Both the position numbers and the translations under genes were made by a program. This document shows, piece by piece, positions 1-64,000 of a stretch of 64,000 nt of DNA. The stretch is from Alphaproteobacteria bacterium (GTDB taxonomy: Bacteria > Pseudomonadota > Alphaproteobacteria > SP197). The DNA lies in assembly GCA_964291415.2 (NCBI GenBank), contig OZ219918.1:1152001-1216000 (forward strand). Direction: 5' to 3'. A model generated the notes under the pieces. The model did not search any database. It was not told the DNA's origin and saw only the letters and a program-made list of their open reading frames with translations. Positions within the stretch are counted from its first letter, which is position 1; each line of letters opens with the position of its first letter.

Positions 1-36
1 CGTATTTCATATCGATAGGCATCGATATGAAATACG
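1..36. repeat. Perfect 16-bp inverted repeat with 4-nt spacer
   Basis: CGTATTTCATATCGAT-aggc-ATCGATATGAAATACG; the left arm reaches the window edge. Confidence 0.9.
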
Positions 37-237
37 TCACTCTCGTATTCTTGCAGGTTGCTCCATGCGACACCGTCATGAGTTCATGGGGCTGAAGCAC
101 ATGGAGAGAGGTTGAGAAACCTCGGGCGGCCAACCTGATTGGGCGACAAGCCGAACGCCAGGTTGGCCCTTGCAGCTTGTCTGCCGGTGCGATCCCTGTG
201 CGCCGTCATGGGCATGTGTCAATTCAGGAGAGCCAAC

Positions 238-1299
238 ATGAGCAACAAGTCAGCCAAGCCCTTTCTTCAGAGGTCGGGCCTTTCCCTGTCGCGGGTCGCT
301 GCAACCGGTTTGACGTTTTCTTCGATTGTCCTCGCCGGTCTGATTGGATCGGTCCAGCCTTCGACAGCGGACAACGTGGTGCGTTGCGCCTATCCGTTCT
401 GGTTCGGCTTCGCGCCGGCGCCGGTTGCCAACGAAATGGGTTACTTCGCCGAGGAGGGCATCGAATTCGAGGCCGTCTTCGACAACGATCGCGCCAATGT
501 CCTTCCGGGCCTCGAGTCCGGTGACATCAACTGCACCATGCGTACGATGGGCGAACATATCTCTCGCCCCATGAGCGCCGATTCGAACTTGGTCGTCATT
601 GGATTGGTCGACATCTCGGTCGGAGCCGACGGCGTCGTCGGCGCCCCCGGGATCGACTCGGTCGAGGACCTCGTGGGCAAGACCTTCGCGGGCGAGATCA
701 ACCATCCCGGAACCGTGATGACGGCGCACGCCCTGAAGCAGGCGGGATACAGCCTTGACGACGTCAACCTGCGTCTGATCGCAACCGACGACAGCCCGGC
801 CGTTTTCGAGGACCCCGAAGTCGCGGCCGTCGCGTCCTGGGAGCCGATGTTGAGCGAGATCGTGGCGAACACGTCGCGCGAAGGATCGAAGATCCTGCTG
901 TCCTCCAAGGACTTCAACGGCCTGATCACCGATGTGGTCATTGTCAACCGCGACGATTACGAGGCCAACAAGGAGAAGTACGCAGCCTTCATGCGCGGCA
1001 TCTACAGGGCCGTCGATCTCTTCAACTCGGATCCCGACAAGTTCCTGGAACTGGCTGCGCCCGGTTACGACGTGACACCGGAACAGATGGCTGTTGACCT
1101 CGCGGGCGTGTACTACACGTCCTACGAGGATGCCGTCGAGTACTTTGGAACGGACGGTTCGGAACCGAGGCTCAAGCAGATCACCGAAGACCTGACGGCG
1201 ATCAATCTCGATCTGGATCTCATGGACGAGGCCATCCCGTACGAGTTTCTGGTTGACGCGTCCACGACGAAAGACCTGTTCGAAGGTCACACTCGCTGA
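238..1299 (+). CDS. ABC transporter substrate-binding protein (NitT/TauT family)
   Basis: AGGAG RBS before ATG 238; signal peptide; WFGFAP, D.S.GADG and WEP motifs; followed by permease and ATPase. Confidence 0.88.
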   Translation: MSNKSAKPFLQRSGLSLSRVAATGLTFSSIVLAGLIGSVQPSTADNVVRCAYPFWFGFAPAPVANEMGYFAEEGIEFEAVFDNDRANVLPGLESGDINCTMRTMGEHISRPMSADSNLVVIGLVDISVGADGVVGAPGIDSVEDLVGKTFAGEINHPGTVMTAHALKQAGYSLDDVNLRLIATDDSPAVFEDPEVAAVASWEPMLSEIVANTSREGSKILLSSKDFNGLITDVVIVNRDDYEANKEKYAAFMRGIYRAVDLFNSDPDKFLELAAPGYDVTPEQMAVDLAGVYYTSYEDAVEYFGTDGSEPRLKQITEDLTAINLDLDLMDEAIPYEFLVDASTTKDLFEGHTR

Positions 1300-1494
1300 T
1301 CGAATTGCCTGACGACGTTTGTGTCCGGGTTTGTGCGCGTTCTCCAACCGCCATTGCAGACCCGGACACGCCGTCTTTCCGTGCAGGCGGCATGTTGCGC
1401 CTTGTGGAATCCCGGTACCACAGGCTGATGTCGCGCGGCGGCGGTGCGATTCGCCAAGGCTCCGTGGTATGAAGGACTCGAGGGCGGCGGATCA

Positions 1495-2337
1495 ATGGCG
1501 AAGACTGACATAACGGGCTCAGCGGGCCGGGGACGGGCGAGCGGCCCCGGGCAGGCGTTGGGGGCGCTCGTCGCCTATCGCGGCGCGACCGGCGGCCGTG
1601 CGAACCTGACGTTGGGAATCGCCGCGTTCATTCTGTTCATCGCAGTCTGGTACCTCATCGTGTTCACGGGGCTCGTGACGGAGCGGTTTCTTCCGTATCC
1701 GGGCGTCGTCATCGGGACCATGGCGCAGCTTCTGGTGACGGAGAGTTTCCTGAACGACGTCTGGATCTCCGTCGCCCGCGTCTGGGGCGCGTTTCTTCTC
1801 TCGGTCGTCGCCGCCGTACCGATCGGGATCTGGATGAGCAGCTACAGAATCGTCGGTGCATTGGTCGAGCCGATCGTCGACTTCATTCGATACCTGCCGG
1901 TTCCCGCCCTCGTGCCGCTTCTCATCATCTGGTTTGGCATCGGCGAGGCATCCAAGGTGGCGGTGCTCTGGATGGGAACGTTCTTCCAGCTGGTCCTGCT
2001 GATCGCCGATGACGCGAAACGCATTCCGCGGGAGTTCGTCGAGACGGGCTACACGCTGGGTGCCAAGCCCCGCCAGATTACGCGCAGCATCGTCCTTCCG
2101 TCGATGCTGCCCACCATGGTGGACAATCTCAGGATCACGCTCGGCTGGTGCTGGACGTGGATCATCGTTGCCGAGATCGTTGCCGCCAACAGCGGGATCG
2201 GCCACTACATCTGGTCGATGAGGCGCTTCCTGAAGACGCCGGAAGTCATGGCCGGGATTCTGGTGGTCGGCATCATCGGACTGCTCACCGACCAGGCCGT
2301 CCGCATGGCCCATCGGCGGTTGTTCAGGTATCTGTGA
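1495..2337 (+). CDS. ABC transporter permease (NitT/TauT family)
   Basis: Hydrophobic helices; DFIRYLPVPALVPL; EAA-like ETGYTLGA; AEIVAANSGIG. Confidence 0.9.
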   Translation: MAKTDITGSAGRGRASGPGQALGALVAYRGATGGRANLTLGIAAFILFIAVWYLIVFTGLVTERFLPYPGVVIGTMAQLLVTESFLNDVWISVARVWGAFLLSVVAAVPIGIWMSSYRIVGALVEPIVDFIRYLPVPALVPLLIIWFGIGEASKVAVLWMGTFFQLVLLIADDAKRIPREFVETGYTLGAKPRQITRSIVLPSMLPTMVDNLRITLGWCWTWIIVAEIVAANSGIGHYIWSMRRFLKTPEVMAGILVVGIIGLLTDQAVRMAHRRLFRYL

Positions 2338-2345
2338 GGCCGGCC

Positions 2346-3152
2346 ATGACCGCGAACCAGCCCCGGGCCTTCGTCCAGATCCAAAACGTCTTCAAGGAAT
2401 TCGAGACCGAAGGCAAGGGTGCCGCGCCAATTCCCGTGATCGACGGCGTGTCGATGGAGATCCGGGAGGGAGAGTTCGTCGTCTATCTCGGTCCGTCCGG
2501 GTGCGGGAAGACCACCCTGATGCGCATCGTCGGAGGCCTCGAGACCGCGACAACGGGCGACGTGCTCCTGGGCGGCGAGAGGGTCATCGGGCCGGACCGG
2601 CGAAAGGGAATGGTCTTCCAGGCCTACACGTCGTTTCCGTGGCTCACGGTTCTCCAGAACATCAAGTTCGGGACCAAGTATCGCGACGACATCGGTGAGC
2701 CGGAACGCAATGAGATCGCGAATCACTACCTGCAGCTCGTCGGACTCGGGGACTTCGCCGACTTCTACGTCAACCGGATCTCCGGCGGCATGCGGCAACG
2801 GGTCGCCATCGCGCGGACGCTCGCGGCGGCTCCGGACATCCTGCTGATGGACGAGCCGTTCGGCGCCCTCGACGCGCAGACTCGGGATTTCCTTCAAGAG
2901 CAGCTCCTGGAGATATGCCGCGCGGAACGAAAGGCGGTGATCTTCGTCACACACGATGTCGAAGAGGCGGTCTTCCTTGCGGATCGCGTGTTCATGTTTT
3001 CCGCAAGGCCGGCCCGGGTGATCGAGGAGATCGATGTCAATGGGGTCATCGGTGCCGAACGAACGGCGGACACGAAGGAAACAGATGCCTTCTTTCGTCT
3101 GAGGAATCACGTCCGCGACTTGATGCGGGACCAGGCCAGGGCGATTGCATGA
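2346..3152 (+). CDS. ABC transporter ATP-binding protein
   Basis: GPSGCGKT, ISGGMRQR, LLMDEPFGALD, VTHD. Confidence 0.93.
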   Translation: MTANQPRAFVQIQNVFKEFETEGKGAAPIPVIDGVSMEIREGEFVVYLGPSGCGKTTLMRIVGGLETATTGDVLLGGERVIGPDRRKGMVFQAYTSFPWLTVLQNIKFGTKYRDDIGEPERNEIANHYLQLVGLGDFADFYVNRISGGMRQRVAIARTLAAAPDILLMDEPFGALDAQTRDFLQEQLLEICRAERKAVIFVTHDVEEAVFLADRVFMFSARPARVIEEIDVNGVIGAERTADTKETDAFFRLRNHVRDLMRDQARAIA

Positions 3153-3955
3153 CGATGCCACGGCCCGGCGAGCCCGGTACGGCGAGCTTCGATTTCTCCG
3201 GCCGCCGCGTTCTCGTCACGGGCGCAAGCCGGGGCATCGGGTTGGGCGTGGCGGAAGGGTTCGTTGCCGCCGGAGCCGACGTCACCATCCTGGCCATTGA
3301 CGACGAAGTCGAGGAAACGGCGAGGATGCTCGCCGGTCTTCATGGCCGGGAGGTCGGCGCGATTGTGTGCGACATCGCAAGTCAGGACGAGGTCCGTGCC
3401 GCACTGGCACCGTTCGAATGGATCGACGTCCTCGTCAACAATGCGGGGTTGGAGCTTGTGACGCCGATGACCGACTGCTCCGAGGAGACGGTCTCGGCCT
3501 TCGAGAGGATCGTCGAGGTCAATGTTCTGGGGACGTACCACGTAACTCGATCGGTGCTCCCCAAGATGGGGCCTGGAGGGCGAATCATCATCACCTCATC
3601 CATGTGGGGAAAGACGGCGGTTGCCGAATTCAGCGCCTATAGTTCGTCCAAGCATGCGAACATCGGATTCATGCGCAGTCTCGCCAGGGAACTCGGACCG
3701 CGCGGAATCAGCGTGAACGCTGTGTGTCCCGGCTGGGTTCGCACCGCGGCGGCGATGCGCTCTCTCTCGGTCATGGCAAGACGCCAGGGAAGGGAGGAAG
3801 GCGAACTCCTTCAGGAGATCGTTGATGCACAGGCTGTCGAGGGGTTGATGGAGCCCGAAGACATGGCCATGACCTACCTCTTTCTCGCTTCCGATGCGGC
3901 GAGGAACATCACGGGACAGGCCATCAGCGTGGATCGCGGAGATTTCATCGGATGA
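3149..3955 (+). CDS. Short-chain dehydrogenase/reductase
   Basis: ATGA overlap; TGASRGIG, NNAG, YSSSK. Confidence 0.9.
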   Translation: MTMPRPGEPGTASFDFSGRRVLVTGASRGIGLGVAEGFVAAGADVTILAIDDEVEETARMLAGLHGREVGAIVCDIASQDEVRAALAPFEWIDVLVNNAGLELVTPMTDCSEETVSAFERIVEVNVLGTYHVTRSVLPKMGPGGRIIITSSMWGKTAVAEFSAYSSSKHANIGFMRSLARELGPRGISVNAVCPGWVRTAAAMRSLSVMARRQGREEGELLQEIVDAQAVEGLMEPEDMAMTYLFLASDAARNITGQAISVDRGDFIG

Positions 3956-4698
3956 GTGCAGTCCTTGGCGGAAAAGTGGCGTTCGTCACCGGGGTCTCGA
4001 GCGGCATCGGCGCCGCTGCCGCCCACGCCCTGGCCGACGCCGGCGCCCGCGTCTTCGGCTGCGACCTCAAGCCGTCGGAGGGGACGTGTGATGCCGTGCG
4101 TGCTCGTGGTGGCGACATGGTGGGATACCGGGGCGACGTCAGCGTCGAGGACGACGTGGTGAGGGCGATCGGGGCGTGTCTCGATGCCTTCGGCGCACCG
4201 GACATTGCGGTGAACTGCGCCGGTACGGCACACGAGTGTCCGACGCTGGATGAATCCGTGGAAGACTTCGATCGCGTCGTCGCGGTCAACCTGAGGGGAA
4301 CGTTTCTGTCCGGGCGGGAAGCGATTCGCCAGATGCTGTCGCATGGCAAGGGCGGCCGGGTCGTGAACATCGCATCCGATCTGGGCTATCTGGGGCGGGC
4401 CGGATACGGGAGCTACTGCGCTTCCAAGGGGGCTGTTCTGAGCCTGACCCGCTCCTGGGCCAGGGAGTTCGCGCCGCACATCCTGGTCAACTGCGTGGCG
4501 CCAGGTCCGATCGATACGCCGATGCTCGGACCGGAGTTCATGTCGCCGGAAGTCCGGGCAAGCGAAACCGCAATCCCTCTCGCCCGGATCGGTTCGGTCG
4601 AGGAGGTCGCTGCGGCGATCGTGTTCCTGAGCGGGCCCGGCGCCACATTCATGACCGGCCAGACGATCGGCCCGAACGGCGGTTCGGTCATGCCCTAG
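3952..4698 (+). CDS. Short-chain dehydrogenase/reductase
   Basis: ATGA overlap; TGVSSGIG, NCAG, YCASK. Confidence 0.92.
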   Translation: MSAVLGGKVAFVTGVSSGIGAAAAHALADAGARVFGCDLKPSEGTCDAVRARGGDMVGYRGDVSVEDDVVRAIGACLDAFGAPDIAVNCAGTAHECPTLDESVEDFDRVVAVNLRGTFLSGREAIRQMLSHGKGGRVVNIASDLGYLGRAGYGSYCASKGAVLSLTRSWAREFAPHILVNCVAPGPIDTPMLGPEFMSPEVRASETAIPLARIGSVEEVAAAIVFLSGPGATFMTGQTIGPNGGSVMP

Positions 4699-5014
4699 GG
4701 GCTGTGGATGCAGAACGTCCAGTGTTGGAGAGGACGTTTTCTTCGAATGACCCCGAGCCACCGGCGAACAGCTTCCTCTGGAGCGTCGAGGACAGCGTAG
4801 TGATATGTGAAGGCTCGGCGGAACGCCTGTCGCGTTGCCAGTAGCGACACCCACACAGTGTCTTCAAACGTCGAAACATTCAGAGCGTTAGCCCTGAGTG
4901 CGGCTGGAACGTCGGGTTCGTCCTGGAATCCTGCCCACGGACTCTGCTCGTCCTTTGGACTGAGTGTTGCACATGGGCGAGTATCGAAACCGGACCAGTC
5001 GGTGGGAGCCGATC

Positions 5015-5836
5015 ATGAGCAGGAACCTGGTTGTTGTTGCGACCATCAGTGTGTTGGCGTTGGCGGGTTGCCGGTCCATGGGAGTCATCGAGTCGGACGC
5101 TGGTCAGCATTACACCGCTGGTGACGCGAAGATCCGGTTCACCATGAGGTCACCATCAGGCGAGGGACCCTATCCCGCGGCGATCCTGATGCACGGCTGC
5201 AGTGGCCTTGGCGGCGCCGTGGGACGGGGCATGGCGCTCCATGCCGACCACCTGGTCGACGCAGGCTTCCACGCATTGATCCTGGACAGCTTCACGTCGC
5301 GCGGGATCAATTCGACCTGTACGTCGTTGAGCAGGGCAGCCGAATCATCGCTGTTTCGTCAGTACGACGCGGTTCATGCCTTGCGGCACCTGCAGGGCTT
5401 GCCCGACGTCGATCCGGAGAATGTGTTCCTGATGGGTCAGAGCGAGGGCGGAGGAGTCGCGGCCAAGCTTGCCGCCCACCCCCTGTCCTCGATCGTCAAG
5501 GGTGACTCGCTCGTCGATGCTTCAGGACAGCCCTGGTTTGCGGCGATCGTTGCGTACTACCCGTGGTGTCCGCATGTTCCGATCTGGCTCGACACGCCCC
5601 TGCTCGTACTCTCCGGTGAAGAGGACGACTGGACACCGTCACTGGGCTGCTTCTGGCACAAGGCGGTGGTGAAGGGGGCACCGTACGACGTCAAGATCTA
5701 CGAGGATGCCCATCACAGTTTCGATCTGCCGATGCCGGTGCAGCGCTACGTCGGTTACACCGTCGGAGGGCATCCGGCGGCCGCGGCCGATTCGCGGACC
5801 AGGATGATCGCCTGGTTTCGCGAACACATGCGATAG
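5015..5836 (+). CDS. Dienelactone hydrolase-family lipoprotein (alpha/beta hydrolase)
   Basis: Lipobox LAGC; MHGCSG, GQSEGG nucleophile, EDDWT, HHSFD. Confidence 0.82.
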   Translation: MSRNLVVVATISVLALAGCRSMGVIESDAGQHYTAGDAKIRFTMRSPSGEGPYPAAILMHGCSGLGGAVGRGMALHADHLVDAGFHALILDSFTSRGINSTCTSLSRAAESSLFRQYDAVHALRHLQGLPDVDPENVFLMGQSEGGGVAAKLAAHPLSSIVKGDSLVDASGQPWFAAIVAYYPWCPHVPIWLDTPLLVLSGEEDDWTPSLGCFWHKAVVKGAPYDVKIYEDAHHSFDLPMPVQRYVGYTVGGHPAAAADSRTRMIAWFREHMR

Positions 5837-5969
5837 ATCAGCGTCACAGGACATTCCGGCATTGGCCACGCTCCATCGGGAACGGAGAGCCCGGCAAGTT
5901 GTCGGTGACCATGGGATCCGTTCTTCCGCGCGCTCTTCCTTCCGAAATCGGGAAAAGGGGCGCCATGTG

Positions 5970-6743
5970 TCACCGGAAGAGTGTCTCTTGAAGGCGTCTG
6001 GCGCCCTCGTGGAGTATGTCGACCCGCGCGACCGCGGCCTCAAGAGACAGTCTCTGAACAGGACCGTGAATGGCGATGGCTGCCGTCCAGACGTTGTCAG
6101 GACTGAAGACCGGCACGGCGACGGCATTCATGCCTTCAATGAATTCTTCACGATCAAGAGCATAGTTGTTCCGGCGAATTTCCCTGACATCAGCAAGAAG
6201 CGATGACGGTTCGACACGGGTGTTCGCCGTCAGTCGGGTGAGTGTGAGAGCGTCGACGAAGGCCCTGCACTCCGGTTCCGGAAGGCTGGCCATGAACATC
6301 TTGCCGCTGGCGGTGCAGTGGAAGGGTACGTCGGTGCCGACCGGCAGCTGGATGCGGAGCGGCCAGTCAGCCTCAACGCGGTCGAGATACCGCATGCCCT
6401 GCTCTTCGGCGACGACGAAGTTGACCGTCTCGCGGACCTCCGCGGCGATCCCCTGGAGTACCTGGTGACGTGCGATGTGGGCGCTGGATGCGTGCAGAAG
6501 GCCTGAACTGAGAGAGCGCAAACGCCGACCTGGCCGGAGTCTCCCGCTGCTGCGGTCACGAACCACGTAGCCTTCGGCTTCCAGCGTCTTGCACAACCTG
6601 TGGACGGTCGCCTTCGGCAGGTCGATCTCACGGTTGATTTCGGCCGGTGTCAGCGCTTCGTCGCTCCGTCCGATGATCTCGATGATCCTCAGCATTCGGA
6701 GATTGGTCGGAATGCGTTGCCCGTGTGCATCGGCGTTTGTCAA
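5970..6743 (-). CDS. IclR family transcriptional regulator
   Basis: HTH LPKATVHRL; PFHCTASGK; REEFIEGMNAVAVPV. Confidence 0.93.
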   Translation of the reverse strand: MTNADAHGQRIPTNLRMLRIIEIIGRSDEALTPAEINREIDLPKATVHRLCKTLEAEGYVVRDRSSGRLRPGRRLRSLSSGLLHASSAHIARHQVLQGIAAEVRETVNFVVAEEQGMRYLDRVEADWPLRIQLPVGTDVPFHCTASGKMFMASLPEPECRAFVDALTLTRLTANTRVEPSSLLADVREIRRNNYALDREEFIEGMNAVAVPVFSPDNVWTAAIAIHGPVQRLSLEAAVARVDILHEGARRLQETLFR

Positions 6744-6808
6744 GGATCCGACTCTCCGCGATCGCCGCTTGTGCTATCGAACAATGTCATTGTGCTAATG
6801 CCCCAGAA

Positions 6809-6829
6809 ATTGATACGATTGGTCTCAAT
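6809..6829. promoter_or_regulatory. Candidate IclR operator in divergent promoter
   Basis: Imperfect palindrome ATTGATAC-gattg-GTCTCAAT just upstream of the GMC start; ACAATG-t-CATTGT at 6781-6793. Confidence 0.45.
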
Positions 6830-6837
6830 AATCAAGT

Positions 6838-8451
6838 ATGGCAAGCATGGAGTTCGACTTCGTCATCGTTGGAGCCGGTTCCGCCGGTTGCGTCCTTGCC
6901 AACCGCCTCACTGCGGATGGCCGCTACCGTGTTGCTCTCATCGAGGCAGGCGGACGCGACAGCAGTCCGTGGATTCACATCCCGGTGGGCTACTTCAAGA
7001 CCATGGACAATCCCCGGACCGACTGGCGCTACCGCACGGCTCCCGATCATGGTCTCAACGGCCGATCGATTCCATGGCCACGCGGAAAGGTGCTCGGAGG
7101 ATCGAGTTCGATCAACGGTCTTCTCTACGTTCGCGGTCAGGCCGAGGACTACAACCATTGGCGCCAGCTTGGAAACGAGGGCTGGTCCTGGGACGATGTC
7201 CTGCCGTACTTCCGGCGCGCCGAAAGCTGGCAGGGCCCGCGGCTCGGCACCGATGATACCCGTGGCAGAAAGGGCCCGCTCGTGGTCTCTCCTTCGGGAG
7301 TGAGGCGCGAAATTGTCGATTTGTGGATGGAGGCCGCGGTCGCGGCCGGCTATTGCCGCAATCCCGACTACAATGATGGTGATCAGGAAGGCGTCGGCTA
7401 CGTGCAGCAGACGGTCGTGAGGGGACGCCGGTGCAGTACTGCCGTTGCCTACCTGCGTCCCGCCAGGAAGCGGCGGAACCTCGAGATCTTCGTCAAGACG
7501 CTTGTAGAGCGCCTGGTGTTCGTTGATGGCCGCGTGTCTGGCCTGAAGGTGGTGTCGGGAGACAGAAGGCTCGACATCACAGTGCGTCGCGAAGTGGTCC
7601 TGTGCGCCGGTGCGATCGGCTCGCCCCAGATCCTGATGCTCTCGGGCGTCGGCGAGGGCGAAGAGCTTCAACGCCACGGAATTGGCGTCAGGCGCGAACT
7701 CGCCGGTGTTGGCAGGAACCTCCAGGATCACCTGCAGGCGCGCCCCGTGTTTCGGACCGATCTGTCGACGGTCAACGTCGAGACCGACAACATCTTCAGG
7801 CAGGCCAGGATCGCCTTGAGATATCTGCTGAAGCGGGACGGTCCGATGTCGATGGCCGCCAGTCTTGGAACCGGTTTCCTCAAGACATGCTCCGGCCTGG
7901 CCACACCCGATATCCAGTTTCATATCCAGCCATTCAGCGCCGACAGCCTGACCGAAGGAACGCACCGGTTCTCTGCCTTTACGTCATCGGTCACCCAACT
8001 GCGTCCCGAGAGCCGGGGAGAGATTCGCCTCAGCACGCCAAACATACATGATCATCCGGAGATTCATCCCAACTACCTCGCGACCGACAACGACTGTCGG
8101 ACCATCGTCGAGGGCATCCGGATTGCCAGACGGATCAGTCGCTGCGAGCCGCTGAAGTCCCGGATTACCGGAGAACATGCCCCGGGCGACGATGTTCCGC
8201 TCGATGATGATGAGGCCATACTCGAGTGGGCGCGCAACACGTCAACGACGATCTATCATCCGTCGGGAACCTGCAAGATGGGCCGCGACCCCATGGCGGT
8301 GGTCAACCCGCGCCTCAATGTGCACGGCGTCGAAGGACTTCGGGTGGCCGACGCATCGATCATGCCGACCCTGGTCTCAGGCAACACGAATGCACCTGCT
8401 GTCATGATCGGCGAGAAGGCATCCGCCATGATTCTCGAGGATGCAAGTTGA
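6838..8451 (+). CDS. GMC oxidoreductase (choline dehydrogenase-like)
   Basis: GAGSAG, PRGKVLGGSSSING, NLQDH, YHPSGTC, GNTNAP. Confidence 0.93.
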   Translation: MASMEFDFVIVGAGSAGCVLANRLTADGRYRVALIEAGGRDSSPWIHIPVGYFKTMDNPRTDWRYRTAPDHGLNGRSIPWPRGKVLGGSSSINGLLYVRGQAEDYNHWRQLGNEGWSWDDVLPYFRRAESWQGPRLGTDDTRGRKGPLVVSPSGVRREIVDLWMEAAVAAGYCRNPDYNDGDQEGVGYVQQTVVRGRRCSTAVAYLRPARKRRNLEIFVKTLVERLVFVDGRVSGLKVVSGDRRLDITVRREVVLCAGAIGSPQILMLSGVGEGEELQRHGIGVRRELAGVGRNLQDHLQARPVFRTDLSTVNVETDNIFRQARIALRYLLKRDGPMSMAASLGTGFLKTCSGLATPDIQFHIQPFSADSLTEGTHRFSAFTSSVTQLRPESRGEIRLSTPNIHDHPEIHPNYLATDNDCRTIVEGIRIARRISRCEPLKSRITGEHAPGDDVPLDDDEAILEWARNTSTTIYHPSGTCKMGRDPMAVVNPRLNVHGVEGLRVADASIMPTLVSGNTNAPAVMIGEKASAMILEDAS

Positions 8452-8651
8452 TGAACGGCCACGTCAGCCCCGCACCGCTTGCCTTCGGCTCGTCGCGATG
8501 CGGGCCTGACCGCGCTGACAGAACACCGGCCGGAGACGTTACTGGCGAACTTGCCGGAAACGACTCCGGGCGACTGTATGCACCGGCTCCTTCGCCTTCG
8601 CAGCCGGCGCAAGACGCAAGAAGAAGGCACCAACTATTGGGGAGCAGTTGA

Positions 8652-9761
8652 ATGTTCGACATGAAAGGAAAGGCGGGAGCAGCGGCTGCAGCCGTTTCGC
8701 TTGCCGCAGTCCTGTGCGCAACCACTGCGGTCGCACAGACAACAATCCGCGTTCAGTCGGTGATTCCGGCCACGGCCGACGAAGTCGTCATGCTGAAGGA
8801 CTTCGGCGCGGATGTGGCCGCCTTGACCAACGGCGAAGTGATCATCGAGGTTCTCCCGGCAGGTGCTGTCGTGGGCGTCAAGGAGACACTGGACGCCGTG
8901 GATGCGGGCCTGATCGAGGGTGGTTTCGCGTGGACCCACTACTGGTCCGGCAAGCATCCGGCCGCCATGCTGTTCGGCTCACCAGTGGCAGGGGCCGGGG
9001 TCGGAATCGACAACATCGCCTTCCTGAGCTGGTTCCAGTTCGGTGGCGGCAAGGAACTCTATGATCGTCTCTGGGACGAGATGGGAGTCAACGTCAAGGG
9101 CTTCATGTTGCAGCCCGTGGGGCCCGAAGCCCTCGGTTGGTTCAAGGAACCGATCAATTCGATGGATGATTTCCGCCAGTACCGCTTCCGTACGCCCCCG
9201 GGTATTCCCGGTCAGACCTACAAGGACATCGGCGTGGCGTCCGTGGCCATGGGGGGCGGCGACATCCTTCCGGCGCTCGAGGCCGGCACCATCGATGCCG
9301 CGGAATGGTGCTGCCCGAAGCCTGATTCCGTGTTCGGATTCCAGAAAGTCCTCAAGCACTACTACCTGCAGGGTCTGCACCAGGTGGTTGTCAATGCGGA
9401 CATCTACATCAACGGCGATGTCTATGATTCATTGACAGAGCATCAGAAGAAAGCGCTGGAAGTAGCGGCAAACGCGTCACTTTCAAAGGCAATGTCGTAT
9501 CGGATCTACGAGAACGGCAAGGCATTGAAGGACCTGGTCGAAAACCATGGCGTGATTCTTCACGACACCCCTGCGGACTATTTCCCCGCGTACATGAACG
9601 CTGCCAGGGCAAGTCTTGAGAAGAACGCCGAGGAGAACGCGTTCTTTGCCGAGGTGTGGCAGAGCCAGAAGGACTTTGCCGCAATTGCAGTTCCATTCTG
9701 GGCAGGGGCCCAGGCGTCGAATGCAAGCCTTGGCAAGGCATTTGCAGACAGTCTGAAGTAG
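8652..9761 (+). CDS. dctP: TRAP transporter substrate-binding protein
   Basis: Signal peptide; LPAGAVV, HYWSGK, FRTPPG, GTIDAAEW; next to a DctQM fusion. Confidence 0.9.
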   Translation: MFDMKGKAGAAAAAVSLAAVLCATTAVAQTTIRVQSVIPATADEVVMLKDFGADVAALTNGEVIIEVLPAGAVVGVKETLDAVDAGLIEGGFAWTHYWSGKHPAAMLFGSPVAGAGVGIDNIAFLSWFQFGGGKELYDRLWDEMGVNVKGFMLQPVGPEALGWFKEPINSMDDFRQYRFRTPPGIPGQTYKDIGVASVAMGGGDILPALEAGTIDAAEWCCPKPDSVFGFQKVLKHYYLQGLHQVVVNADIYINGDVYDSLTEHQKKALEVAANASLSKAMSYRIYENGKALKDLVENHGVILHDTPADYFPAYMNAARASLEKNAEENAFFAEVWQSQKDFAAIAVPFWAGAQASNASLGKAFADSLK

Positions 9762-9776
9762 AATCTGTCTGAAGAG

Positions 9777-9807
9777 CATCCGGTCGCGGTGACACCGCGA
9801 CCGGATG
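9777..9807 (+). terminator. Strong hairpin after dctP (mRNA stabiliser or attenuator)
   Basis: CATCCGGTCGCGGTG-a-CACCGCGACCGGATG, 15-bp arms, no U-tract. Confidence 0.6.
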
Positions 9808-9874
9808 TCGCGCCCATCCGTATGCCGCAACAGGCAAACGGGCGCAGTCCACGCGGTCAGGAGGGAACGGCGCG

Positions 9875-12130
9875 ATGGTTGACAAGAATCACTCCGACGG
9901 CCTGGACATTACGGATGAACTGATCGCCGAGCGGCGCTCCGGAACACCCGGACAGACGCCTGAAGACATGACGCCGTGGATGCGCACGGTGGTGCATCAC
10001 ATCGATGTCATGAATCTCTGGGTTGGCCGCATCACCTGCCTGCTGCTGCTGCCCGTCATCTTTGCCATGGTCTACGAGGTTGTCGCGCGCAAGTTGTTCG
10101 TGGCACCGACCCTGTGGGCTTACGAAGTGAGCCGGATGTTCGCCGGCGCGCTGTTCATGCTGGGCGCCGGATATGCCCTGATGCGCGGCGTTCACATTCG
10201 CGCCGACTTTCTCTATCGCCACTGGCCGGTCAGGACCCAGGCGACTGTCGACGCGCTGCTTTATCTCACATTCTATTTTCCGGCCATGCTGTTTTTCTTC
10301 TGGGTGTCGGCGGACTACACGGTTGGCGCCTGGATCAGTGGCGAGCGGTCCATGGACACGACGATGATGGCTCCGCTGGCGCCGGCACGGACGGCCATGC
10401 CTTTGGGCGCCTTCTTCCTGATCCTTCAGGGGATCTCCGAGCTTCTCAAGTCTCTCCACAACATGGGTCCGGCACGACAACGCCGTTTCCTGATGGCGAT
10501 GCCCGTTTACGTTGTCCTGCTGGCCGTGCTCTTCCTGGGAACATTCGCACCACAGACCGTACCCATCGGGGAGTTCTGGTCGACCGTGATTTCCGGCACG
10601 GGACTTTCCGGAATCGCTCCCGAGTGGATCGGGGTGATCATGATCGGTGTCATGCTGTTCGCGATCTTCGTCGGGTTTCCGATCTCGTTCACCCTCGTCT
10701 TCCTCGGCTTCACGTTCGGTGCCTGGGGTTTCGGCGGCAAGCTGGTCTTCTACCTGCAGACGTTCCAGTTCAACAACGTCATGCTCGAGCAGACCCTGGC
10801 TGCGGTCCCGCTCTTCGTGTTCATGGGAATCCTGATGGAACAGGCGGGCCTCATGGAGAGGTTGTTCGCCGCCGTACAGCTCATGTTGTCGCGCACACGC
10901 GGCGCCCTCTACCTGGCGGTCATGTTCGTGTCGACGATCTTTGCCGCAGCGACCGGCATTGTCGGAGCGTCGGTGACCATTCTCGGCATCATGGCGGCCA
11001 AGACCATGAACAGGTCAGGCTACAACGTGCGGCTTGCAGCCGGGACGATCACGGCCGGCGGCACACTGGGCATTCTCATTCCGCCGTCGATCATGCTCGT
11101 GGTGATGGGACCCGTTTTGGAAGTTCCTGTCACCGACCTGTTCGCGGCGGCGATTGTCCCCGGCATCCTGCTTGCCGGCCTCTATGCAGCCTACGCGCTG
11201 TTTCGCTGCTGGCTGGACCCGACGCTGGGGCCCATCCTTCCGCCGGAAGCGCAACCCAAGACATCACCCTACTACTGGCTCGAAGCGGTCACGGTACTGG
11301 GGTCCATCGGCATATTCTTCGTCCTGGTGGTCCTGGCGCTTGCCGGAGAATTGACCGGCCTCTTCCCACTGTCCTGGGCGGTCATTCCGCTTGGCTGGAT
11401 GGGCTTCATGTATCTTGGTGCGGTCGCGATCCGCCGCACCAAACCCGCAGGATTCTATTTCTCGGACCTCTGGTACGAGTTCTTCATGGGACTCGTGCCG
11501 CCTTCGGCCCTCGTGGCGTTTGCGCTCGGCTCGATTCTCTTCGGCTGGGCGACACCTGCCGAAGGGGCCGGATGCGGGGCATTCGGCGCCCTCGTGCTGT
11601 CCGCCGCCTACGGAAAAATCTCGAGCAAGTCGCTGTTCAACGCGCTGGTCAAGACACTCGAAATCACGGTCCTCATCATGTTCCTGGTCGCGGCATCCAA
11701 CTTCTTCGGCGCCGTCTTCTCCAGGCTTGGTACCCCGACAATGCTCACCGAGCTGCTGCTCACGTGGGATCTTTCCGCGACGTTGATACTCATCATCATC
11801 ATGGCGCTGATCTTTCTGCTGGGATGGCCGCTCGAGTGGGTGCCGATCGTTCTCATCATCATCCCGATCCTGATCCCGGCGCTGGACAAGATCGGCATCA
11901 GCCTGACCTGGTTCGGCATCCTGGTCGCCGTCAACCTGCAGACGGCCTGGCTCAGTCCGCCAGTCGCCCTTTCCGCCTATTTCCTCAAGGGCGTGGTGCC
12001 GGAGTGGGATCTCAAGGACATCTACTACGGCATGATGCAGTTCATGGTCATCCAGCTGATCGGCCTTACCCTGATCTTCCTCTTTCCACAGCTCGCGTTG
12101 TGGCTGCCGTCCTACATCTACGGAGACTGA
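9875..12130 (+). CDS. TRAP transporter fused small and large permease (DctQ-DctM)
   Basis: N-terminal DctQ HIRADF motif; DctM GGTLGILIPPSIMLVV, ATPAEGA, NLQTAWLSPP. Confidence 0.92.
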   Translation: MVDKNHSDGLDITDELIAERRSGTPGQTPEDMTPWMRTVVHHIDVMNLWVGRITCLLLLPVIFAMVYEVVARKLFVAPTLWAYEVSRMFAGALFMLGAGYALMRGVHIRADFLYRHWPVRTQATVDALLYLTFYFPAMLFFFWVSADYTVGAWISGERSMDTTMMAPLAPARTAMPLGAFFLILQGISELLKSLHNMGPARQRRFLMAMPVYVVLLAVLFLGTFAPQTVPIGEFWSTVISGTGLSGIAPEWIGVIMIGVMLFAIFVGFPISFTLVFLGFTFGAWGFGGKLVFYLQTFQFNNVMLEQTLAAVPLFVFMGILMEQAGLMERLFAAVQLMLSRTRGALYLAVMFVSTIFAAATGIVGASVTILGIMAAKTMNRSGYNVRLAAGTITAGGTLGILIPPSIMLVVMGPVLEVPVTDLFAAAIVPGILLAGLYAAYALFRCWLDPTLGPILPPEAQPKTSPYYWLEAVTVLGSIGIFFVLVVLALAGELTGLFPLSWAVIPLGWMGFMYLGAVAIRRTKPAGFYFSDLWYEFFMGLVPPSALVAFALGSILFGWATPAEGAGCGAFGALVLSAAYGKISSKSLFNALVKTLEITVLIMFLVAASNFFGAVFSRLGTPTMLTELLLTWDLSATLILIIIMALIFLLGWPLEWVPIVLIIIPILIPALDKIGISLTWFGILVAVNLQTAWLSPPVALSAYFLKGVVPEWDLKDIYYGMMQFMVIQLIGLTLIFLFPQLALWLPSYIYGD

Positions 12131-12273
12131 CAGCGACACAGACATCGGCATTCATGGCGATGAGTGGTGTGGCCCGTGCTCAAGGGGGTGTCGTCGGCGC
12201 CATTTGCCGCGATTGCCGATCTGAACGGCCTTGTGTTCGCGATCCCCGGCCCAGGCCGGCACCGTCTCGGCGG

Positions 12274-12876
12274 TCAGATCCTGTCGGCGAATGAGGCGAT
12301 GCCGAGTTTGTGACGGAGGATCTCGTCGCGGCTCAGACCGTGGAGTTCATGGGGAAAGACCAGCCAGCTCTCGGTCTTGTGGATGTAGTAGTCCGGCACG
12401 CGGCCGGTGCGGTTGCTGTCCGGCTTGTAGTAGACCGTGGCGATCCGCGTGTCGTCAGGCGTGTTGCGGCGGGCCTTGCGGCGAAGATGGGAGATGACCG
12501 CATCGATGCTGAGGCCGGTGTCGAAGACGTCATCGACGATGAGCAGCCCCTGATCGGCGTTCACATTGTCGATGATGTACTGCATGCCATGCACCCGAAC
12601 CTTCTCGTGTTTCTGTGCTATGGACCGGTAGAAGGACGTGCGGATGGCGATGTGGTCGGTCTCCACACCGAAGAAATCGAGCAATTCCTGCACGGCAATG
12701 CCTACGGGCGATCCCCCGCGCCACACGCCGACAATGAAGGTCGGACGGAAGCCGCTGTCGAGGATCTGCATGCCCAGGCGGAAGGAATCCTCAAGCAGGG
12801 ATTCGGCGGTGATGTAGTGCTTGTCCACTGTCGCCGGTTCGGCGGATGATCGGACTGCTGTTGCTGCTTGTGCCAT
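12274..12876 (-). CDS. Type I phosphoribosyltransferase (purine PRT-like)
   Basis: GVWRGG; PRPP-binding LLIVDDVFDTG; WLVFPHE. Confidence 0.88.
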   Translation of the reverse strand: MAQAATAVRSSAEPATVDKHYITAESLLEDSFRLGMQILDSGFRPTFIVGVWRGGSPVGIAVQELLDFFGVETDHIAIRTSFYRSIAQKHEKVRVHGMQYIIDNVNADQGLLIVDDVFDTGLSIDAVISHLRRKARRNTPDDTRIATVYYKPDSNRTGRVPDYYIHKTESWLVFPHELHGLSRDEILRHKLGIASFADRI

Positions 12877-13006
12877 GGCCCACGACCTCAACCTTGGAAC
12901 GTCGGGGAGAGCACAGGTCTCTACCACCCTTGGCAGCGACTATGGTCATGCTCCCGATGTCGTTCAAGGCGATCCATCCACATGCCCGTGGCGGGAAGTC
13001 CAGGTC

Positions 13007-13384
13007 TCAGACCACGCGGTCGCCGGCATGGGACGAGGTGACCGCAAACCGGTAGCCGCCGGGCCCGTCGATGTGGAAGGTGTCGTGTATGCGCCCGCGC
13101 TCTATGTCGGTGGCGGTGACACCGGCGGTCGTGAACTCGTCGTGCGCCGCATCGATGTCATCAACCATGAGATCGAAGGGCGCCCCGGTGCCGGGTTCCA
13201 CCGCGTGGCGGGCCTGGCTCACCACCAGATGGGTACCGCCGCGCAACTCGAGAACTCCGAAGTTGTCGCCGCGGAAGATGTCGCGCATGCCGTGGCGCAC
13301 GAAGAATGCATAAGCCCCGTCGACGTCTTCCACCTCGATGCTTACGTGCCCCACCGCCAGTTTCGGTCTTCCATCGCTGCCCAT
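13007..13384 (-). CDS. VOC/glyoxalase family protein
   Basis: VGHVSIEVEDVD, LELRGGTHL, FDLMVDDIDA; GGAG RBS. Confidence 0.82.
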   Translation of the reverse strand: MGSDGRPKLAVGHVSIEVEDVDGAYAFFVRHGMRDIFRGDNFGVLELRGGTHLVVSQARHAVEPGTGAPFDLMVDDIDAAHDEFTTAGVTATDIERGRIHDTFHIDGPGGYRFAVTSSHAGDRVV

Positions 13385-13458
13385 TGCAGTCTCCTCCCCC
13401 AACGCCCCACAAGCTGGAGATCATACGATACATCGAAGAGTGGAGGCCAATCGGCGGT

Positions 13459-14694
13459 CTACTCGGCCGGTTGCATGACCCGGTTCCGCCGGAACATCGT
13501 TTCCCGGCCCGGCATCGGCCGGGCGGGAATCATGCAGGACAGAACAAGCGAAATGGCTGCCATGCCGGCGCCGACAAGAAACACAATCATGCGCCCGTCG
13601 GTATCGGCAACCCAGATGATGCCCAGCATCCACGGCATGGTCACCGCCGCAATATGGTTGATCGTGAAGGAGACGCCGGCGGTCGAGGCAATGTCTCCGG
13701 TTTCGGCGATCTTGCGGAAGTAGCTCTTGATGGCGATGGCAAGGGCGAAAAAGAGATGATCGAGGATGTAGAGCGCAGCGGCCATCCAGGCGATCTCGAC
13801 AAACGCGTAGGCGACGAAGATGCCGATCAGTCCGACGTACTCCAGTATCAGCGCCGGCCTTTCGCCCCACTGCATGATCAGGCGTCCGACCCGCGGCGCC
13901 AGCCAGATGGCGATGACGTGGTTGGCTGCGAACAGAGCGACGACGGCTTCCGGGCGGTAGCCGAACTCGGCGACCATGAGGAACGCGGCGAAGCCGACGA
14001 AGATCTGGCGGCGTCCCCCGGACATGAACTCCAGCGCGTAGTAGAGCCAGTAGCGCCGGCGCAGGACGACCGTCATGGTCTGGAAGCTGGATTCCCCGAA
14101 ACGCGGGAAGAACATCCAGCAAAAGAGACCGAGCCCCAGAGTGGCCGATCCGGAAATCAGGTAGACGATCCAGTAGGGTGAGTCCAGGAACTCGAATGCG
14201 ACATAAACGAAGGCGTAGGCGACCAGGGATCCGGCGGCAGCCACGGCAGCCATGCGACCCAGCACCAGCGGCAGTTCCTCCTTCGACGTCCACTGCATGG
14301 AGAGCGACTGTTCCATGGTTGCGAGGTAGTGGAAGCCGGTCGACATCACCATGGTCGTGAAATAGAGCCCCCAGACCGTAGGCAACAGGCCGGTCAGGGC
14401 GACTCCCAGGCCCAGGACGCTGAGCGCAAGTATGGCGAAGGTCTGCTGGCGCCAGATAAGCAGCGTGTAGACAACCGTGAAGGCAAGGAACCCGGGTACT
14501 TCACGCACGGATTCGAGAATGCCGCGTTCCAGCCCGGTAAAGTTCACCACGTCGACGGCGAAGTTGTTGATCAGCGCCGACCACGGCTCGAAGGCGATGG
14601 GGATGGATGCGGCGAAGATCAGCAACAGGATCTGGGGACTGCGCCAGCCGTGTTGCAGCACTCCCTGCCAGTCACGGAAAAGGCGGCGGCGCAC
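13459..14694 (-). CDS. MFS transporter
   Basis: About 12 TM helices; ESVREVPGFLAF, RRQIFVGFA, FTINHIAAV. Confidence 0.85.
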   Translation of the reverse strand: MRRRLFRDWQGVLQHGWRSPQILLLIFAASIPIAFEPWSALINNFAVDVVNFTGLERGILESVREVPGFLAFTVVYTLLIWRQQTFAILALSVLGLGVALTGLLPTVWGLYFTTMVMSTGFHYLATMEQSLSMQWTSKEELPLVLGRMAAVAAAGSLVAYAFVYVAFEFLDSPYWIVYLISGSATLGLGLFCWMFFPRFGESSFQTMTVVLRRRYWLYYALEFMSGGRRQIFVGFAAFLMVAEFGYRPEAVVALFAANHVIAIWLAPRVGRLIMQWGERPALILEYVGLIGIFVAYAFVEIAWMAAALYILDHLFFALAIAIKSYFRKIAETGDIASTAGVSFTINHIAAVTMPWMLGIIWVADTDGRMIVFLVGAGMAAISLVLSCMIPARPMPGRETMFRRNRVMQPAE

Positions 14695-14697
14695 GGT

Positions 14698-15501
14698 TCA
14701 GCCGTCGAAGCTGTAGGAGTCCATGTCGAATCGCGGCTGGCCTGTGACACCGGTCAGGCCGCCGTCGCAGACGAGCATGGTGGAGTTGACGAAGCTGGCA
14801 TCGTCGCTGGCCAGAAAGCAGATGGCGGCGGCGCACTCCTCGGGCGTGCCGATGCGCCCGAGAGGGGTCGATCGGGCATAGGCGGCAGCCTGTTCGGGTG
14901 CTGTTTCGAGGCTTCCCAGCATGCGCTTGGTGCCGATGGGGCCAGGGCAGATCGCATTGGCACGGATGTTGTATCGTCCGACTTCCCAGGCAAGGCACTG
15001 GGTGAGATTCCAGATCGCCGCCTTCGCGGCATTGTAGGCACCCCAGCCGGGATCGCCGGCAAGGCCGGAGATTGACGACATGTTGACGATGGCTCCGCCG
15101 CCCGTCGTCTTCATCCGGCGCACCGCCAGGCGGCAGCAGATAACGGTCGACAGCACGTTGAGACGCCACAGGCGTTCCCAGTCGCTGCTGGCCAGATCCT
15201 CGACGGTCCCGAACATGGAGTTTCCGGCAATGTGGATCGAGGCGTCGAGCCTGCCATCCGGCGTGTCGTCGAGTGTCGCAAACGCGGCCTCGATTCCGGA
15301 CTCCTCCATGACATCCGCCACGACCGCCGTCACGTTCCTGCCGGCAGCTTTCAACGGATCGACCGCATCCTCGAGATCGCCGGCCACATGATCGACGGCG
15401 ACGACGGTGGCGCCTTCGCTTGCCAGTCGTTCCATCGTCGCCCTGCCGATGCCGTTGGCGGCGCCCGTCACGAGGGCCACCCTGTCTTCGAACCGGTTCA
15501 T
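14698..15501 (-). CDS. Short-chain dehydrogenase/reductase
   Basis: TGAANGIG, IVNMSS, YNAAK. Confidence 0.9.
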   Translation of the reverse strand: MNRFEDRVALVTGAANGIGRATMERLASEGATVVAVDHVAGDLEDAVDPLKAAGRNVTAVVADVMEESGIEAAFATLDDTPDGRLDASIHIAGNSMFGTVEDLASSDWERLWRLNVLSTVICCRLAVRRMKTTGGGAIVNMSSISGLAGDPGWGAYNAAKAAIWNLTQCLAWEVGRYNIRANAICPGPIGTKRMLGSLETAPEQAAAYARSTPLGRIGTPEECAAAICFLASDDASFVNSTMLVCDGGLTGVTGQPRFDMDSYSFDG

Positions 15502-15532
15502 GGCCTCGACATAGCGCCTCCGGCTCAGCGAC

Positions 15533-15648
15533 GCCAGACAATCCGCATGGGCAATCCTCGTCTGAATGGCGTGCTCATGGAGAACGGGGGTGCCCGTATC
15601 GTCCCGGTGATCGATCTGGTTTCCGAAGCCGCAGACATGCTGGCCTGA
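15533..15648 (+). pseudogene. Decayed copy of the leader and 5' end of the IMPase-ARH gene
   Basis: Aligns with 16842-16980; PVIDLVSEAADMLA* vs PVIDAVSEAADMLVW. Confidence 0.8.
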
Positions 15649-15772
15649 AGGCCGCAGAACATCGATCATGCCGCTGGTGGTCCCGCTTCCAACCGTCTTG
15701 TGTCGTACGCCCCTGATTCCAGATGATTGGATCGAGGCGCTAGAATGAGCCCGGTATCGGGGGGGCTCCATC

Positions 15773-16612
15773 ATGTCTGATATCGCAGTGCATCCCTATT
15801 CCACTGCCATCGGCGCAGAAGTGGTGGGAATCGATCTGTCCCGGGCGCTCGACGACAAGACGTGGTCAGTGTTGCACGACGCCTACCTGGATCACCTCGT
15901 CCTGTTCTTTCGCGATCAGAACCTCACACCCGAGCAACAGGTCGCCTTTTCGCGTCGCTTCGGCCGCCTCGAGGAGTATCCCTTCGTGCATGGAATCGAC
16001 GGCTTCCCCGAGCTCATCGAAATCGTCAAGGAGCCAGACGAAGTCATCAATTTCGGCCATCTCTGGCACACGGACATGACCTTTCGCGAACAACCGCCGG
16101 CCGGCGCGGTTCTCTACGCGCTCGAGGTTCCCCCGGTCGGCGGCGATACACTGTTCGCCAACATGTACCTTGCCTGGGACATGCTGTCGGAGGGCATGAA
16201 GACCGTGCTGCGTCAACTCCGCGCGGTCCACGATTCGGGCACACCGAAACGCCATACCGCCACCTTCAAGGGAATGAAGATGCAGCACAGGCGGGGATCG
16301 GAGCAGCAGATCACGGCCCACCCCTTTGTCCGGACGCACCCCGAAACCGGCCGGGAGTCACTCCTCATCTCCCCCAGCTACTGCCACCGCATCGAAGGCA
16401 TGACCGACGAGGAGAGCCGGATGATCCTTGACTACCTCGAGCGCCATGCGACCCGGGACATCTTCACCTGCCGCTTTCGCTGGCAGCCCGGTACCGTCGT
16501 CATCTGGGACAATCGCTGCACCATGCACATCGCCCTCGAGGACGACCTTGCCGCCATTCGCGGCAACCGGGGCTTCCGTCGCGTCATGCGGCGCGCCACC
16601 ATTGGTGGCTGA
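15773..16612 (+). CDS. TauD/TfdA family Fe(II)/2OG dioxygenase
   Basis: WHTD, GGDTLFAN, HPFVRTHPETG, WDNRCTMH, terminal Arg motif. Confidence 0.92.
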   Translation: MSDIAVHPYSTAIGAEVVGIDLSRALDDKTWSVLHDAYLDHLVLFFRDQNLTPEQQVAFSRRFGRLEEYPFVHGIDGFPELIEIVKEPDEVINFGHLWHTDMTFREQPPAGAVLYALEVPPVGGDTLFANMYLAWDMLSEGMKTVLRQLRAVHDSGTPKRHTATFKGMKMQHRRGSEQQITAHPFVRTHPETGRESLLISPSYCHRIEGMTDEESRMILDYLERHATRDIFTCRFRWQPGTVVIWDNRCTMHIALEDDLAAIRGNRGFRRVMRRATIGG

Positions 16613-16911
16613 TGCCACGTGCGACAGTGCTGCCATGCGTGTTCGCAGCAGGTGCCGCGGATCGAGCGCTGCATGTTCATCGCGGGCAAGTTGCATGAAT
16701 TCTCAATGAAATCCAATACCACACTGTAATAGTGAAACAAAATCTCTTCCCCTCAACATCGCATGACGGATGAAGCAGGGCCGGGGACCAAGTCGAGTGT
16801 AGAGTTTCTGCAGATTTTGATGGTGCCCAGTCACCCTGAATGCCCGACCATCCGCAACGGATGCCCCGGATGGGCTATCCTCGCCTGGATGGCAGATTAG
16901 GGAGAACATGG

Positions 16912-18735
16912 GTGCGTGTTTCGTCTCTTCTGGCGCCGGTGATCGATGCGGTCTCTGAAGCCGCAGACATGCTGGTCTGGGAATCACGCCGTCCGGAGGG
17001 ACCGCGTGGTGCCGGTGACAAGGCCGACATCGACGTCGAGATCGAGAATCTTCTCGCCTTGCGGCTCGTGAACATCCTGCCGGCGCGCTTTGTGGGTGAG
17101 GAAACGCCGGCGCGCACCGGTGACGGATCACCCTGGTGCTGGCTTGTGGATCCGCACGACGGCACGTGGGCCTGGCTCCAGGGATATCGGGGTTCCTCGG
17201 TGTCGGTCGCCCTGCTCGACGACGGGGTGCCGGTGCTCGGCGTCGTCTGCGCGCCCTTGAGTCCCGATCGCGGCAGGGACCTCATTGCCTGGGCCGAAGG
17301 ATGCGCCAACCTGCTCCGCAATGGTGCCGATGTGCCGGTCGATCTCGCCGCGGATGAACTCTGCGACAAGGCGCTCGTCTTCGTTGACCACACCGCATCG
17401 GCCAGACCGGTTGCCTGGGGCCGCGCCGTGGCGCCGGCGCGCTTCGTCGCCCTGCCGGGCATCGCCTACAGGCTGGCCCGGGTGGCGGCCGGGGACGGCG
17501 TCGCCACCCTTTCCGTGGGTGGGCCGCGGAGCATCGACTATGCTGCCGGCCACGCCCTGCTGCGCGGTGCCGGGGGAGTGCTTCTCGATGAAACCGGCAG
17601 GGAGGTCGTCTATTCCCGGGATGGCGCCGGCCGCGTCCGGCGGTGTTTTGCCGGGGCGCCTGCCGCCGCACGTGAACTGGCCACCCGTTCATGGCCGCCA
17701 CGGCGATGCGAGGAGCCGTCACGGATGAAAGTGGGGCTGACCTGGCCTGCAACCGTGTGTGACGACGTGCTCGACCGGTCCAGGGGTTGCCTCTTCGGCC
17801 AGGTGGTTGGCGACAACCTGGGCGCGTTGGTGGAGTTCATGAACGAGAGCGCGATTGGACGTCACTGTCCCGGAGGCGTTCGCGATCTCAGAGACGGCGG
17901 GTGCTGGAACATCCTCGCCGGTCAGGCGACAGATGACAGCGAGCTTGCCCTCGCCCTTGCGAGAACCCTCGTCAGCACCGGACGCTATGACGAGGAAACT
18001 GTCGCCGCCGCCTACGGCGCATGGCTGCGGTCCGGTCCCTTCGATTGCGGCAACACCACCGCCCGGGCGCTCGGCCCGGCCTCTTGCGCCGCCGACGGAA
18101 TGAAGGCCGCCGCCGCCAGGTCTTCGGCCAGCAAGGAGAGCCAGGCCAACGGATCTCTCATGCGGATCGCGCCCATCGGCATCTGGGCTGGGAAGCCGGG
18201 TCTCGCCGACCGGACGGCTCGTGAGGACTCAGGATTGACCCATCCACATCCGGTGTGTGTCGACGCCTGCGGAGTCTTTGCAGCCGCCATCTCGGAGGGA
18301 CTGCGTTCCGGCGATCGGGCCGCCATGATCGACGTGGCCCGGGCTCATTGCGCCACGCAGGAAATCGCGGATTGCCTCGAAGATGCCGTCGCCGGCACAT
18401 GGCCGGAAGTCTTCGATGAGGACTCCATGGGCTGGGTTCTCATTGCCTTCCTGAATGCCTTCTGCCATCTCGCCCGAGGCGACACGATCGAGGAAACCCT
18501 GGTGAAGACGGTAGCGAGGGGAGGGGACACCGACACCAACGCTGCCATCGCCGGCGCCCTGACGGGAGCGGCTGATGGACTGAAGTCCTTTCCCCTGCGC
18601 TGGGTTCTGCCGGTTCTGGCCTGCCGCCCGGACGGGGCGCTCGGTGCAGCGAGACCGCGTCCGATGATCTACTGGCCCGATGACCTGGCCGGCCTCGCGG
18701 AGGCCCTGGTCACCGCCCGTCAGAACGTGACGTAG
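16912..18735 (+). CDS. Inositol monophosphatase-family / ADP-ribosylglycohydrolase fusion
   Basis: GEE..WLVDPHDGT and DYAAGHALLRGAGG (IMPase); GDNLG, ATDDSE, NGSLMR, GGDTDTNAAIAG (ARH). GTG start chosen from GGAGA RBS; start uncertain. Confidence 0.85.
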   Translation: MRVSSLLAPVIDAVSEAADMLVWESRRPEGPRGAGDKADIDVEIENLLALRLVNILPARFVGEETPARTGDGSPWCWLVDPHDGTWAWLQGYRGSSVSVALLDDGVPVLGVVCAPLSPDRGRDLIAWAEGCANLLRNGADVPVDLAADELCDKALVFVDHTASARPVAWGRAVAPARFVALPGIAYRLARVAAGDGVATLSVGGPRSIDYAAGHALLRGAGGVLLDETGREVVYSRDGAGRVRRCFAGAPAAARELATRSWPPRRCEEPSRMKVGLTWPATVCDDVLDRSRGCLFGQVVGDNLGALVEFMNESAIGRHCPGGVRDLRDGGCWNILAGQATDDSELALALARTLVSTGRYDEETVAAAYGAWLRSGPFDCGNTTARALGPASCAADGMKAAAARSSASKESQANGSLMRIAPIGIWAGKPGLADRTAREDSGLTHPHPVCVDACGVFAAAISEGLRSGDRAAMIDVARAHCATQEIADCLEDAVAGTWPEVFDEDSMGWVLIAFLNAFCHLARGDTIEETLVKTVARGGDTDTNAAIAGALTGAADGLKSFPLRWVLPVLACRPDGALGAARPRPMIYWPDDLAGLAEALVTARQNVT

Positions 18736-19520
18736 CGCCGCGAAGCGTGGGGTGCGAGCAGACGAGCATGCTGGTGGACCGCCTCCCGGGAAAGATCGCT
18801 TGAAGGCGGTTGCTCCAGAATGAGATTGCCCTCGTGGCGCCCCCTCACCGCCATGGCCGATACCGGCGGCCCGCCGGTCCACCTGATGCGTCCCGGGAGA
18901 TAGCGAATGCAGATCCCCGTTCGTGGATTGTCCGTCGTGTTCGCTCCGGAGCCATGAACCAGCAGGGCGTGGTGGAGCGACATGGCGCCGGGTTCGAGTT
19001 CGTTGTCGTAAACCGGCCACGCCGCAGTATCGATCCTCGCAGTCTGGCCGTGAGACAGCATGTTGTCCGCACCCAGGCGTTCGTCGTGGACCACGCGGCC
19101 GAGCCGGTGGGATCCCTCAAGGAAGCGCATGCAGCCGTTGGCGGAGGTCGCCGGCGTCAGAGCAACCCAGGCCGTGACGATGTCGAGCGGATCGAGGTTC
19201 CAGTAGCCGGCATCCTGGTGAAAGGAGATGTGGCGCCGGTCTCGCGCGGGCTTGGTCCAGATGTCTGCGCTCATCACCATGATGTCCGGACCCGTCAGCC
19301 GCTCCACCGCATCGAGGATCGCGGGCCGGCGGACCAGCCGGTCCATCCACGTGAAGAGCAGATAGGACTTGTAGTACCAGGGGTGCGGCAGGTCGACGTC
19401 GACCGCTTCGAGCCAGGCGAGGGTAAGGGCGGCATCATCAGCCGGCATGGCGACGAGCGGCGCCGCAAATCCCGAGGCGCGATAATCCCCGATGTCGTGC
19501 CGTGTTCCCGACGCCGTCAT
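18720..19520 (-). CDS. Phytanoyl-CoA dioxygenase (PhyH) family protein
   Basis: FHQDAGYW, NGCMRFLEGSH, VHGSGANTTDNPR. Confidence 0.9.
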   Translation of the reverse strand: MTASGTRHDIGDYRASGFAAPLVAMPADDAALTLAWLEAVDVDLPHPWYYKSYLLFTWMDRLVRRPAILDAVERLTGPDIMVMSADIWTKPARDRRHISFHQDAGYWNLDPLDIVTAWVALTPATSANGCMRFLEGSHRLGRVVHDERLGADNMLSHGQTARIDTAAWPVYDNELEPGAMSLHHALLVHGSGANTTDNPRTGICIRYLPGRIRWTGGPPVSAMAVRGRHEGNLILEQPPSSDLSREAVHQHARLLAPHASRRYVTF

Positions 19521-19566
19521 TCTTGCAGTACACTCCGCCCCGACAAGACTACCGCCAGGAGATACC

Positions 19567-20574
19567 ATGGGCAGGTTCTATTTTGATGACGATGCCGATC
19601 CGGCCCTGCTCGACGGCAGGACGGTTGCCGTGATCGGTTACGGCAACCAGGGGCGCAGCCAGGCGCTCAACATGAAGGACCGCGGTGTCGACGTGATCGT
19701 CGGCAACATCGAGGACGAATATGCCGAAAGCGCGCGGGCTGACGGATGGGATCTCCTGACCATCGAGGAGGCGGCCGCCCGGGCCGATGTCCTGATGATG
19801 CTGACGTCCGACGACAGTCAGCCGGACGTCTATGAAAACTGGGTGAAGAAGAGCCTCAAGCCCGGTGACGTCATGTGCTTTGCCCATGGCTTCAACATCC
19901 ATTACGGCGAGATTTCCCCCGACCCGCAGACGGATGTCGTCATGGTTGCGCCACGCATGCTCGGAGAGGGCGTGCGGGCGACGTTCCTCGAGGGGCGCGG
20001 CTTTCCGAGCCTGATTGCCGTGGCTCAGGACGGCAGTGGCAGGGCTCTCGACATGTGTCTTGCGATCTCCTGGGCGATCGGCACGACACGAATGGGGGCG
20101 CTGGAATCGAGTTTCGGTGAGGAGGTCCTCATCGATCTCTTCGAGGAACACCAGCCGGGGCTCTACGCCCTGCGCGCCATGTACACGGCCCTCGTCGAGG
20201 CGGGCTGTTCTCCCGAGGCGGTGATGCTCGATCTCTATGCGTCCGGAGAAAGCGTCAAGTTCGCCGAGTACGGGCGTGACCTCGGCGCCTTCGAGCGCAT
20301 GAAACGAACCAGCGCCACGGCGCAATTCGGCCATCTTGTGTGGTCGAAACAGTACTTCGACGAGGAAGGGACGCTTGAAGGCATGCGCCGGATGATCGCC
20401 AACATCAAGGACGGCAGCTTCATCCGTGCGCTAAAGGCCGAACGGCAGAAGAACCGGCCGGCGGTCGAGGCTGTCTGGCAGGAAAACAACGATCACGATC
20501 TTGTCCGCCGTGAACACGACCTCTATCAGCTACTCGGACGCCGGGAGAAGGGTGCGCCGACCCCCGGAGGCTGA
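19567..20574 (+). CDS. ilvC: Ketol-acid reductoisomerase-like protein (divergent)
   Basis: IGYGNQGRSQALN, FAHGFNI, APRMLG, DLFEEH, LYASGE. Confidence 0.8.
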   Translation: MGRFYFDDDADPALLDGRTVAVIGYGNQGRSQALNMKDRGVDVIVGNIEDEYAESARADGWDLLTIEEAAARADVLMMLTSDDSQPDVYENWVKKSLKPGDVMCFAHGFNIHYGEISPDPQTDVVMVAPRMLGEGVRATFLEGRGFPSLIAVAQDGSGRALDMCLAISWAIGTTRMGALESSFGEEVLIDLFEEHQPGLYALRAMYTALVEAGCSPEAVMLDLYASGESVKFAEYGRDLGAFERMKRTSATAQFGHLVWSKQYFDEEGTLEGMRRMIANIKDGSFIRALKAERQKNRPAVEAVWQENNDHDLVRREHDLYQLLGRREKGAPTPGG

Positions 20575-20640
20575 CGAGGCGCACGGCAGTTTCAGGGGTC
20601 GGTGCCGTCCGGCCTCCAGTGAAGAAACCGGTTCTCATGC

Positions 20641-22707
20641 ATGCCGCACACTACGGACAAGAGCCAAACGATGGGTGAAGACGGCTGGCGTCTTGGCGTC
20701 GATATCGGTGGGACCTTCACCGACTTCCAGCTCATGAACACCCGGTCGGGAGAGGTGATGGCGCTGAAGACGCCGTCGACTCCCGACGACCCGTCGCTGG
20801 CGGTGGCGAGAGGACTCGAGGACATCACCAGCCGGCATGGCATTGACCCTTCCGCCATCCGCTACTTCGCGCACGGCACCACGCTCGCCGTCAACACGCT
20901 TCTCGAGCGCAAGGGCGCGTGCACCGGGGTGCTGATGACCCGGGGCTTCACCGATACGCTCGAACTGCGCCGTCTGCGTCTTTCGAAGGCCAACGATTTC
21001 TTTGTGCCCCGACCCGTTCCGCTGGTGCCCCGCCGGCTGGTCCGTCCGGTCGACGAGAGACTCAAGGCCGATGGAGAGGTCATCACGCCACTGCAGCGCG
21101 AGGACGTGGAGGAGCAGGTCCGGGCCCTGCTGGACGAGGGTGTGGAGACGATTGCCGTGTGCCTTCTTCACGCATATCGCAACCCGCGTCACGAACAACT
21201 GGCAAGACAATGGATCACGGAGAGTTTTCCTCAAGTCTACGTCACCATCTCAACCGATGTGTGGCCTCAGCAGCGGGAGTATGAACGCGCTCTCGTCAGT
21301 GTCATCAATGCCTATGTCGGCGGTCGCATGGAGGCCTACTTCACTACCCTCGAGAAACGGACACGGGACCTTGCCATGCCATGCCGCGTCTTTTCGACGA
21401 AGTCGAACGGCGGCGTGATGACGGCCGCCTCGGCGGCCCGGCGGCCGGTCGAGACCCTGCTCTCCGGTCCGGCCTCGGGGGTGATCGGCGCCCGCCATGT
21501 CGCCAGTTCCATCGGAGACGATCATGTCGTTACCCTCGACATGGGCGGCACCAGTGTCGACGTGTCGATCATCCAGGGAGCCATCGGCCAGGCGACCGAC
21601 AACACGATCGGGGACATCCCGGTCATCATGCCGGCCGTCGACGTGTCGGCGGTCGGTGCCGGCGGCGGTTCGATCGCCTGGACGGACAGCGAAGGCGTGC
21701 TCAAGGTGGGTCCCCGGAGCGCCGGGGCCCGGCCGGGTCCTGCGTGCTATGGACGGGGCGGCACGCAGCCAACCGTGACCGATGCCTACCTCGTGGCCGG
21801 CATCATCGCCGAGGACAGCCTCCTCGATGGCACGATGGTTCTCGATCGTGCGCGGGCACATGCCGCGATCGACCGACTGGCAGCTGTCATCGGCCGCACG
21901 GGAAGCGAGACCGCCGATGCGATACTCCAGGTGACGACAGCCAACATCTACGCGCAGCTGCTGCCCCTGACGGCGCGCCGCGGGATCGACACGACGGGAT
22001 TTTCCATGCTGGCCTATGGCGCCGCCGGTCCGACGCAGGCCTTCATGCTGGCGCGGGAACTGGACCTGCGCCGTATCATCGTGCCGCCGGCCCCCGGGAC
22101 TCTGTGCGCCCTTGGATGCCTTGTCGCGGATTTCCGTGCGGACTTCGTCCAGAGTGTATGGCGTGACCTCGACACCCTCTCGGACAGGGATCTTGGCGAT
22201 ACCTACGCCAGTCTCGAAGCAAAGGCCCGCGCCTGGCTGGCGGAACAGGACGCCGGGGTGGCGGACGTCCATGTCCTGCGTTCGGCGGATCTCTGTCATG
22301 TCGGCCAATCCTACGAGATCAACGTGCCGTTCCCGGACGTACAGGCCTTGTCCACCGAAGACCTCAATCGATGGTTTCTCGAGCGTTATCAGAGAGTCTA
22401 CGGCTATCACGACCCGCATGCGCCCGTGCGGATGCTGGAAGCACGCCTGCAGATTGTCGGTGTGACACCCTCTCCTCCGGTGTTTTCCAGGCCCGCCGGA
22501 GGCGGCGGCCGGCCACGCGGCGTGCGGCGAGTTCACGAAGCGGGCGACGCAGTGGAGGCTCACGTGTGGCGGCGCGAGGATCTGCGGCAGGGGGAGACCT
22601 ATCCCGGTCCCCTTGTGATCGAGCAGTACGACACCACCACGTGGGTGCCACCGGGATTCGTGGCGACGGTTGACGATTTCGGGAATCTCGTCGGGGAGCG
22701 CGGCTGA
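20641..22707 (+). CDS. Hydantoinase/oxoprolinase subunit A
   Basis: GVDIGGTFTD, LSGPASG, DMGGTS, GAGGGS, PGPACYGRGG; start could be 20671. Confidence 0.92.
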   Translation: MPHTTDKSQTMGEDGWRLGVDIGGTFTDFQLMNTRSGEVMALKTPSTPDDPSLAVARGLEDITSRHGIDPSAIRYFAHGTTLAVNTLLERKGACTGVLMTRGFTDTLELRRLRLSKANDFFVPRPVPLVPRRLVRPVDERLKADGEVITPLQREDVEEQVRALLDEGVETIAVCLLHAYRNPRHEQLARQWITESFPQVYVTISTDVWPQQREYERALVSVINAYVGGRMEAYFTTLEKRTRDLAMPCRVFSTKSNGGVMTAASAARRPVETLLSGPASGVIGARHVASSIGDDHVVTLDMGGTSVDVSIIQGAIGQATDNTIGDIPVIMPAVDVSAVGAGGGSIAWTDSEGVLKVGPRSAGARPGPACYGRGGTQPTVTDAYLVAGIIAEDSLLDGTMVLDRARAHAAIDRLAAVIGRTGSETADAILQVTTANIYAQLLPLTARRGIDTTGFSMLAYGAAGPTQAFMLARELDLRRIIVPPAPGTLCALGCLVADFRADFVQSVWRDLDTLSDRDLGDTYASLEAKARAWLAEQDAGVADVHVLRSADLCHVGQSYEINVPFPDVQALSTEDLNRWFLERYQRVYGYHDPHAPVRMLEARLQIVGVTPSPPVFSRPAGGGGRPRGVRRVHEAGDAVEAHVWRREDLRQGETYPGPLVIEQYDTTTWVPPGFVATVDDFGNLVGERG

Positions 22708-24704
22708 TGCACGATCCCGTTCGCCTCGAAATCCTTCTCAACCGCTTCCAGGCCATTGTCGACGAGATGGCAGGCGTGATTTCGCGCACCGCGCACACTG
22801 TCTTCGTCAAGGAAACACAGGACTACGGATCGGTTCTCGTGTCGCGATCCGGCGAGGTGTTCGCCGCGCCGCGCCGCTATGGGGTGCTGATGATGATCGG
22901 CATGCCCATGGCTGGGGCCCTGGAGCGGATCGGTGACGATGTCGAGGAGGGCGACGTCTTCATCTCCAATGATCCGGACGCCACCCGGGGCATGGCGACC
23001 CATCTTTCCGATGTCTACCTCTGGGCTCCGATCCATGTTGACGGCGCCTTGCTGTGCTGGGCGTGGACATTCATCCATGTCTCGGACATCGGAGGCCGGG
23101 TTCCCGGATCGATCGCGCCGTCGAGCCACGAAATCATCCAGGAAGGCCTGCGGATCCCGCCACAGAAACTCTATTGCGGTGGCGAGCTCAACCAGCCCCT
23201 GCTGGACATGATTCTCGCCAATTGCCGGACTCCGGAGGGCAACTGGGGCGACATGAAGGCCTGTCTTGCCGGGCTTGCAACCGCCGAAAGGAGGGTGCGG
23301 CACCTCGTTGATCATTACGGCTGCGAGGTCATCGATCACACGATCGACGAGGCTCTCGACTATGCCGAGACGCAGGCGCGCCGGGTGATCGCCCATGTTC
23401 CAGACGGCAGCTATCGCTACACCGACTACATCGAGGCCGACATGGTGGGCCTCGGACTGGTGCGCATCCATGTCACGCTGACGGTCGAGGGCGATGGCAT
23501 GCTGCTTGATTTCACGGGAACGGCTCCCCAGGTGAGAGCAGCCCTCAACATTCCGACCTACAACCAGGACGGGCACTGGATGCTGATTACCGGCCTGGTG
23601 AACTGGATGTGCACACAGGCGCCGTCCATTGCCTACAACGCCGGGCTGGTGCGACCGCTGAAGGTGACGATCCCGAAGGGAACGATTCTCAACCCCGAGC
23701 CAGGCGCCGCCTGCGGGGCACGCTATTCCACCAGCCACAAGGTGTGCGACGTCACCGTGGGAGCCCTGGCCCAGGCGGTGCCCATGGAGTTGCCGGCAAC
23801 GGATTCGGGCCAGGGGTCCATTCTTCTCGTTTCGGTCCCCGACCTGGCGACCGGCGGCACCAAGGTGTCGGTCATTCAGCCCATCGTCGGTGGTTCCGGT
23901 GGCCGACCGGTGGCGGACGGTGTCGATGGCACCATGGTGATTCTCAACTTTCTCAAGAATATCCCGACGGAGATCTTCGAGAACGAGATGCCGGAAATCC
24001 TCATCCGCCACTATGGACTGAGGGAAGATTCAGGCGGTCCGGGCCGCTACAGGGGAGGTACCGGCATCGAGATCGAGATCGAGACCTCCTCGCACTACAC
24101 CTCGATCACGTCGCGGTGCATGGAACGATATGTCTTCGGCCCGCCCGGCAGACTGGGCGGATACATGGGCGCCACGGGATACACCAGGCTCAATCCGGGA
24201 ACGCCCCTGGAGCGCGATCTCGGCAAGATCGATGTCCTCGAACTGCAGCCCGGTGATGTCCTGAGGATCGGAACCCAGGGCGGAGGCGGCTTCGGTGACC
24301 CTCTCGAAAGGCCGGAAGCCGACGTGGCGTTTGATGTGATGAACGGCGTCGTCAATCGAACCAGCGCGGAGCGCCACTACGGGGTCGTGCTCGATGATGA
24401 AGGCGTCATCGATGCTACGGCAACATCCGGCCGGCGTCAGGCCATCCGCGCGCAGCGGGGTTGGCAGGATCCGCCGCTCTATGGATTCGGTGAAGCCCGG
24501 GAGGCCTGGTCGGTCCTGTGGACGGATGATCTCGAGGACGCCATCTCGGCAGCCACCCGGGACCTGCCGGTGCAGTTGCGGCAATTCGTCCATCAGCAAC
24601 TCGTCGAGGAGATCCGCAAGCGCCTCGAAAGCGGAGAAACCGTGGCGCCGGCGTGCGTTCCCGATCTTCTTGCCATGTTCAGCACGGGCGTACGGCGAGC
24701 ATGA
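22707..24704 (+). CDS. Hydantoinase B/oxoprolinase subunit
   Basis: TGATG overlap; THLSD, HVSDIGGRVPGS, DSGGPGRYRGG, GGGGFGDPLER. Confidence 0.92.
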   Translation: MHDPVRLEILLNRFQAIVDEMAGVISRTAHTVFVKETQDYGSVLVSRSGEVFAAPRRYGVLMMIGMPMAGALERIGDDVEEGDVFISNDPDATRGMATHLSDVYLWAPIHVDGALLCWAWTFIHVSDIGGRVPGSIAPSSHEIIQEGLRIPPQKLYCGGELNQPLLDMILANCRTPEGNWGDMKACLAGLATAERRVRHLVDHYGCEVIDHTIDEALDYAETQARRVIAHVPDGSYRYTDYIEADMVGLGLVRIHVTLTVEGDGMLLDFTGTAPQVRAALNIPTYNQDGHWMLITGLVNWMCTQAPSIAYNAGLVRPLKVTIPKGTILNPEPGAACGARYSTSHKVCDVTVGALAQAVPMELPATDSGQGSILLVSVPDLATGGTKVSVIQPIVGGSGGRPVADGVDGTMVILNFLKNIPTEIFENEMPEILIRHYGLREDSGGPGRYRGGTGIEIEIETSSHYTSITSRCMERYVFGPPGRLGGYMGATGYTRLNPGTPLERDLGKIDVLELQPGDVLRIGTQGGGGFGDPLERPEADVAFDVMNGVVNRTSAERHYGVVLDDEGVIDATATSGRRQAIRAQRGWQDPPLYGFGEAREAWSVLWTDDLEDAISAATRDLPVQLRQFVHQQLVEEIRKRLESGETVAPACVPDLLAMFSTGVRRA

Positions 24705-24773
24705 GCCAACGCCCTCGAATGCGGGACAACCATGATAGCGGCGGTCTCGACGACTGAAGTGTCTGCAGGATGG

Positions 24774-25970
24774 TCAGGAAAGGGCGCCGTGGGGGAGGTT
24801 CATGTTGGCCGCATCGCTTCCCAGGGAACTGGCCAGCAGGCGCAGGGTCGAATTGAACTCGTCGGTCTCGATGTTGCATGACCTCATGTAGCGGTCGCTG
24901 TCGGCGACGAACTCCGTCCTCCCGTGGAGCACCCGCTGATTGTTGAAGAACAGCGCTTCGCCGGAGGCACAGGGAAGGGTGATCCGGTATGCCGGATCGA
25001 AGAGCATCTCCTGCAGCAGGCGCATGGCGCGGTAGAAGGAGCGGACCTCACCATCGGGGAGGTCGCCCGGACCGATCGCCCGGTCGAGAAGCCGGATTCC
25101 GGCAATCTCTCCATCCTCATCGAGGCTGAAGGCTGGTGCGCGCATGCGAAAGTCGCGGTCCGGGTTGACCAGGCGCCGATAGAAGGTAATGGGCCGGGTC
25201 GACAGCAGGCGGAAGGCTTCTTCGTCCACTTCCTTGAGACGCATGCCGACATGGAAGCCGTCAGTCAGGGTCGAGGCCCCGCCATGTGCGGATGCCTGGA
25301 CAAAGTGAAAGCAGGTCACGGCCGGCGGATTCTGGCGGTAGGGCTCATCCGTGTGGGGATCGAGCCTGACGTTGAGGTCACCCAGGACGAGAGCGTCCCG
25401 CTTGTAGGTGAACTCGTAGATCCTGCCGTAGTTCGTGGTCCGCAAGGGCCCCGCCAGAGAGGCGATCGCTTCGGTCTGATCCGGGTCGCGCGGCACACCC
25501 CGCACCAGGACAAAACCGTAGTCCCTCAGCGCCTCCAGCATGGCCAGGTGCGCGGCCCCGTCCTTCATGCATGCGTCATAGTCCGCCTCGGGCGGGCGGC
25601 CCTCCAGACCGTTGTCCCAAAGGACCGGTCGGAAGCGCCGCCGGTCCCGTTCGGCGGAACTGTTGCATCGGTTGCGCAGCCACTCGCCGGCAAAGCTGCT
25701 GGCATGACCGTCGCCGGACCAGATGACCTCCAGGGCTCCATGTTCTCTCGCCCGAGTGCTGACAATGCGAATGTCCTCGGGGATATCGACGAGCCGCAGC
25801 GTGCGTATGGCGCTGTGGTAGGTGCCGCACGAGGCGCACTCGCAGGCGTATCTCAGCCAGAGCGCATCAAATCTGCTTCGGTGTCTGTCCTGCCAGTGAA
25901 TGACCAGATGGTCCCCGGCGTTGTCGATATGGGCGATACGGTAACGCGGCGTCGAGGAAACCCCAGTCAT
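24774..25970 (-). CDS. Gamma-butyrobetaine hydroxylase-like Fe(II)/2OG dioxygenase
   Basis: N-terminal WLR..CEC..C and DGH.S zinc domain; PHTDEPY; NQRVLHGR. Confidence 0.88.
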   Translation of the reverse strand: MTGVSSTPRYRIAHIDNAGDHLVIHWQDRHRSRFDALWLRYACECASCGTYHSAIRTLRLVDIPEDIRIVSTRAREHGALEVIWSGDGHASSFAGEWLRNRCNSSAERDRRRFRPVLWDNGLEGRPPEADYDACMKDGAAHLAMLEALRDYGFVLVRGVPRDPDQTEAIASLAGPLRTTNYGRIYEFTYKRDALVLGDLNVRLDPHTDEPYRQNPPAVTCFHFVQASAHGGASTLTDGFHVGMRLKEVDEEAFRLLSTRPITFYRRLVNPDRDFRMRAPAFSLDEDGEIAGIRLLDRAIGPGDLPDGEVRSFYRAMRLLQEMLFDPAYRITLPCASGEALFFNNQRVLHGRTEFVADSDRYMRSCNIETDEFNSTLRLLASSLGSDAANMNLPHGALS

Positions 25971-26136
25971 GGTGGCACCCCCTGGCGAATCGACACCACA
26001 AAATGTGTCACAACCGTGTTTTGGCGACAAGCGGGAAGTGTTCCGATGAATCCCATGGTCACCTTCTGCAACGATCCTGACAAGAATGCCGGGCCGCTGG
26101 TAGACTTGGCGCATCGTCTGATCGGATTGAAATGCC

Positions 26137-26889
26137 ATGACACAGCCACGAGAGGTTCCCGGCCCCATGTCCGAGGAGGAGTGGCAGGTTCGCTGCGACC
26201 TTGCGGCGTGCTACCAGCTGGTCGATCTCTACGGCTGGTCGGATCTGTCGAGCACCCATATCTCCGCGCGCATTCCGGGGACCGATGACGTGCTCTTCAA
26301 CCCCTATGGCGTGCTCTTCGACCAGATCACCGCAAGTTCACTGGTGAAAGTCGACAGCAGTGGCGAGGGCGACATCAATCCCGCCGGTTTTCTGATTCAT
26401 CGTGCCATCCACGATGCCAGGCCGGACGTTCACTGCGTTCTTCATACCCACACGCGGGCCGGCAACGCCGTGGCCATGCAGGAGGCCGGGCTGCTGCCGC
26501 TCAGCCAGAAGGCCCTCATCCTGATGGGCTGGATCGGCTATCACGACTTTGAGGGTGTCGTTCTCGACGCCGATGAACAGCAGCGCCTTGTCCGCGATCT
26601 TGGCGACAACATGATTCTCGTCCTGCGCAACCACGGACTTCTCACCTGCGGCGACAGCATCGCAGCGGCGTTCGTGTGGATGCACCGCATGGAAGCCGCC
26701 TGCAGGTACCAGGTGGACGGCATGTCGGGCGGCACGCCGCTTCGCTATCCCGATGAGAGTGTCCAGGAGAAGACCATCGAGCAGGGCCGCCGCATTCTTT
26801 CGAACTCGGGCCATGCGCGCTCGGGCATGGAGTGGGCATCCCTTCTCACGCAGCTCGACCGGGAACGAGGGAACGCCTGGCGGACGTGA
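26137..26889 (+). CDS. Class II aldolase/adducin family protein
   Basis: RCDLAACY, HISAR, LHTHT, LRNHGLLT. Confidence 0.92.
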   Translation: MTQPREVPGPMSEEEWQVRCDLAACYQLVDLYGWSDLSSTHISARIPGTDDVLFNPYGVLFDQITASSLVKVDSSGEGDINPAGFLIHRAIHDARPDVHCVLHTHTRAGNAVAMQEAGLLPLSQKALILMGWIGYHDFEGVVLDADEQQRLVRDLGDNMILVLRNHGLLTCGDSIAAAFVWMHRMEAACRYQVDGMSGGTPLRYPDESVQEKTIEQGRRILSNSGHARSGMEWASLLTQLDRERGNAWRT

Positions 26890-26892
26890 AGT

Positions 26893-27654
26893 TCAGGCGG
26901 CGGTCAGGCCGCCGTCGATGACGAATTCGGCGCCAGTCACGAATCGGCTTTCGGCGCTGGCGAGATAGAGAATCATGTCAGCCACTTCGCTCGCCTGGCC
27001 GAGGCGTCCGAGAGGGATCTGCGCCTCGAGTTTCCTGCGGGTGGTCTCCGGGTCGCGGCTGCGCTGGATGAGCGCCTCCACCATCGGTGTTTCGATGAAC
27101 GCCGGATGCACCGAATTGCAGCGGATGTCGTAGCGCCTGCGGGCGCAGTGCAGAGCAACGGACTTGGTGAGCAGGCGCACGGCGCCCTTGCTCGCATTGT
27201 AGGCAGCAAGATTGTGGCCACCGACAAGACCGGAAACCGAAGAGAGATTGACGATCGATCCGCCGCCGGACTGTTTCATGGCGATGACCGCGTGCTTGCA
27301 CCCGAGGAATGTCCCGTCGGCGTTGACGGCCATGACCCGGCGCCAGTCCTCGAGTGTCGTCTCCTCGACATTGGTGGAGCGGCCCGTTCCGGCGCTGTTG
27401 ACGAGAACCGAAATCGGCCCGTTGGCGTTCCCGGCTTCGGCGATAGCCGCCGTCCACGAGGCCTCGCATGTCACGTCATGATGGATGGTCAACACGGACG
27501 ATCCCAGGGGGTCGGCGGCTGCGGCCAGCCCCGCCTCGTCGATGTCGCTCATCGCCACCCGGGCGCCCTCCTCGAGGAGGCGGTGAACGGTCAACAATCC
27601 GATCCCGGAGGCGGCGCCGGTGACCAGCGCCGACGTTCCTGTGAACCGTCCCAT
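26893..27654 (-). CDS. Short-chain dehydrogenase/reductase (3beta-HSD/cyclopentanol DH-like)
   Basis: TGAASGIG, YNASK, IRCNSVHP. Confidence 0.92.
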   Translation of the reverse strand: MGRFTGTSALVTGAASGIGLLTVHRLLEEGARVAMSDIDEAGLAAAADPLGSSVLTIHHDVTCEASWTAAIAEAGNANGPISVLVNSAGTGRSTNVEETTLEDWRRVMAVNADGTFLGCKHAVIAMKQSGGGSIVNLSSVSGLVGGHNLAAYNASKGAVRLLTKSVALHCARRRYDIRCNSVHPAFIETPMVEALIQRSRDPETTRRKLEAQIPLGRLGQASEVADMILYLASAESRFVTGAEFVIDGGLTAA

Positions 27655-27793
27655 GATCCTTCAAGCTCCATGCCGCCACAGGCAAAGACGATAGGCGAGG
27701 CCGCGGTAGCGCGGCAACCATCGAGCGTTGCAGCGGCTGCTTCCTGGGCGCACCATGTTCCTTCTGGAGACGGAAAATATGGAGAGCAGACCC

Positions 27794-28552
27794 ATGGCGC
27801 GCGGCATCGATGACAAGGTGGCCCTTGTGACCGGGGGCGGATCGGGGATTGGCGAGGCGACGGCGCAGCGTCTGGCCGCAGAGGGCGCCAGGGTGTTCAT
27901 TGTCGGACGCCGCCAGGAGCGACTCTCGGCTGTCATTGACCGTATCACGGCAGGGGGCGGCACCGCCCATGGCTGCCCTGTCGATCTTTCGACGAGAGCC
28001 GGCGGTGACGAGGCGGTCGTCGCGGCGGTCGAATGGGGAGGCCGGCTCGACATTCTCGTCAACGCCGCCGGAACCTTTCCGGCGACGCCCGTCGACGGTC
28101 TCGAAGATGGCGACTGGGAGGATGCGCTTGCCATCAATCTTGGCGCCGTCATGAGGACGTCGCGCGCCGCCGCACGAGCGATGGCCGGGAGCGGTGGAGC
28201 CATTGTCAACATCTCATCGGTCAACGCCGTCATGGGGGACAAGGTCTCGGTCTGCAGCGCCTACAGCGCCGCCAAGTCGGGGCAACTGGGCCTCACCATG
28301 CAGTTCGCCGCCGAACTAGCGCCCGCCATCCGGGTGAACGCCATCCTGCCCGGACCGGTGAAGACGCCGATGCTGGAGGGGTGGCTCGACGATCCCGAGG
28401 AACGCCGCGCCTGGCTGGAGCGCTTCGTTCCCCTCAACCGCGAGGGACATCCAGAGGAGATTGCCGGCGCCGTTGCCTTTCTCGTTTCGAATGACGGCTC
28501 CTACATCACCGGCGCCGTCCTGCCCGTCGACGGGGGCATGACCATTGTCTGA
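27794..28552 (+). CDS. Short-chain dehydrogenase/reductase
   Basis: GGAGAG RBS; TGGGSGIG, NAAG, YSAAK. Confidence 0.9.
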   Translation: MARGIDDKVALVTGGGSGIGEATAQRLAAEGARVFIVGRRQERLSAVIDRITAGGGTAHGCPVDLSTRAGGDEAVVAAVEWGGRLDILVNAAGTFPATPVDGLEDGDWEDALAINLGAVMRTSRAAARAMAGSGGAIVNISSVNAVMGDKVSVCSAYSAAKSGQLGLTMQFAAELAPAIRVNAILPGPVKTPMLEGWLDDPEERRAWLERFVPLNREGHPEEIAGAVAFLVSNDGSYITGAVLPVDGGMTIV

Positions 28553-29225
28553 TGTCGGCACGGAACGCCTTGTGCGTGATGATCTGGTAGCCGCTGGAGC
28601 GCCGTGGTCCGGCATTGTCCGTCGCGGCGAAGTGCTGCGCATCATCGATCTCGAGGGACGCCAGGGCGTCGATTTCCTGTGCTACAACGCCGCCGATCCC
28701 GCGGAGCGTTATCACGCGCCCAACACCGTCAAGAAGAGCGGAACGCTGCGGCTGACCCGGGGCCATGTGCTCTATTCCGATCGGGCACGACCACTCTTCA
28801 CCATCATTGCCGACACCTGCGGCTTTCATGACACGATCGCCGGCTGCTGCAGCGAACCCTCCAACGCGATGCTCTATGGCGTCACCGGCATGCCGGGATG
28901 CCGCGAGAACTTTCTGAAAGCGCTGGCGTCCCATGGCCTGGGTTGGCGGGACATCGTCTCCAACGTGAACTTCTTCTGCCACGTTCCTGTCCGCGACGAG
29001 TTCCTGCTGGCGGAACGCACGTTTGTCGACAGTCCGTCCGCGCCAGGCGACCGGGTCGACCTCCGGGCCGAGCGGGATGCTCTCGCCGTCATCTCCAACT
29101 GTCCGCAAGTCAACAACATGGCGGCCGGCGGCCGGCCAACACCGATACGCGTCCGGATCATCGCTTGCCGACAGGGCGATGAAAGGCATCATGACGAAGC
29201 GGAACCGCTCGGGAGTGAGCCATGA
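28545..29225 (+). CDS. DUF1989 (urea carboxylase-associated/carboxyguanidine deiminase-like) protein
   Basis: IIDLEGRQGVD, HDTIAGCCS, CRENF, NVNFF, ISNCPQVNN. Confidence 0.88.
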   Translation: MSDVGTERLVRDDLVAAGAPWSGIVRRGEVLRIIDLEGRQGVDFLCYNAADPAERYHAPNTVKKSGTLRLTRGHVLYSDRARPLFTIIADTCGFHDTIAGCCSEPSNAMLYGVTGMPGCRENFLKALASHGLGWRDIVSNVNFFCHVPVRDEFLLAERTFVDSPSAPGDRVDLRAERDALAVISNCPQVNNMAAGGRPTPIRVRIIACRQGDERHHDEAEPLGSEP

Positions 29226-30004
29226 CCTTCCAGATTGCCGACACCTGGTTCGAGCGCCGACGGATCGATGACGACATCACGCTGGTCTTCGAGCCCCATG
29301 TCGACCCCCTCGGCCGTTGCAACATCTGGCACGTCCGGGGATCCGAAGCGGACCTCCTTGTCGATACGGGCATGGGCATCGCCGAACTCAAGCCGGCGAT
29401 TGCGGATCTCTTCGGTCACGCCGTCGTTGCCTTTGCCACGCACACGCACTTCGACCACGTCGGTAGCCTCCACGAGTTTTCCCAACGCGTGGTATCGCGC
29501 CAGGAGGCCGCCCTCATGGAGGATGGCGACAACCGCTTCTCCCTCTTCAGGGAAGACATGGAACCGGAGGTCGTGGAATGCCTGGAGAATGCGGGCTACG
29601 CGCTTCCGGAGTGCCTCATCGATGCGCTTCCCCATGCCGGTTACGACGCCAGGGCCTACCGGGTCGAACCGGCGCGGGCAACCCGTATCGTCGATGAGGG
29701 AGACGTGGTCTCCATCGGCAACCGGCACTTCGAGGTGCTGCACCTTCCAGGTCATTCGCCTGGCAGTGTCGGCTTGTGGGAAGAGCAGACGGGGACGCTG
29801 TTTTCCGGCGATGCGGTCTATGACGGACCGCTTCTTGACCAGCTGCCGGAATCCGATGTGACCGCCTACTGCCGGACCATGGAGCGACTGATGACACTGC
29901 CTGTGACGGTCGTTCATGCGGGGCATGAACCGAGCTTTGGCAGGGAACGTCTCGTCGAACTGACCCGCGCCTATCTCGACTCGCGGATGCACCGGGGAGC
30001 GTGA
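29222..30004 (+). CDS. MBL-fold metallo-hydrolase
   Basis: VDTG, THTHFDH, PGHSPGS, FSGD, AGH. Confidence 0.9.
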   Translation: MTFQIADTWFERRRIDDDITLVFEPHVDPLGRCNIWHVRGSEADLLVDTGMGIAELKPAIADLFGHAVVAFATHTHFDHVGSLHEFSQRVVSRQEAALMEDGDNRFSLFREDMEPEVVECLENAGYALPECLIDALPHAGYDARAYRVEPARATRIVDEGDVVSIGNRHFEVLHLPGHSPGSVGLWEEQTGTLFSGDAVYDGPLLDQLPESDVTAYCRTMERLMTLPVTVVHAGHEPSFGRERLVELTRAYLDSRMHRGA

Positions 30005-31659
30005 CGGCCATGGACGACTACTTCGACCTCGGCGCACTCCACATGCCGGTCACCACAACGTCGCCGCAGGCCCAGACCTGGTTCGACCGCGGTCTTGCCT
30101 GGTGCTACGGCTTCAATCACGAGGAGGCGGTCCACTGCTTCCGCCAGGCGCTTGAACACGACTCCGACTGCGCCATGGCGCACTGGGGCGTCGCCTTTGC
30201 CAGTGGCCCGAACTACAACAAGTTGTGGGTGGATTTCGGTGACGCCGAACGCGAGGAGTGCATGGCCGTGGCCCGCGAGGAGAGCCGCAAGGCGCTTGCG
30301 TGCCTGGCCGGAGCGGGCGATGTCGAACAAGGACTCGCAGGCGCGCTCGTGGCGCGGTTTCCCGATGATCCTGCAGACGACTGGCCGTCCTGGGACGATG
30401 CCTATGCCGCGGCCATGCGCCAGGTCCACGACCTGCACCCGGACCACCCGGATGTCTGTGCCCTCTTCGCCGATGCCCTGATGAACCGCACTCCCTGGAA
30501 ACTCTGGGACATCGAAACCGGTGAACCGGTGGCAGGATCCGACACCCTGGAAGCCATTGATGTGCTCGAGACGGCGTTGTCGGCGATTGACGGCGCCTGG
30601 AGTCATCCGGGGATCCTCCACATGCACGTCCATGTGATGGAGATGTCGCCGCATCCGGAAAGGGCTCTCAAGACCGCTGACGCCCTCTATGGCCTCATGC
30701 CGGATTCAGGCCACCTCAACCACATGCCGACCCATATCGACGTGCTGTGCGGCGACTACCAGAATGTGGTCGAGCGCAACCAGCGGGCGATCGTCTCCAA
30801 TCGCGCCTTTGTCGAGCGCCGCGGCGTCTTCAACTTCTATTCGGGCTACCGCGCCCACGACTATCATTTCAAGGCCTATGGAGCGATGTTCCTGGGCCAA
30901 TTCCGTCCGGCGATCGAGGCGGCGGAAGAGATGGTCTCGACCCTGCCTGCGGAACTTCTCGCCTCGGGCGATCCCCCCCTTGCCGACTGGCTGGAGGGAT
31001 ATGTTCCGGTGAGGCAGCACGTACTCATCCGCTTCGGGCGCTGGCAGGACATTCTCGACGATCCCCTGCCTGACGATCAGGATCTCTACTGCGTCACCAC
31101 CGCGACCATGCACTATGCTCGCGGTGTGGCCTGTTCGGCCACGGGCCGGGTCGATGAGGCGGAGATCGAGCAGCAGCGGTTTCTCGAGGCGCGGGACCGT
31201 GTGCCTGAGACACGCAAGCTGTTTCACAACACCTGCCTGAGCATTCTCCAGGTGGCCGGCGAAATGCTCTGCGGTGAGCTCGAATACCGCAAGGGCAAGG
31301 TCGATGCGGCCTTTGACCACCTCAGGCGATCCGTCGCTCTCGACGACACCCTCGAGTACGATGAACCGTGGGCATGGATGCAGCCCACCCGCCATGCCCT
31401 GGGTGCGCTGCTGCTCGAACAGGGCCGGATGGACGAGGCCGAGGCGATCTATCGCGCCGATCTCGGTCTCGACGACAACCTGCGCCGTGCGTGCCAGCAT
31501 CCCGACAACGTGTGGAGCCTGCACGGCCTCCACGAGTGCCTGTCACGCCGCGGCGAAACCGTCGAGATCCGCCACGTCAGGAGACGTCTCGATCGCGCCA
31601 TGGCCCGCGCCGATGTCGACATCAGGGCCTCCTGCTACTGCCGCCTGAACGGTTCCTGA
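30001..31659 (+). CDS. Tetratricopeptide-repeat protein
   Basis: GTGA overlap; FNHEEA..F, AMAHWG, HLNHMPTHID, YDEPW, HPDNVWSLHG; helical repeats. Confidence 0.8.
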   Translation: MTAMDDYFDLGALHMPVTTTSPQAQTWFDRGLAWCYGFNHEEAVHCFRQALEHDSDCAMAHWGVAFASGPNYNKLWVDFGDAEREECMAVAREESRKALACLAGAGDVEQGLAGALVARFPDDPADDWPSWDDAYAAAMRQVHDLHPDHPDVCALFADALMNRTPWKLWDIETGEPVAGSDTLEAIDVLETALSAIDGAWSHPGILHMHVHVMEMSPHPERALKTADALYGLMPDSGHLNHMPTHIDVLCGDYQNVVERNQRAIVSNRAFVERRGVFNFYSGYRAHDYHFKAYGAMFLGQFRPAIEAAEEMVSTLPAELLASGDPPLADWLEGYVPVRQHVLIRFGRWQDILDDPLPDDQDLYCVTTATMHYARGVACSATGRVDEAEIEQQRFLEARDRVPETRKLFHNTCLSILQVAGEMLCGELEYRKGKVDAAFDHLRRSVALDDTLEYDEPWAWMQPTRHALGALLLEQGRMDEAEAIYRADLGLDDNLRRACQHPDNVWSLHGLHECLSRRGETVEIRHVRRRLDRAMARADVDIRASCYCRLNGS

Positions 31660-31743
31660 TCTCCGCGGCAAGGTTCGTACGCGCCGGATACCCCGGGAAG
31701 GCTCTGGCGCGCAGCGACACTCCAGGCGTGGCGGGGGAACGGG

Positions 31744-32139
31744 TCAGGCGACAGAGTCGATCCGCAGCCCGGTGTGCCGCGCCAGCACGTCGAAATCGCG
31801 ATCGCTGTGGAGCACCGCTACACCCGCGCGAATGGCAACCGAGCCGATAAGGCAGTCGATCAGTCTGCGAACGGTCTCTCCCTCGCGACGGCAGGCACGA
31901 TACAGCGCAGCCGCCTCATCGTAGTCGGCGGGATTGGTTGGGAGATGGATTGTCCGTGCGAGCAGCCCGCGCAGGCTGCTCAGGTGGCGTTGGTCCCGGG
32001 CGCCGGCGAGCACCTCCATTCGAATCGGATCGCAGACAGCAGTTTCACTCTCCATCAGTTCGTCGACACGCTCGCAGACGGCGGATCCCGTATCGCGAAG
32101 GAACTCGACCCACGCCGAGGTGTCGACCAGAATCACCAT
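31744..32139 (-). CDS. vapC: PIN-domain toxin VapC
   Basis: ILVDTSAW, E, DCLI, DRDF acidic catalytic set. Confidence 0.92.
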   Translation of the reverse strand: MVILVDTSAWVEFLRDTGSAVCERVDELMESETAVCDPIRMEVLAGARDQRHLSSLRGLLARTIHLPTNPADYDEAAALYRACRREGETVRRLIDCLIGSVAIRAGVAVLHSDRDFDVLARHTGLRIDSVA

Positions 32140-32336
32140 GCACGCCCGGAACGCATGTCGTCGAGATTGCCATCCCAGCCCGATCCTCGAAGTCCTCGAG
32201 CCTCGTCAAGCCCGAGGGGCTCTGTCGCCACCATGCGCAGCGCGAGATTGACCGCTTCCCGCTTCGTTGAGAGCCGATAGCGACGCATGACCTCCGAGCA
32301 GGCCTCTTCGTCAATGTCAATATTGGTGCGTGCCAT
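32133..32336 (-). CDS. vapB: Antitoxin VapB (RHH)
   Basis: RTNIDID..TKREAVNLALR..GWDGNLDDMR; overlaps the vapC start. Confidence 0.9.
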   Translation of the reverse strand: MARTNIDIDEEACSEVMRRYRLSTKREAVNLALRMVATEPLGLDEARGLRGSGWDGNLDDMRSGRAW

Positions 32337-32351
32337 GTGTATCGTATACAC
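32337..32351. promoter_or_regulatory. Candidate vapBC autorepression operator/-10 region
   Basis: GTGTAT-cgt-ATACAC palindrome abutting the start codon; no SD. Confidence 0.6.
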
Positions 32352-32785
32352 CACAGGGAAGCGAAATCCAAGCTCAAACGCCGCAGGGCACGACCTTCAA
32401 CAGCGGTGACGGGTTTCTAGTCCGATGTTACCCTGAATACTCGCACTGGTTTCGAATGCCATGTGGGCGCGAACATCGCCGGAGAGTACACACGAACTTG
32501 CAACCTCCAACCCTTGTGACCGGTTGCGGCTTGGTCTGGTGGGAAGCTGGACGGGCAACTTGCCGATGCTGGGAAAAGGTATGCGATATCACGGTGGCGG
32601 TCGTGATCATCGGTCAACGTTGCGCCCCGGCAATGTCCGGCACCGGAATCAGTGCAGTCAGGGCGTGTCCCATCGAAGACGTGCGACAACTCCCTCAGCC
32701 GGGAACGACATACCGTCCGCACCGGCATCAAGCAGACCGACGCTGATCATTCAGCCCGGCCGTTGCCACCGCTGCCGATAGTGTC

Positions 32786-34423
32786 ATGGATTTCGAGCTG
32801 ATAGCCATAGCGTTCGGAGACGTGGCGTGGATCGCCATGGCCTTCGTTCTGGGTCTGGTGTCGCGAACCGTCGGGCTGCCGCCCCTGGTCGGTTTCCTTG
32901 TTGCAGGATTCCTGCTCAACCTGCACGGGATAGCTGGTGGGGACATGCTGCGGAAGCTGTCGGACCTCGGCATTACTCTGTTGCTGTTCATCGTTGGCTT
33001 GAAGCTCAACCTTCGGATGTTTGCGCGGCCGCAGGTATGGGCCGTGACCGGGCTGCACATGGCCATCATCGTGCCGCTTTTCGCAACGGCCATCTATGTT
33101 GTCGCCGCGCTCGGAGCGCCCTTCCTTTCCGACCTCGACTTTTTCCGGTCGCTTCTGATCGCCTTTGCTTTGAGCTTTTCCAGCACGGTGTTCGTCGTGA
33201 AGGCTCTGGAAGACAAGGGTCAGACGGCAGCGCTCCACGGCCGGATCGCGATCGGAATACTCATCGTCCAGGACTTGGCCGCCGTTGTCTTTCTGGCCAT
33301 CTCGGTGGGGAAGTGGCCGACTTACTGGGCCCTGCTGGTCCTGCTCGTCTTTCCGCTTCGGCCACTGCTGATCGTCGTGCTCCAGCGCGTCGGCCACGGC
33401 GAACTCATGGTTCTTTATGGTTTCCTGCTTGCTCTGGGCGGTGCGCAACTGTTCGAGCTCGTCGGGCTCAAGGGCGACCTCGGCGCGCTCGTGCTGGGCG
33501 TTCTCATCGCCAATCACGCCAAGGCCGACGAGATGGCGAAGACCATGCTCGGCTTCAAGGATTTCTTCCTGCTTGCCTTCTTCCTCTCCGTCGGCCTGTC
33601 CGGTCAGCTGACCCTGGAGACGCTACTGATTGGCGCCGCGATCACCCCGTTCGTGTTGTTCAAGTCGGCCTTGTTCTTCGGCCTGCTGACCGCGTTCAGG
33701 CTCCAGGCCCGCACGTCGTTTCTGGCGACGCTCAATCTCAGCAATTTCAGTGAATTCGGACTCATCGTCGCGGCCATCGGAGTCGCACAGGGCTGGATCG
33801 ACGCCGACTGGTTGATCGTCATCGCGGTCGCGCTGGCCTTGTCTTGTGTCATCTCTTCCGGGCTCAACGTCGCCAGCGATCGCATCTACACACGCTACAG
33901 GGGCATGTGGAAGCGCCTGCAACGATCCGACCTTGTTGCCGATGACCGGCCGCTCGACATCGGCACGGCGAAGATTGCCGTCATCGGCATGGGCCGTGTT
34001 GGATCGGCAGCATATGACACGATGCGTGAACTGCATGGAGAGACCGTCGTCGGGGTGGACACTGATCAGGCCACGGTCGAGCGCGAACGGTCCAGGGGAC
34101 GAAAGGTGTTGCTGGGGGATCCTGGTGACGCCGATTTCTGGGACCGCGTTCAGATCGCCCACACACTCGAACTGGTCATGCTGGCCTTGCCGAACCTTGG
34201 CGCCAACCTCGCCGTGATCGAACAGCTCAAAGCCGCCTCGTTTGGCGGTCGAGTCGCCGCCACCGCCAGGTTCCAGGATGACATCGAGACGCTCGAAGAG
34301 GCCGGCGCATCGACCGTCTTCAACGTCTACGCAGAAGCAGGTTCGGGGTTCGCCGCGCATGTGGCCGGGAGCATGTTGGCAATCAGTCCGACCGGGATCG
34401 ACGACTCCCGAACGCCTCCCTGA
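32786..34423 (+). CDS. CPA2 cation:proton antiporter with C-terminal TrkA-N domain (KefC-like)
   Basis: LPPLVGFL, SFSSTVFVVK, QD, SEFG; GMGRVG Rossmann. Confidence 0.9.
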   Translation: MDFELIAIAFGDVAWIAMAFVLGLVSRTVGLPPLVGFLVAGFLLNLHGIAGGDMLRKLSDLGITLLLFIVGLKLNLRMFARPQVWAVTGLHMAIIVPLFATAIYVVAALGAPFLSDLDFFRSLLIAFALSFSSTVFVVKALEDKGQTAALHGRIAIGILIVQDLAAVVFLAISVGKWPTYWALLVLLVFPLRPLLIVVLQRVGHGELMVLYGFLLALGGAQLFELVGLKGDLGALVLGVLIANHAKADEMAKTMLGFKDFFLLAFFLSVGLSGQLTLETLLIGAAITPFVLFKSALFFGLLTAFRLQARTSFLATLNLSNFSEFGLIVAAIGVAQGWIDADWLIVIAVALALSCVISSGLNVASDRIYTRYRGMWKRLQRSDLVADDRPLDIGTAKIAVIGMGRVGSAAYDTMRELHGETVVGVDTDQATVERERSRGRKVLLGDPGDADFWDRVQIAHTLELVMLALPNLGANLAVIEQLKAASFGGRVAATARFQDDIETLEEAGASTVFNVYAEAGSGFAAHVAGSMLAISPTGIDDSRTPP

Positions 34424-34620
34424 GTCGCGCCTGCAATCTCACCTGGAGGGCGGACGAATGGTGGTTGGAGCGCGTTCCACATCGACGGCAGACGGCGATC
34501 GCATGGCAACACGTAACCGCGTGCCTGCCCGGCCATCCGCAGTGGACGATCGCAATCCGCGTTGTTGAAGGAGCGTGACCCTACTGGAAGAGTGCGCATG
34601 GCGTGGTGTGGAGAGGCACG

Positions 34621-35754
34621 ATGGCAGAACGAACCGACTGTGTGGTGATTGGTGCGGGACTGGTCGGACTTGCGATCGCCCATGAGCTTGTCGGGAAGGG
34701 GACGTCCTGCCGCGTGATCGAAAGGGGAGGGATCGCCGGCGGCACGACATCGACGTCATTCGCCTGGCTAAATGCAACCTCCAAGCTGGAAGAGGACTAC
34801 CATCGTCTCAACGTTGCCGGGATGGAGGGCCACCGGAACTGGGTTGCCCGATGGGGGAGCGACGTGACCGGTCATCGGCAGCCGGGTTGCCTGATGTGGG
34901 CAGGTGTGGACACCGCCACCAGCCTTGATGATCTCGAACGGACATTCGACCGTCTCTGTGAACTTGACTATCCCTGTCGTCGGGTCGGAGGGCGCGAACT
35001 CGCTGACCTGGAGCCGCGTGTCGCCTTCGGTCGAGGGGCCGAAGGACTGCTCATGTCCCAGGATGGCTGGCTCGATGCGCCGCGTCTTGCGCGTCACCTC
35101 GCGGAAGGCATTGTTCGCCAGGGGGGCGCCATTCACGAGGAGGCGCCGGTGACCGGCTTCCTGGGCGCCGCTCCCGTGCTGGACGGAGTTGCGACCAAGA
35201 GCGGTCCGATTCATGCCGACAGGATCGTCATTGCCGCCGGGACCAGGGCCGGTGATCTCGCGGCCATGGCGCTCGGGAGCCAGACGGCCTCCCGGCTGGT
35301 CGGCAGTGATCCTGGCCTTCTGGCTGAAATCGCCGGAGCACAGGCGTGGCTCAATCACGTCGTCTATTTTCCCGAAGGCGACGATGAACTGCACACGCGC
35401 CCCAATGTGGGAGGGGGCCTGCTGATGGGTGCGGATGCCGCGGATGGGATGCTTCCCGACGAACTGCGAGCGCGGCGTCGTCTCGCCGACAGTGCACAGC
35501 ACTGGTTCGTCGATGTCGATGCGGCTGACGTGATGATGCGCATGACGGCCCGGGTCGGACATCGTCCGATGCCTGCCGACGGCCGCTCGATCGTCGGTTG
35601 CCTTCCCGGGTGCGACAATCTCTTCGTCGCCGTCACCCACAGCGGTATCACGCTGGCGCCGGCCATTGGCGCCCTGCTTGCCGAAGAAGTTAGCGGGGGG
35701 TCGGTGTCGCCCCTGTTGCGGGAGTTCCGGCCCGACCGATTCGCCTGGACATGA
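34621..35754 (+). CDS. FAD-dependent oxidoreductase (DAO family)
   Basis: IGAGLVG, TTSTSFAWLNA, RPMPADG, HSGITLAP. Confidence 0.9.
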   Translation: MAERTDCVVIGAGLVGLAIAHELVGKGTSCRVIERGGIAGGTTSTSFAWLNATSKLEEDYHRLNVAGMEGHRNWVARWGSDVTGHRQPGCLMWAGVDTATSLDDLERTFDRLCELDYPCRRVGGRELADLEPRVAFGRGAEGLLMSQDGWLDAPRLARHLAEGIVRQGGAIHEEAPVTGFLGAAPVLDGVATKSGPIHADRIVIAAGTRAGDLAAMALGSQTASRLVGSDPGLLAEIAGAQAWLNHVVYFPEGDDELHTRPNVGGGLLMGADAADGMLPDELRARRRLADSAQHWFVDVDAADVMMRMTARVGHRPMPADGRSIVGCLPGCDNLFVAVTHSGITLAPAIGALLAEEVSGGSVSPLLREFRPDRFAWT

Positions 35755-35756
35755 AA

Positions 35757-35793
35757 AAAGGGCCCTCCCGGCGGCAAGCCGGGAGGGCCCTTT
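35757..35793. terminator. Bidirectional intrinsic terminator (copy 1)
   Basis: AAAGGGCCCTCCCGGC-ggcaa-GCCGGGAGGGCCCTTT preceded by an A-run. Confidence 0.85.
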
Positions 35794-35804
35794 GAAACCT
35801 GGCG

Positions 35805-35932
35805 TCAGATCTTGCATCCTGCTTTTCGAGGCCGAGTTTCTGGGCAATCTGCACCCACTCCTCGGCCGCGTTTGTTGCCATGGCGTGGTGTCGTTGGCTG
35901 CCCTGGGGAATGTCGTCTCGGACGGCATCTGC
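35805..35932 (-). pseudogene. Decayed copy of the 3' end of the sugar SBP gene
   Basis: AAEEWVQIAQKLGLEKQ identical to the C-terminus of 36510-38051; internal deletion. Confidence 0.88.
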
Positions 35933-36071
35933 CGGGCTGTCTGGATGGCGCGTTTCTTGAGTATTCATATCCATCGTGGCGGGCTGCGCTGAATCATGGT
36001 CCTTTGGCAATCGGTTTCGTCCCGTCTGCGAGTGACGTCAGGCCCTTCTCGCCGATTCAGTTTGAACTCGC

Positions 36072-36096
36072 CATGTCGTGCAAATCGCACTACATG
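36072..36096. promoter_or_regulatory. Candidate operator of the DUF1778 antitoxin
   Basis: CATGTCGTGC-aaatc-GCACTACATG (1 mismatch). Confidence 0.45.
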
Positions 36097-36123
36097 CAGC
36101 AACCTCCCGGGGAGGCGAGCGTG

Positions 36124-36429
36124 ATGAACCCCAATGCTGCTTCGAGCATCCCGAAAAGGAAAACCAGGACGACCCAGATTCGCCACGATGATCGACTGGC
36201 GAGGCTGATCGAGCGGGCCACGCGCGCGTTGGCCGTGGACAAGTCCACGTTTCTGCGTGCCGCGATCGAGCGCGAAGCCACGCGTGTCATTGACATGCAG
36301 TCTCGACACACGCTCACGCTTGAGGACGCCAAGGTCTTCGCTGCGGCCCTTGATGTCCCACCGGCCCCAACTCCGCGCGCTCTTGAGGCCGCCAGAAATT
36401 ACCGCGCGCGCGTGGTTTATGCCGATTGA
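36124..36429 (+). CDS. DUF1778 (TacA/AtaR-like) antitoxin, orphan
   Basis: RHH-like N-terminus; LIERA..STFLR.A..EA; LT.ED...F..ALD.PP.P..L..A; GNAT partner reduced to MPIER. Confidence 0.85.
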   Translation: MNPNAASSIPKRKTRTTQIRHDDRLARLIERATRALAVDKSTFLRAAIEREATRVIDMQSRHTLTLEDAKVFAAALDVPPAPTPRALEAARNYRARVVYAD

Positions 36430-36459
36430 GCGTCCGATCCGACCGTTTTCTTGGACATG

Positions 36460-36497
36460 AAAAAGGGCCCTCCCGGCGGCAAGCCGGAAGGGCCCTT
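36460..36497 (-). terminator. Intrinsic terminator of the sugar ABC operon (copy 2)
   Basis: AAAAAGGGCCCTCCCGGC-ggcaa-GCCGGAAGGGCCCTT. Confidence 0.82.
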
Positions 36498-36509
36498 CGG
36501 GACCTGGTG

Positions 36510-38051
36510 TCAGATCTTGTATCCGAGCGACCTGGCGCCGTCGATGAAGTTCCGGTACTGGGCCTTCTGCTTCTCGAGACCGAGTTTCTGGGCAATCTGC
36601 ACCCATTCCTCGGCCGCCTCGTCGAGCGCCTGCTGCGAGGTCAGCTCACCGGAAATGGCCTTGGAGATGTTGCGTCCCAGGGCATCGGCGTACTCCGGCG
36701 CCCCTTCCCAGAAGAACTGCGGGTAGCCCACCTCGACGTTGGCAAGGCCGGCGTCGAGATGATTGCGGGCCCTTCCGAAGGTCTGGAAGATGCCGTCGTT
36801 CGTCGGATAGATGTCGTTCGTCCCGCGCTGTGGATTGGGCTCGATGTACATCTGGGCCGCCGCATCGGTGTAGTGCGATGCGCCGAACGGATCGGATCCG
36901 CAGTAGGGATCGGCGACGATCCTGTCGGAGTAGTCGGGATGCGACATGCGGTAGATGAAGTAGAAGGCCGCATCCTTGATGTCCTGGGGCAGGTTCGCCG
37001 GAATTGATGCCGTCCGGCACCACAGGCTGATTGCCCGGTGGACCACCTCGCCATCGTCATGGACCCAGCCTGGCACGACGGCCGCGCCCTGATCTTCGGC
37101 GCGTTCCATACCCTGCTGCTGGACCGTGAATTCGGCCAGATCGATCCACCACACCGACATCACGTCGGAACCCGACTGCCAGCGCTGGATGGTGGTGCCG
37201 ATATCCATCGCCTCGGCGCCGGGAGGTCCGAACTTGATGATCTCCCGGTACATGTCGAGAGATTCGGCCGCCTTGCCCTGGTTGATGACCGGGTTCATGT
37301 TCTCGTCGAAGTAGTTGACGCCGGCCGATGCGGCGATGTCCATCCAGAAGCCCCATCCGAAGTTCGGCGGATTGACCACCATCGATGTGCCGTAGATGCC
37401 TTGCGAACCCAGTTCCTCGGTCATGAACTGCGTGACATTGAGGAAGTCCGGCCACGTCTTGGGGACTTCGAGGTTGGTCTGGAAGCGCTTGGAGTACTTC
37501 GACTGCAGTTCCGCGTTCTCGAAGAAGCTCTTGCGATAATGCAGGATGTGAATGTCGCCATCGAGCATCACGCCATAGGTCTTGCCGGCCCACTTGGTAT
37601 AGAACTCGCGGTAGGCGGGCATGACCCAGTCGAGATAGGCATCGCTGCCCTCGTACTGGGCGAAGTAATCGTCCAGGGGCTCGAGCTGCCCGGTTTCGGC
37701 GAAGGCGCCGAAGAAGAGCGAGGGAAACTGCACCCAGTCGAACCTTGGATTGCGTGACAGGAGCTGCGGCAGGATCTTGGCCACGGCATCGCCACCGTCG
37801 TAGTTCTCGCGTCCCTTGATACCGACTCCGGCTTCCTTCATCAGGTGATCCGACAGCCACAGCGGCGCATGAAGCCAGTTCGAGTCCTGGAAGTAGGTCA
37901 GCTCGACATCATTGAAGAGCTTCTTTCCGGGAGGAACGGACTGCGCGCCCCACGACAGCCTGCCGGGAAGCTGGAGTCCGGCCGCGGCACCAGCGCCGGC
38001 GGCTACGGATTTCATGAACTTGCGTCGAGTCCATGCACTGAAAACACCCAT
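36510..38051 (-). CDS. Extracellular solute-binding protein (CUT1), Tat-exported
   Basis: TRRKFMK twin-arginine signal; DGDIHILHYRK, VPKTW, GELTSQQALD. Confidence 0.88.
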   Translation of the reverse strand: MGVFSAWTRRKFMKSVAAGAGAAAGLQLPGRLSWGAQSVPPGKKLFNDVELTYFQDSNWLHAPLWLSDHLMKEAGVGIKGRENYDGGDAVAKILPQLLSRNPRFDWVQFPSLFFGAFAETGQLEPLDDYFAQYEGSDAYLDWVMPAYREFYTKWAGKTYGVMLDGDIHILHYRKSFFENAELQSKYSKRFQTNLEVPKTWPDFLNVTQFMTEELGSQGIYGTSMVVNPPNFGWGFWMDIAASAGVNYFDENMNPVINQGKAAESLDMYREIIKFGPPGAEAMDIGTTIQRWQSGSDVMSVWWIDLAEFTVQQQGMERAEDQGAAVVPGWVHDDGEVVHRAISLWCRTASIPANLPQDIKDAAFYFIYRMSHPDYSDRIVADPYCGSDPFGASHYTDAAAQMYIEPNPQRGTNDIYPTNDGIFQTFGRARNHLDAGLANVEVGYPQFFWEGAPEYADALGRNISKAISGELTSQQALDEAAEEWVQIAQKLGLEKQKAQYRNFIDGARSLGYKI

Positions 38052-38124
38052 GGGATTCTCCCTTTCTCCTGGTCAATGTCGGAACAGGAAACACCCTGCC
38101 CCGGATGATGGGCGCGAGCGGCCG

Positions 38125-39225
38125 TCAGGTCACAAGCGCTCCGGTTTCGGCATCAAAGATCATCACGTCACGCGGATCGAGGCTGAAGCCTGCATGGTCG
38201 CCCGGAGTCATCCGGGTTTCAGGAGGCGCCAGTGCCTGCAGCGTCACATCCCCCGTCACGATCGAGAGGATGGATCTCTCCCCGAGGTACTCATTGATCA
38301 CGATCTTGCCGCCAATCGTCGCTCCGTCGTCGCAAAGATGAAGGTTCTGTGGCCGAATGCCTACCATGAATTCACGTCCCCCATGGGCATCGAGATCCGG
38401 CACGCGCTCCGCGGCCACGTCAAAGACGAGATCCGCACCGGTCGCGTGAAGCCGGGCGCGCTCCGCGTGATCGCGCCGTTCCACCGGGATGAAGGTCGTC
38501 GGTGGTTCACCGATGAAGTCGGCCACGAACATGTTGGCGGGACGGTTGTAGAGCGTGTTGCGGTCGCCGACCTGCTGGAGTTCGGCATTCGACATCACGG
38601 CAACCCTGTCCGCCAGCGCCAGTGCCTCCACCTGATCGTGGGTGACATAAATCATGGTGCGCCGGAGTTCCTGATGAAGCCGCTTGAGATCGAACAGCAT
38701 CTGGAACTTGAGGTGGGCGTCGAGGTGGCTCATCACCTCGTCGAGAATGAAGACGGCCGGTTCGCGGATCAGTGCCCGACCCAGGCTGACACGCTGCTGC
38801 TGACCGCCGGAGAGAACCGGCGGCTTGGCCGAGAGGATTTCGGTGATGCGCAGGAGTTCGGCCAGTTCCCGGGCCCGGCGGCGGCGTTCTGCAGGAGCGA
38901 CACCGCGCACCTCGAGAGGAAAGGCAAGGTTTTCCTCGACGGTGAAATTCGGATAGAGGGCATAGGTCTCGAAGGCCATGGCCACGTTGCGTTCCCTGGG
39001 TTCGAGATCGTTGACGCGCACGTCGCCGAAATGGATGTCGCCGGAGGTGATCGGTTCAAGACCGACGATCATGCGCAGGGTCGAGGTCTTGCCGCACCCG
39101 GACGGCCCCAGCAACGCCATGAATTCGCCATCGGGCACCGCGAGGTCGAGGTCGCGCACCGCGTGGACGCCCGCCCGTCCGGATCCGTAGACCTTGTTGA
39201 CCTTGCTCAACGTTACGTTCGACAT
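38125..39225 (-). CDS. Sugar ABC transporter ATP-binding protein
   Basis: GPSGCGKT, LSGGQQQR, ILDE, VTHD, TOBE tail. Confidence 0.92.
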   Translation of the reverse strand: MSNVTLSKVNKVYGSGRAGVHAVRDLDLAVPDGEFMALLGPSGCGKTSTLRMIVGLEPITSGDIHFGDVRVNDLEPRERNVAMAFETYALYPNFTVEENLAFPLEVRGVAPAERRRRARELAELLRITEILSAKPPVLSGGQQQRVSLGRALIREPAVFILDEVMSHLDAHLKFQMLFDLKRLHQELRRTMIYVTHDQVEALALADRVAVMSNAELQQVGDRNTLYNRPANMFVADFIGEPPTTFIPVERRDHAERARLHATGADLVFDVAAERVPDLDAHGGREFMVGIRPQNLHLCDDGATIGGKIVINEYLGERSILSIVTGDVTLQALAPPETRMTPGDHAGFSLDPRDVMIFDAETGALVT

Positions 39226-39226
39226 G

Positions 39227-40321
39227 TCACAACAGGAGGTTGCGCCCGTCGACCGGGCTGAAGAAGTAGAGGGCCTCGGGGTTCCATGCCAGCGTGACCT
39301 CTTCTCCATGGTGGAACGTGCGCTCGGGGCTTGTGAGCGCCGTCAGCCTGACACCACCTGCATCCACGATCATGACGCCCGTGGAACCCAGGGCCTCGAA
39401 GATGTCGATACGTCCCTCGAGCGCCATGCCTCGCGGCAGTTCGTCCAGCGGGCGCAGGTGCTGGGGCCTGAGACCGATGGTGACCTGGCGTTGCTGCACC
39501 TTTGTCAGCGCCGCACGATGCGCTGGCGAAACCGGCAGGCGAAGCGAACCCGCGTGAGCCTCGAGTCGGTCGTCCACGTCGACGAGTTCGGCCTCGATGG
39601 CATTGATGGTCGGCTGGCCCAGATGTTCGGCGACAAACAGTGTCGCCGGCTGCTCGAAGAGCTCCCGAGGATTGCCGACCTGGACCAGGCGGCCGCCGTT
39701 CCCCATGACGGCGATCCGGTCGCCCAGCGACAGCGCTTCGGCGTAGTCGTGGGTGACGTAGACAGTCGCCACCCGGCGCAGATCTTCCAGGGTATGGAAC
39801 TGGCTTCGCAATTCGTGCCGGATGCGCGCGTCGAGATGGCTGATCGGCTCATCGAGCAGGAAGACCTGGGGATCGGCGACAAGGGTGCGTCCGAGCGCGG
39901 TGCGCTGTTTCTGGCCTCCCGATATTTCTCCGGGCTTGCGCTCGAGCAGCATGTCGATGCGCAACAGGCGCGTCACCTCGCCGACACGCCGCCTGATCTC
40001 GTCCGCCGGAAGACCCCGCGCCTTGAGTGGCGAGGCAATGTTCGCGGCCACCGTCATGTGGGGGTAGAGGGCGTAGCTCTCGAAGGTCATCGCCACGTCG
40101 CGCCGGTAGGGAGGAACACGTGTGACGTCGCGCTCTCCGACGAGGATGCGTCCTCGATCCGGTGTTTCGAGACCGGCCACGAGTCGCAGCAACGTGGTCT
40201 TGCCGATACCCGATGGGCCGACAATGACCAGGAACTCGCCCTCGTCGACGTCGAGCGAGAGATCGTCGATGACCGGAAAGTCCCAGCCCTTGCACAGTCC
40301 TTCGATCGCCAGTCGCGCCAT
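39227..40321 (-). CDS. Sugar ABC transporter ATP-binding protein
   Basis: GPSGIGKT, ISGGQKQR, LLDEP, VTHD. Confidence 0.92.
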   Translation of the reverse strand: MARLAIEGLCKGWDFPVIDDLSLDVDEGEFLVIVGPSGIGKTTLLRLVAGLETPDRGRILVGERDVTRVPPYRRDVAMTFESYALYPHMTVAANIASPLKARGLPADEIRRRVGEVTRLLRIDMLLERKPGEISGGQKQRTALGRTLVADPQVFLLDEPISHLDARIRHELRSQFHTLEDLRRVATVYVTHDYAEALSLGDRIAVMGNGGRLVQVGNPRELFEQPATLFVAEHLGQPTINAIEAELVDVDDRLEAHAGSLRLPVSPAHRAALTKVQQRQVTIGLRPQHLRPLDELPRGMALEGRIDIFEALGSTGVMIVDAGGVRLTALTSPERTFHHGEEVTLAWNPEALYFFSPVDGRNLLL

Positions 40322-41175
40322 CAGCCCTTGACCACTCCCAGCGACAGTCCGCGCACCATGTAGCGGCGCAGCAGGATGAACAGGGTCACAGGGGGAATCA
40401 TGGCGATCAGCGAGAACGCCATCTGCAGGTTCCACAGTGTCTGGGATCCGTGCGTGAACGTCGGAATGACGATGGTGTAGGTGCGCACGTCGGTGCCGAC
40501 GAACAGGTTGGCGAAAAGATACTCGTTCCACGCAAAGATCCAGCACAACATCGCGACCGAGATCATTCCCGGCAACACCAGCGGCAGGGTGATGCGCAGG
40601 AAGGCGCGCAACGGAGTCCAGCCGTCGAGATAGGCGGCCTCCTCCAGTTCGCGGGGCGCATCGCGGAAGAACACCATCATCAGCCAGGTCGCCAGCGGCA
40701 GGTTGAAGACGAGGTAGAGGATGATGAGCGACCAGATCGAATCGGTTCCCCATGGCGTCGAATCAAAGAGGAAGAACATCGGCACCAGGATGGCGACCGG
40801 CGGAAACATGCGGTTGGAGAGAATCCAGAAGGCGAGGTTCTCTCCCCCGGCCTGGCGCGGAAAGCGGGCGAAGGCGTAGCCGGCGAGTGTGCCGAGAAAC
40901 AGCGACAGCAAGGTGTTGATCGTGGCGATGACAAAACTGTCGACCAGGGCATCGAAGTTGGTGGCTTCGGCGAAGACCGCGGCAAAATTGCCGAATGCAA
41001 AGAGTTCGGGCCAGAAGGTCGGCACCGTGAGATTGGTCTCGGCGGTCGTCTTGAGGGCCGTGATGATCATGAAGTAGAGAGGGAACAGGGTGAACAGAAG
41101 CCACAGCCCCAGGAAGGCCAGGAACAGCACCTGGACGTGCCGCCAGCGGTCATCGGGCCTTGCCTGGTCCGCCAT
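40321..41175 (-). CDS. Carbohydrate ABC transporter permease
   Basis: ELEEAAYLDG; FAWNEYLF. Confidence 0.92.
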   Translation of the reverse strand: MADQARPDDRWRHVQVLFLAFLGLWLLFTLFPLYFMIITALKTTAETNLTVPTFWPELFAFGNFAAVFAEATNFDALVDSFVIATINTLLSLFLGTLAGYAFARFPRQAGGENLAFWILSNRMFPPVAILVPMFFLFDSTPWGTDSIWSLIILYLVFNLPLATWLMMVFFRDAPRELEEAAYLDGWTPLRAFLRITLPLVLPGMISVAMLCWIFAWNEYLFANLFVGTDVRTYTIVIPTFTHGSQTLWNLQMAFSLIAMIPPVTLFILLRRYMVRGLSLGVVKG

Positions 41176-41178
41176 CGC

Positions 41179-42180
41179 TCAGGCAAGTCCCTGGGCGCGC
41201 ATGACGCGCTTCATGTACTGCAGGAAAAGTGTGACGAGAATTGCCGAGATGGCAAAGATGATGATCGCGTAGGCAGCGGCTTCGCCGATCGCGAACTCTC
41301 GGATTCCGCGCTGGAAGGCAATGTAGGTCGGCAGTTCCGATGTCTGCGCCGGGCCCCCCGATGTCATGACATACACCAAATCGACGAACTTGAAGGCGTC
41401 CGTGAACCGCAGGATGAAGGCTATCGCGATGACTTCCTTCAGCATGGGAAGGGTGATGCGCCGCACCACCTTCCACTGGCTTGCGCCATCGACGCGTGCT
41501 GCTTCGTAGACCGCCGGGGGCAGGCTGACACGTCCGGAATAGATGATCAGCAACGGCAGCGCCGTCCAGTTCCACACGTCGGCAATGATGATCGACCACA
41601 GTGAAACACCGGCGTTGAACCACTCGATGTGGGCCGAGATCAGGCCGAGATCGAGGAGTGCCTGGTTGACGGCGCCGTTGGACGGCGTCAGCAGGAAGCG
41701 CCAGAGAACGCCGACGATCGAGGGTGGCAGCATCATCGGCAGGACCAGCAGAATCAGGATGATGGTGCGCCACAGGTTGGACTTGACGACTTCGTAGAGT
41801 GTCAGCGCCAGGACACAACCGAGGATGACCTGAAGTACGGCGCCGAATGAAAGGTACTGCACGAGGTGGACCAGGCTGTCCTGGAACCGCTCCGAACTGA
41901 ACACCGTGCCGTAGTTGGCAAATCCAATGTACTCGTGATTTCCGGTGAAGAGACCTGTGATGTTGGTGTCGCGCAGCGAGTGATAGAACATCCAGATGGT
42001 GGGGTAGACGACGATGGCGAAGAGAACGGCCACCGGCAGTCCGACCATGGCGATCGGCACCCAGCGGGCGACGATGAGAGGCCGCTGCCGCCGCTTGCCA
42101 TCGAACCAGTCGGGATAGGTCGAGGGGTCACCCCTGACGATCGCCTGGCGCACGCTCAACACTCCAGGAGGAACAGACAC
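41179..42180 (-). CDS. Carbohydrate ABC transporter permease
   Basis: YEAARVDGA; VMTSGGP. Confidence 0.9.
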   Translation of the reverse strand: MSVPPGVLSVRQAIVRGDPSTYPDWFDGKRRQRPLIVARWVPIAMVGLPVAVLFAIVVYPTIWMFYHSLRDTNITGLFTGNHEYIGFANYGTVFSSERFQDSLVHLVQYLSFGAVLQVILGCVLALTLYEVVKSNLWRTIILILLVLPMMLPPSIVGVLWRFLLTPSNGAVNQALLDLGLISAHIEWFNAGVSLWSIIIADVWNWTALPLLIIYSGRVSLPPAVYEAARVDGASQWKVVRRITLPMLKEVIAIAFILRFTDAFKFVDLVYVMTSGGPAQTSELPTYIAFQRGIREFAIGEAAAYAIIIFAISAILVTLFLQYMKRVMRAQGLA

Positions 42181-42413
42181 ACCGGCCCGTCACGAGCCGG
42201 CGCCCGATCCTGATGCATGCAAACCAGACACTCCCGGCCATCAGGGACGGACGGGCGACGCTACACGAGATGCAGGCGGGCGTAAACGTCCTGATCGACC
42301 CTTCTCCGGCTATCCAGGTTCCGTCTCTCTCGCCACGAAACACGGCTCTGGACAGCCTGTCCGACTCTGGCGAATCTTCCCCGGGGACGGTTCAAGCGCG
42401 AGGAGACCATGGC

Positions 42414-43694
42414 GTGAACATTGAGGTGCCGGAGGTCTATGTGCCGCAGACGCCGGAGAGTCTGCCGGCACTGCTCGGCAGCGTTGCGGTGATCCGTGAC
42501 CTGCTTGGAGGTGCGCCCGACAGATGGGCCGTCGAGGAGGTTGGTGACGGCAATCTCAATCTGGTCTTCAAGGTGCGCGGCCCTGCCGGCGGCATTGCCG
42601 TCAAGCAGGCGCTCCCCTATGTCCGCCTGGTTGGCGAGAGCTGGCCTCTGCCCCTCACGCGGGCGCACTTCGAGCATCTCGCCCTTGTCCGTCAGGCCCG
42701 CCATGCTCCGGGGCTCACTCCGGCAGTTCTCCACTACGACGCCGACATGGCGCTTATCGTCATGGAACTCCTCGAGCCCCACATCATCATGCGCCACGGC
42801 ATGATCGACGGCGTTGTCTATCCGGCGTTTGCCGAGGCCGTGTCGACGTTTGCCGCCGCGACCCTGTTCCACACGTCGGACCTTGCCATGGCGGCAGCCG
42901 ACAAGAAGGAACTGGTGGCGGACTTCGCCGGCAACACCGCACTGTGCGGCATTACCGAAGACCTGATCTTCACCGAACCCTACATGGTTGCCGAGAACAA
43001 CCGGTGGACCTCGCCGCAACTCGACGGACTGGCGGCATCCATTCGCGCCGACTGCGATCTCAAGGTTGCCGTGTCGCGGCTCAAGGTGAAGTTCATGTCG
43101 TCGGCCGAGGCCATGATTCACGGAGATCTTCACACCGGCTCCATCATGGTGACGCAGACCGACACCCGGATCATCGATCCGGAGTTTGCCTTCGTCGGTC
43201 CGATGGGCTTCGACACCGGAGCCGTGATCGCCAACCTGTTGTTGAACTACTTCTCGCAGATTGGCCACGAGGACAACCCTGGCGCCAGGGATGCCTACCG
43301 AAACTGGGTGCTGGACAGCATCGAGGAGTTCTGGAACGGATTCCGTTCCCGGTTCCTCGCCCTGTGGCGGGACGAAGGGAAGGGCGATGCCTATCCGGCG
43401 GTTCTCTTCGACGATGCGGTGGCCCGCGTGCACCTGGCAAGCGAACAGGAACGCTACATGGCGGAACTGTTCCGGGACACGCTCGGGTTTGCGGCCGCCA
43501 AGATGATCCGCCGCATCCTCGGCCTTGCCCACAACATCGACCTCGAGAACATCGCCGATGCCGACGTGCGCGCCGCCGCCGAGTCCCGTGCCCTGGTGAT
43601 GGCGCGGGCCCTGATGACGGCACCCGATTCCTTTCCCTCGATCGAGGCCGTCACCGGCGCCGCCCGCCGGTGGAACGCAACGACGGTGATCTGA
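42414..43694 (+). CDS. mtnK: S-methyl-5-thioribose kinase (or 5-deoxyribose kinase)
   Basis: EVGDGNLNLVF, KQALPYVRLVGESWPL, HGDLHTGS, IDPEFAF; AGGAG RBS before GTG. Confidence 0.93.
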   Translation: MNIEVPEVYVPQTPESLPALLGSVAVIRDLLGGAPDRWAVEEVGDGNLNLVFKVRGPAGGIAVKQALPYVRLVGESWPLPLTRAHFEHLALVRQARHAPGLTPAVLHYDADMALIVMELLEPHIIMRHGMIDGVVYPAFAEAVSTFAAATLFHTSDLAMAAADKKELVADFAGNTALCGITEDLIFTEPYMVAENNRWTSPQLDGLAASIRADCDLKVAVSRLKVKFMSSAEAMIHGDLHTGSIMVTQTDTRIIDPEFAFVGPMGFDTGAVIANLLLNYFSQIGHEDNPGARDAYRNWVLDSIEEFWNGFRSRFLALWRDEGKGDAYPAVLFDDAVARVHLASEQERYMAELFRDTLGFAAAKMIRRILGLAHNIDLENIADADVRAAAESRALVMARALMTAPDSFPSIEAVTGAARRWNATTVI

Positions 43695-44631
43695 TGCGGG
43701 CGTCTTCGAAGTGACGGGAGAGAAACGCAGCGATCTCGCCGAGTGAACGCTCGGCCTCCGGCAGTTCGTCGTAGAACTCGAAGACGTGCCACAGGTCGTC
43801 CCAGACCCTGAGTTCGACCGGCGCCCCGACGCCGCGCAGGACCTGGGCAAGCTGCACGCACTGGCTCATGAGCAGATCGCGCGTGCCGGTGGTGATGATC
43901 GCCGGCGGGAAGGTCGCGTCCCAGTCGCTCCACAGCGGCGAGGCGTCCGGATCTTCGGGGTCGAGGCCGCCGCAGTACAAGCGGGCGGCCTGCCAGACCA
44001 GGTCCATCGCGAGAGTCGGGTCGCGGTCGTCGTTGGTGCGGTGACTGTCGCCGGCATGGGTGAGGTCGCACCAGGGCGACAGCAGGGCGGCCGCGACCGG
44101 CATCGCCTCTCCAGCGCGCCGCAGGCGCCGCAGGACAGAGAGGGCGGCGTTGCCTCCCGCCGATTCTCCAGCGATCGCCAGCGGACCGGTCCGCGGATCG
44201 CCGGCGAGCGCGGCGTGGACGGCCATGCCGTCGTCGATGGCCGCCGGACAGGGATGTTCGGGAGCCAGCCGGTAGGCGGGCGATACGACGCGTACGCCGC
44301 ACAGGGAGGCGAGAGCGGCGCTGATGATGAGGTCTTCCTCGGGGCTGCCGATGATGTATCCGCCACCGAAGAAGTAGAGGATCGTCCCCGGACCGCGGGA
44401 CTCCCGCGGCAGGATCTCGAGGCAGCGCACGCCGCCGTGGACGACGTCCGCCACCGAGGGCCCGAAGCGTTCCAGGACCCTGTCGATCCTCGGCTGGAAT
44501 GCTTCCAGGGTCTCCCTGCGCAGCGCCGGCACCTCCCCTGGCGCGATGTCGCCCACGGGCGTGCGGGGCGCCGTCTCCATGAAGTTGCGGGCGGCCGCGC
44601 TGCACAGCAGGTTCCTGTTCGATCGTGTCAC
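43651..44631 (-). CDS. HSL-family alpha/beta hydrolase (esterase)
   Basis: FGGGY, YRLAPEHP, GESAGG, SPW.D, WHVF. Confidence 0.9.
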   Translation of the reverse strand: MTRSNRNLLCSAAARNFMETAPRTPVGDIAPGEVPALRRETLEAFQPRIDRVLERFGPSVADVVHGGVRCLEILPRESRGPGTILYFFGGGYIIGSPEEDLIISAALASLCGVRVVSPAYRLAPEHPCPAAIDDGMAVHAALAGDPRTGPLAIAGESAGGNAALSVLRRLRRAGEAMPVAAALLSPWCDLTHAGDSHRTNDDRDPTLAMDLVWQAARLYCGGLDPEDPDASPLWSDWDATFPPAIITTGTRDLLMSQCVQLAQVLRGVGAPVELRVWDDLWHVFEFYDELPEAERSLGEIAAFLSRHFEDARIRSPSLRSTGGRRR

Positions 44632-46280
44632 CGGGATCCTCCCCGCCTCGGTCTGTGGACGGGCGTTTCGTCCGCGGCCAGCGGACTCTTGCCGGCAACG
44701 GCATCGGCGATTTTCTCGGCCAGCATCAGCACCGGCGCGTTGAGATTGGCGGTAACGTTGTGGGGCATGATCGAGGCGTCAACGACCCGCAGCGCTTCCG
44801 TGCCGTGGACCCGGCCCTCGTGGTCGGTCACCGAATCGTCGCCCGTGCCCATCCGGCACGATGAGCAGGGGTGGAACTCCGTGGTGCCCTCCTCCGCGAG
44901 CCAGGCGAGGATTTCCGCATGGCTCTGGACGTGGCGGCCGGGGACCGACTCCTCGCCACGCCAGGGGTCGAAGGCCGGCTGCGCCGCCATGGTGCGCGTG
45001 CGCTTCAGGCCCTCGGTCATGGCTCGCCGGTCGTCCTCGTGATCGAGATAGTTGAAGAGGATCGCGGGGTGCTGCCGAGGGTCGGCCGACTTCAGCCAGA
45101 CCCGGCCACGGCTCGCGGGGCGCATGAGGCCCATCGAGAACATGAACCCCGGATCCACGCTGGCGTGATCGCCACCGGAGTAGCCGGTCATGGCGTAGAA
45201 CTCGTGCTGCAGGTCGCAGTAATCCGCGGCGTCGGAACTCGCGAAGAAGCAGCCCGTCTCGGTGAGCGTCGAGGCCCCGGGGCCGCGCTTCCGGACAAGC
45301 CAATCCAATCCCATTGCCAGGCGCCGCAAGCCGGTGAAGTGATGGGAGACCGAAAGCGGCCGCTTCTCCCGGTAGCTCACCTGCACGATGATGTGATCCT
45401 CGAGATTGCGCCCCACGTCCGGGACATCCGCCACGAGCGGGATGCCGTGCTCGGCGAGGTGCGCAGGATCGCCGATGCCCGACAGGAGCAGGATCTGCGG
45501 CGAGTTGATGGCGCCGCCTGCGACGATCACTTCCCGGTCGGCATCGAAGCGGGAGACTCCGCTCCCGGTCTCCGCCTCGACACCCACCGCCCGCCTGCCG
45601 TCGAAGACGATCCGGCGGACGAGTGCCCCGGTGACGAGATCGAGGTTCGCCCGTCCGAGGGCCGGCCTCAGGAAGGCCGAGGCCGCGCTCCAGCGGCGGC
45701 CCTGGCGCGTGAAGCTCTGGGCCACGTGAAATCCCTCGTGCCGCTGGCCGTTCTGGTCCCCGGTGATGGCGTAGCCGGCCTCTTCACCGGCCTTCAGGAA
45801 GGCCTCGTCGTAGGGATGATCGGCCCGGCAGGTCTCGATATGCTGCGGCCCCGAGTCGCCGCGCCAGGAATCGGCGCCGCGATCGAAGGTCTCGCTCTTG
45901 CGGAAGTAGGGAAGGCAATGGGCGAAAGACCAGCCGGCGAGACCCTCGGCGGCCCATTGGTCGTAGTCCAGGGGATTGCCGCGGTTGGCGACCATGCCGT
46001 TGATCGAGGACGATCCGCCCACCACGCGGCCCCGGTGAGCGAGCACCCCGCGGCCTCCCAGACCGGGTTCGGGCTCGCCGACATAGCCCCAGCCGAAACG
46101 GGGATCGCGGGCCGCCAGCGGTGCCGCGGCGGGCATGGCAATGGCGAACGCCCTGTCGGAACCTCCCGCCTCGAGCAGGAGCACTGACGCTCCGGGGTCC
46201 TCGCTGAGGCGCGCTGCCAGTACGCATCCGGCGGTTCCCGCACCGATAACGATGTAGTCGTAACACGTGGATCGTGTCAT
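44628..46280 (-). CDS. GMC oxidoreductase (choline dehydrogenase-like)
   Basis: GAGTAG, GGSSSINGM, NLEDH, FHPCSSCRMG, NLNAP. Confidence 0.93.
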   Translation of the reverse strand: MTRSTCYDYIVIGAGTAGCVLAARLSEDPGASVLLLEAGGSDRAFAIAMPAAAPLAARDPRFGWGYVGEPEPGLGGRGVLAHRGRVVGGSSSINGMVANRGNPLDYDQWAAEGLAGWSFAHCLPYFRKSETFDRGADSWRGDSGPQHIETCRADHPYDEAFLKAGEEAGYAITGDQNGQRHEGFHVAQSFTRQGRRWSAASAFLRPALGRANLDLVTGALVRRIVFDGRRAVGVEAETGSGVSRFDADREVIVAGGAINSPQILLLSGIGDPAHLAEHGIPLVADVPDVGRNLEDHIIVQVSYREKRPLSVSHHFTGLRRLAMGLDWLVRKRGPGASTLTETGCFFASSDAADYCDLQHEFYAMTGYSGGDHASVDPGFMFSMGLMRPASRGRVWLKSADPRQHPAILFNYLDHEDDRRAMTEGLKRTRTMAAQPAFDPWRGEESVPGRHVQSHAEILAWLAEEGTTEFHPCSSCRMGTGDDSVTDHEGRVHGTEALRVVDASIMPHNVTANLNAPVLMLAEKIADAVAGKSPLAADETPVHRPRRGGSR

Positions 46281-46315
46281 GGCTGGCTATTCACCCCTGG
46301 AGGAAGGGACGGCGG

Positions 46316-46654
46316 TCACATCGTCACGTCGTTGCGGCATTTGATGACGAATTCGGCGACAGGGGCGTTGTTGGAGGGGCAGGCAGGGTGGTCGGCGACG
46401 TCGCCCGGCTTCTTCAAGCCGTCACGCGGGATAATCTCGACATCGACGGCCAGGCCGGTGGCCACGAGCGTCGCTATCGCGCAGCCGGCAATGTTGACGA
46501 CTTCCTCGAGGGAGGCGCCCTGCCAGTGACCGTCGCTACCATCGCGGTCGCGATACGTCAGCACCCTGCTGTTCCGGCAGAGCGAGGGCGTTACAGAGGA
46601 CCGCATGTACTGGAAGGTCCCGGCGCGAACCATTGCCGGCGCACGTTGCTTCAT
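46316..46654 (-). pseudogene. Decayed SDR, homologue of 63195-63908
   Basis: SNNAPVAEFVIKCRNDVTM vs SNTASIAELVVNCRNDVTL; large deletions. Confidence 0.82.
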
Positions 46655-46759
46655 CTGTTCGCCGATGTCCCTGTCGCCCGCTGCCAGCGGACATTATCCC
46701 TCACCGCACCGCAACGCCAGCGCACCATCGGCGCCGGCCAGCTACAGAGACGCGCAGGG

Positions 46760-47195
46760 AACCTCTTGCCGCCCCAATTGGGTCGACCGCTGCCAGCCGT
46801 CCGCCGCGCTGCATCTTCCGGGTACGGACTGCATGCTTGCCAAGGCGGACTACTTCGCCCGTGGGCAGAAACGCGGCCTTCACGGCCGTCAACCGGAGCG
46901 CAGCCCTGCCGGCGCTGAAAGACGGGGAGCGGGTGTGCTGGAAATCGAACGCCATCCTTCAGTATGCCGCCGGGTTCGCCGGCGAGACGGACAACGTCCA
47001 CAAGCTCACTGGTCTCCTCGTCGCCCGCCTCGGGATGCAGCTGCGGCGGCGCCCATGCATCGTCACGAATGGGCCGAGCTGCCGCTCTCCGGTCCCCCGT
47101 CTCTGGTCCGCCGGATGACGGAGTGGATCGAGCGGCCACCGTGTCGAAAGGCGACGGACGCAGGTGTCGGCTTCACCGTGGGCGAGGCTGCCTGA
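46760..47195 (+). pseudogene. Glutathione S-transferase pseudogene
   Basis: AFTAVN...LPALKDGERV.W.SNAILQYAA GST N-domain plus a frameshifted C-terminal piece; boundaries approximate. Confidence 0.7.
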
Positions 47196-47201
47196 GGAGC
47201 G

Positions 47202-48119
47202 TCAGTCTGTCGGCAGGACTCCGGGCGGCGGCGGCACCGCCTCGCATTTGAGCCAGTGGACCCGTTCGCGGTACGCGCGGTCGAGTTCGGGGTCGTTGCG
47301 CGGCCCTGGCGGACCGCCTGGTTCCTCGAGGAGGTGGTGCGGGTTGCGGCCGTTGACCGCGCCCATGAACGGGGCTCCGAAGTCGTAGCCGACAAGCCTC
47401 TGCAGTTGTTCGGGCAGTTCCCGAGCCTTGTCGGGAGGCAGGGTCAGGAACTGGTTTTCCTGCTGGCGCAGCCAGCCCAGCGCAAGGTTGATCGCAACGG
47501 CGGTGCGCGGCCGCGCCGAGGCGTTGGCGCCGCCGCCGTGAATCAGGCTGTGGGCATAGATGATAGCCGCCCCGGCGGGCATCTCCGCCACCTCGATCTC
47601 GTCGGCGCGGGGACGGCGTTCCTCGTCCCACAGGTGGCTTCCCGGAACGATGCGTGTGGCGCCGTTCTCGCGGGTGAACTCGGTTACGGCCCACAGCGAA
47701 CCCTGCTGCGTTATCGGACCCGGATTGCGAAAGGGGTAGAAGAAGGCGTCCCTGTGGAGAGCCTGGGCGGTCTCTCCGGGAAGCAGGTGCATGGTGCCGG
47801 TGTAAGTGATCTGGTAGCGCGCGCACCACGGCAGGAGGATGTGGTCCGCGGCGCCGAGAAGGATGGGATGGAGCGCCATCGCGCGCGTGGTAGGCGCGCG
47901 CATGAAGAGATTGTTGAGACGCTGGGTCCGGGCTCCCAGGAAATCGCTCTCGCCCGTCGCCTGGCCGGCGAGCCCGCGGTCGAGCTCCCCACGCAGGGAG
48001 GTGAGGTCGCCGGCGCCGATCATGTTCTCGATGATGGCATAGCCATGCTGCTCGATGGCGCGTCCGACCTCCCCGCCGTCGGTGGATCGTGCATCGAACC
48101 TTGCTGCAACCGACATCAA
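47202..48119 (-). CDS. Phytanoyl-CoA dioxygenase (PhyH) family protein
   Basis: QALHRD, FTRENGATRIVPGSH, HGGGAN, GWLRQQENQFL. Confidence 0.92.
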   Translation of the reverse strand: MMSVAARFDARSTDGGEVGRAIEQHGYAIIENMIGAGDLTSLRGELDRGLAGQATGESDFLGARTQRLNNLFMRAPTTRAMALHPILLGAADHILLPWCARYQITYTGTMHLLPGETAQALHRDAFFYPFRNPGPITQQGSLWAVTEFTRENGATRIVPGSHLWDEERRPRADEIEVAEMPAGAAIIYAHSLIHGGGANASARPRTAVAINLALGWLRQQENQFLTLPPDKARELPEQLQRLVGYDFGAPFMGAVNGRNPHHLLEEPGGPPGPRNDPELDRAYRERVHWLKCEAVPPPPGVLPTD

Positions 48120-48157
48120 TGGACCTCCGCGCAGCTGCGCGGGGCAGTCTCCCTGTC

Positions 48158-48165
48158 CTCCGATT
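48158..48165. repeat. Target-site duplication, copy 1 (CTCCGATT)
   Basis: Identical to 49494-49501. Confidence 0.85.
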
Positions 48166-48192
48166 GGGACTTACATCGAGAAGTTGGCGGCG

Positions 48193-49392
48193 TCATGCCG
48201 CCATCCTCCGATCGATTTCGCGGTTCACAGGCCCGGTAACCCGGCAACCTCCCCGCGCAGATGCCTCAGTCCCCGAGGCCAGGATGTTCGCCGCTGCATT
48301 GAGGTCGGCGTGATCCGCATGGCCACAGGCCACGCATTGAAACAGGTCCCGCGTCCTGCGTGATTGGGCGCTTGTGACGCCGCACGCTGCACAGGTCTGG
48401 CTGCTGTAGGCCGGGTTCACCGCGATGACGCGGCAAGCCTTGTAGTCCAGCATTCTCCGGAACGACGACCAGCCCGTCTCCAGGATGACGCGGTTGAGAC
48501 CCGCCTTGGACCGCACGTGGCGTCCCGGCTCCTCCTTCGTGCCCCTGGCGCTGCGGGTCATGGTGCGGACCTTCAGATCCTCGACCACCACCGTCCCCGC
48601 TTCATCCGCCAGCCGGCGGCTGACATGGTGCTGCCAGTCATGGCGCTTCATGGCCATGTGCCGGGTGGTTTTCGCCAGACGTCGCCGCGTCTTCTCCCGG
48701 CGCCTGCTGCCACGTTGCTGCCGCGCCAGTTGCTTGGCGTAGCGCCGGGCGCGGGCCTCGAGACGCCGGCTCCTCTCCAGACGCATGATCTCCCCGTCCG
48801 AGGTCGCCACTGCACCTGCATTCATGTCCACGCCGACGGCATGGCCGTTGTCGTCGGATTCCGGCAGCGACACCGCATGGCATACCACCGCCTTCCAGCG
48901 TCCCTCCTCGCGCTTGAGGACCGCACTCACCGGCGTGCCCTGCGGCCAGGGATTGCCGCCCCGGCGGCGGATGGTCAGCCAGCCCACACCGGGGATGCGC
49001 AGGCGGTTGCCTTCAACCCTGACGCCGGAGACCACGGAAAGGCTGTTGAAATGCCGGCGTCCCTGGAACCGGGGGAACCCGGCCCCACCCTGCTTCACCC
49101 GCCGGAAGAAGCCCTTGAAGGCATGATCGAGGCGCTTGAGCGTCCCACGCTGGATGGCCACCGGCACCACAGCCATCTCCGGCAGGGCCTTGCGGCAACG
49201 GGTCAGGGACTTCGCCTGATCGAAGTAGGTGAGTGACTTACCAGTCTTCCGGAAGCAGTCGATCCGTTCTTCCAGCGCCGCGTTGTAGAGCTGGCGCTGT
49301 GCATCGAGCATGGCGTCCAGCCGCCGCCAGGTGTTGCGCTTCTCGGGCAGCAGGCGAAAGGTGATCTGTCGATGGGTGACAGAGGACGGCAT
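48193..49392 (-). CDS. tnpB: RNA-guided endonuclease TnpB
   Basis: LYNAALEER, GFPRF, RuvC-I VGVDMN, RuvC-II VVEDL, zinc finger CAAC/CVAC, RuvC-III ADLNAAANI. Confidence 0.95.
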   Translation of the reverse strand: MPSSVTHRQITFRLLPEKRNTWRRLDAMLDAQRQLYNAALEERIDCFRKTGKSLTYFDQAKSLTRCRKALPEMAVVPVAIQRGTLKRLDHAFKGFFRRVKQGGAGFPRFQGRRHFNSLSVVSGVRVEGNRLRIPGVGWLTIRRRGGNPWPQGTPVSAVLKREEGRWKAVVCHAVSLPESDDNGHAVGVDMNAGAVATSDGEIMRLERSRRLEARARRYAKQLARQQRGSRRREKTRRRLAKTTRHMAMKRHDWQHHVSRRLADEAGTVVVEDLKVRTMTRSARGTKEEPGRHVRSKAGLNRVILETGWSSFRRMLDYKACRVIAVNPAYSSQTCAACGVTSAQSRRTRDLFQCVACGHADHADLNAAANILASGTEASARGGCRVTGPVNREIDRRMAA

Positions 49393-49433
49393 GTGGGAAC
49401 TCCGGTGTTACAGGCACTGATTTACGACACGAA

Positions 49434-49462
49434 ATCATACCGATAACACCACTGGATGTCAA
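49434..49462 (-). promoter_or_regulatory. Near-consensus sigma70 promoter of tnpB
   Basis: TTGACA-17 nt-TATGAT, about 40 nt upstream of ATG. Confidence 0.8.
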
Positions 49463-49493
49463 GTCGATTCTGTCAAGTTCAGTATGTAATCCC

Positions 49494-49501
49494 CTCCGAT
49501 T
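49494..49501. repeat. Target-site duplication, copy 2 (CTCCGATT)
   Basis: Identical to 48158-48165. Confidence 0.85.
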
Positions 49502-49609
49502 CGCCGTCAATCTCCCCGAGACGCAGGACCCCGCGGCGGCCCCAGCGGGATTGAAAGGAGAGGGACCGTCCATGTGCCGGGTTCGGCATCTGTGCGTTCG
49601 CCTTGTCGG

Positions 49610-50010
49610 CTGCCGCCGCTCAACGGTCTCGGCATTGCCATGATCCTGCTTGCTGCGACAGGCCTCGGCCTGGAGACGGACCGGACCATCCATGAGCACT
49701 TCAGCCGGTCTTTCGCATCGCGTTCGCCGTCGCCGCTCCGCGCGACGGGCGCTGTCTCGGCGACGGCTGGAGATCCTTCGACATCATCGTCCTCGTCCGG
49801 GCCTTCGTTTCGGATGCATGCGAACTCGCTCTCATGGCGCGTCTGGCGAGACTCCTGAGGGTGCTGCGCGTCGTGATCGCGGTCTCCCGGCTGCGCCTTG
49901 TCGTCTCGACCCTGGTCCGTTCGCTGCCGGAGCTGGGCCATGACATGCTGCCGCTGTTCGTCATCTGCTGCGTTTGCGGCATCGCCGACGTGCAGCTCTT
50001 CGGCTCGTGC
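49610..50010 (+). pseudogene. Voltage-gated ion channel (BacNav-like ion transporter) pseudogene
   Basis: S1 ILLAATGLGLET; S3 DGW..FDIIV; S4 ARLARLLRVLRV; S4-S5 LRLVVSTLVRSLP..QLFG; frameshifts; pore missing. Confidence 0.78.
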
Positions 50011-50265
50011 GACACGGTGCACCGGTTTCCTCCCGGTCCGGAAGCGCCAACGCAGTCGTCTCCTTGTGGACGTCCAGACCTGTGTATGATCTATACTCGG
50101 CCGTCACCGGCTCTCCTCGATGTGGTTCTGTGTTCAGCGGTACTCCGACATCGAGCATGGTCCGCGATCCTCGAGGCCAGGGCGGGTCAGTCCATGATGC
50201 CTGAGCAGAGGCAAGGCCGCCCTCATGAGTGCGGGAACTCTCAGGCGGTGGCGGGGGAGCATGCA

Positions 50266-51411
50266 ATGGACCGAAGCAATGGACTCGAAGAACGCAACAG
50301 GCACTTCGATTCCCTCGCCTCGCGATCGGGACTGATGTGGCTCGGTCAGAACACCAATCACTTCGAACCCTGTCCGGCTGTCCGCCAGGCGATGATCGAC
50401 TGCATTGACTCTGGCGAGTGTCATCGCTACGCGCCCCCTCTGGGCGTTGAGGAGTTGCGTACAGCCATTCTTGGAGATCTCGGCCTTGACCGGGAATTCT
50501 CCGTCATGGTGACCGACGGTGCCATCGAGGGGCTCTACCACACCTGCCATACACTGCTCGGCCCGGATGACGAGTTCGTCGTGACCGACCCGGGGTGGCT
50601 GTGGCCGAGGCGTTTCGCGGCAAGCCGGCAGGCGCGCGTTGTCGAGCTGCCGGTCTACGACCGCGATGCGGGCTATCGCCTCACTCCGTCACAACTGCGC
50701 GAGGCAATGACGGAGAAGACGCGCCTGATCTATCTTGTGGATCCGAACAACCCCCTCGGCTCCATTCAGACCGCCGTCGAGATCGAGGAAATCGCCTCAA
50801 TCGCCCGGGATGCCGGCGCGTTTCTCATTCACGACTGCACCTATCGCGACTTCGCCGAAGGACACACCCTGGCCGCTCGCCACTATCCGCAGGGGACGAT
50901 CACCACCTACAGTTTCTCCAAGTGGCTTGGACTGGCAGGACTCAGGCTCGGGGCGGTGGTCGCCTCGCCTGAGACCATCAATCTGCTTGCCGCCGCCCCG
51001 CCAAACAATCTTGGCTCGTCCTTCATCGCACAGCGCGCGGCGCTTGCGGGTCTGCGTCACAAGGCAGAGTGGTTTCCTGAAGTCCAGAAGCGCCAACGTG
51101 ACAACCAGGCGTCAATCAAGCAGTCGATTGGCGGTGTCGAAGGGCTGGAAACAACGGTTTTCCCCTCGCATGGCAACTTTCTCGCCCTCGACACCTCTAG
51201 GGCCGGGTTCGCACCTGATAGCCTTTGCGCATTCTATCTGGAGCGCGATATCCTCATCCGGCATGGCGGATACCATTCGACCCGGTGTGGAGACCGCTTC
51301 GTGAAGGTCAGCACGACGGTGCCTTCGGAGTGGATCAACGCATTTTGCAGTCATCTCGAAGAGGCCGTCGAATGGAGCCGGAGTGCAACGACCGTGCGGA
51401 CTCTGTATTGA
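50266..51411 (+). CDS. PLP-dependent aminotransferase class I/II
   Basis: DPNNPLG, HDCTY, SFSKWLGLAGLRLG. Confidence 0.9.
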   Translation: MDRSNGLEERNRHFDSLASRSGLMWLGQNTNHFEPCPAVRQAMIDCIDSGECHRYAPPLGVEELRTAILGDLGLDREFSVMVTDGAIEGLYHTCHTLLGPDDEFVVTDPGWLWPRRFAASRQARVVELPVYDRDAGYRLTPSQLREAMTEKTRLIYLVDPNNPLGSIQTAVEIEEIASIARDAGAFLIHDCTYRDFAEGHTLAARHYPQGTITTYSFSKWLGLAGLRLGAVVASPETINLLAAAPPNNLGSSFIAQRAALAGLRHKAEWFPEVQKRQRDNQASIKQSIGGVEGLETTVFPSHGNFLALDTSRAGFAPDSLCAFYLERDILIRHGGYHSTRCGDRFVKVSTTVPSEWINAFCSHLEEAVEWSRSATTVRTLY

Positions 51412-51471
51412 CTTGGTGAGTGTCGGGTCCATGCAGGGAACAAGATGGATGAATGACGCAGGGGAGGCGAC

Positions 51472-52254
51472 GTGGAACTCGGATTGACCGGCCGATGGGC
51501 TCTTGTGTCAGGCGCTTCTCAGGGCATTGGCGAGGGGTTGGCCGAAGCCTTCGCGTCGGAGGGCGTCAACCTGCACTTGACGGCGCGCAGTGCCGACCGG
51601 CTTCAGGACCTGCAGAAGCGCCTCCACGACCGGACTGGAGTCACCGTCCATGTCCATCCGATGGACCTTGCCCGATCCGGCGCGGTCGAGAGGCTTGTGG
51701 AGGCGACCGGCGAGATCGACATTCTGGTCAACAACGCCGGTGCCATCCCCGGAGGAAACCTCGACGCCATTGACGAGAAGAGGTGGCGCGAAGGCTGGGA
51801 GCTCAAGGTCTTCGGCTACATCAACCTGACGCGCGCGGTCTATGGCAGAATGCGGGACCGCGGCGGCGGCGTCATCATCAACAACATCGGCAATGCCGGT
51901 GAAGTCTTTGATTCTGGTTATGTCGCGGGTACCACCGGCAACGCCAGTCTCATTGCCTTCACTCGTGCGATGGGCGGGCGGAGCCTTGCCGATGGCATTC
52001 GCGTGGTCGGCGTCAGTCCCGGACCTGTCGATACCGAGCGCATCTACAATCTGTTGAAGGTTCGCGCCAGAGACCTTTTCGGCGATGAAGCGCGCTATAC
52101 GGAGTTGCTGAAGTCCTATCCTCTGGAACGCCCTGCCAAGGTCCGCGAGGTGGTGGACCTCATGGTCTTCCTGGCGTCCGATCGTTCCGGCTACACCTCT
52201 GGCACCGTCATCACGGTGGACGGCGGCATCTCGTCGCGTCACTCGATTGTTTGA
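51472..52254 (+). CDS. Short-chain dehydrogenase/reductase (atypical active site)
   Basis: SGASQGIG, NNAG, VTVDGG-type C-terminus; lacks canonical YxxxK. Confidence 0.88.
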   Translation: MELGLTGRWALVSGASQGIGEGLAEAFASEGVNLHLTARSADRLQDLQKRLHDRTGVTVHVHPMDLARSGAVERLVEATGEIDILVNNAGAIPGGNLDAIDEKRWREGWELKVFGYINLTRAVYGRMRDRGGGVIINNIGNAGEVFDSGYVAGTTGNASLIAFTRAMGGRSLADGIRVVGVSPGPVDTERIYNLLKVRARDLFGDEARYTELLKSYPLERPAKVREVVDLMVFLASDRSGYTSGTVITVDGGISSRHSIV

Positions 52255-52265
52255 AGGTGCGCCGG

Positions 52266-53144
52266 ATGCCCTACGCAACATGCGATGACGGCGTCAGGTT
52301 GTACTTCGAGACCGAGGGGACCGGAACGCCGATCGTGTTCGTGCACGAATTCGGCGGCAGTTACTGGAGCTGGGAACCCCAGGTGCACGCATTTTCCCGG
52401 CGTCACCAATGCATCACCTTCGCCGCGCGCGGGTATCCACCCTCTGATGTCCCGGCGCAGGTCGATGCCTATTCCCAGAAGCGAGCCGCTCGGGACATCT
52501 TCTCTGTCATGGATGCGTGCGAACTCGAATCCGCCCATCTCGTCGGGCTGTCGATGGGCGGCTTCGCCGTCCTGCATGCAGCGATGCTGCATCCCGGACG
52601 TGTTCTCTCGCTTGTTGTCGCGGGCACGGGCTATGGCGCGGAAAAGGCGCATGAAGACTACTTCCGCAGGATTTCTTGCGAGGTCGCCGACGGATTCGAA
52701 AGCGGAGCAGCCGACTTCGCCGCGACCTATGCCGAAGGCGCATCGCGCGTGCAGTTCCAGGAGAAGGATCCGGCCGGATGGCGCGTGTTCGCCGATCGGC
52801 TGGCCAGGCATTCGGAGCGGGGCGCGGCCAACACCATGCGTGGTGTCCAGGCGCAGCGGCCCTCGCTCTTCGATCTCGAAGAAGACCTGTCCCGGATCCG
52901 GGCTCCCACACTCGTCATCTGCGGAGACGAAGACGATCACTGCCTGCAGCCCGGCATTTTCCTGAAGCGGACCATTCGTACCAGCGGCCTCGCGGTGCTC
53001 CCGAAGAGCGGCCACACCATCAATCTTGAAGAGCCGGAACTGTTCAATCGTCTCCTGGCCGATTTTCTGGCCGCCACCGTGGCCGGCCGCTGGGGCACGC
53101 GGGATCCGCGCGCCGATCCGGATCAGATCATGAGAACCAGGTGA
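52266..53144 (+). CDS. Alpha/beta hydrolase
   Basis: HEFGG, RGYPPSD, GLSMGG, GHTINLEEP. Confidence 0.9.
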   Translation: MPYATCDDGVRLYFETEGTGTPIVFVHEFGGSYWSWEPQVHAFSRRHQCITFAARGYPPSDVPAQVDAYSQKRAARDIFSVMDACELESAHLVGLSMGGFAVLHAAMLHPGRVLSLVVAGTGYGAEKAHEDYFRRISCEVADGFESGAADFAATYAEGASRVQFQEKDPAGWRVFADRLARHSERGAANTMRGVQAQRPSLFDLEEDLSRIRAPTLVICGDEDDHCLQPGIFLKRTIRTSGLAVLPKSGHTINLEEPELFNRLLADFLAATVAGRWGTRDPRADPDQIMRTR

Positions 53145-54406
53145 CGTTGGCCATGGAACAGCGCGGCATGCGCCCTTCCGATCTGATTGATGCCGACCGC
53201 CTGTGGCATCGTCTGATGCGCCTGGCCGACTTCGGCGCCACGTCTGCCGGTGGCGTGAACCGGCAGGCGCTCTCCATGGAGGAAATCGATGCCCGGGAGG
53301 TTCTCGCGGCCTGGGCGCGCGAGGCGGGGCTGAATGTCCTCAACGATGCGATCGGCAACCTGTTCTTCCGACTGGAAGGCGCCGACCCCGATGCGGCCCC
53401 GGTCCTTTCAGGCTCCCACATCGATTCGCAACCCACGGGCGGTAAGTTCGACGGCACCTTCGGGGTCCTCGCCGCGCTGGAGGCAATCTGCGCGCTCGCA
53501 TCATCTTCCAGGAAACCCCGACGTTCCATCGAGGCGGTAGCCTGGACCAACGAGGAGGGATCCCGCTTTGCTCCCGGCATGATGGGCTCGGAAGCCTTCA
53601 CGGGACGAAGGGCGCTCGACGGCATGCTCACGGTCGAAGATGTCGACGGCATTAGTGTCAGGTCCGCCCTGGCGCGGGTCCTGGCGGCCGAGCCGGACGT
53701 CAGACACCGTCCGCTCGGGTTTCCGGTTCACGCATACATTGAAGCCCATATCGAACAGGGACCGGTTCTGGAACGCGAAGAGACGTCCATCGGCGTCGTG
53801 TCCGGCATCCAGGGCAGCCGGCGTTTCCGTGTGACGGTCAGCGGCGAAGCAGCGCATGCCGGCACGACCCCGCGCAGGGAACGCAAGGACGCGTTGCTGG
53901 CCGCCGTTGGCATGATCGATGCGCTTGCCCGGCTCACGAGCGATCCGGAGAATGTCATGTTTACGGTCGGTTTGTTCAGGGTCGATCCGAACGCGCCTTC
54001 GGTCGTTCCCCGACAGGCCTACTTCTCCATCGATCTGAGACATCCCGACAATGACGTGCTTGGTCGGCTGGGTGATGCAATACCCGACTGCTGCCATGCG
54101 AACCGTGGGGCCTGCGAGGTTTCGGTAAAGGAAATCGCGCATGCGCCGTCACTCGAGTTTCCCGGGACAATCCGCGACACGATTTCCGCCGCCGCGCAAC
54201 GGCTGGAGTTGTCGTGGCGGGAAATCCACTCCGCCGCCGGACACGATGCACGGCAGCTTCACTATCACTGTGACAGCGGCATGATCTTTATCCCGTGCAG
54301 GGATGGGGTCAGCCACAACGAAAGCGAATGGACCGAACCCCATCAGGTTGCGGAGGGCAGTCGCGTTCTTGCTGATGTCCTCTGGGAGCTCGCGAATGCC
54401 CGCTGA
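53141..54406 (+). CDS. M20 Zn-dependent amidohydrolase (N-carbamoyl-amino acid hydrolase/beta-ureidopropionase-like)
   Basis: GSHIDSQPTGGKFDG, NEEG.RF, EAHIEQGP, HAGTTP, AGHDA, SHNESE. Confidence 0.92.
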   Translation: MTLAMEQRGMRPSDLIDADRLWHRLMRLADFGATSAGGVNRQALSMEEIDAREVLAAWAREAGLNVLNDAIGNLFFRLEGADPDAAPVLSGSHIDSQPTGGKFDGTFGVLAALEAICALASSSRKPRRSIEAVAWTNEEGSRFAPGMMGSEAFTGRRALDGMLTVEDVDGISVRSALARVLAAEPDVRHRPLGFPVHAYIEAHIEQGPVLEREETSIGVVSGIQGSRRFRVTVSGEAAHAGTTPRRERKDALLAAVGMIDALARLTSDPENVMFTVGLFRVDPNAPSVVPRQAYFSIDLRHPDNDVLGRLGDAIPDCCHANRGACEVSVKEIAHAPSLEFPGTIRDTISAAAQRLELSWREIHSAAGHDARQLHYHCDSGMIFIPCRDGVSHNESEWTEPHQVAEGSRVLADVLWELANAR

Positions 54407-54532
54407 CGTCGTGGACGTGTCGCGCCCGTGTGACGTGTTTCGCGCCGCCATCGGCCCGGGTGGGCGCATTCCCCGTGATGTGGTTGTCATCCGGGATGCG
54501 TCATGCTCGCCTGAACCGTCACGGACATCATT

Positions 54533-55328
54533 GTGAACGTCGCGGCGGCGCCGGTGCCCCTCGTGGAATTGACCGGTGTTTCGGTGACCTATGACGTGCC
54601 GAGGCAGCATTCGGTGGTGGAAGCCCTGAAGAGGGTGGATCTTGCCGTTGCGAAAGGCAGCTTTACCTCGCTTATGGTCCCTCCGGCTGCGGAAAGAGCA
54701 CCTTGCTGAGGGTGGTGGCGGATCTCACGGCACCCACAGCCGGGCAGGTGTCGATCGAGGGTCAAACGCCCGCTTCTGCCCGGCGTGCGCGCCAGATCGG
54801 CTTCGTCTTTCAGGAGCCGGCCCTGCTCGAATGGCGTAGCGTTCTGGACAATGTGGCCCTTCCGCTGGAACTCCAGGGAGTGGGACGCGCGGAACGCGAG
54901 GCGGAAGCCGGGCGGTTGATCGATCTTGTCGGATTGAGTGGCTTCGAGGCGGTGTGGCCTTCGCAACTCTCGGGCGGGATGAAACAACGGGCCTCCATTG
55001 CCCGTGCCCTGTCGACGTCGCCGCACGTGATGCTGATGGACGAGCCGTTCGGTGCGCTTGATCAGATCACGCGAGACCGCATGAATCTGGAACTGGTGCG
55101 CGTCTTCGAACAAACCGGCGTGACCGTCCTGTTTGTCACGCATTCCATCCGGGAAGCCGTATTCCTGTCGGACAACGTCGTCGTGATGTCGCCGCGTCCG
55201 GGCCGCATTGTCCGCAGCATCGAGGTCGACCTGCCCCGCCCCGCAACCTCCTTGTGCGCGACAACCATGCATTCGGCGAACTGGTCCGTATCGGCGCACG
55301 CGAACTCGAGCAAGGCTATGGCACCTAG
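54533..55328 (+). pseudogene. ABC ATP-binding protein (NitT/TauT) with two -1 frameshifts (real or sequencing error)
   Basis: GPSGCGKST, LSGGMKQR, MDEPF; shifts near 54675 and 55242. Confidence 0.85.
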
Positions 55329-55359
55329 CACGCGACCGGTGAGCCGGCATGAGACCGGC

Positions 55360-56138
55360 ATGGCCCGGCGGTTCACAACCCTGGCACGCATGGCGGGGCC
55401 ACCGATCGCGGCGGCCATCGTCATGGTGAGCCTGTGGGAGGGGGTGTGCCACCTCTTCGACATCGCGCCCTACATCGTGCCGGCGCCGTCGAGGATCTGG
55501 GCTGCCTTCGTGTCGAAGCCCGGATCCCTGCTCTTCAACGGAGGAGTCACCTTCCTCGAGGCGATCTCAGGCTTTGTCATCGGTTCCGTGCTGGGAGCCT
55601 TGCTTGGGACGGCCTTCGCCTACTCGCGCCTCCTTGCGCGCGGTCTTCTGCCCTACATCATCGCCGCCAACACGATCCCCGTCGTCGCCATCGCTCCGAT
55701 CATCATCCTCTGGTTCGGACACGGCATGCAGTCAAAGTGGCTGTCACCGCCTTTCTTTCCTTCTTCCCGCTGGCGCTCAACATGATGAAGGGACTGCAAT
55801 CCTACGACCGGGTGGTCATGGACGTGTTCCATGTATCCGCCGCCAGCGAGTGGCAGCGGTTCTTCAAGATGCGTCTTCCAAACGCGCTTCCCTACGTCTT
55901 CGTCGGTCTGAAGCTCAACGTCACGTTTTCCGTCATCGGCGCCATCGTCGCGGAGTTCGTGCAGGCCGACAAGGGACTCGGCTTCGTGATCATGACGACC
56001 TACCGCACCCTCAACATGCCGCGTCTCTGGGCAGCGATGCTGCTGTCGGCCATCATCGGAATTCTCTTCTTCGCCTTGATCGCCTGGATCGAAAGGCGGA
56101 CGATCCCCTGGCACAGTTCCATGCGGGAGGACCGTTGA
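55360..56138 (+). pseudogene. ABC permease (NitT/TauT) with one -1 frameshift
   Basis: IPVVAIAPIIILWFG continues in the next frame as VAVTAFLSFFP..GAIVAEF; shift near 55737. Confidence 0.85.
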
Positions 56139-56199
56139 GGTGATAGAGTGAACTCTTGGACACGGCTGTCCAGGTGGGGAATCAAGGAGGATTGACATC

Positions 56200-57204
56200 A
56201 TGAAGTCGAGACAGGTGGCCGTACTGGCCGTCATCATGGGAATGGCTTTTGCGGCGAGCCCGCAGGCCGACGAGACGTTGCGCCTCGAGTGGGTCATGCA
56301 GGGGCAGTTTGCCGGACCGATCGTGGCCCACGACAAGGGCTACTACGACGAAGCGGGCGTCACCATCGAACTCTTGCCGGCCGGACCCGACATCAAGCCG
56401 GCGGTCACCGTGGCGCAGGGTTCCGACACATTCGGTCTGGGTCATCCCAACCAGATCATCGCCGCGCGCTCGAACGGAGTGCCTCTGGTGATGGTGATGC
56501 AGTTCGGCCAGAAGAGCGCCACGACCTATGTTGTACGCAAGGAAGCCGGCATCTCGAGCGTCAGCGACATGCCGGGACGCAGTGTGGGTCTTTGGTTCGG
56601 AGGCGACGAGCACGAGTTTCTCGCCATGCTGAATGCGGCTGGCGTCAGTCAGGAAGATGTGCAGATCATTTCCCAGGGTTTCGACATCATCGCCTGGCTC
56701 AACGGCGAGTACGAAGTGATGCAGGTCACGCGCTTCAACGAGCTTCTTCAGGTCTACGACAACGGCTTCAGTCCCGAGGACCTGGTCCTGCTCAATCCGG
56801 AGGACTATGGCGTGGCGTTGGTATCGGGCGGCCTCTTCACGACGGAGGAGGTGATCAACGAGAAGCCGGATGTCGTTCAGGGTGTGGTCGAAGCGACCAT
56901 GCGCGGATGGAAGGACGCCCTTGCCGATCCCGCTGCCGCGGCCGAGATCGTGCTGAAGTACAATGAGGAACTGACGCTCGAGAGCCAGATCGGTCAGATC
57001 AAGGCCATGGCTGATCTCATTTGTGCCGGTCCGACCCTGGAGGGCGCTTTCGGCCAATCGGTGCTCGCGGACTGGGAAACGTCGCAGACCGTCATCCACG
57101 AGGCCGGAGTCATCGACTCGACGATCGATCTCGAGGAAGGCTTCACCAACAGGTTCTGGGACGCGGTTCCCGCGGAGTACAAGCAGGTCATGTGTTCGAT
57201 GTAG
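56200..57204 (+). CDS. ABC substrate-binding protein, NMT1/THI5-like
   Basis: Signal peptide; LEWVMQGQFAG..KGYYDE. Confidence 0.9.
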   Translation: MKSRQVAVLAVIMGMAFAASPQADETLRLEWVMQGQFAGPIVAHDKGYYDEAGVTIELLPAGPDIKPAVTVAQGSDTFGLGHPNQIIAARSNGVPLVMVMQFGQKSATTYVVRKEAGISSVSDMPGRSVGLWFGGDEHEFLAMLNAAGVSQEDVQIISQGFDIIAWLNGEYEVMQVTRFNELLQVYDNGFSPEDLVLLNPEDYGVALVSGGLFTTEEVINEKPDVVQGVVEATMRGWKDALADPAAAAEIVLKYNEELTLESQIGQIKAMADLICAGPTLEGAFGQSVLADWETSQTVIHEAGVIDSTIDLEEGFTNRFWDAVPAEYKQVMCSM

Positions 57205-57216
57205 CCATCGATACGT

Positions 57217-57247
57217 CGGCCGGCGCCGTTCACGGCGGCGCCGGCCG
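57217..57247 (+). terminator. GC-rich hairpin after the SBP gene
   Basis: CGGCCGGCGCCG-7 nt-CGGCGCCGGCCG; no U-tract. Confidence 0.5.
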
Positions 57248-57276
57248 GGTCCGCTTCAAGGAGGGCAGGGCCTGAC

Positions 57277-58206
57277 ATGGACGTGCGCATTCGCTTGCTG
57301 TGGTTCCCACAGGCTCAGTTCGCCGGCTATCTCCTCGCGGAAAGGCAATCCCGCCTTCACGGGTCCAAGCCACGCATCGTCTGCCAGGGTGCCGACTTGT
57401 CGACCGGACCGATCGCTGCGGTGCTGCAGGGAGAGTGCGAGTTTGCTGTCGCAAGCCCGGCGCACGTTCTTGAATCCGGTGCGCCGGCGGACCTTGTCTG
57501 GCTGCTCACCATCCAGCAGGAGAGTCCCCTCGTTTATCCGGTGTCGCGGACCAGCGGCATCGAGAGTCCGGGCGATTTGTCCGGACGCTGTGTCGCGGTC
57601 TGGCCCGGGAACGAGGATCTGGAACTGCAATGGATGATCGCGAGGGCCGGCCTTGATGCGGATCTGGTAAGGCGCCTTCCGGTTGCTGATACCGTTGCGG
57701 CCTATCTTTCCGGCGAGGCCGACTCCGCCCAGATGACCAGCTACCACGAGTTGCACCTGCTTGAGGCCGCGTTGCCGGAAAGGGGAGAATTCCGTCTTCT
57801 GAGAGCGGCAGACCAGGGCATCGGCCTTCTCAAGGATGGCTTGATTGCGCGGCGCGACTATGTCGAGAAGAACGAGAGCCTGGTCCAGGAGGTTGTCTGC
57901 GCGGTCCTTGCCGGATGGACCCTGGCCTTCACTGACACACAGGCGGCGATTGACGCCTGTCTGGCGGCAAGGCCGGAGCTCGACGGCAATGACCAGGCGC
58001 GGCAGCTGGAGGATGTTCGGGTGCTGAGCCGTGGTGGGGCGACACGGAGCCATGGCCTCGGATATCCCGATCTGGCGCATGCGGAAAACGCGCTTGCCGC
58101 AGCGAGGGAGACCGGACTGCCCGGACCGTTCGTGACGGCATCCGAGATGACGGTCCAACGGTTCTGGCATTCGGCTCCACCCGCCTTGCGACGGCAAGCC
58201 ATTTGA
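57277..58206 (+). CDS. NMT1/THI5-like protein lacking a signal peptide
   Basis: AAGGAGG RBS; begins directly with RLLWFPQAQFAGY. Confidence 0.8.
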   Translation: MDVRIRLLWFPQAQFAGYLLAERQSRLHGSKPRIVCQGADLSTGPIAAVLQGECEFAVASPAHVLESGAPADLVWLLTIQQESPLVYPVSRTSGIESPGDLSGRCVAVWPGNEDLELQWMIARAGLDADLVRRLPVADTVAAYLSGEADSAQMTSYHELHLLEAALPERGEFRLLRAADQGIGLLKDGLIARRDYVEKNESLVQEVVCAVLAGWTLAFTDTQAAIDACLAARPELDGNDQARQLEDVRVLSRGGATRSHGLGYPDLAHAENALAAARETGLPGPFVTASEMTVQRFWHSAPPALRRQAI

Positions 58207-59357
58207 GCGGGACAGCCGAAGTCATTGTCGTGGGCGCGGGAATCGTCGGTTCCGCGATCGGCGCGGAACTGGCCTTGCTCGGCCACGACGTCATCATCGT
58301 GGAACAGGGAGTGCCGGGCGGCGCCGTATCGGGTGCGAGTCTGGCCTGCATCGGTTCTCACATGGTCGACATGGAGGAACTGCCGTTGCTGGCCTGGGCC
58401 CGCGACGCGTGGCGGGCATTCGACGGGGAAATCGGGGGGTTCGAATACAACCCGTGCGGCCAGCTTCGGTTCATCCTCAGCGAGCAGGACCTTGCGACGG
58501 CGAGGGCGTGGATCGACGTCGAGCGGAACGCCGGACTGGAGGTGAATCTCCTGGAGCCCGCCGAGGTGCGCGAGGTGGAACCATCGCTCACCGGTCCGAT
58601 CGTCGCCGCCTCATGGTCGAAGGACGATGCCGTGGTCAATCCGTTTCTTGCGGTTCGCGCCTTTCTGAAGCGGGCTCGTGATTGCGGCGCCCGTCTCGAG
58701 ACACACTGTTGTGTGGACTCGCTCATCGAACGCGACGGCAGGATTGCCGGCGTGCGTTGTGCAAGGACCGACATGTCGGCCGAGCATGTCGTGCTCGCAT
58801 CAGGTCCCTGGACGGCGCGCCTCGCGGCCAGTCTCGGCATGAAGCTGCCAATCCGGCCACGCAAGGCTCAGTGCCTGGCGACGGTGCGCATGCCTCCCAC
58901 AATCCGGCGCGTCGTCGGCGCCTGCGAGAGCGATGGCGGTGTCGAAGCCGGTTACACGCAGATCCAGCAAACCAGGAACGGACAGGTGCTGTTCAACACG
59001 GTGCATGCGGACGGACTTGTTGACGACGGCACACAAGACCGCATTCCTGAAGTTGGCAGAGGCTTTGTCCGGGATTCTGTCGAGACGCTGCTGTTTCTCT
59101 TTCCCGATCTGTGGAATGTCCATCTCCTGCGTTCCTGGGTTCGCTTCGAGGCCGTAACGCCCGACAACCGCTTCCTTGTCGGCCCCCTCGGACCTGAAGG
59201 CCTCTGGGTTGCCGCAGGAGACTGTGGAACCGGTTTCACACGAGCACCGGCGATCGCCCGCTTGATCGGTCATATGCTGGGTGGCGACCATCCTGCTTTC
59301 GACACGACGCTCTACGCGCCGGATCGATTCTCCAGCGCGCGCCCGGCTTCGGCATGA
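58203..59357 (+). CDS. FAD-dependent oxidoreductase (opine oxidase B/HcnC-like)
   Basis: VGAGIVG; DAO fold; TPD; GF..AP. Confidence 0.88.
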   Translation: MSGTAEVIVVGAGIVGSAIGAELALLGHDVIIVEQGVPGGAVSGASLACIGSHMVDMEELPLLAWARDAWRAFDGEIGGFEYNPCGQLRFILSEQDLATARAWIDVERNAGLEVNLLEPAEVREVEPSLTGPIVAASWSKDDAVVNPFLAVRAFLKRARDCGARLETHCCVDSLIERDGRIAGVRCARTDMSAEHVVLASGPWTARLAASLGMKLPIRPRKAQCLATVRMPPTIRRVVGACESDGGVEAGYTQIQQTRNGQVLFNTVHADGLVDDGTQDRIPEVGRGFVRDSVETLLFLFPDLWNVHLLRSWVRFEAVTPDNRFLVGPLGPEGLWVAAGDCGTGFTRAPAIARLIGHMLGGDHPAFDTTLYAPDRFSSARPASA

Positions 59358-59605
59358 AGCGTCTGCGCATCTCGATCGACGGCGAGCCGCGTGATGTCGC
59401 CTCGGGAACAACCGTTGCGGCAGCAATGCTCGAGGCCGGTCAGGTTGCCGTCCACCGCAGCACCCGGTTGGGGCACCCTCGCGGAATGTTCTGCGGGATG
59501 GGAGTCTGCTTTGCATGTCTGCTCACGGTCAACGGACGTCGCGACGTGCGGGCATGCCTGATCGAGGTGACCGACGGCATGGTGGTTGAGACACATCGGT
59601 CATGA
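59354..59605 (+). CDS. 2Fe-2S small subunit (HcnA/opine oxidase C-like)
   Basis: RGMFCGMGVCFAC...RAC. Confidence 0.9.
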   Translation: MKRLRISIDGEPRDVASGTTVAAAMLEAGQVAVHRSTRLGHPRGMFCGMGVCFACLLTVNGRRDVRACLIEVTDGMVVETHRS

Positions 59606-60990
59606 AGCGAAGGGACGCCTGTGACATCGCCGTGGTGGGCGCCGGGCCCGCGGGTCTGTCAGCGGCGCAGGCGGCGGCGGAGAAGGGCCTTGATGTCGTG
59701 GTCGTAGATGCAAACAGCCATCCTGGCGGCCAGTATTTCATGCAACCACTGGAAGCGGGATCCGTTTTCGCCAGATCGGCGCAGGTCTTGCGGGGCAAGG
59801 CCAGGGTCCGGAGCGCAACAACTGCCGGCGCCAGAATGCTGCTCGCAACCGAGGTGTGGGGGGCGTTCCCGGGCTTCGCGCTTCATGCCCGGGATCCTGA
59901 CGGGGCTGTGTGCATCGAATCGAAATCCGTGATCGTCGCGACGGGAGCACACGATCGCCTTCAGGCCTTTCCGGGCTGGACCCTCCCCGGTGTCATGACG
60001 CCGGGCGCCGCCCAGCGGCTGGCCAAGACCTCAGGCGTTCCACCCGGCCAGCGAACACTGCTGGCGGGCAGCGGACCATTTCTTCTTCCAGTTGCGGGAA
60101 CGGTCCTCAAGGCTGGCGGCACGCTTGTGGAAGTGGTCGAGGCACAGTCTTCTTACCTGCGCACGCTGCCCCTTCTCGCGGTTCATCCAGACAAGTGGCT
60201 GGAGACGGCCCGTGTGCTGTTTCCGGTCCTTGCCGCCCGCTCCAGGCTTCGATTGGGCGAAATCGTCGTGGCAGCTTCGGGCGAGGAAAGGGTGAGAGAA
60301 GTTGAACTGGCGCCCCTCGATGCTGACGGTCTGCCCGACCTCGCACGAAGGCGCGTGGTTTCGGATATCGACTCGCTTCTCGTCGGTTTCGGTTTTCAGC
60401 CGCAGATAGAACTCACCGCTGTGCTGGGCTGTCGGCATCATTTTGACGAGGAGGCCGGAGGCTGGTGCTGCACGGTGGAACGGGACTGTGGTGCCACAGA
60501 CATGCCCGGGGTGTTTGCAGCCGGTGAAGTCTGCGGCGTGGGCGGTGCTGTTCCCGCAGCGATTTCGGGGCGCATGGCCGGCCTTGCAGCGGCTGGACAG
60601 ATTCTTGGCGAGGAAACCGCGTCCGAACGGCGCGCCCTGTCGAGGCGCCTGAAGCGTGCCCGAAAGTTCGCCCGGGAACTCAATCGCCTGTTTGCGCCTC
60701 CTCCCGGGTTGGTGGAGCTTCTCTCGAACGAGACGATCATTTGCCGATGCGAAGACGTCACGGCCGGTGAGGTCAGGGAGGAGATCACGGGAGGCATGGA
60801 CACCATCCATGGCGTCAAGCTCTGGACTCGCGCCGGCATGGGCCCGTGTCAGGCTCGTTTCTGCGGCTGGTCGTTGGCCCGGTTGGTTGCTGAAGAGACC
60901 GGAAACAGCATGGAGGACATCGGGTTCAGCCATCCCCGCATGCCGCTCAGGCCCGTGCCGTTGAACGTTGTCCGCGATTCAATCCTGTAG
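59602..60990 (+). CDS. FAD/NAD oxidoreductase with BFD-like 2Fe-2S (opine oxidase A/HcnB-like)
   Basis: GAGPAG, ATGA, FPGWTLPGV, CRCEDV, RAGMGPCQARFC, R.P.RP. Confidence 0.9.
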   Translation: MKRRDACDIAVVGAGPAGLSAAQAAAEKGLDVVVVDANSHPGGQYFMQPLEAGSVFARSAQVLRGKARVRSATTAGARMLLATEVWGAFPGFALHARDPDGAVCIESKSVIVATGAHDRLQAFPGWTLPGVMTPGAAQRLAKTSGVPPGQRTLLAGSGPFLLPVAGTVLKAGGTLVEVVEAQSSYLRTLPLLAVHPDKWLETARVLFPVLAARSRLRLGEIVVAASGEERVREVELAPLDADGLPDLARRRVVSDIDSLLVGFGFQPQIELTAVLGCRHHFDEEAGGWCCTVERDCGATDMPGVFAAGEVCGVGGAVPAAISGRMAGLAAAGQILGEETASERRALSRRLKRARKFARELNRLFAPPPGLVELLSNETIICRCEDVTAGEVREEITGGMDTIHGVKLWTRAGMGPCQARFCGWSLARLVAEETGNSMEDIGFSHPRMPLRPVPLNVVRDSIL

Positions 60991-61261
60991 GTGAATGATG
61001 ATGCCGGTTTCGTCACCCGCATCTCGGTTCCGTTCGGCTGTGACAACGCCAGAGCGTTATCCGATCAGGTTGGACCATTTCCGGCGGTGGCGAAGTCGTC
61101 TAGGCACTCCTCGGGCTTGACCAGGATGCCTGGGAAGCCATGGCAGCCTCCTCCATGCAGGCCGAGGACGGGGACCCGGAGGGTGGCGCCTGGTATTTAC
61201 GATATTTGTTTCACTTACGGCGTTTATGAATCATGTTCGTCCTGACGAAGGAGGCGCCACC

Positions 61262-61711
61262 ATGGCAACGAGGACCAAGGCGGAAACGGCATGCGGCATA
61301 CCGAGCGAACGCGATGCGGCGCTCGCGGACCGGGCGGGTCGGGCGCTGGAGCCACTGGTGGAGGGGACCCGACCGATATCGGCGCGGTTCGGCGACGAGA
61401 CCGTGGACCTGCCAGCGCCGGCGCTGCGGCTGCTCCGGGAGATTCTCGACCGGATGGCGCACGGCAAGGGCGTCGCCTTGACGCCGCTTCACGCCGAGCT
61501 CACGACGCGCCGGGCGGCCGAGCTTCTGCAGGTGTCGCGGACACACCTGGTCCAGCTCCTCGACTCGGGACGGATCCCCTGCCGCAAGGTCGGCTCACAC
61601 CGCCGCGTCCGCGCCGAGGATGTTCTCGCCTGGCGCCGCGAGACCGAGCTCCGCCGCCGCGAGGCGCTCGACGGACTGACCGCACGCGATCAGAAACTCG
61701 GGCTGCAATAG
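61262..61711 (+). CDS. Excisionase-family HTH protein (antitoxin of the PIN pair)
   Basis: AAGGAGG RBS; ELTT..AAELLQVSR..L..LLD.G.IP..KVG.HRRV. Confidence 0.88.
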   Translation: MATRTKAETACGIPSERDAALADRAGRALEPLVEGTRPISARFGDETVDLPAPALRLLREILDRMAHGKGVALTPLHAELTTRRAAELLQVSRTHLVQLLDSGRIPCRKVGSHRRVRAEDVLAWRRETELRRREALDGLTARDQKLGLQ

Positions 61712-61714
61712 ACG

Positions 61715-62244
61715 ATGGCCGGCCCGACGGCGTTGCTGGACACCAACGTACTCTATCCGGCCGGTCTTCGCCCCCGCTGGAGCGCCGATACTCATGCCGA
61801 ATGGATGCGCAGCCTTCTCGCCGACCGCCCCGATATCGACGCCGGGGTGCTCGACGGGACCCGCGCGGTCATGGACGAACACTTCCCCGACGCCGTCGTG
61901 ACGGGATACGGGACCATCGCCGCCGGGCTCGACCTGCCGGACCCCGACGACTGCCATGTACTGGCTGCGGCCATCCACGGCGGCGTTGACGTGATCGTGC
62001 CCCGCAATCTGCGGGCTTTTCCGACCGACAGGCTGATGCCACACGCCCTTGCGGCGCAGCACCCCGATGCCTTCGTCGCCGACCTGTTCGAGACCGACCC
62101 CGAGGCCGTGCTCGCCGCCGTTCGCGGCCACCGGATGGCGCCGCGCCATCCTCCCCGGTCGGCCAGCGATCATCTGGCCGCCCTCGAACGCCTCGGCCTG
62201 AGCGAAACCGTATCCTGTTGCGACCGCACGAGCCGTCAATCTGA
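61715..62244 (+). pseudogene. PIN-domain toxin with internal deletion and C-terminal frameshift
   Basis: LLDTNVLYP directly fused to RPRWS; LPDPDD.HVLAAA; N...FP; HPDAF; shift near 62214. Confidence 0.75.
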
Positions 62245-62386
62245 CCGGCTCCCCTATCCGGATCGCCGTCGCCGGTTCCGCGCACCGCCCTGCTGCGCAA
62301 CCGCCCGGACGTTATCTTGCCGGGGGCGCGAACGTCGCAGTTCCGGCCGTCAGTCCGCTTCGCAGCCGCCCCGGCGCCGTCTTCGC

Positions 62387-62779
62387 TCAGCCCCTCCGCG
62401 CGAGCCACCACCAGGCGAACCAGACCGGCGCCCCGAGCGCAACGGCGCAGGCCGCGATCGCGAGTGGCCCGAGCAGGCCCGCGAACACCGCCACCGGGAT
62501 GGTCATGGCGCCCATCCCGACACCCGCCATCCAGGCCGTGCGCCGGTAGCCGAACCGCCAGAGGCGGCGGCATCCGAGGGCCAGCGGCAGGCCGCACGGC
62601 CCGAGCAGCGCCAGCGACAGACCCTCCATCGCCATCGTCGCGAGCCACGGCCCCAGCGTGCCCGCAGCGAGCGCATCCGGCCCGAACCGCACCGCCGCCT
62701 GCGCAACGATCCCGGCCGGCAGCCAGAGCAGCGCCAGCGGCCAGAACCCGTGACGCCCGATCCATCCGCGCCCGTCCAT
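62387..62779 (-). CDS. Hypothetical membrane protein
   Basis: About 4 hydrophobic helices; GC-rich codon usage; no recognised motif. Confidence 0.6.
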   Translation of the reverse strand: MDGRGWIGRHGFWPLALLWLPAGIVAQAAVRFGPDALAAGTLGPWLATMAMEGLSLALLGPCGLPLALGCRRLWRFGYRRTAWMAGVGMGAMTIPVAVFAGLLGPLAIAACAVALGAPVWFAWWWLARRG

Positions 62780-63194
62780 GTCGTAGCGATGCACCAGGCC
62801 GGTCCGGCGTTCAAGCGGGTCGGTTCTCATGTCGCCGGGGAGGCAAAAAAGAGCGTGTGGGGAGCGCGGCCGCTGACGGAGAGGGAGCGGTGGTACTCGA
62901 CATTCGGGAGCTCGGGACATGGCGACATTGATCTACGCTGGTGTCGGCGCGCGGGCGACACCGGTAGCCATGCCACCACACCTCGCCGGAGGCCATGCAC
63001 AAATTGCAGATAACTCTGGACACAACTCACACCGGGGGTTTCAGGAGACGTAAAGGACGGTCCTGGAGAGACCTGGGGAACTCCGGGACATCTTGCGGAT
63101 TGACCGGATAACGCACTCGGCTATCGGACGGTACTTCTCCAGTGGGCCGGGCCATTGCGCGTCTCAAGCCAATGTCAAGGAGCCCGGCCGCGTG

Positions 63195-63908
63195 TCACAG
63201 GGTCACGTCATTGCGGCAGTTGACGACGAGTTCTGCGATCGACGCGGTGTTGGAGAGGGCGATCAGGGTGGCTGCAAGTTCGGCGATGTCGCCTGGCTCC
63301 ATCATCTCCTCGTGGGGGAATGTGGTGACATCGGCCGTCATGTCGGTGGCGACGAATCCGGGGCACAGCGCCGTGCAGCGCACCCCGTCATCCCAGCCGC
63401 AATGGCGGGTCGCATGGGACAGGGCGACGGCGGCAAACTTGGTCATCGCATAGCCGACGTTGTTGTTGTAGACGGCCTTTCCCGCGATCGAGGCGACATT
63501 GACGATGCGCCCCGCATCGCTTTTCCTGAGATGCGGCAGGGCGAGGCGGATCATCGACAGCGGCGCCTTCACGTTGACGGCCCACATGCGGTCGAGATCC
63601 TCGTCCCGGTCGATCTCGACCGTGACCCGCACCACCATGCCCGCGTTGTTGACGAGGCCGTCGATACGCCCGAAGCGCGATACCGTGTCGTCCACCCACG
63701 CGCGATGGGTGTCCCTGTCTTCGGCGTCGTAGCGGTGGCGGGACAGGTGGTCGGCACTCCACCCGTCGGTCATGTCGGCGAGCGAGTCGGGGTCGCGAGC
63801 GCCCAGGCTCAGCGTGTAGCCGGCATCGTGGAGGCGTTCGGCGATGGCACGGCCGATCCCGCGGTTGGCGCCGGATACCATGATGACGCGTCCTTCAGGG
63901 GCAAGCAT
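63195..63908 (-). CDS. Short-chain dehydrogenase/reductase
   Basis: GGAGG RBS; SGANRGIG, NNAG, YAMTK. Confidence 0.92.
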   Translation of the reverse strand: MLAPEGRVIMVSGANRGIGRAIAERLHDAGYTLSLGARDPDSLADMTDGWSADHLSRHRYDAEDRDTHRAWVDDTVSRFGRIDGLVNNAGMVVRVTVEIDRDEDLDRMWAVNVKAPLSMIRLALPHLRKSDAGRIVNVASIAGKAVYNNNVGYAMTKFAAVALSHATRHCGWDDGVRCTALCPGFVATDMTADVTTFPHEEMMEPGDIAELAATLIALSNTASIAELVVNCRNDVTL

Positions 63909-64000
63909 GGAAAGTACCCTCCAGAATCAGGACCAGAGCGCGACGCAACGGACCTCGATGCTCCAGCGGTCGGGTGCGTCGTCCGGTGTTGAAGGATCCT

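What the first reader, a model, noticed from the sequence alone, without database searches (positions are those of the whole stretch)
48158..49501. TnpB carried by a TIR/TSD (DDE-type, IS1595-like) non-autonomous element
Seen: the only gene in 48166-49493 is a tnpB with intact D/E/D RuvC residues and zinc finger. The ends are ~25-bp imperfect inverted repeats (GGGACTTACATcgaGAAgTTGgCgG vs GGGA-TTACATactGAAcTTGaCaG, 18 matches), and exactly 8 bp (CTCCGATT) is duplicated immediately outside both ends. Established: the canonical TnpB hosts, IS200/IS605 (HUH Y1) and IS607 (serine recombinase), make no TSD and lack TIRs. 8-bp DRs with ~25-bp GG-initiated TIRs and passenger-carrying derivatives are typical of the IS1595 DDE family. 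Inference: an RNA-guided nuclease has been captured by a DDE transposon and is mobilised in trans, a bacterial parallel to Fanzors in eukaryotic DDE elements. I cannot check whether this association is already catalogued.
Basis: partly seen in the sequence, partly recalled or inferred. Interest (0 to 1): 0.88.

Follow-up and report, generated by a model that had tools for sequence, protein, structure and literature searches.

The report
TnpB riding a non-autonomous IS1595-type transposon
This 1.3-kb mobile element carries only an RNA-guided nuclease gene (tnpB) but has the inverted-repeat ends and target duplications of IS1595-type cut-and-paste transposons, so it most likely borrows a transposase made elsewhere in the genome, as do dozens of related tnpB elements in other marine bacteria.

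Summary
Window 48166-49494 is a 1329-bp element whose only gene is an intact tnpB. It has about 25-bp imperfect terminal inverted repeats and a target-site duplication. That duplication is 7 bp (TCCGATT) in this copy and 8 bp in its relatives.

- **Mobility:** other copies end at the same bases and have different duplications. Two sponge-metagenome DNA runs hold the exact empty site.
- **Transposase partner:** the genome has no Y1 transposase. It has two IS1595-family DDE transposase elements, and the ends of one match this element's tnpB-upstream end at 23 of 25 bases.
- **Breadth:** the link covers a whole TnpB clade. Of 79 related loci at 42-92% aa identity, 35 show GG-initiated repeats beside a perfect 8-bp duplication. 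A mismatched control gave 0 of 79.
- **Arrangement:** tnpB and the transposase were essentially never found side by side, so gene-neighbourhood surveys would miss the link.
- **TnpB state:** it is under purifying selection and keeps a covarying ωRNA-like structure that runs into one repeat.

TnpB in DDE transposons was published in 2023, but IS1595 is not named in the text I could read.

One result is unexplained. Insertions have a G just outside the duplication on the tnpB-upstream side only (37 of 40). This may be a TAM footprint.

The parts
48159..48165 (.). Target-site duplication, left copy (TCCGATT, 7 bp in this copy)
   Evidence: sequence. joint 48158->49495 skips 1336 bases, with 7 letters fitting both sides.
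48166..48190 (+). Terminal inverted repeat at the tnpB 3' side ('RE'): GGGACTTACATCGAGAAGTTGGCGG
   Evidence: All full copies start at this base. Loose ends of other copies lie at 48164/5.
48166..48300 (-). ωRNA-like conserved structured region. It overlaps the tnpB 3' end and runs into the RE repeat. Its 5' limit is not determined.
   Evidence: Alignments A2 and A4. RNAalifold. In one search, 91% of cells are paired against 38-44% when slid, and 52 cells have a change on both sides against 20.8±3.2 in shuffles. Single-sequence fold z = -2.97. No Rfam match.
48146..48165 (-). Inferred guide-template: the flank read through from RE (duplication plus downstream bases)
   Evidence: Inference from TnpB/ωRNA architecture only. 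There are no expression data (one search used contigs only).
48193..49392 (-). tnpB, 399 aa, RuvC D189/E271/D363 and CxxC..CxxC intact
   Evidence: dN/dS is 0.16-0.43 among 8 intact copies.
49434..49462 (-). σ70-like promoter TTGACA-17-TATGAT upstream of tnpB
   Evidence: 11 of 12 matches. Two sites were found against 0.1 expected. This is a consensus match only.
49470..49494 (-). Terminal inverted repeat at the tnpB 5' side ('LE'): GGGGATTACATACTGAACTTGACAG
   Evidence: It is 23 of 25 identical to the end of the IS1595 transposase element G000:C2:46358-49518. Loose ends of other copies lie at 49494.
49495..49501 (.). Target-site duplication, right copy (TCCGATT)

Best explanation
Window 48166-49494 is a non-autonomous derivative of an IS1595-family (DDE) insertion sequence. 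Its passenger is a complete TnpB/ωRNA module.

Shown:
- It is a discrete unit of 1329 bp with GGG-initiated inverted ends.
- It is inserted with a 7-8-bp duplication.
- It is absent from the same site in related strains.
- It is multi-copy.
- Its ends are the ends of elements that encode IS1595 transposases.

Inferred:
- An IS1595-family transposase made in trans binds both repeats, excises or copies the element, and inserts it with staggered cuts 8 bp apart. In this genome the candidate is the 327-aa protein of the element at G000:C2:46358-49518.
- TnpB is expressed from its own promoter just inside the upstream repeat.
- The ωRNA scaffold overlaps the 3' end of tnpB and pairs with positions 10-13 of the downstream repeat.
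- Transcription reads out into the flank, so each copy would carry a guide matching its own insertion site (duplication plus downstream bases).
- TnpB would then cut the unoccupied or vacated allele and promote its repair from an occupied copy. This is the retention role shown for IS605/IS607 TnpB, transplanted here to a DDE element.
For: **Boundaries and duplications**
- Own genome: the window copy plus 3 more full copies (93-94% identical to it) and one copy split by an IS110 element. All begin and end at the same bases.
- Their duplications are CATTTTTT, AAAGGAAG and TTGTCGAT.
- Same-genus genomes give CAAGGGAT, AACCGTTT and CTTTCTTG.
- Copies only 67-69% identical give GAATTCAT and CTTCTTTT.

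**Empty site**
- Contigs of DNA runs X2 and X3, from two studies, join 48158 to 49495 with 7 shared letters.

**Partner transposase**
- Only two IS1595 transposase genes exist in the genome.
- They match Pfam DDE_Tnp_IS1595 at 1e-36 and NCBIfam NF033547 at 187 bits against a cut-off of 75.
- The repeats of the first element match the window LE at 23 of 25.
- In genome G042 the IS1595 end GGGGATTACAAAGATGACTTGACAT and the TnpB-element LE GGGGCTTACAAAGGTAAGTTGACAT share a genome-specific signature (21 of 25, by eye).
- 18 of 72 TnpB-element ends match an autonomous IS1595 end at 20 of 25 or better. The control maximum was 19.
- 16 of 80 metagenomic IS1595 transposase loci have the same GGGNNTTATATAC ends with perfect 8-bp duplications.

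**Clade-wide pattern**
- 35 of 79 TnpB loci have an 8/8 duplication beside GG-anchored repeats, and 4 more have 7/8. The mismatched control gave 0 of 79 at 7/8 or better.
- 5 of 7 paralogue loci show the same.
- A 39%-identical paralogue in the own genome does too.

**No IS605 route**
- PF01797 has 0 matches in the 100%-complete genome, and 0 in 3 of 5 other carrier genomes.
- PF12762 is present in 5 of 5 of those genomes and in 18 of 23 genomes of the genus.

**TnpB kept functional**
- 8 of 8 full copies are intact, with dN/dS 0.16-0.43.
- Catalytic residues are invariant.
- The 3' RNA structure covaries.
Against: - No transposition assay exists. The trans-mobilisation step is inferred from shared ends.
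- Genome G013 is complete and has at least 3 such elements, but no PF12762 match. G016 also has none, though it is fragmented.
- One own-genome copy (C4:1339554-1340882) has no clean duplication. 40 of 79 related loci did not give a duplication of 7/8 or better in my script. Some of these are visibly degenerate and some are script failures.
- Copies within this genome differ by 6-7%, so recent activity here is shown only by the strain polymorphism.
- The RE repeat is much less like the IS1595 ends than the LE repeat.
- ωRNA expression, its ends and the guide are not shown. The RNA run was available only as contigs.
- I drew the RNA structure partly from these same sequences, which inflates the comparison with slid controls.
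Confidence: 0.85

Rival explanations
1. The element is mobilised by a DDE transposase of another family that also makes 8-bp duplications. The likeness to IS1595 ends is convergent, or limited to the terminal ten bases.
For: The median best identity of TnpB-element ends to autonomous IS1595 ends is only 17 of 25, against a control median of 15. G013 has elements but no PF12762 match. tnpB and the IS1595 transposase are never in one element: 0 of 80 and 1 fragment of 80.
Against: Matches of 23/25, 22/25 and 21/25 extend through the inner part of the repeat and exceed the control maximum of 19. A genome-specific signature is shared in G042. In the own genome, the other GGG..TTA.. inverted-repeat pairs that the scan found are the two IS1595 transposase elements and two 298-bp MITEs.
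Confidence: 0.08
2. It is an ordinary IS200/IS605 (IS1341-type) or IS607 tnpB-only element moved by a Y1 or serine TnpA. The inverted repeat and the direct repeat are coincidental.
For: TnpB itself is a typical family member. tnpB-only copies are common in those families (PMC13565253, section 5.1 passage).
Against: Variable 8-bp duplications occur at 35 of 79 loci against 0 of 79 in the control. The empty site retains one copy of the repeat. The genome has no Y1 transposase. Both families are described as making no TIRs or TSDs (PMC13565253 passages). TnpB scores below NCBIfam's IS200_TnpB cut-off (166 < 425) and IS607_TnpB cut-off (98 < 350).
Confidence: 0.01
3. About TnpB's role. The one-sided G next to the upstream duplication is a TAM footprint. 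TnpB, guided by the RE-flank read-through, cuts vacated or empty sites that carry the G. Copies at such sites are therefore restored and persist, while copies at other sites simply move on.
For: The base 5' of the LE-side duplication is G in 37 of 40 unique perfect-duplication insertions. The base 3' of the RE-side duplication is unbiased (C in 16 of 40). The binomial p against 0.33 is 5e-15. Autonomous IS1595 elements with perfect duplications have G in 4 of 21 (Fisher p 1e-8). The position is where a TAM must lie if the guide starts at the duplication. In Fanzors of DDE transposons the 5' duplication is part of the TAM (PMC13565253 section 6.2, read).
Against: MITE derivatives in the own genome show the same G in 3 of 3 insertions that have a recognisable duplication (8/8, 7/8 and 6/8). 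One lacks any ωRNA-like core and two carry it inverted. Near-identical, hence recent, copies already show it in 5 of 6. The control elements come from other lineages and partly from AT-rich hosts. In the alphaproteobacterial sample, G was 3 of 5 among perfect duplications and 6 of 20 among upstream-end motifs.
Confidence: 0.27
4. About the same asymmetry. It is an orientation-specific target preference of the transposition complex on these non-autonomous ends, which differ between LE and RE. It is independent of TnpB.
For: The MITEs without a usable ωRNA share it (3 of 3). It is present in recent copies.
Against: Transposase-encoding elements with the same terminal motif lack it (4 of 21). Elements whose two repeats start identically (GGGAATT at both ends: L063, L082, L084, L122) still have the G on the tnpB-upstream side only. 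My recollection is that DDE transposons generally show palindromic target preferences.
Confidence: 0.4

Closest known systems
DDE-transposase-associated TnpB branches (DDE-1 to DDE-6) of Altae-Tran et al. 2023, PNAS (PMC10691335; passages read)
   Same: Prokaryotic TnpB lies inside elements with inverted terminal repeats, and the tnpB 3' end is close to one end. Solo TnpBs carrying the same ends are proposed to be mobilised in trans.
   Different: In the main text the named partner is IS630. A 2026 review (PMC13565253) lists ISL2, IS630 and IS1031. IS1595 occurs 0 times in both texts. There the transposase sits beside tnpB. Here it was never found beside it.
IS1595-family insertion sequences with passenger genes (ISfinder subgroups such as ISNwi1+/ISPna2+; names and the end motif 'ggnnatTAT' are recalled, not from a call)
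   Same: GGG-initiated repeats of about 20-25 bp, 8-bp duplications, and carriage of passenger genes. The autonomous relatives found here are 1.9-3.25 kb and contain the transposase plus a passenger.
   Different: This element has lost, or never had, the transposase. Its passenger is an RNA-guided nuclease whose RNA is fused to one repeat.
IS200/IS605 tnpB-only (IS1341-type) elements
   Same: A single tnpB gene of the same protein family with an ωRNA-like 3' region. They are multi-copy.
   Different: Those have no TIRs, no duplications, subterminal hairpins and a fixed 4-5-nt target, and they are moved by a Y1 TnpA. None of this holds here.
Fanzor nucleases in eukaryotic DDE transposons (Bao & Jurka 2013, PMC3627910, search listing and abstract; review PMC13565253, section 6.2 read)
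   Same: A TnpB-type nuclease is carried between TIRs with duplications. The duplication lies between the scaffold or repeat and the rest of the flank.
   Different: The host is bacterial, the protein is a compact 399-aa TnpB, and the DDE family is different. The arrangement is non-autonomous.

Membership tests
IS1595 family (as a non-autonomous derivative) | Encodes a DDE_Tnp_IS1595 transposase | tested here: not met
   The element holds only tnpB. The transposase is elsewhere in the genome. It is therefore filed as a derivative, not as an IS.
IS1595 family (as a non-autonomous derivative) | Terminal inverted repeats shared with transposase-encoding family members | tested here: met
   23 of 25 to the element at G000:C2:46358-49518. 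18 of 72 ends reach 20 of 25 or better, against a control maximum of 19. The same GGGNNTTATATAC motif occurs in 16 metagenomic autonomous elements.
IS1595 family (as a non-autonomous derivative) | 8-bp target-site duplication of variable sequence | tested here: met
   35 of 79 related loci are perfect against 0 of 79 in the control. Own-genome and same-genus copies agree. The window copy has 7 bp.
IS1595 family (as a non-autonomous derivative) | Moved by an IS1595 transposase | not testable with these tools
   This needs a mobilisation assay.
IS200/IS605 (including IS1341-type) | Y1 HUH TnpA available; no TIR, no duplication; fixed short target 5' of LE | tested here: not met
   PF01797 has 0 matches in the own genome. 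Duplications are variable. The empty site keeps one repeat copy.
IS607 | Serine-recombinase TnpA beside tnpB; no duplication | tested here: not met
   There is no second gene within the 1329 bp, and duplications are present. Serine recombinases elsewhere in the genome were not searched.
TnpB / OMEGA RNA-guided nucleases | RuvC D-E-D triad and zinc finger; full-length homology to characterised TnpB | tested here: met
TnpB / OMEGA RNA-guided nucleases | Structured ωRNA overlapping the 3' end and reaching the element end | tested here: inconclusive
   Covariation supports a conserved structure. There is no Rfam match, and no read-level evidence of the RNA.
TnpB / OMEGA RNA-guided nucleases | TAM- and guide-dependent DNA cleavage | not testable with these tools
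   There is only the one-sided G, 37 of 40, and that is ambiguous.
DDE-associated TnpB branches of Altae-Tran 2023 | DDE transposase gene adjacent to tnpB in at least part of the branch | tested here: not met
   0 of 80 IS1595 loci have tnpB within 2.5 kb. 1 of 80 TnpB loci has a transposase fragment.
DDE-associated TnpB branches of Altae-Tran 2023 | Placement in one of the published tree branches | not testable with these tools
   The branch membership lists are in supplementary files, which were closed.

The most novel reading that the evidence does not exclude
The clade's TnpB uses a minimal TAM: essentially a single G, perhaps G followed by A/W, lying just outside or at the start of the 8-bp duplication. 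In a cut-and-paste DDE transposon it works as a ratchet. Copies that land beside the G are restored after excision, because TnpB cuts the resealed site. Copies elsewhere simply move on. This would explain why 37 of 40 surviving insertions carry the G on one side only. It would be the first evidence of how an RNA-guided nuclease and a low-specificity DDE transposase are made compatible in bacteria, and it would point to a compact TnpB with a nearly unrestricted TAM.
Probability: 0.25. Interest if true: 0.82.

Novelty: new variant of a known kind. Interest (0 to 1): 0.62.

Why it matters
**A hidden association.** TnpB is usually explained through the scarless excision of IS605 and IS607. A 2026 review argues that DDE transposons gain little from it and that such pairings are rare in prokaryotes (PMC13565253, section 6.2). 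Here a diversified TnpB clade (39-100% aa identity) in Alphaproteobacteria, plus two Bacteroidota/Rhodothermales genomes, lives in IS1595-type TIR/TSD elements. The nuclease is under purifying selection and its RNA is fused to one repeat.

**Why surveys would miss it.** The transposase is never adjacent to tnpB. Gene-neighbourhood surveys would therefore class these elements as solo or IS1341-like TnpB. Other 'orphan' TnpBs may be hidden passengers of DDE elements in the same way.

**A testable question.** The orientation-linked G at the insertion site gives a concrete handle on how TAM recognition and DDE target choice are reconciled.

Tried and rejected
- **Rfam:** a search of 47900-49800 gave only a sub-threshold sRNA match (16 bits against 72).
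- **Plasmids:** tblastn at 1e-40 gave no match.
- **First end-finder for IS1595 loci:** it gave only noise. I replaced it with a motif listing and a GG/CC-anchored scan.
- **G042 four-copy IS1595:** the four copies share 1834 bp but show no recognisable second end, so I did not use them for duplications.
- **More MITEs:** a scan of the 1.55 Mb of loaded loci found only the one already known, so the MITE test of the TAM idea stays at n = 3.
- **RNA run X9:** it holds contigs over the element, including one that runs from a foreign flank into the RE side. Contigs cannot show transcription, strand or RNA ends, so I draw nothing from it about expression. Shares under 0.2 are not used as habitat evidence.
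- **9- or 10-bp duplication:** I considered whether this could explain the one-sided G. The bases do not fit.
- **Junction promoter:** I considered whether a promoter across a circle junction could explain the G. I found no convincing -35.
- **Literature:** searches for TnpB with IS1595, ISNwi1 and IS1595 with passenger and IS605 returned no paper whose listed title or abstract describes this association. I did not open these papers.
- **First filing of the report:** it was turned back for a schema slip (the confidence field was misplaced). I corrected it and sent it again.
Full report
**What is there**

Window 48166-49494 holds one long ORF with family support, 48193-49392 on the - strand, 399 aa.
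- It matches Pfam Cas12f1-like_TNB and OrfB_IS605.
- It matches NCBIfam guided_TnpB at 213 bits against a cut-off of 100. It falls below the narrower IS200_TnpB model (166 < 425) and IS607_TnpB model (98 < 350).
- It aligns end to end with the solved ISDra2 TnpB chains 8h1j and 8bf8 (E about 3e-32).
- In an alignment with five paralogues at 49-59% identity, the RuvC residues D189, E271, D363 and the four zinc-finger cysteines are invariant.
- A σ70-like promoter (TTGACA-17-TATGAT, 11 of 12) lies between the upstream repeat and the start codon.

**Boundaries**

The own genome has 5 contigs and is 100% complete. It holds the window copy, three more full-length copies at 93-94% identity, one copy split by an IS110-family element, and fragments.
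- All full copies start at the base equivalent to 48166.
- Outside these bases the flanks are unrelated. They carry 8-bp direct repeats that differ between copies: CATTTTTT, AAAGGAAG and TTGTCGAT. The fourth copy (C4) has no clean repeat.
- The split copy interrupts a Rieske-type oxygenase reading frame (my reading of the ORFs).
- For the window copy, the literal 8-nt repeat CTCCGATT includes the last C of the inverted repeat. The duplication proper is the 7-bp TCCGATT.

**Empty site**

Contigs from public runs were laid on window 47600-50000. Two DNA runs from two studies (X2, X3) each contain a contig that joins 48158 directly to 49495. The joint skips 1336 bases, with 7 letters fitting either side. 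That equals the 1329-bp element plus one duplication copy.

Two other runs (X1 and the RNA-library run X9) carry a second allele in which 48166-49591 is replaced by 92 other letters. Contigs of other copies break away from the window exactly at 49494 and at 48164/5. These are contigs, not reads, and the best holder may be the source sample.

**The transposase**

The genome has no match to the Y1 transposase family PF01797, while the same search finds it in 6 of 14 control genomes. It has exactly two IS1595-family transposase genes (tblastn; Pfam; NCBIfam NF033547 at 187 bits against 75).
- They lie in two adjacent elements, C2:46358-49518 (3161 bp) and C2:49528-51995 (2468 bp).
- Each has GGG-initiated inverted repeats and room for a passenger gene.
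- The repeats of the first element are 23 of 25 identical to the tnpB-upstream repeat of the window element.

**Breadth**

By DNA, the element or close relatives occur in 13 of 22 other genomes of the genus and in 0 of 18 genomes outside it.
- Same-genus full copies have perfect duplications CAAGGGAT, AACCGTTT and CTTTCTTG. One is imperfect and one degenerate.
- Copies only 67-69% identical still have the repeats and GAATTCAT or CTTCTTTT.
- Of seven paralogue loci at 47-60% aa identity, five had perfect 8-bp duplications, one had 7/8 and one had none.

A profile scan of one genome per species returned 238 confirmed relatives, of which the best 80 were kept. They come from uncultured Alphaproteobacteria, Paracoccaceae, Thalassobaculaceae and two Bacteroidota/Rhodothermales genomes.
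- A script anchored on GG...T ends found a perfect 8/8 duplication next to the repeats in 35 of the 79 loci it could scan, and 7/8 in 4 more.
- Pairing each upstream region with another locus's downstream region gave 0 of 79 at 7/8 or better.
- The geometry is constant. The upstream repeat lies about 50-230 nt before the start codon. The stop codon lies 26-36 nt before the downstream end wherever the tblastn match reached the C-terminus. Elements are 1.30-1.46 kb, which leaves no room for a second gene.
- A 39%-identical paralogue in the own genome has the same structure.

**Link to IS1595 outside this genome**

PF12762 is present in 5 of 5 further carrier genomes tested, against 1 of 14 controls, and in 18 of 23 genomes of the genus.
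- In G042 the transposase-proximal IS1595 end and the TnpB-element end share a genome-specific TTACAAAG signature (21 of 25).
- A metagenome scan with an IS1595 transposase alignment gave 80 loci. Of these, 16 had GG-anchored repeats with perfect 8-bp duplications, all 1.9-3.25 kb, with ends of the form GGGNNTTATATAC.
- Some of these ends match TnpB-element ends at 22 of 25.
- None of these 80 loci has a tnpB within 2.5 kb. Only 1 of the 80 TnpB loci has an IS1595 transposase fragment nearby.
- Against the reading: G013, a complete genome with at least three such elements, has no PF12762 match.

**TnpB and its RNA**

All 8 full copies compared keep the 399-aa frame, and pairwise dN/dS is 0.16-0.43.

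I aligned the last 135 nt up to the downstream end for the window copy plus 19 of the 39 loci with a duplication of 7/8 or better. The 19 are those left after removing sequences more than 93% alike. The alignment shows six helices.
- On the structure I drew, 91% of cells pair, against 38-44% with partners slid. There are 52 cells with changes on both sides, against 20.8±3.2 in shuffles (0 of 500 reach it).
- All four pairs of one hairpin show compensatory changes.
- So do three of the four pairs that join the tnpB 3' coding end to positions 10-13 of the downstream repeat.
- RNAalifold on the longer alignment independently found the long-range stem.
- I derived the structure partly from these sequences, so the slid control is generous.
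- No Rfam family matches.

The downstream repeat is therefore both a transposase site and, by inference, the 3' end of an ωRNA scaffold. This may be why it is less like IS1595 ends than the upstream repeat.

**An unexplained asymmetry**

I oriented the sites by tnpB and used 40 unique insertions with perfect duplications: 35, three own-genome copies and two same-genus copies. The 44 loci without perfect duplications were dropped.
- The base immediately 5' of the upstream duplication is G in 37 of 40.
- Duplication position 1 is A in 29 of 40, and position 2 is A or T in 40 of 40.
- The base 3' of the downstream duplication is unbiased (C in 16 of 40).
- The window copy also has the G.
- Transposase-encoding IS1595 elements with perfect duplications have G at the corresponding place in 4 of 21. 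That is 1 of 16 and 3 of 5, one of the five read by eye. Fisher p is 1e-8.
- Among 20 upstream-end motifs in an alphaproteobacterial sample, G was 6 of 20.

This is where a TAM would lie if the guide starts at the duplication. However, four MITE derivatives in the own genome complicate the picture. Two are 298 bp with an inverted ωRNA-like core, and two are about 174 bp without it. They show the same G in 3 of 3 cases that have a recognisable duplication. Nearly identical copies in one genome show it in 5 of 6. I therefore keep the TAM reading at about one in four, and a transposition-level cause at about two in five.

**What is known**

- Altae-Tran et al. 2023 (PMC10691335, passages read) describe six DDE-associated TnpB branches with inverted terminal repeats. 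They note solo TnpBs with near-identical ends that are probably mobilised in trans. Only IS630 is named in the main text.
- A 2026 review (PMC13565253, sections read) lists ISL2, IS630 and IS1031.
- 'IS1595' occurs 0 times in these two papers and in PMC10711439.
- Full-text searches for TnpB with IS1595 and for RNA-guided with IS1595 returned 9 and 6 papers. None is about this association judging by title and abstract, and I did not open them.
- The supplementary files that list branch members were closed and could contain this clade.
- The ISfinder subgroup names and end consensus that I mention are recalled, not checked.

**Verdict**

The concept is known, but the IS1595 partner and the strictly in-trans arrangement appear to be new. 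The orientation-linked G is a real, unexplained feature and is worth an experiment.

Noticed in passing
G000:C2:46358-49518 and C2:49528-51995 (L019 1359-4519 and from 4529 on): Two IS1595-family elements sit 9 bp apart, end to end. The first carries a 464-aa predicted protein with an HExxH motif and no Pfam or NCBIfam match as its passenger. Their duplications are imperfect (6/8 and 7/8) and A-rich.
   Followed up: partly
L276-L304 (alphaproteobacterial IS1595 loci): In 8 of 20 transposase-proximal ends, the two bases just outside the 8-bp duplication are 'cc'. This would be expected if IS1595 elements often insert right beside the ...CCC terminus of another such element, as seen in the own genome.
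   Followed up: no
G000:C2:344481-344778, C4:1169275-1169572, C4:883416-883589, C4:560976-561150: These are MITE derivatives of 298 and about 174 bp with the same ends. The 298-bp form contains the ωRNA-like core in inverted orientation and a strong internal hairpin.
   Followed up: partly
G000:C2:85682-87486 (L020 about 2183-3987): An IS110-family element (374-aa transposase, NF033542 at 169.5 bits) is inserted into one TnpB element copy at element position 137/138. That TnpB copy itself splits a Rieske-type oxygenase gene.
   Followed up: partly
window 48166-49591 and 49544-49891: Related strains in metagenome contigs carry a second allele in which 48166-49591 is replaced by 92 other letters (runs X1, X9). 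The empty-site contigs of X2 and X3 also skip 49544-49891 (348 bases).
   Followed up: no
G000:C1:387871-389019: This is a second, 39%-identical TnpB paralogue. It has its own GGGAC... inverted repeats, a 7/8 duplication (AAACACTT/AAACACTC) and the same G outside it.
   Followed up: yes
G013 (same genus, complete genome): It carries at least three TnpB/TIR elements with perfect duplications but has no detectable IS1595 DDE domain. These are orphaned non-autonomous elements, or they use a partner that was not recognised.
   Followed up: no
L146, L150, L155, L159 (G042): Four copies of an IS1595 transposase unit share the upstream end and 1834 bp but have no recognisable second repeat. Their upstream flanks all differ. 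This may be one-ended transposition or a degenerate far end.
   Followed up: partly
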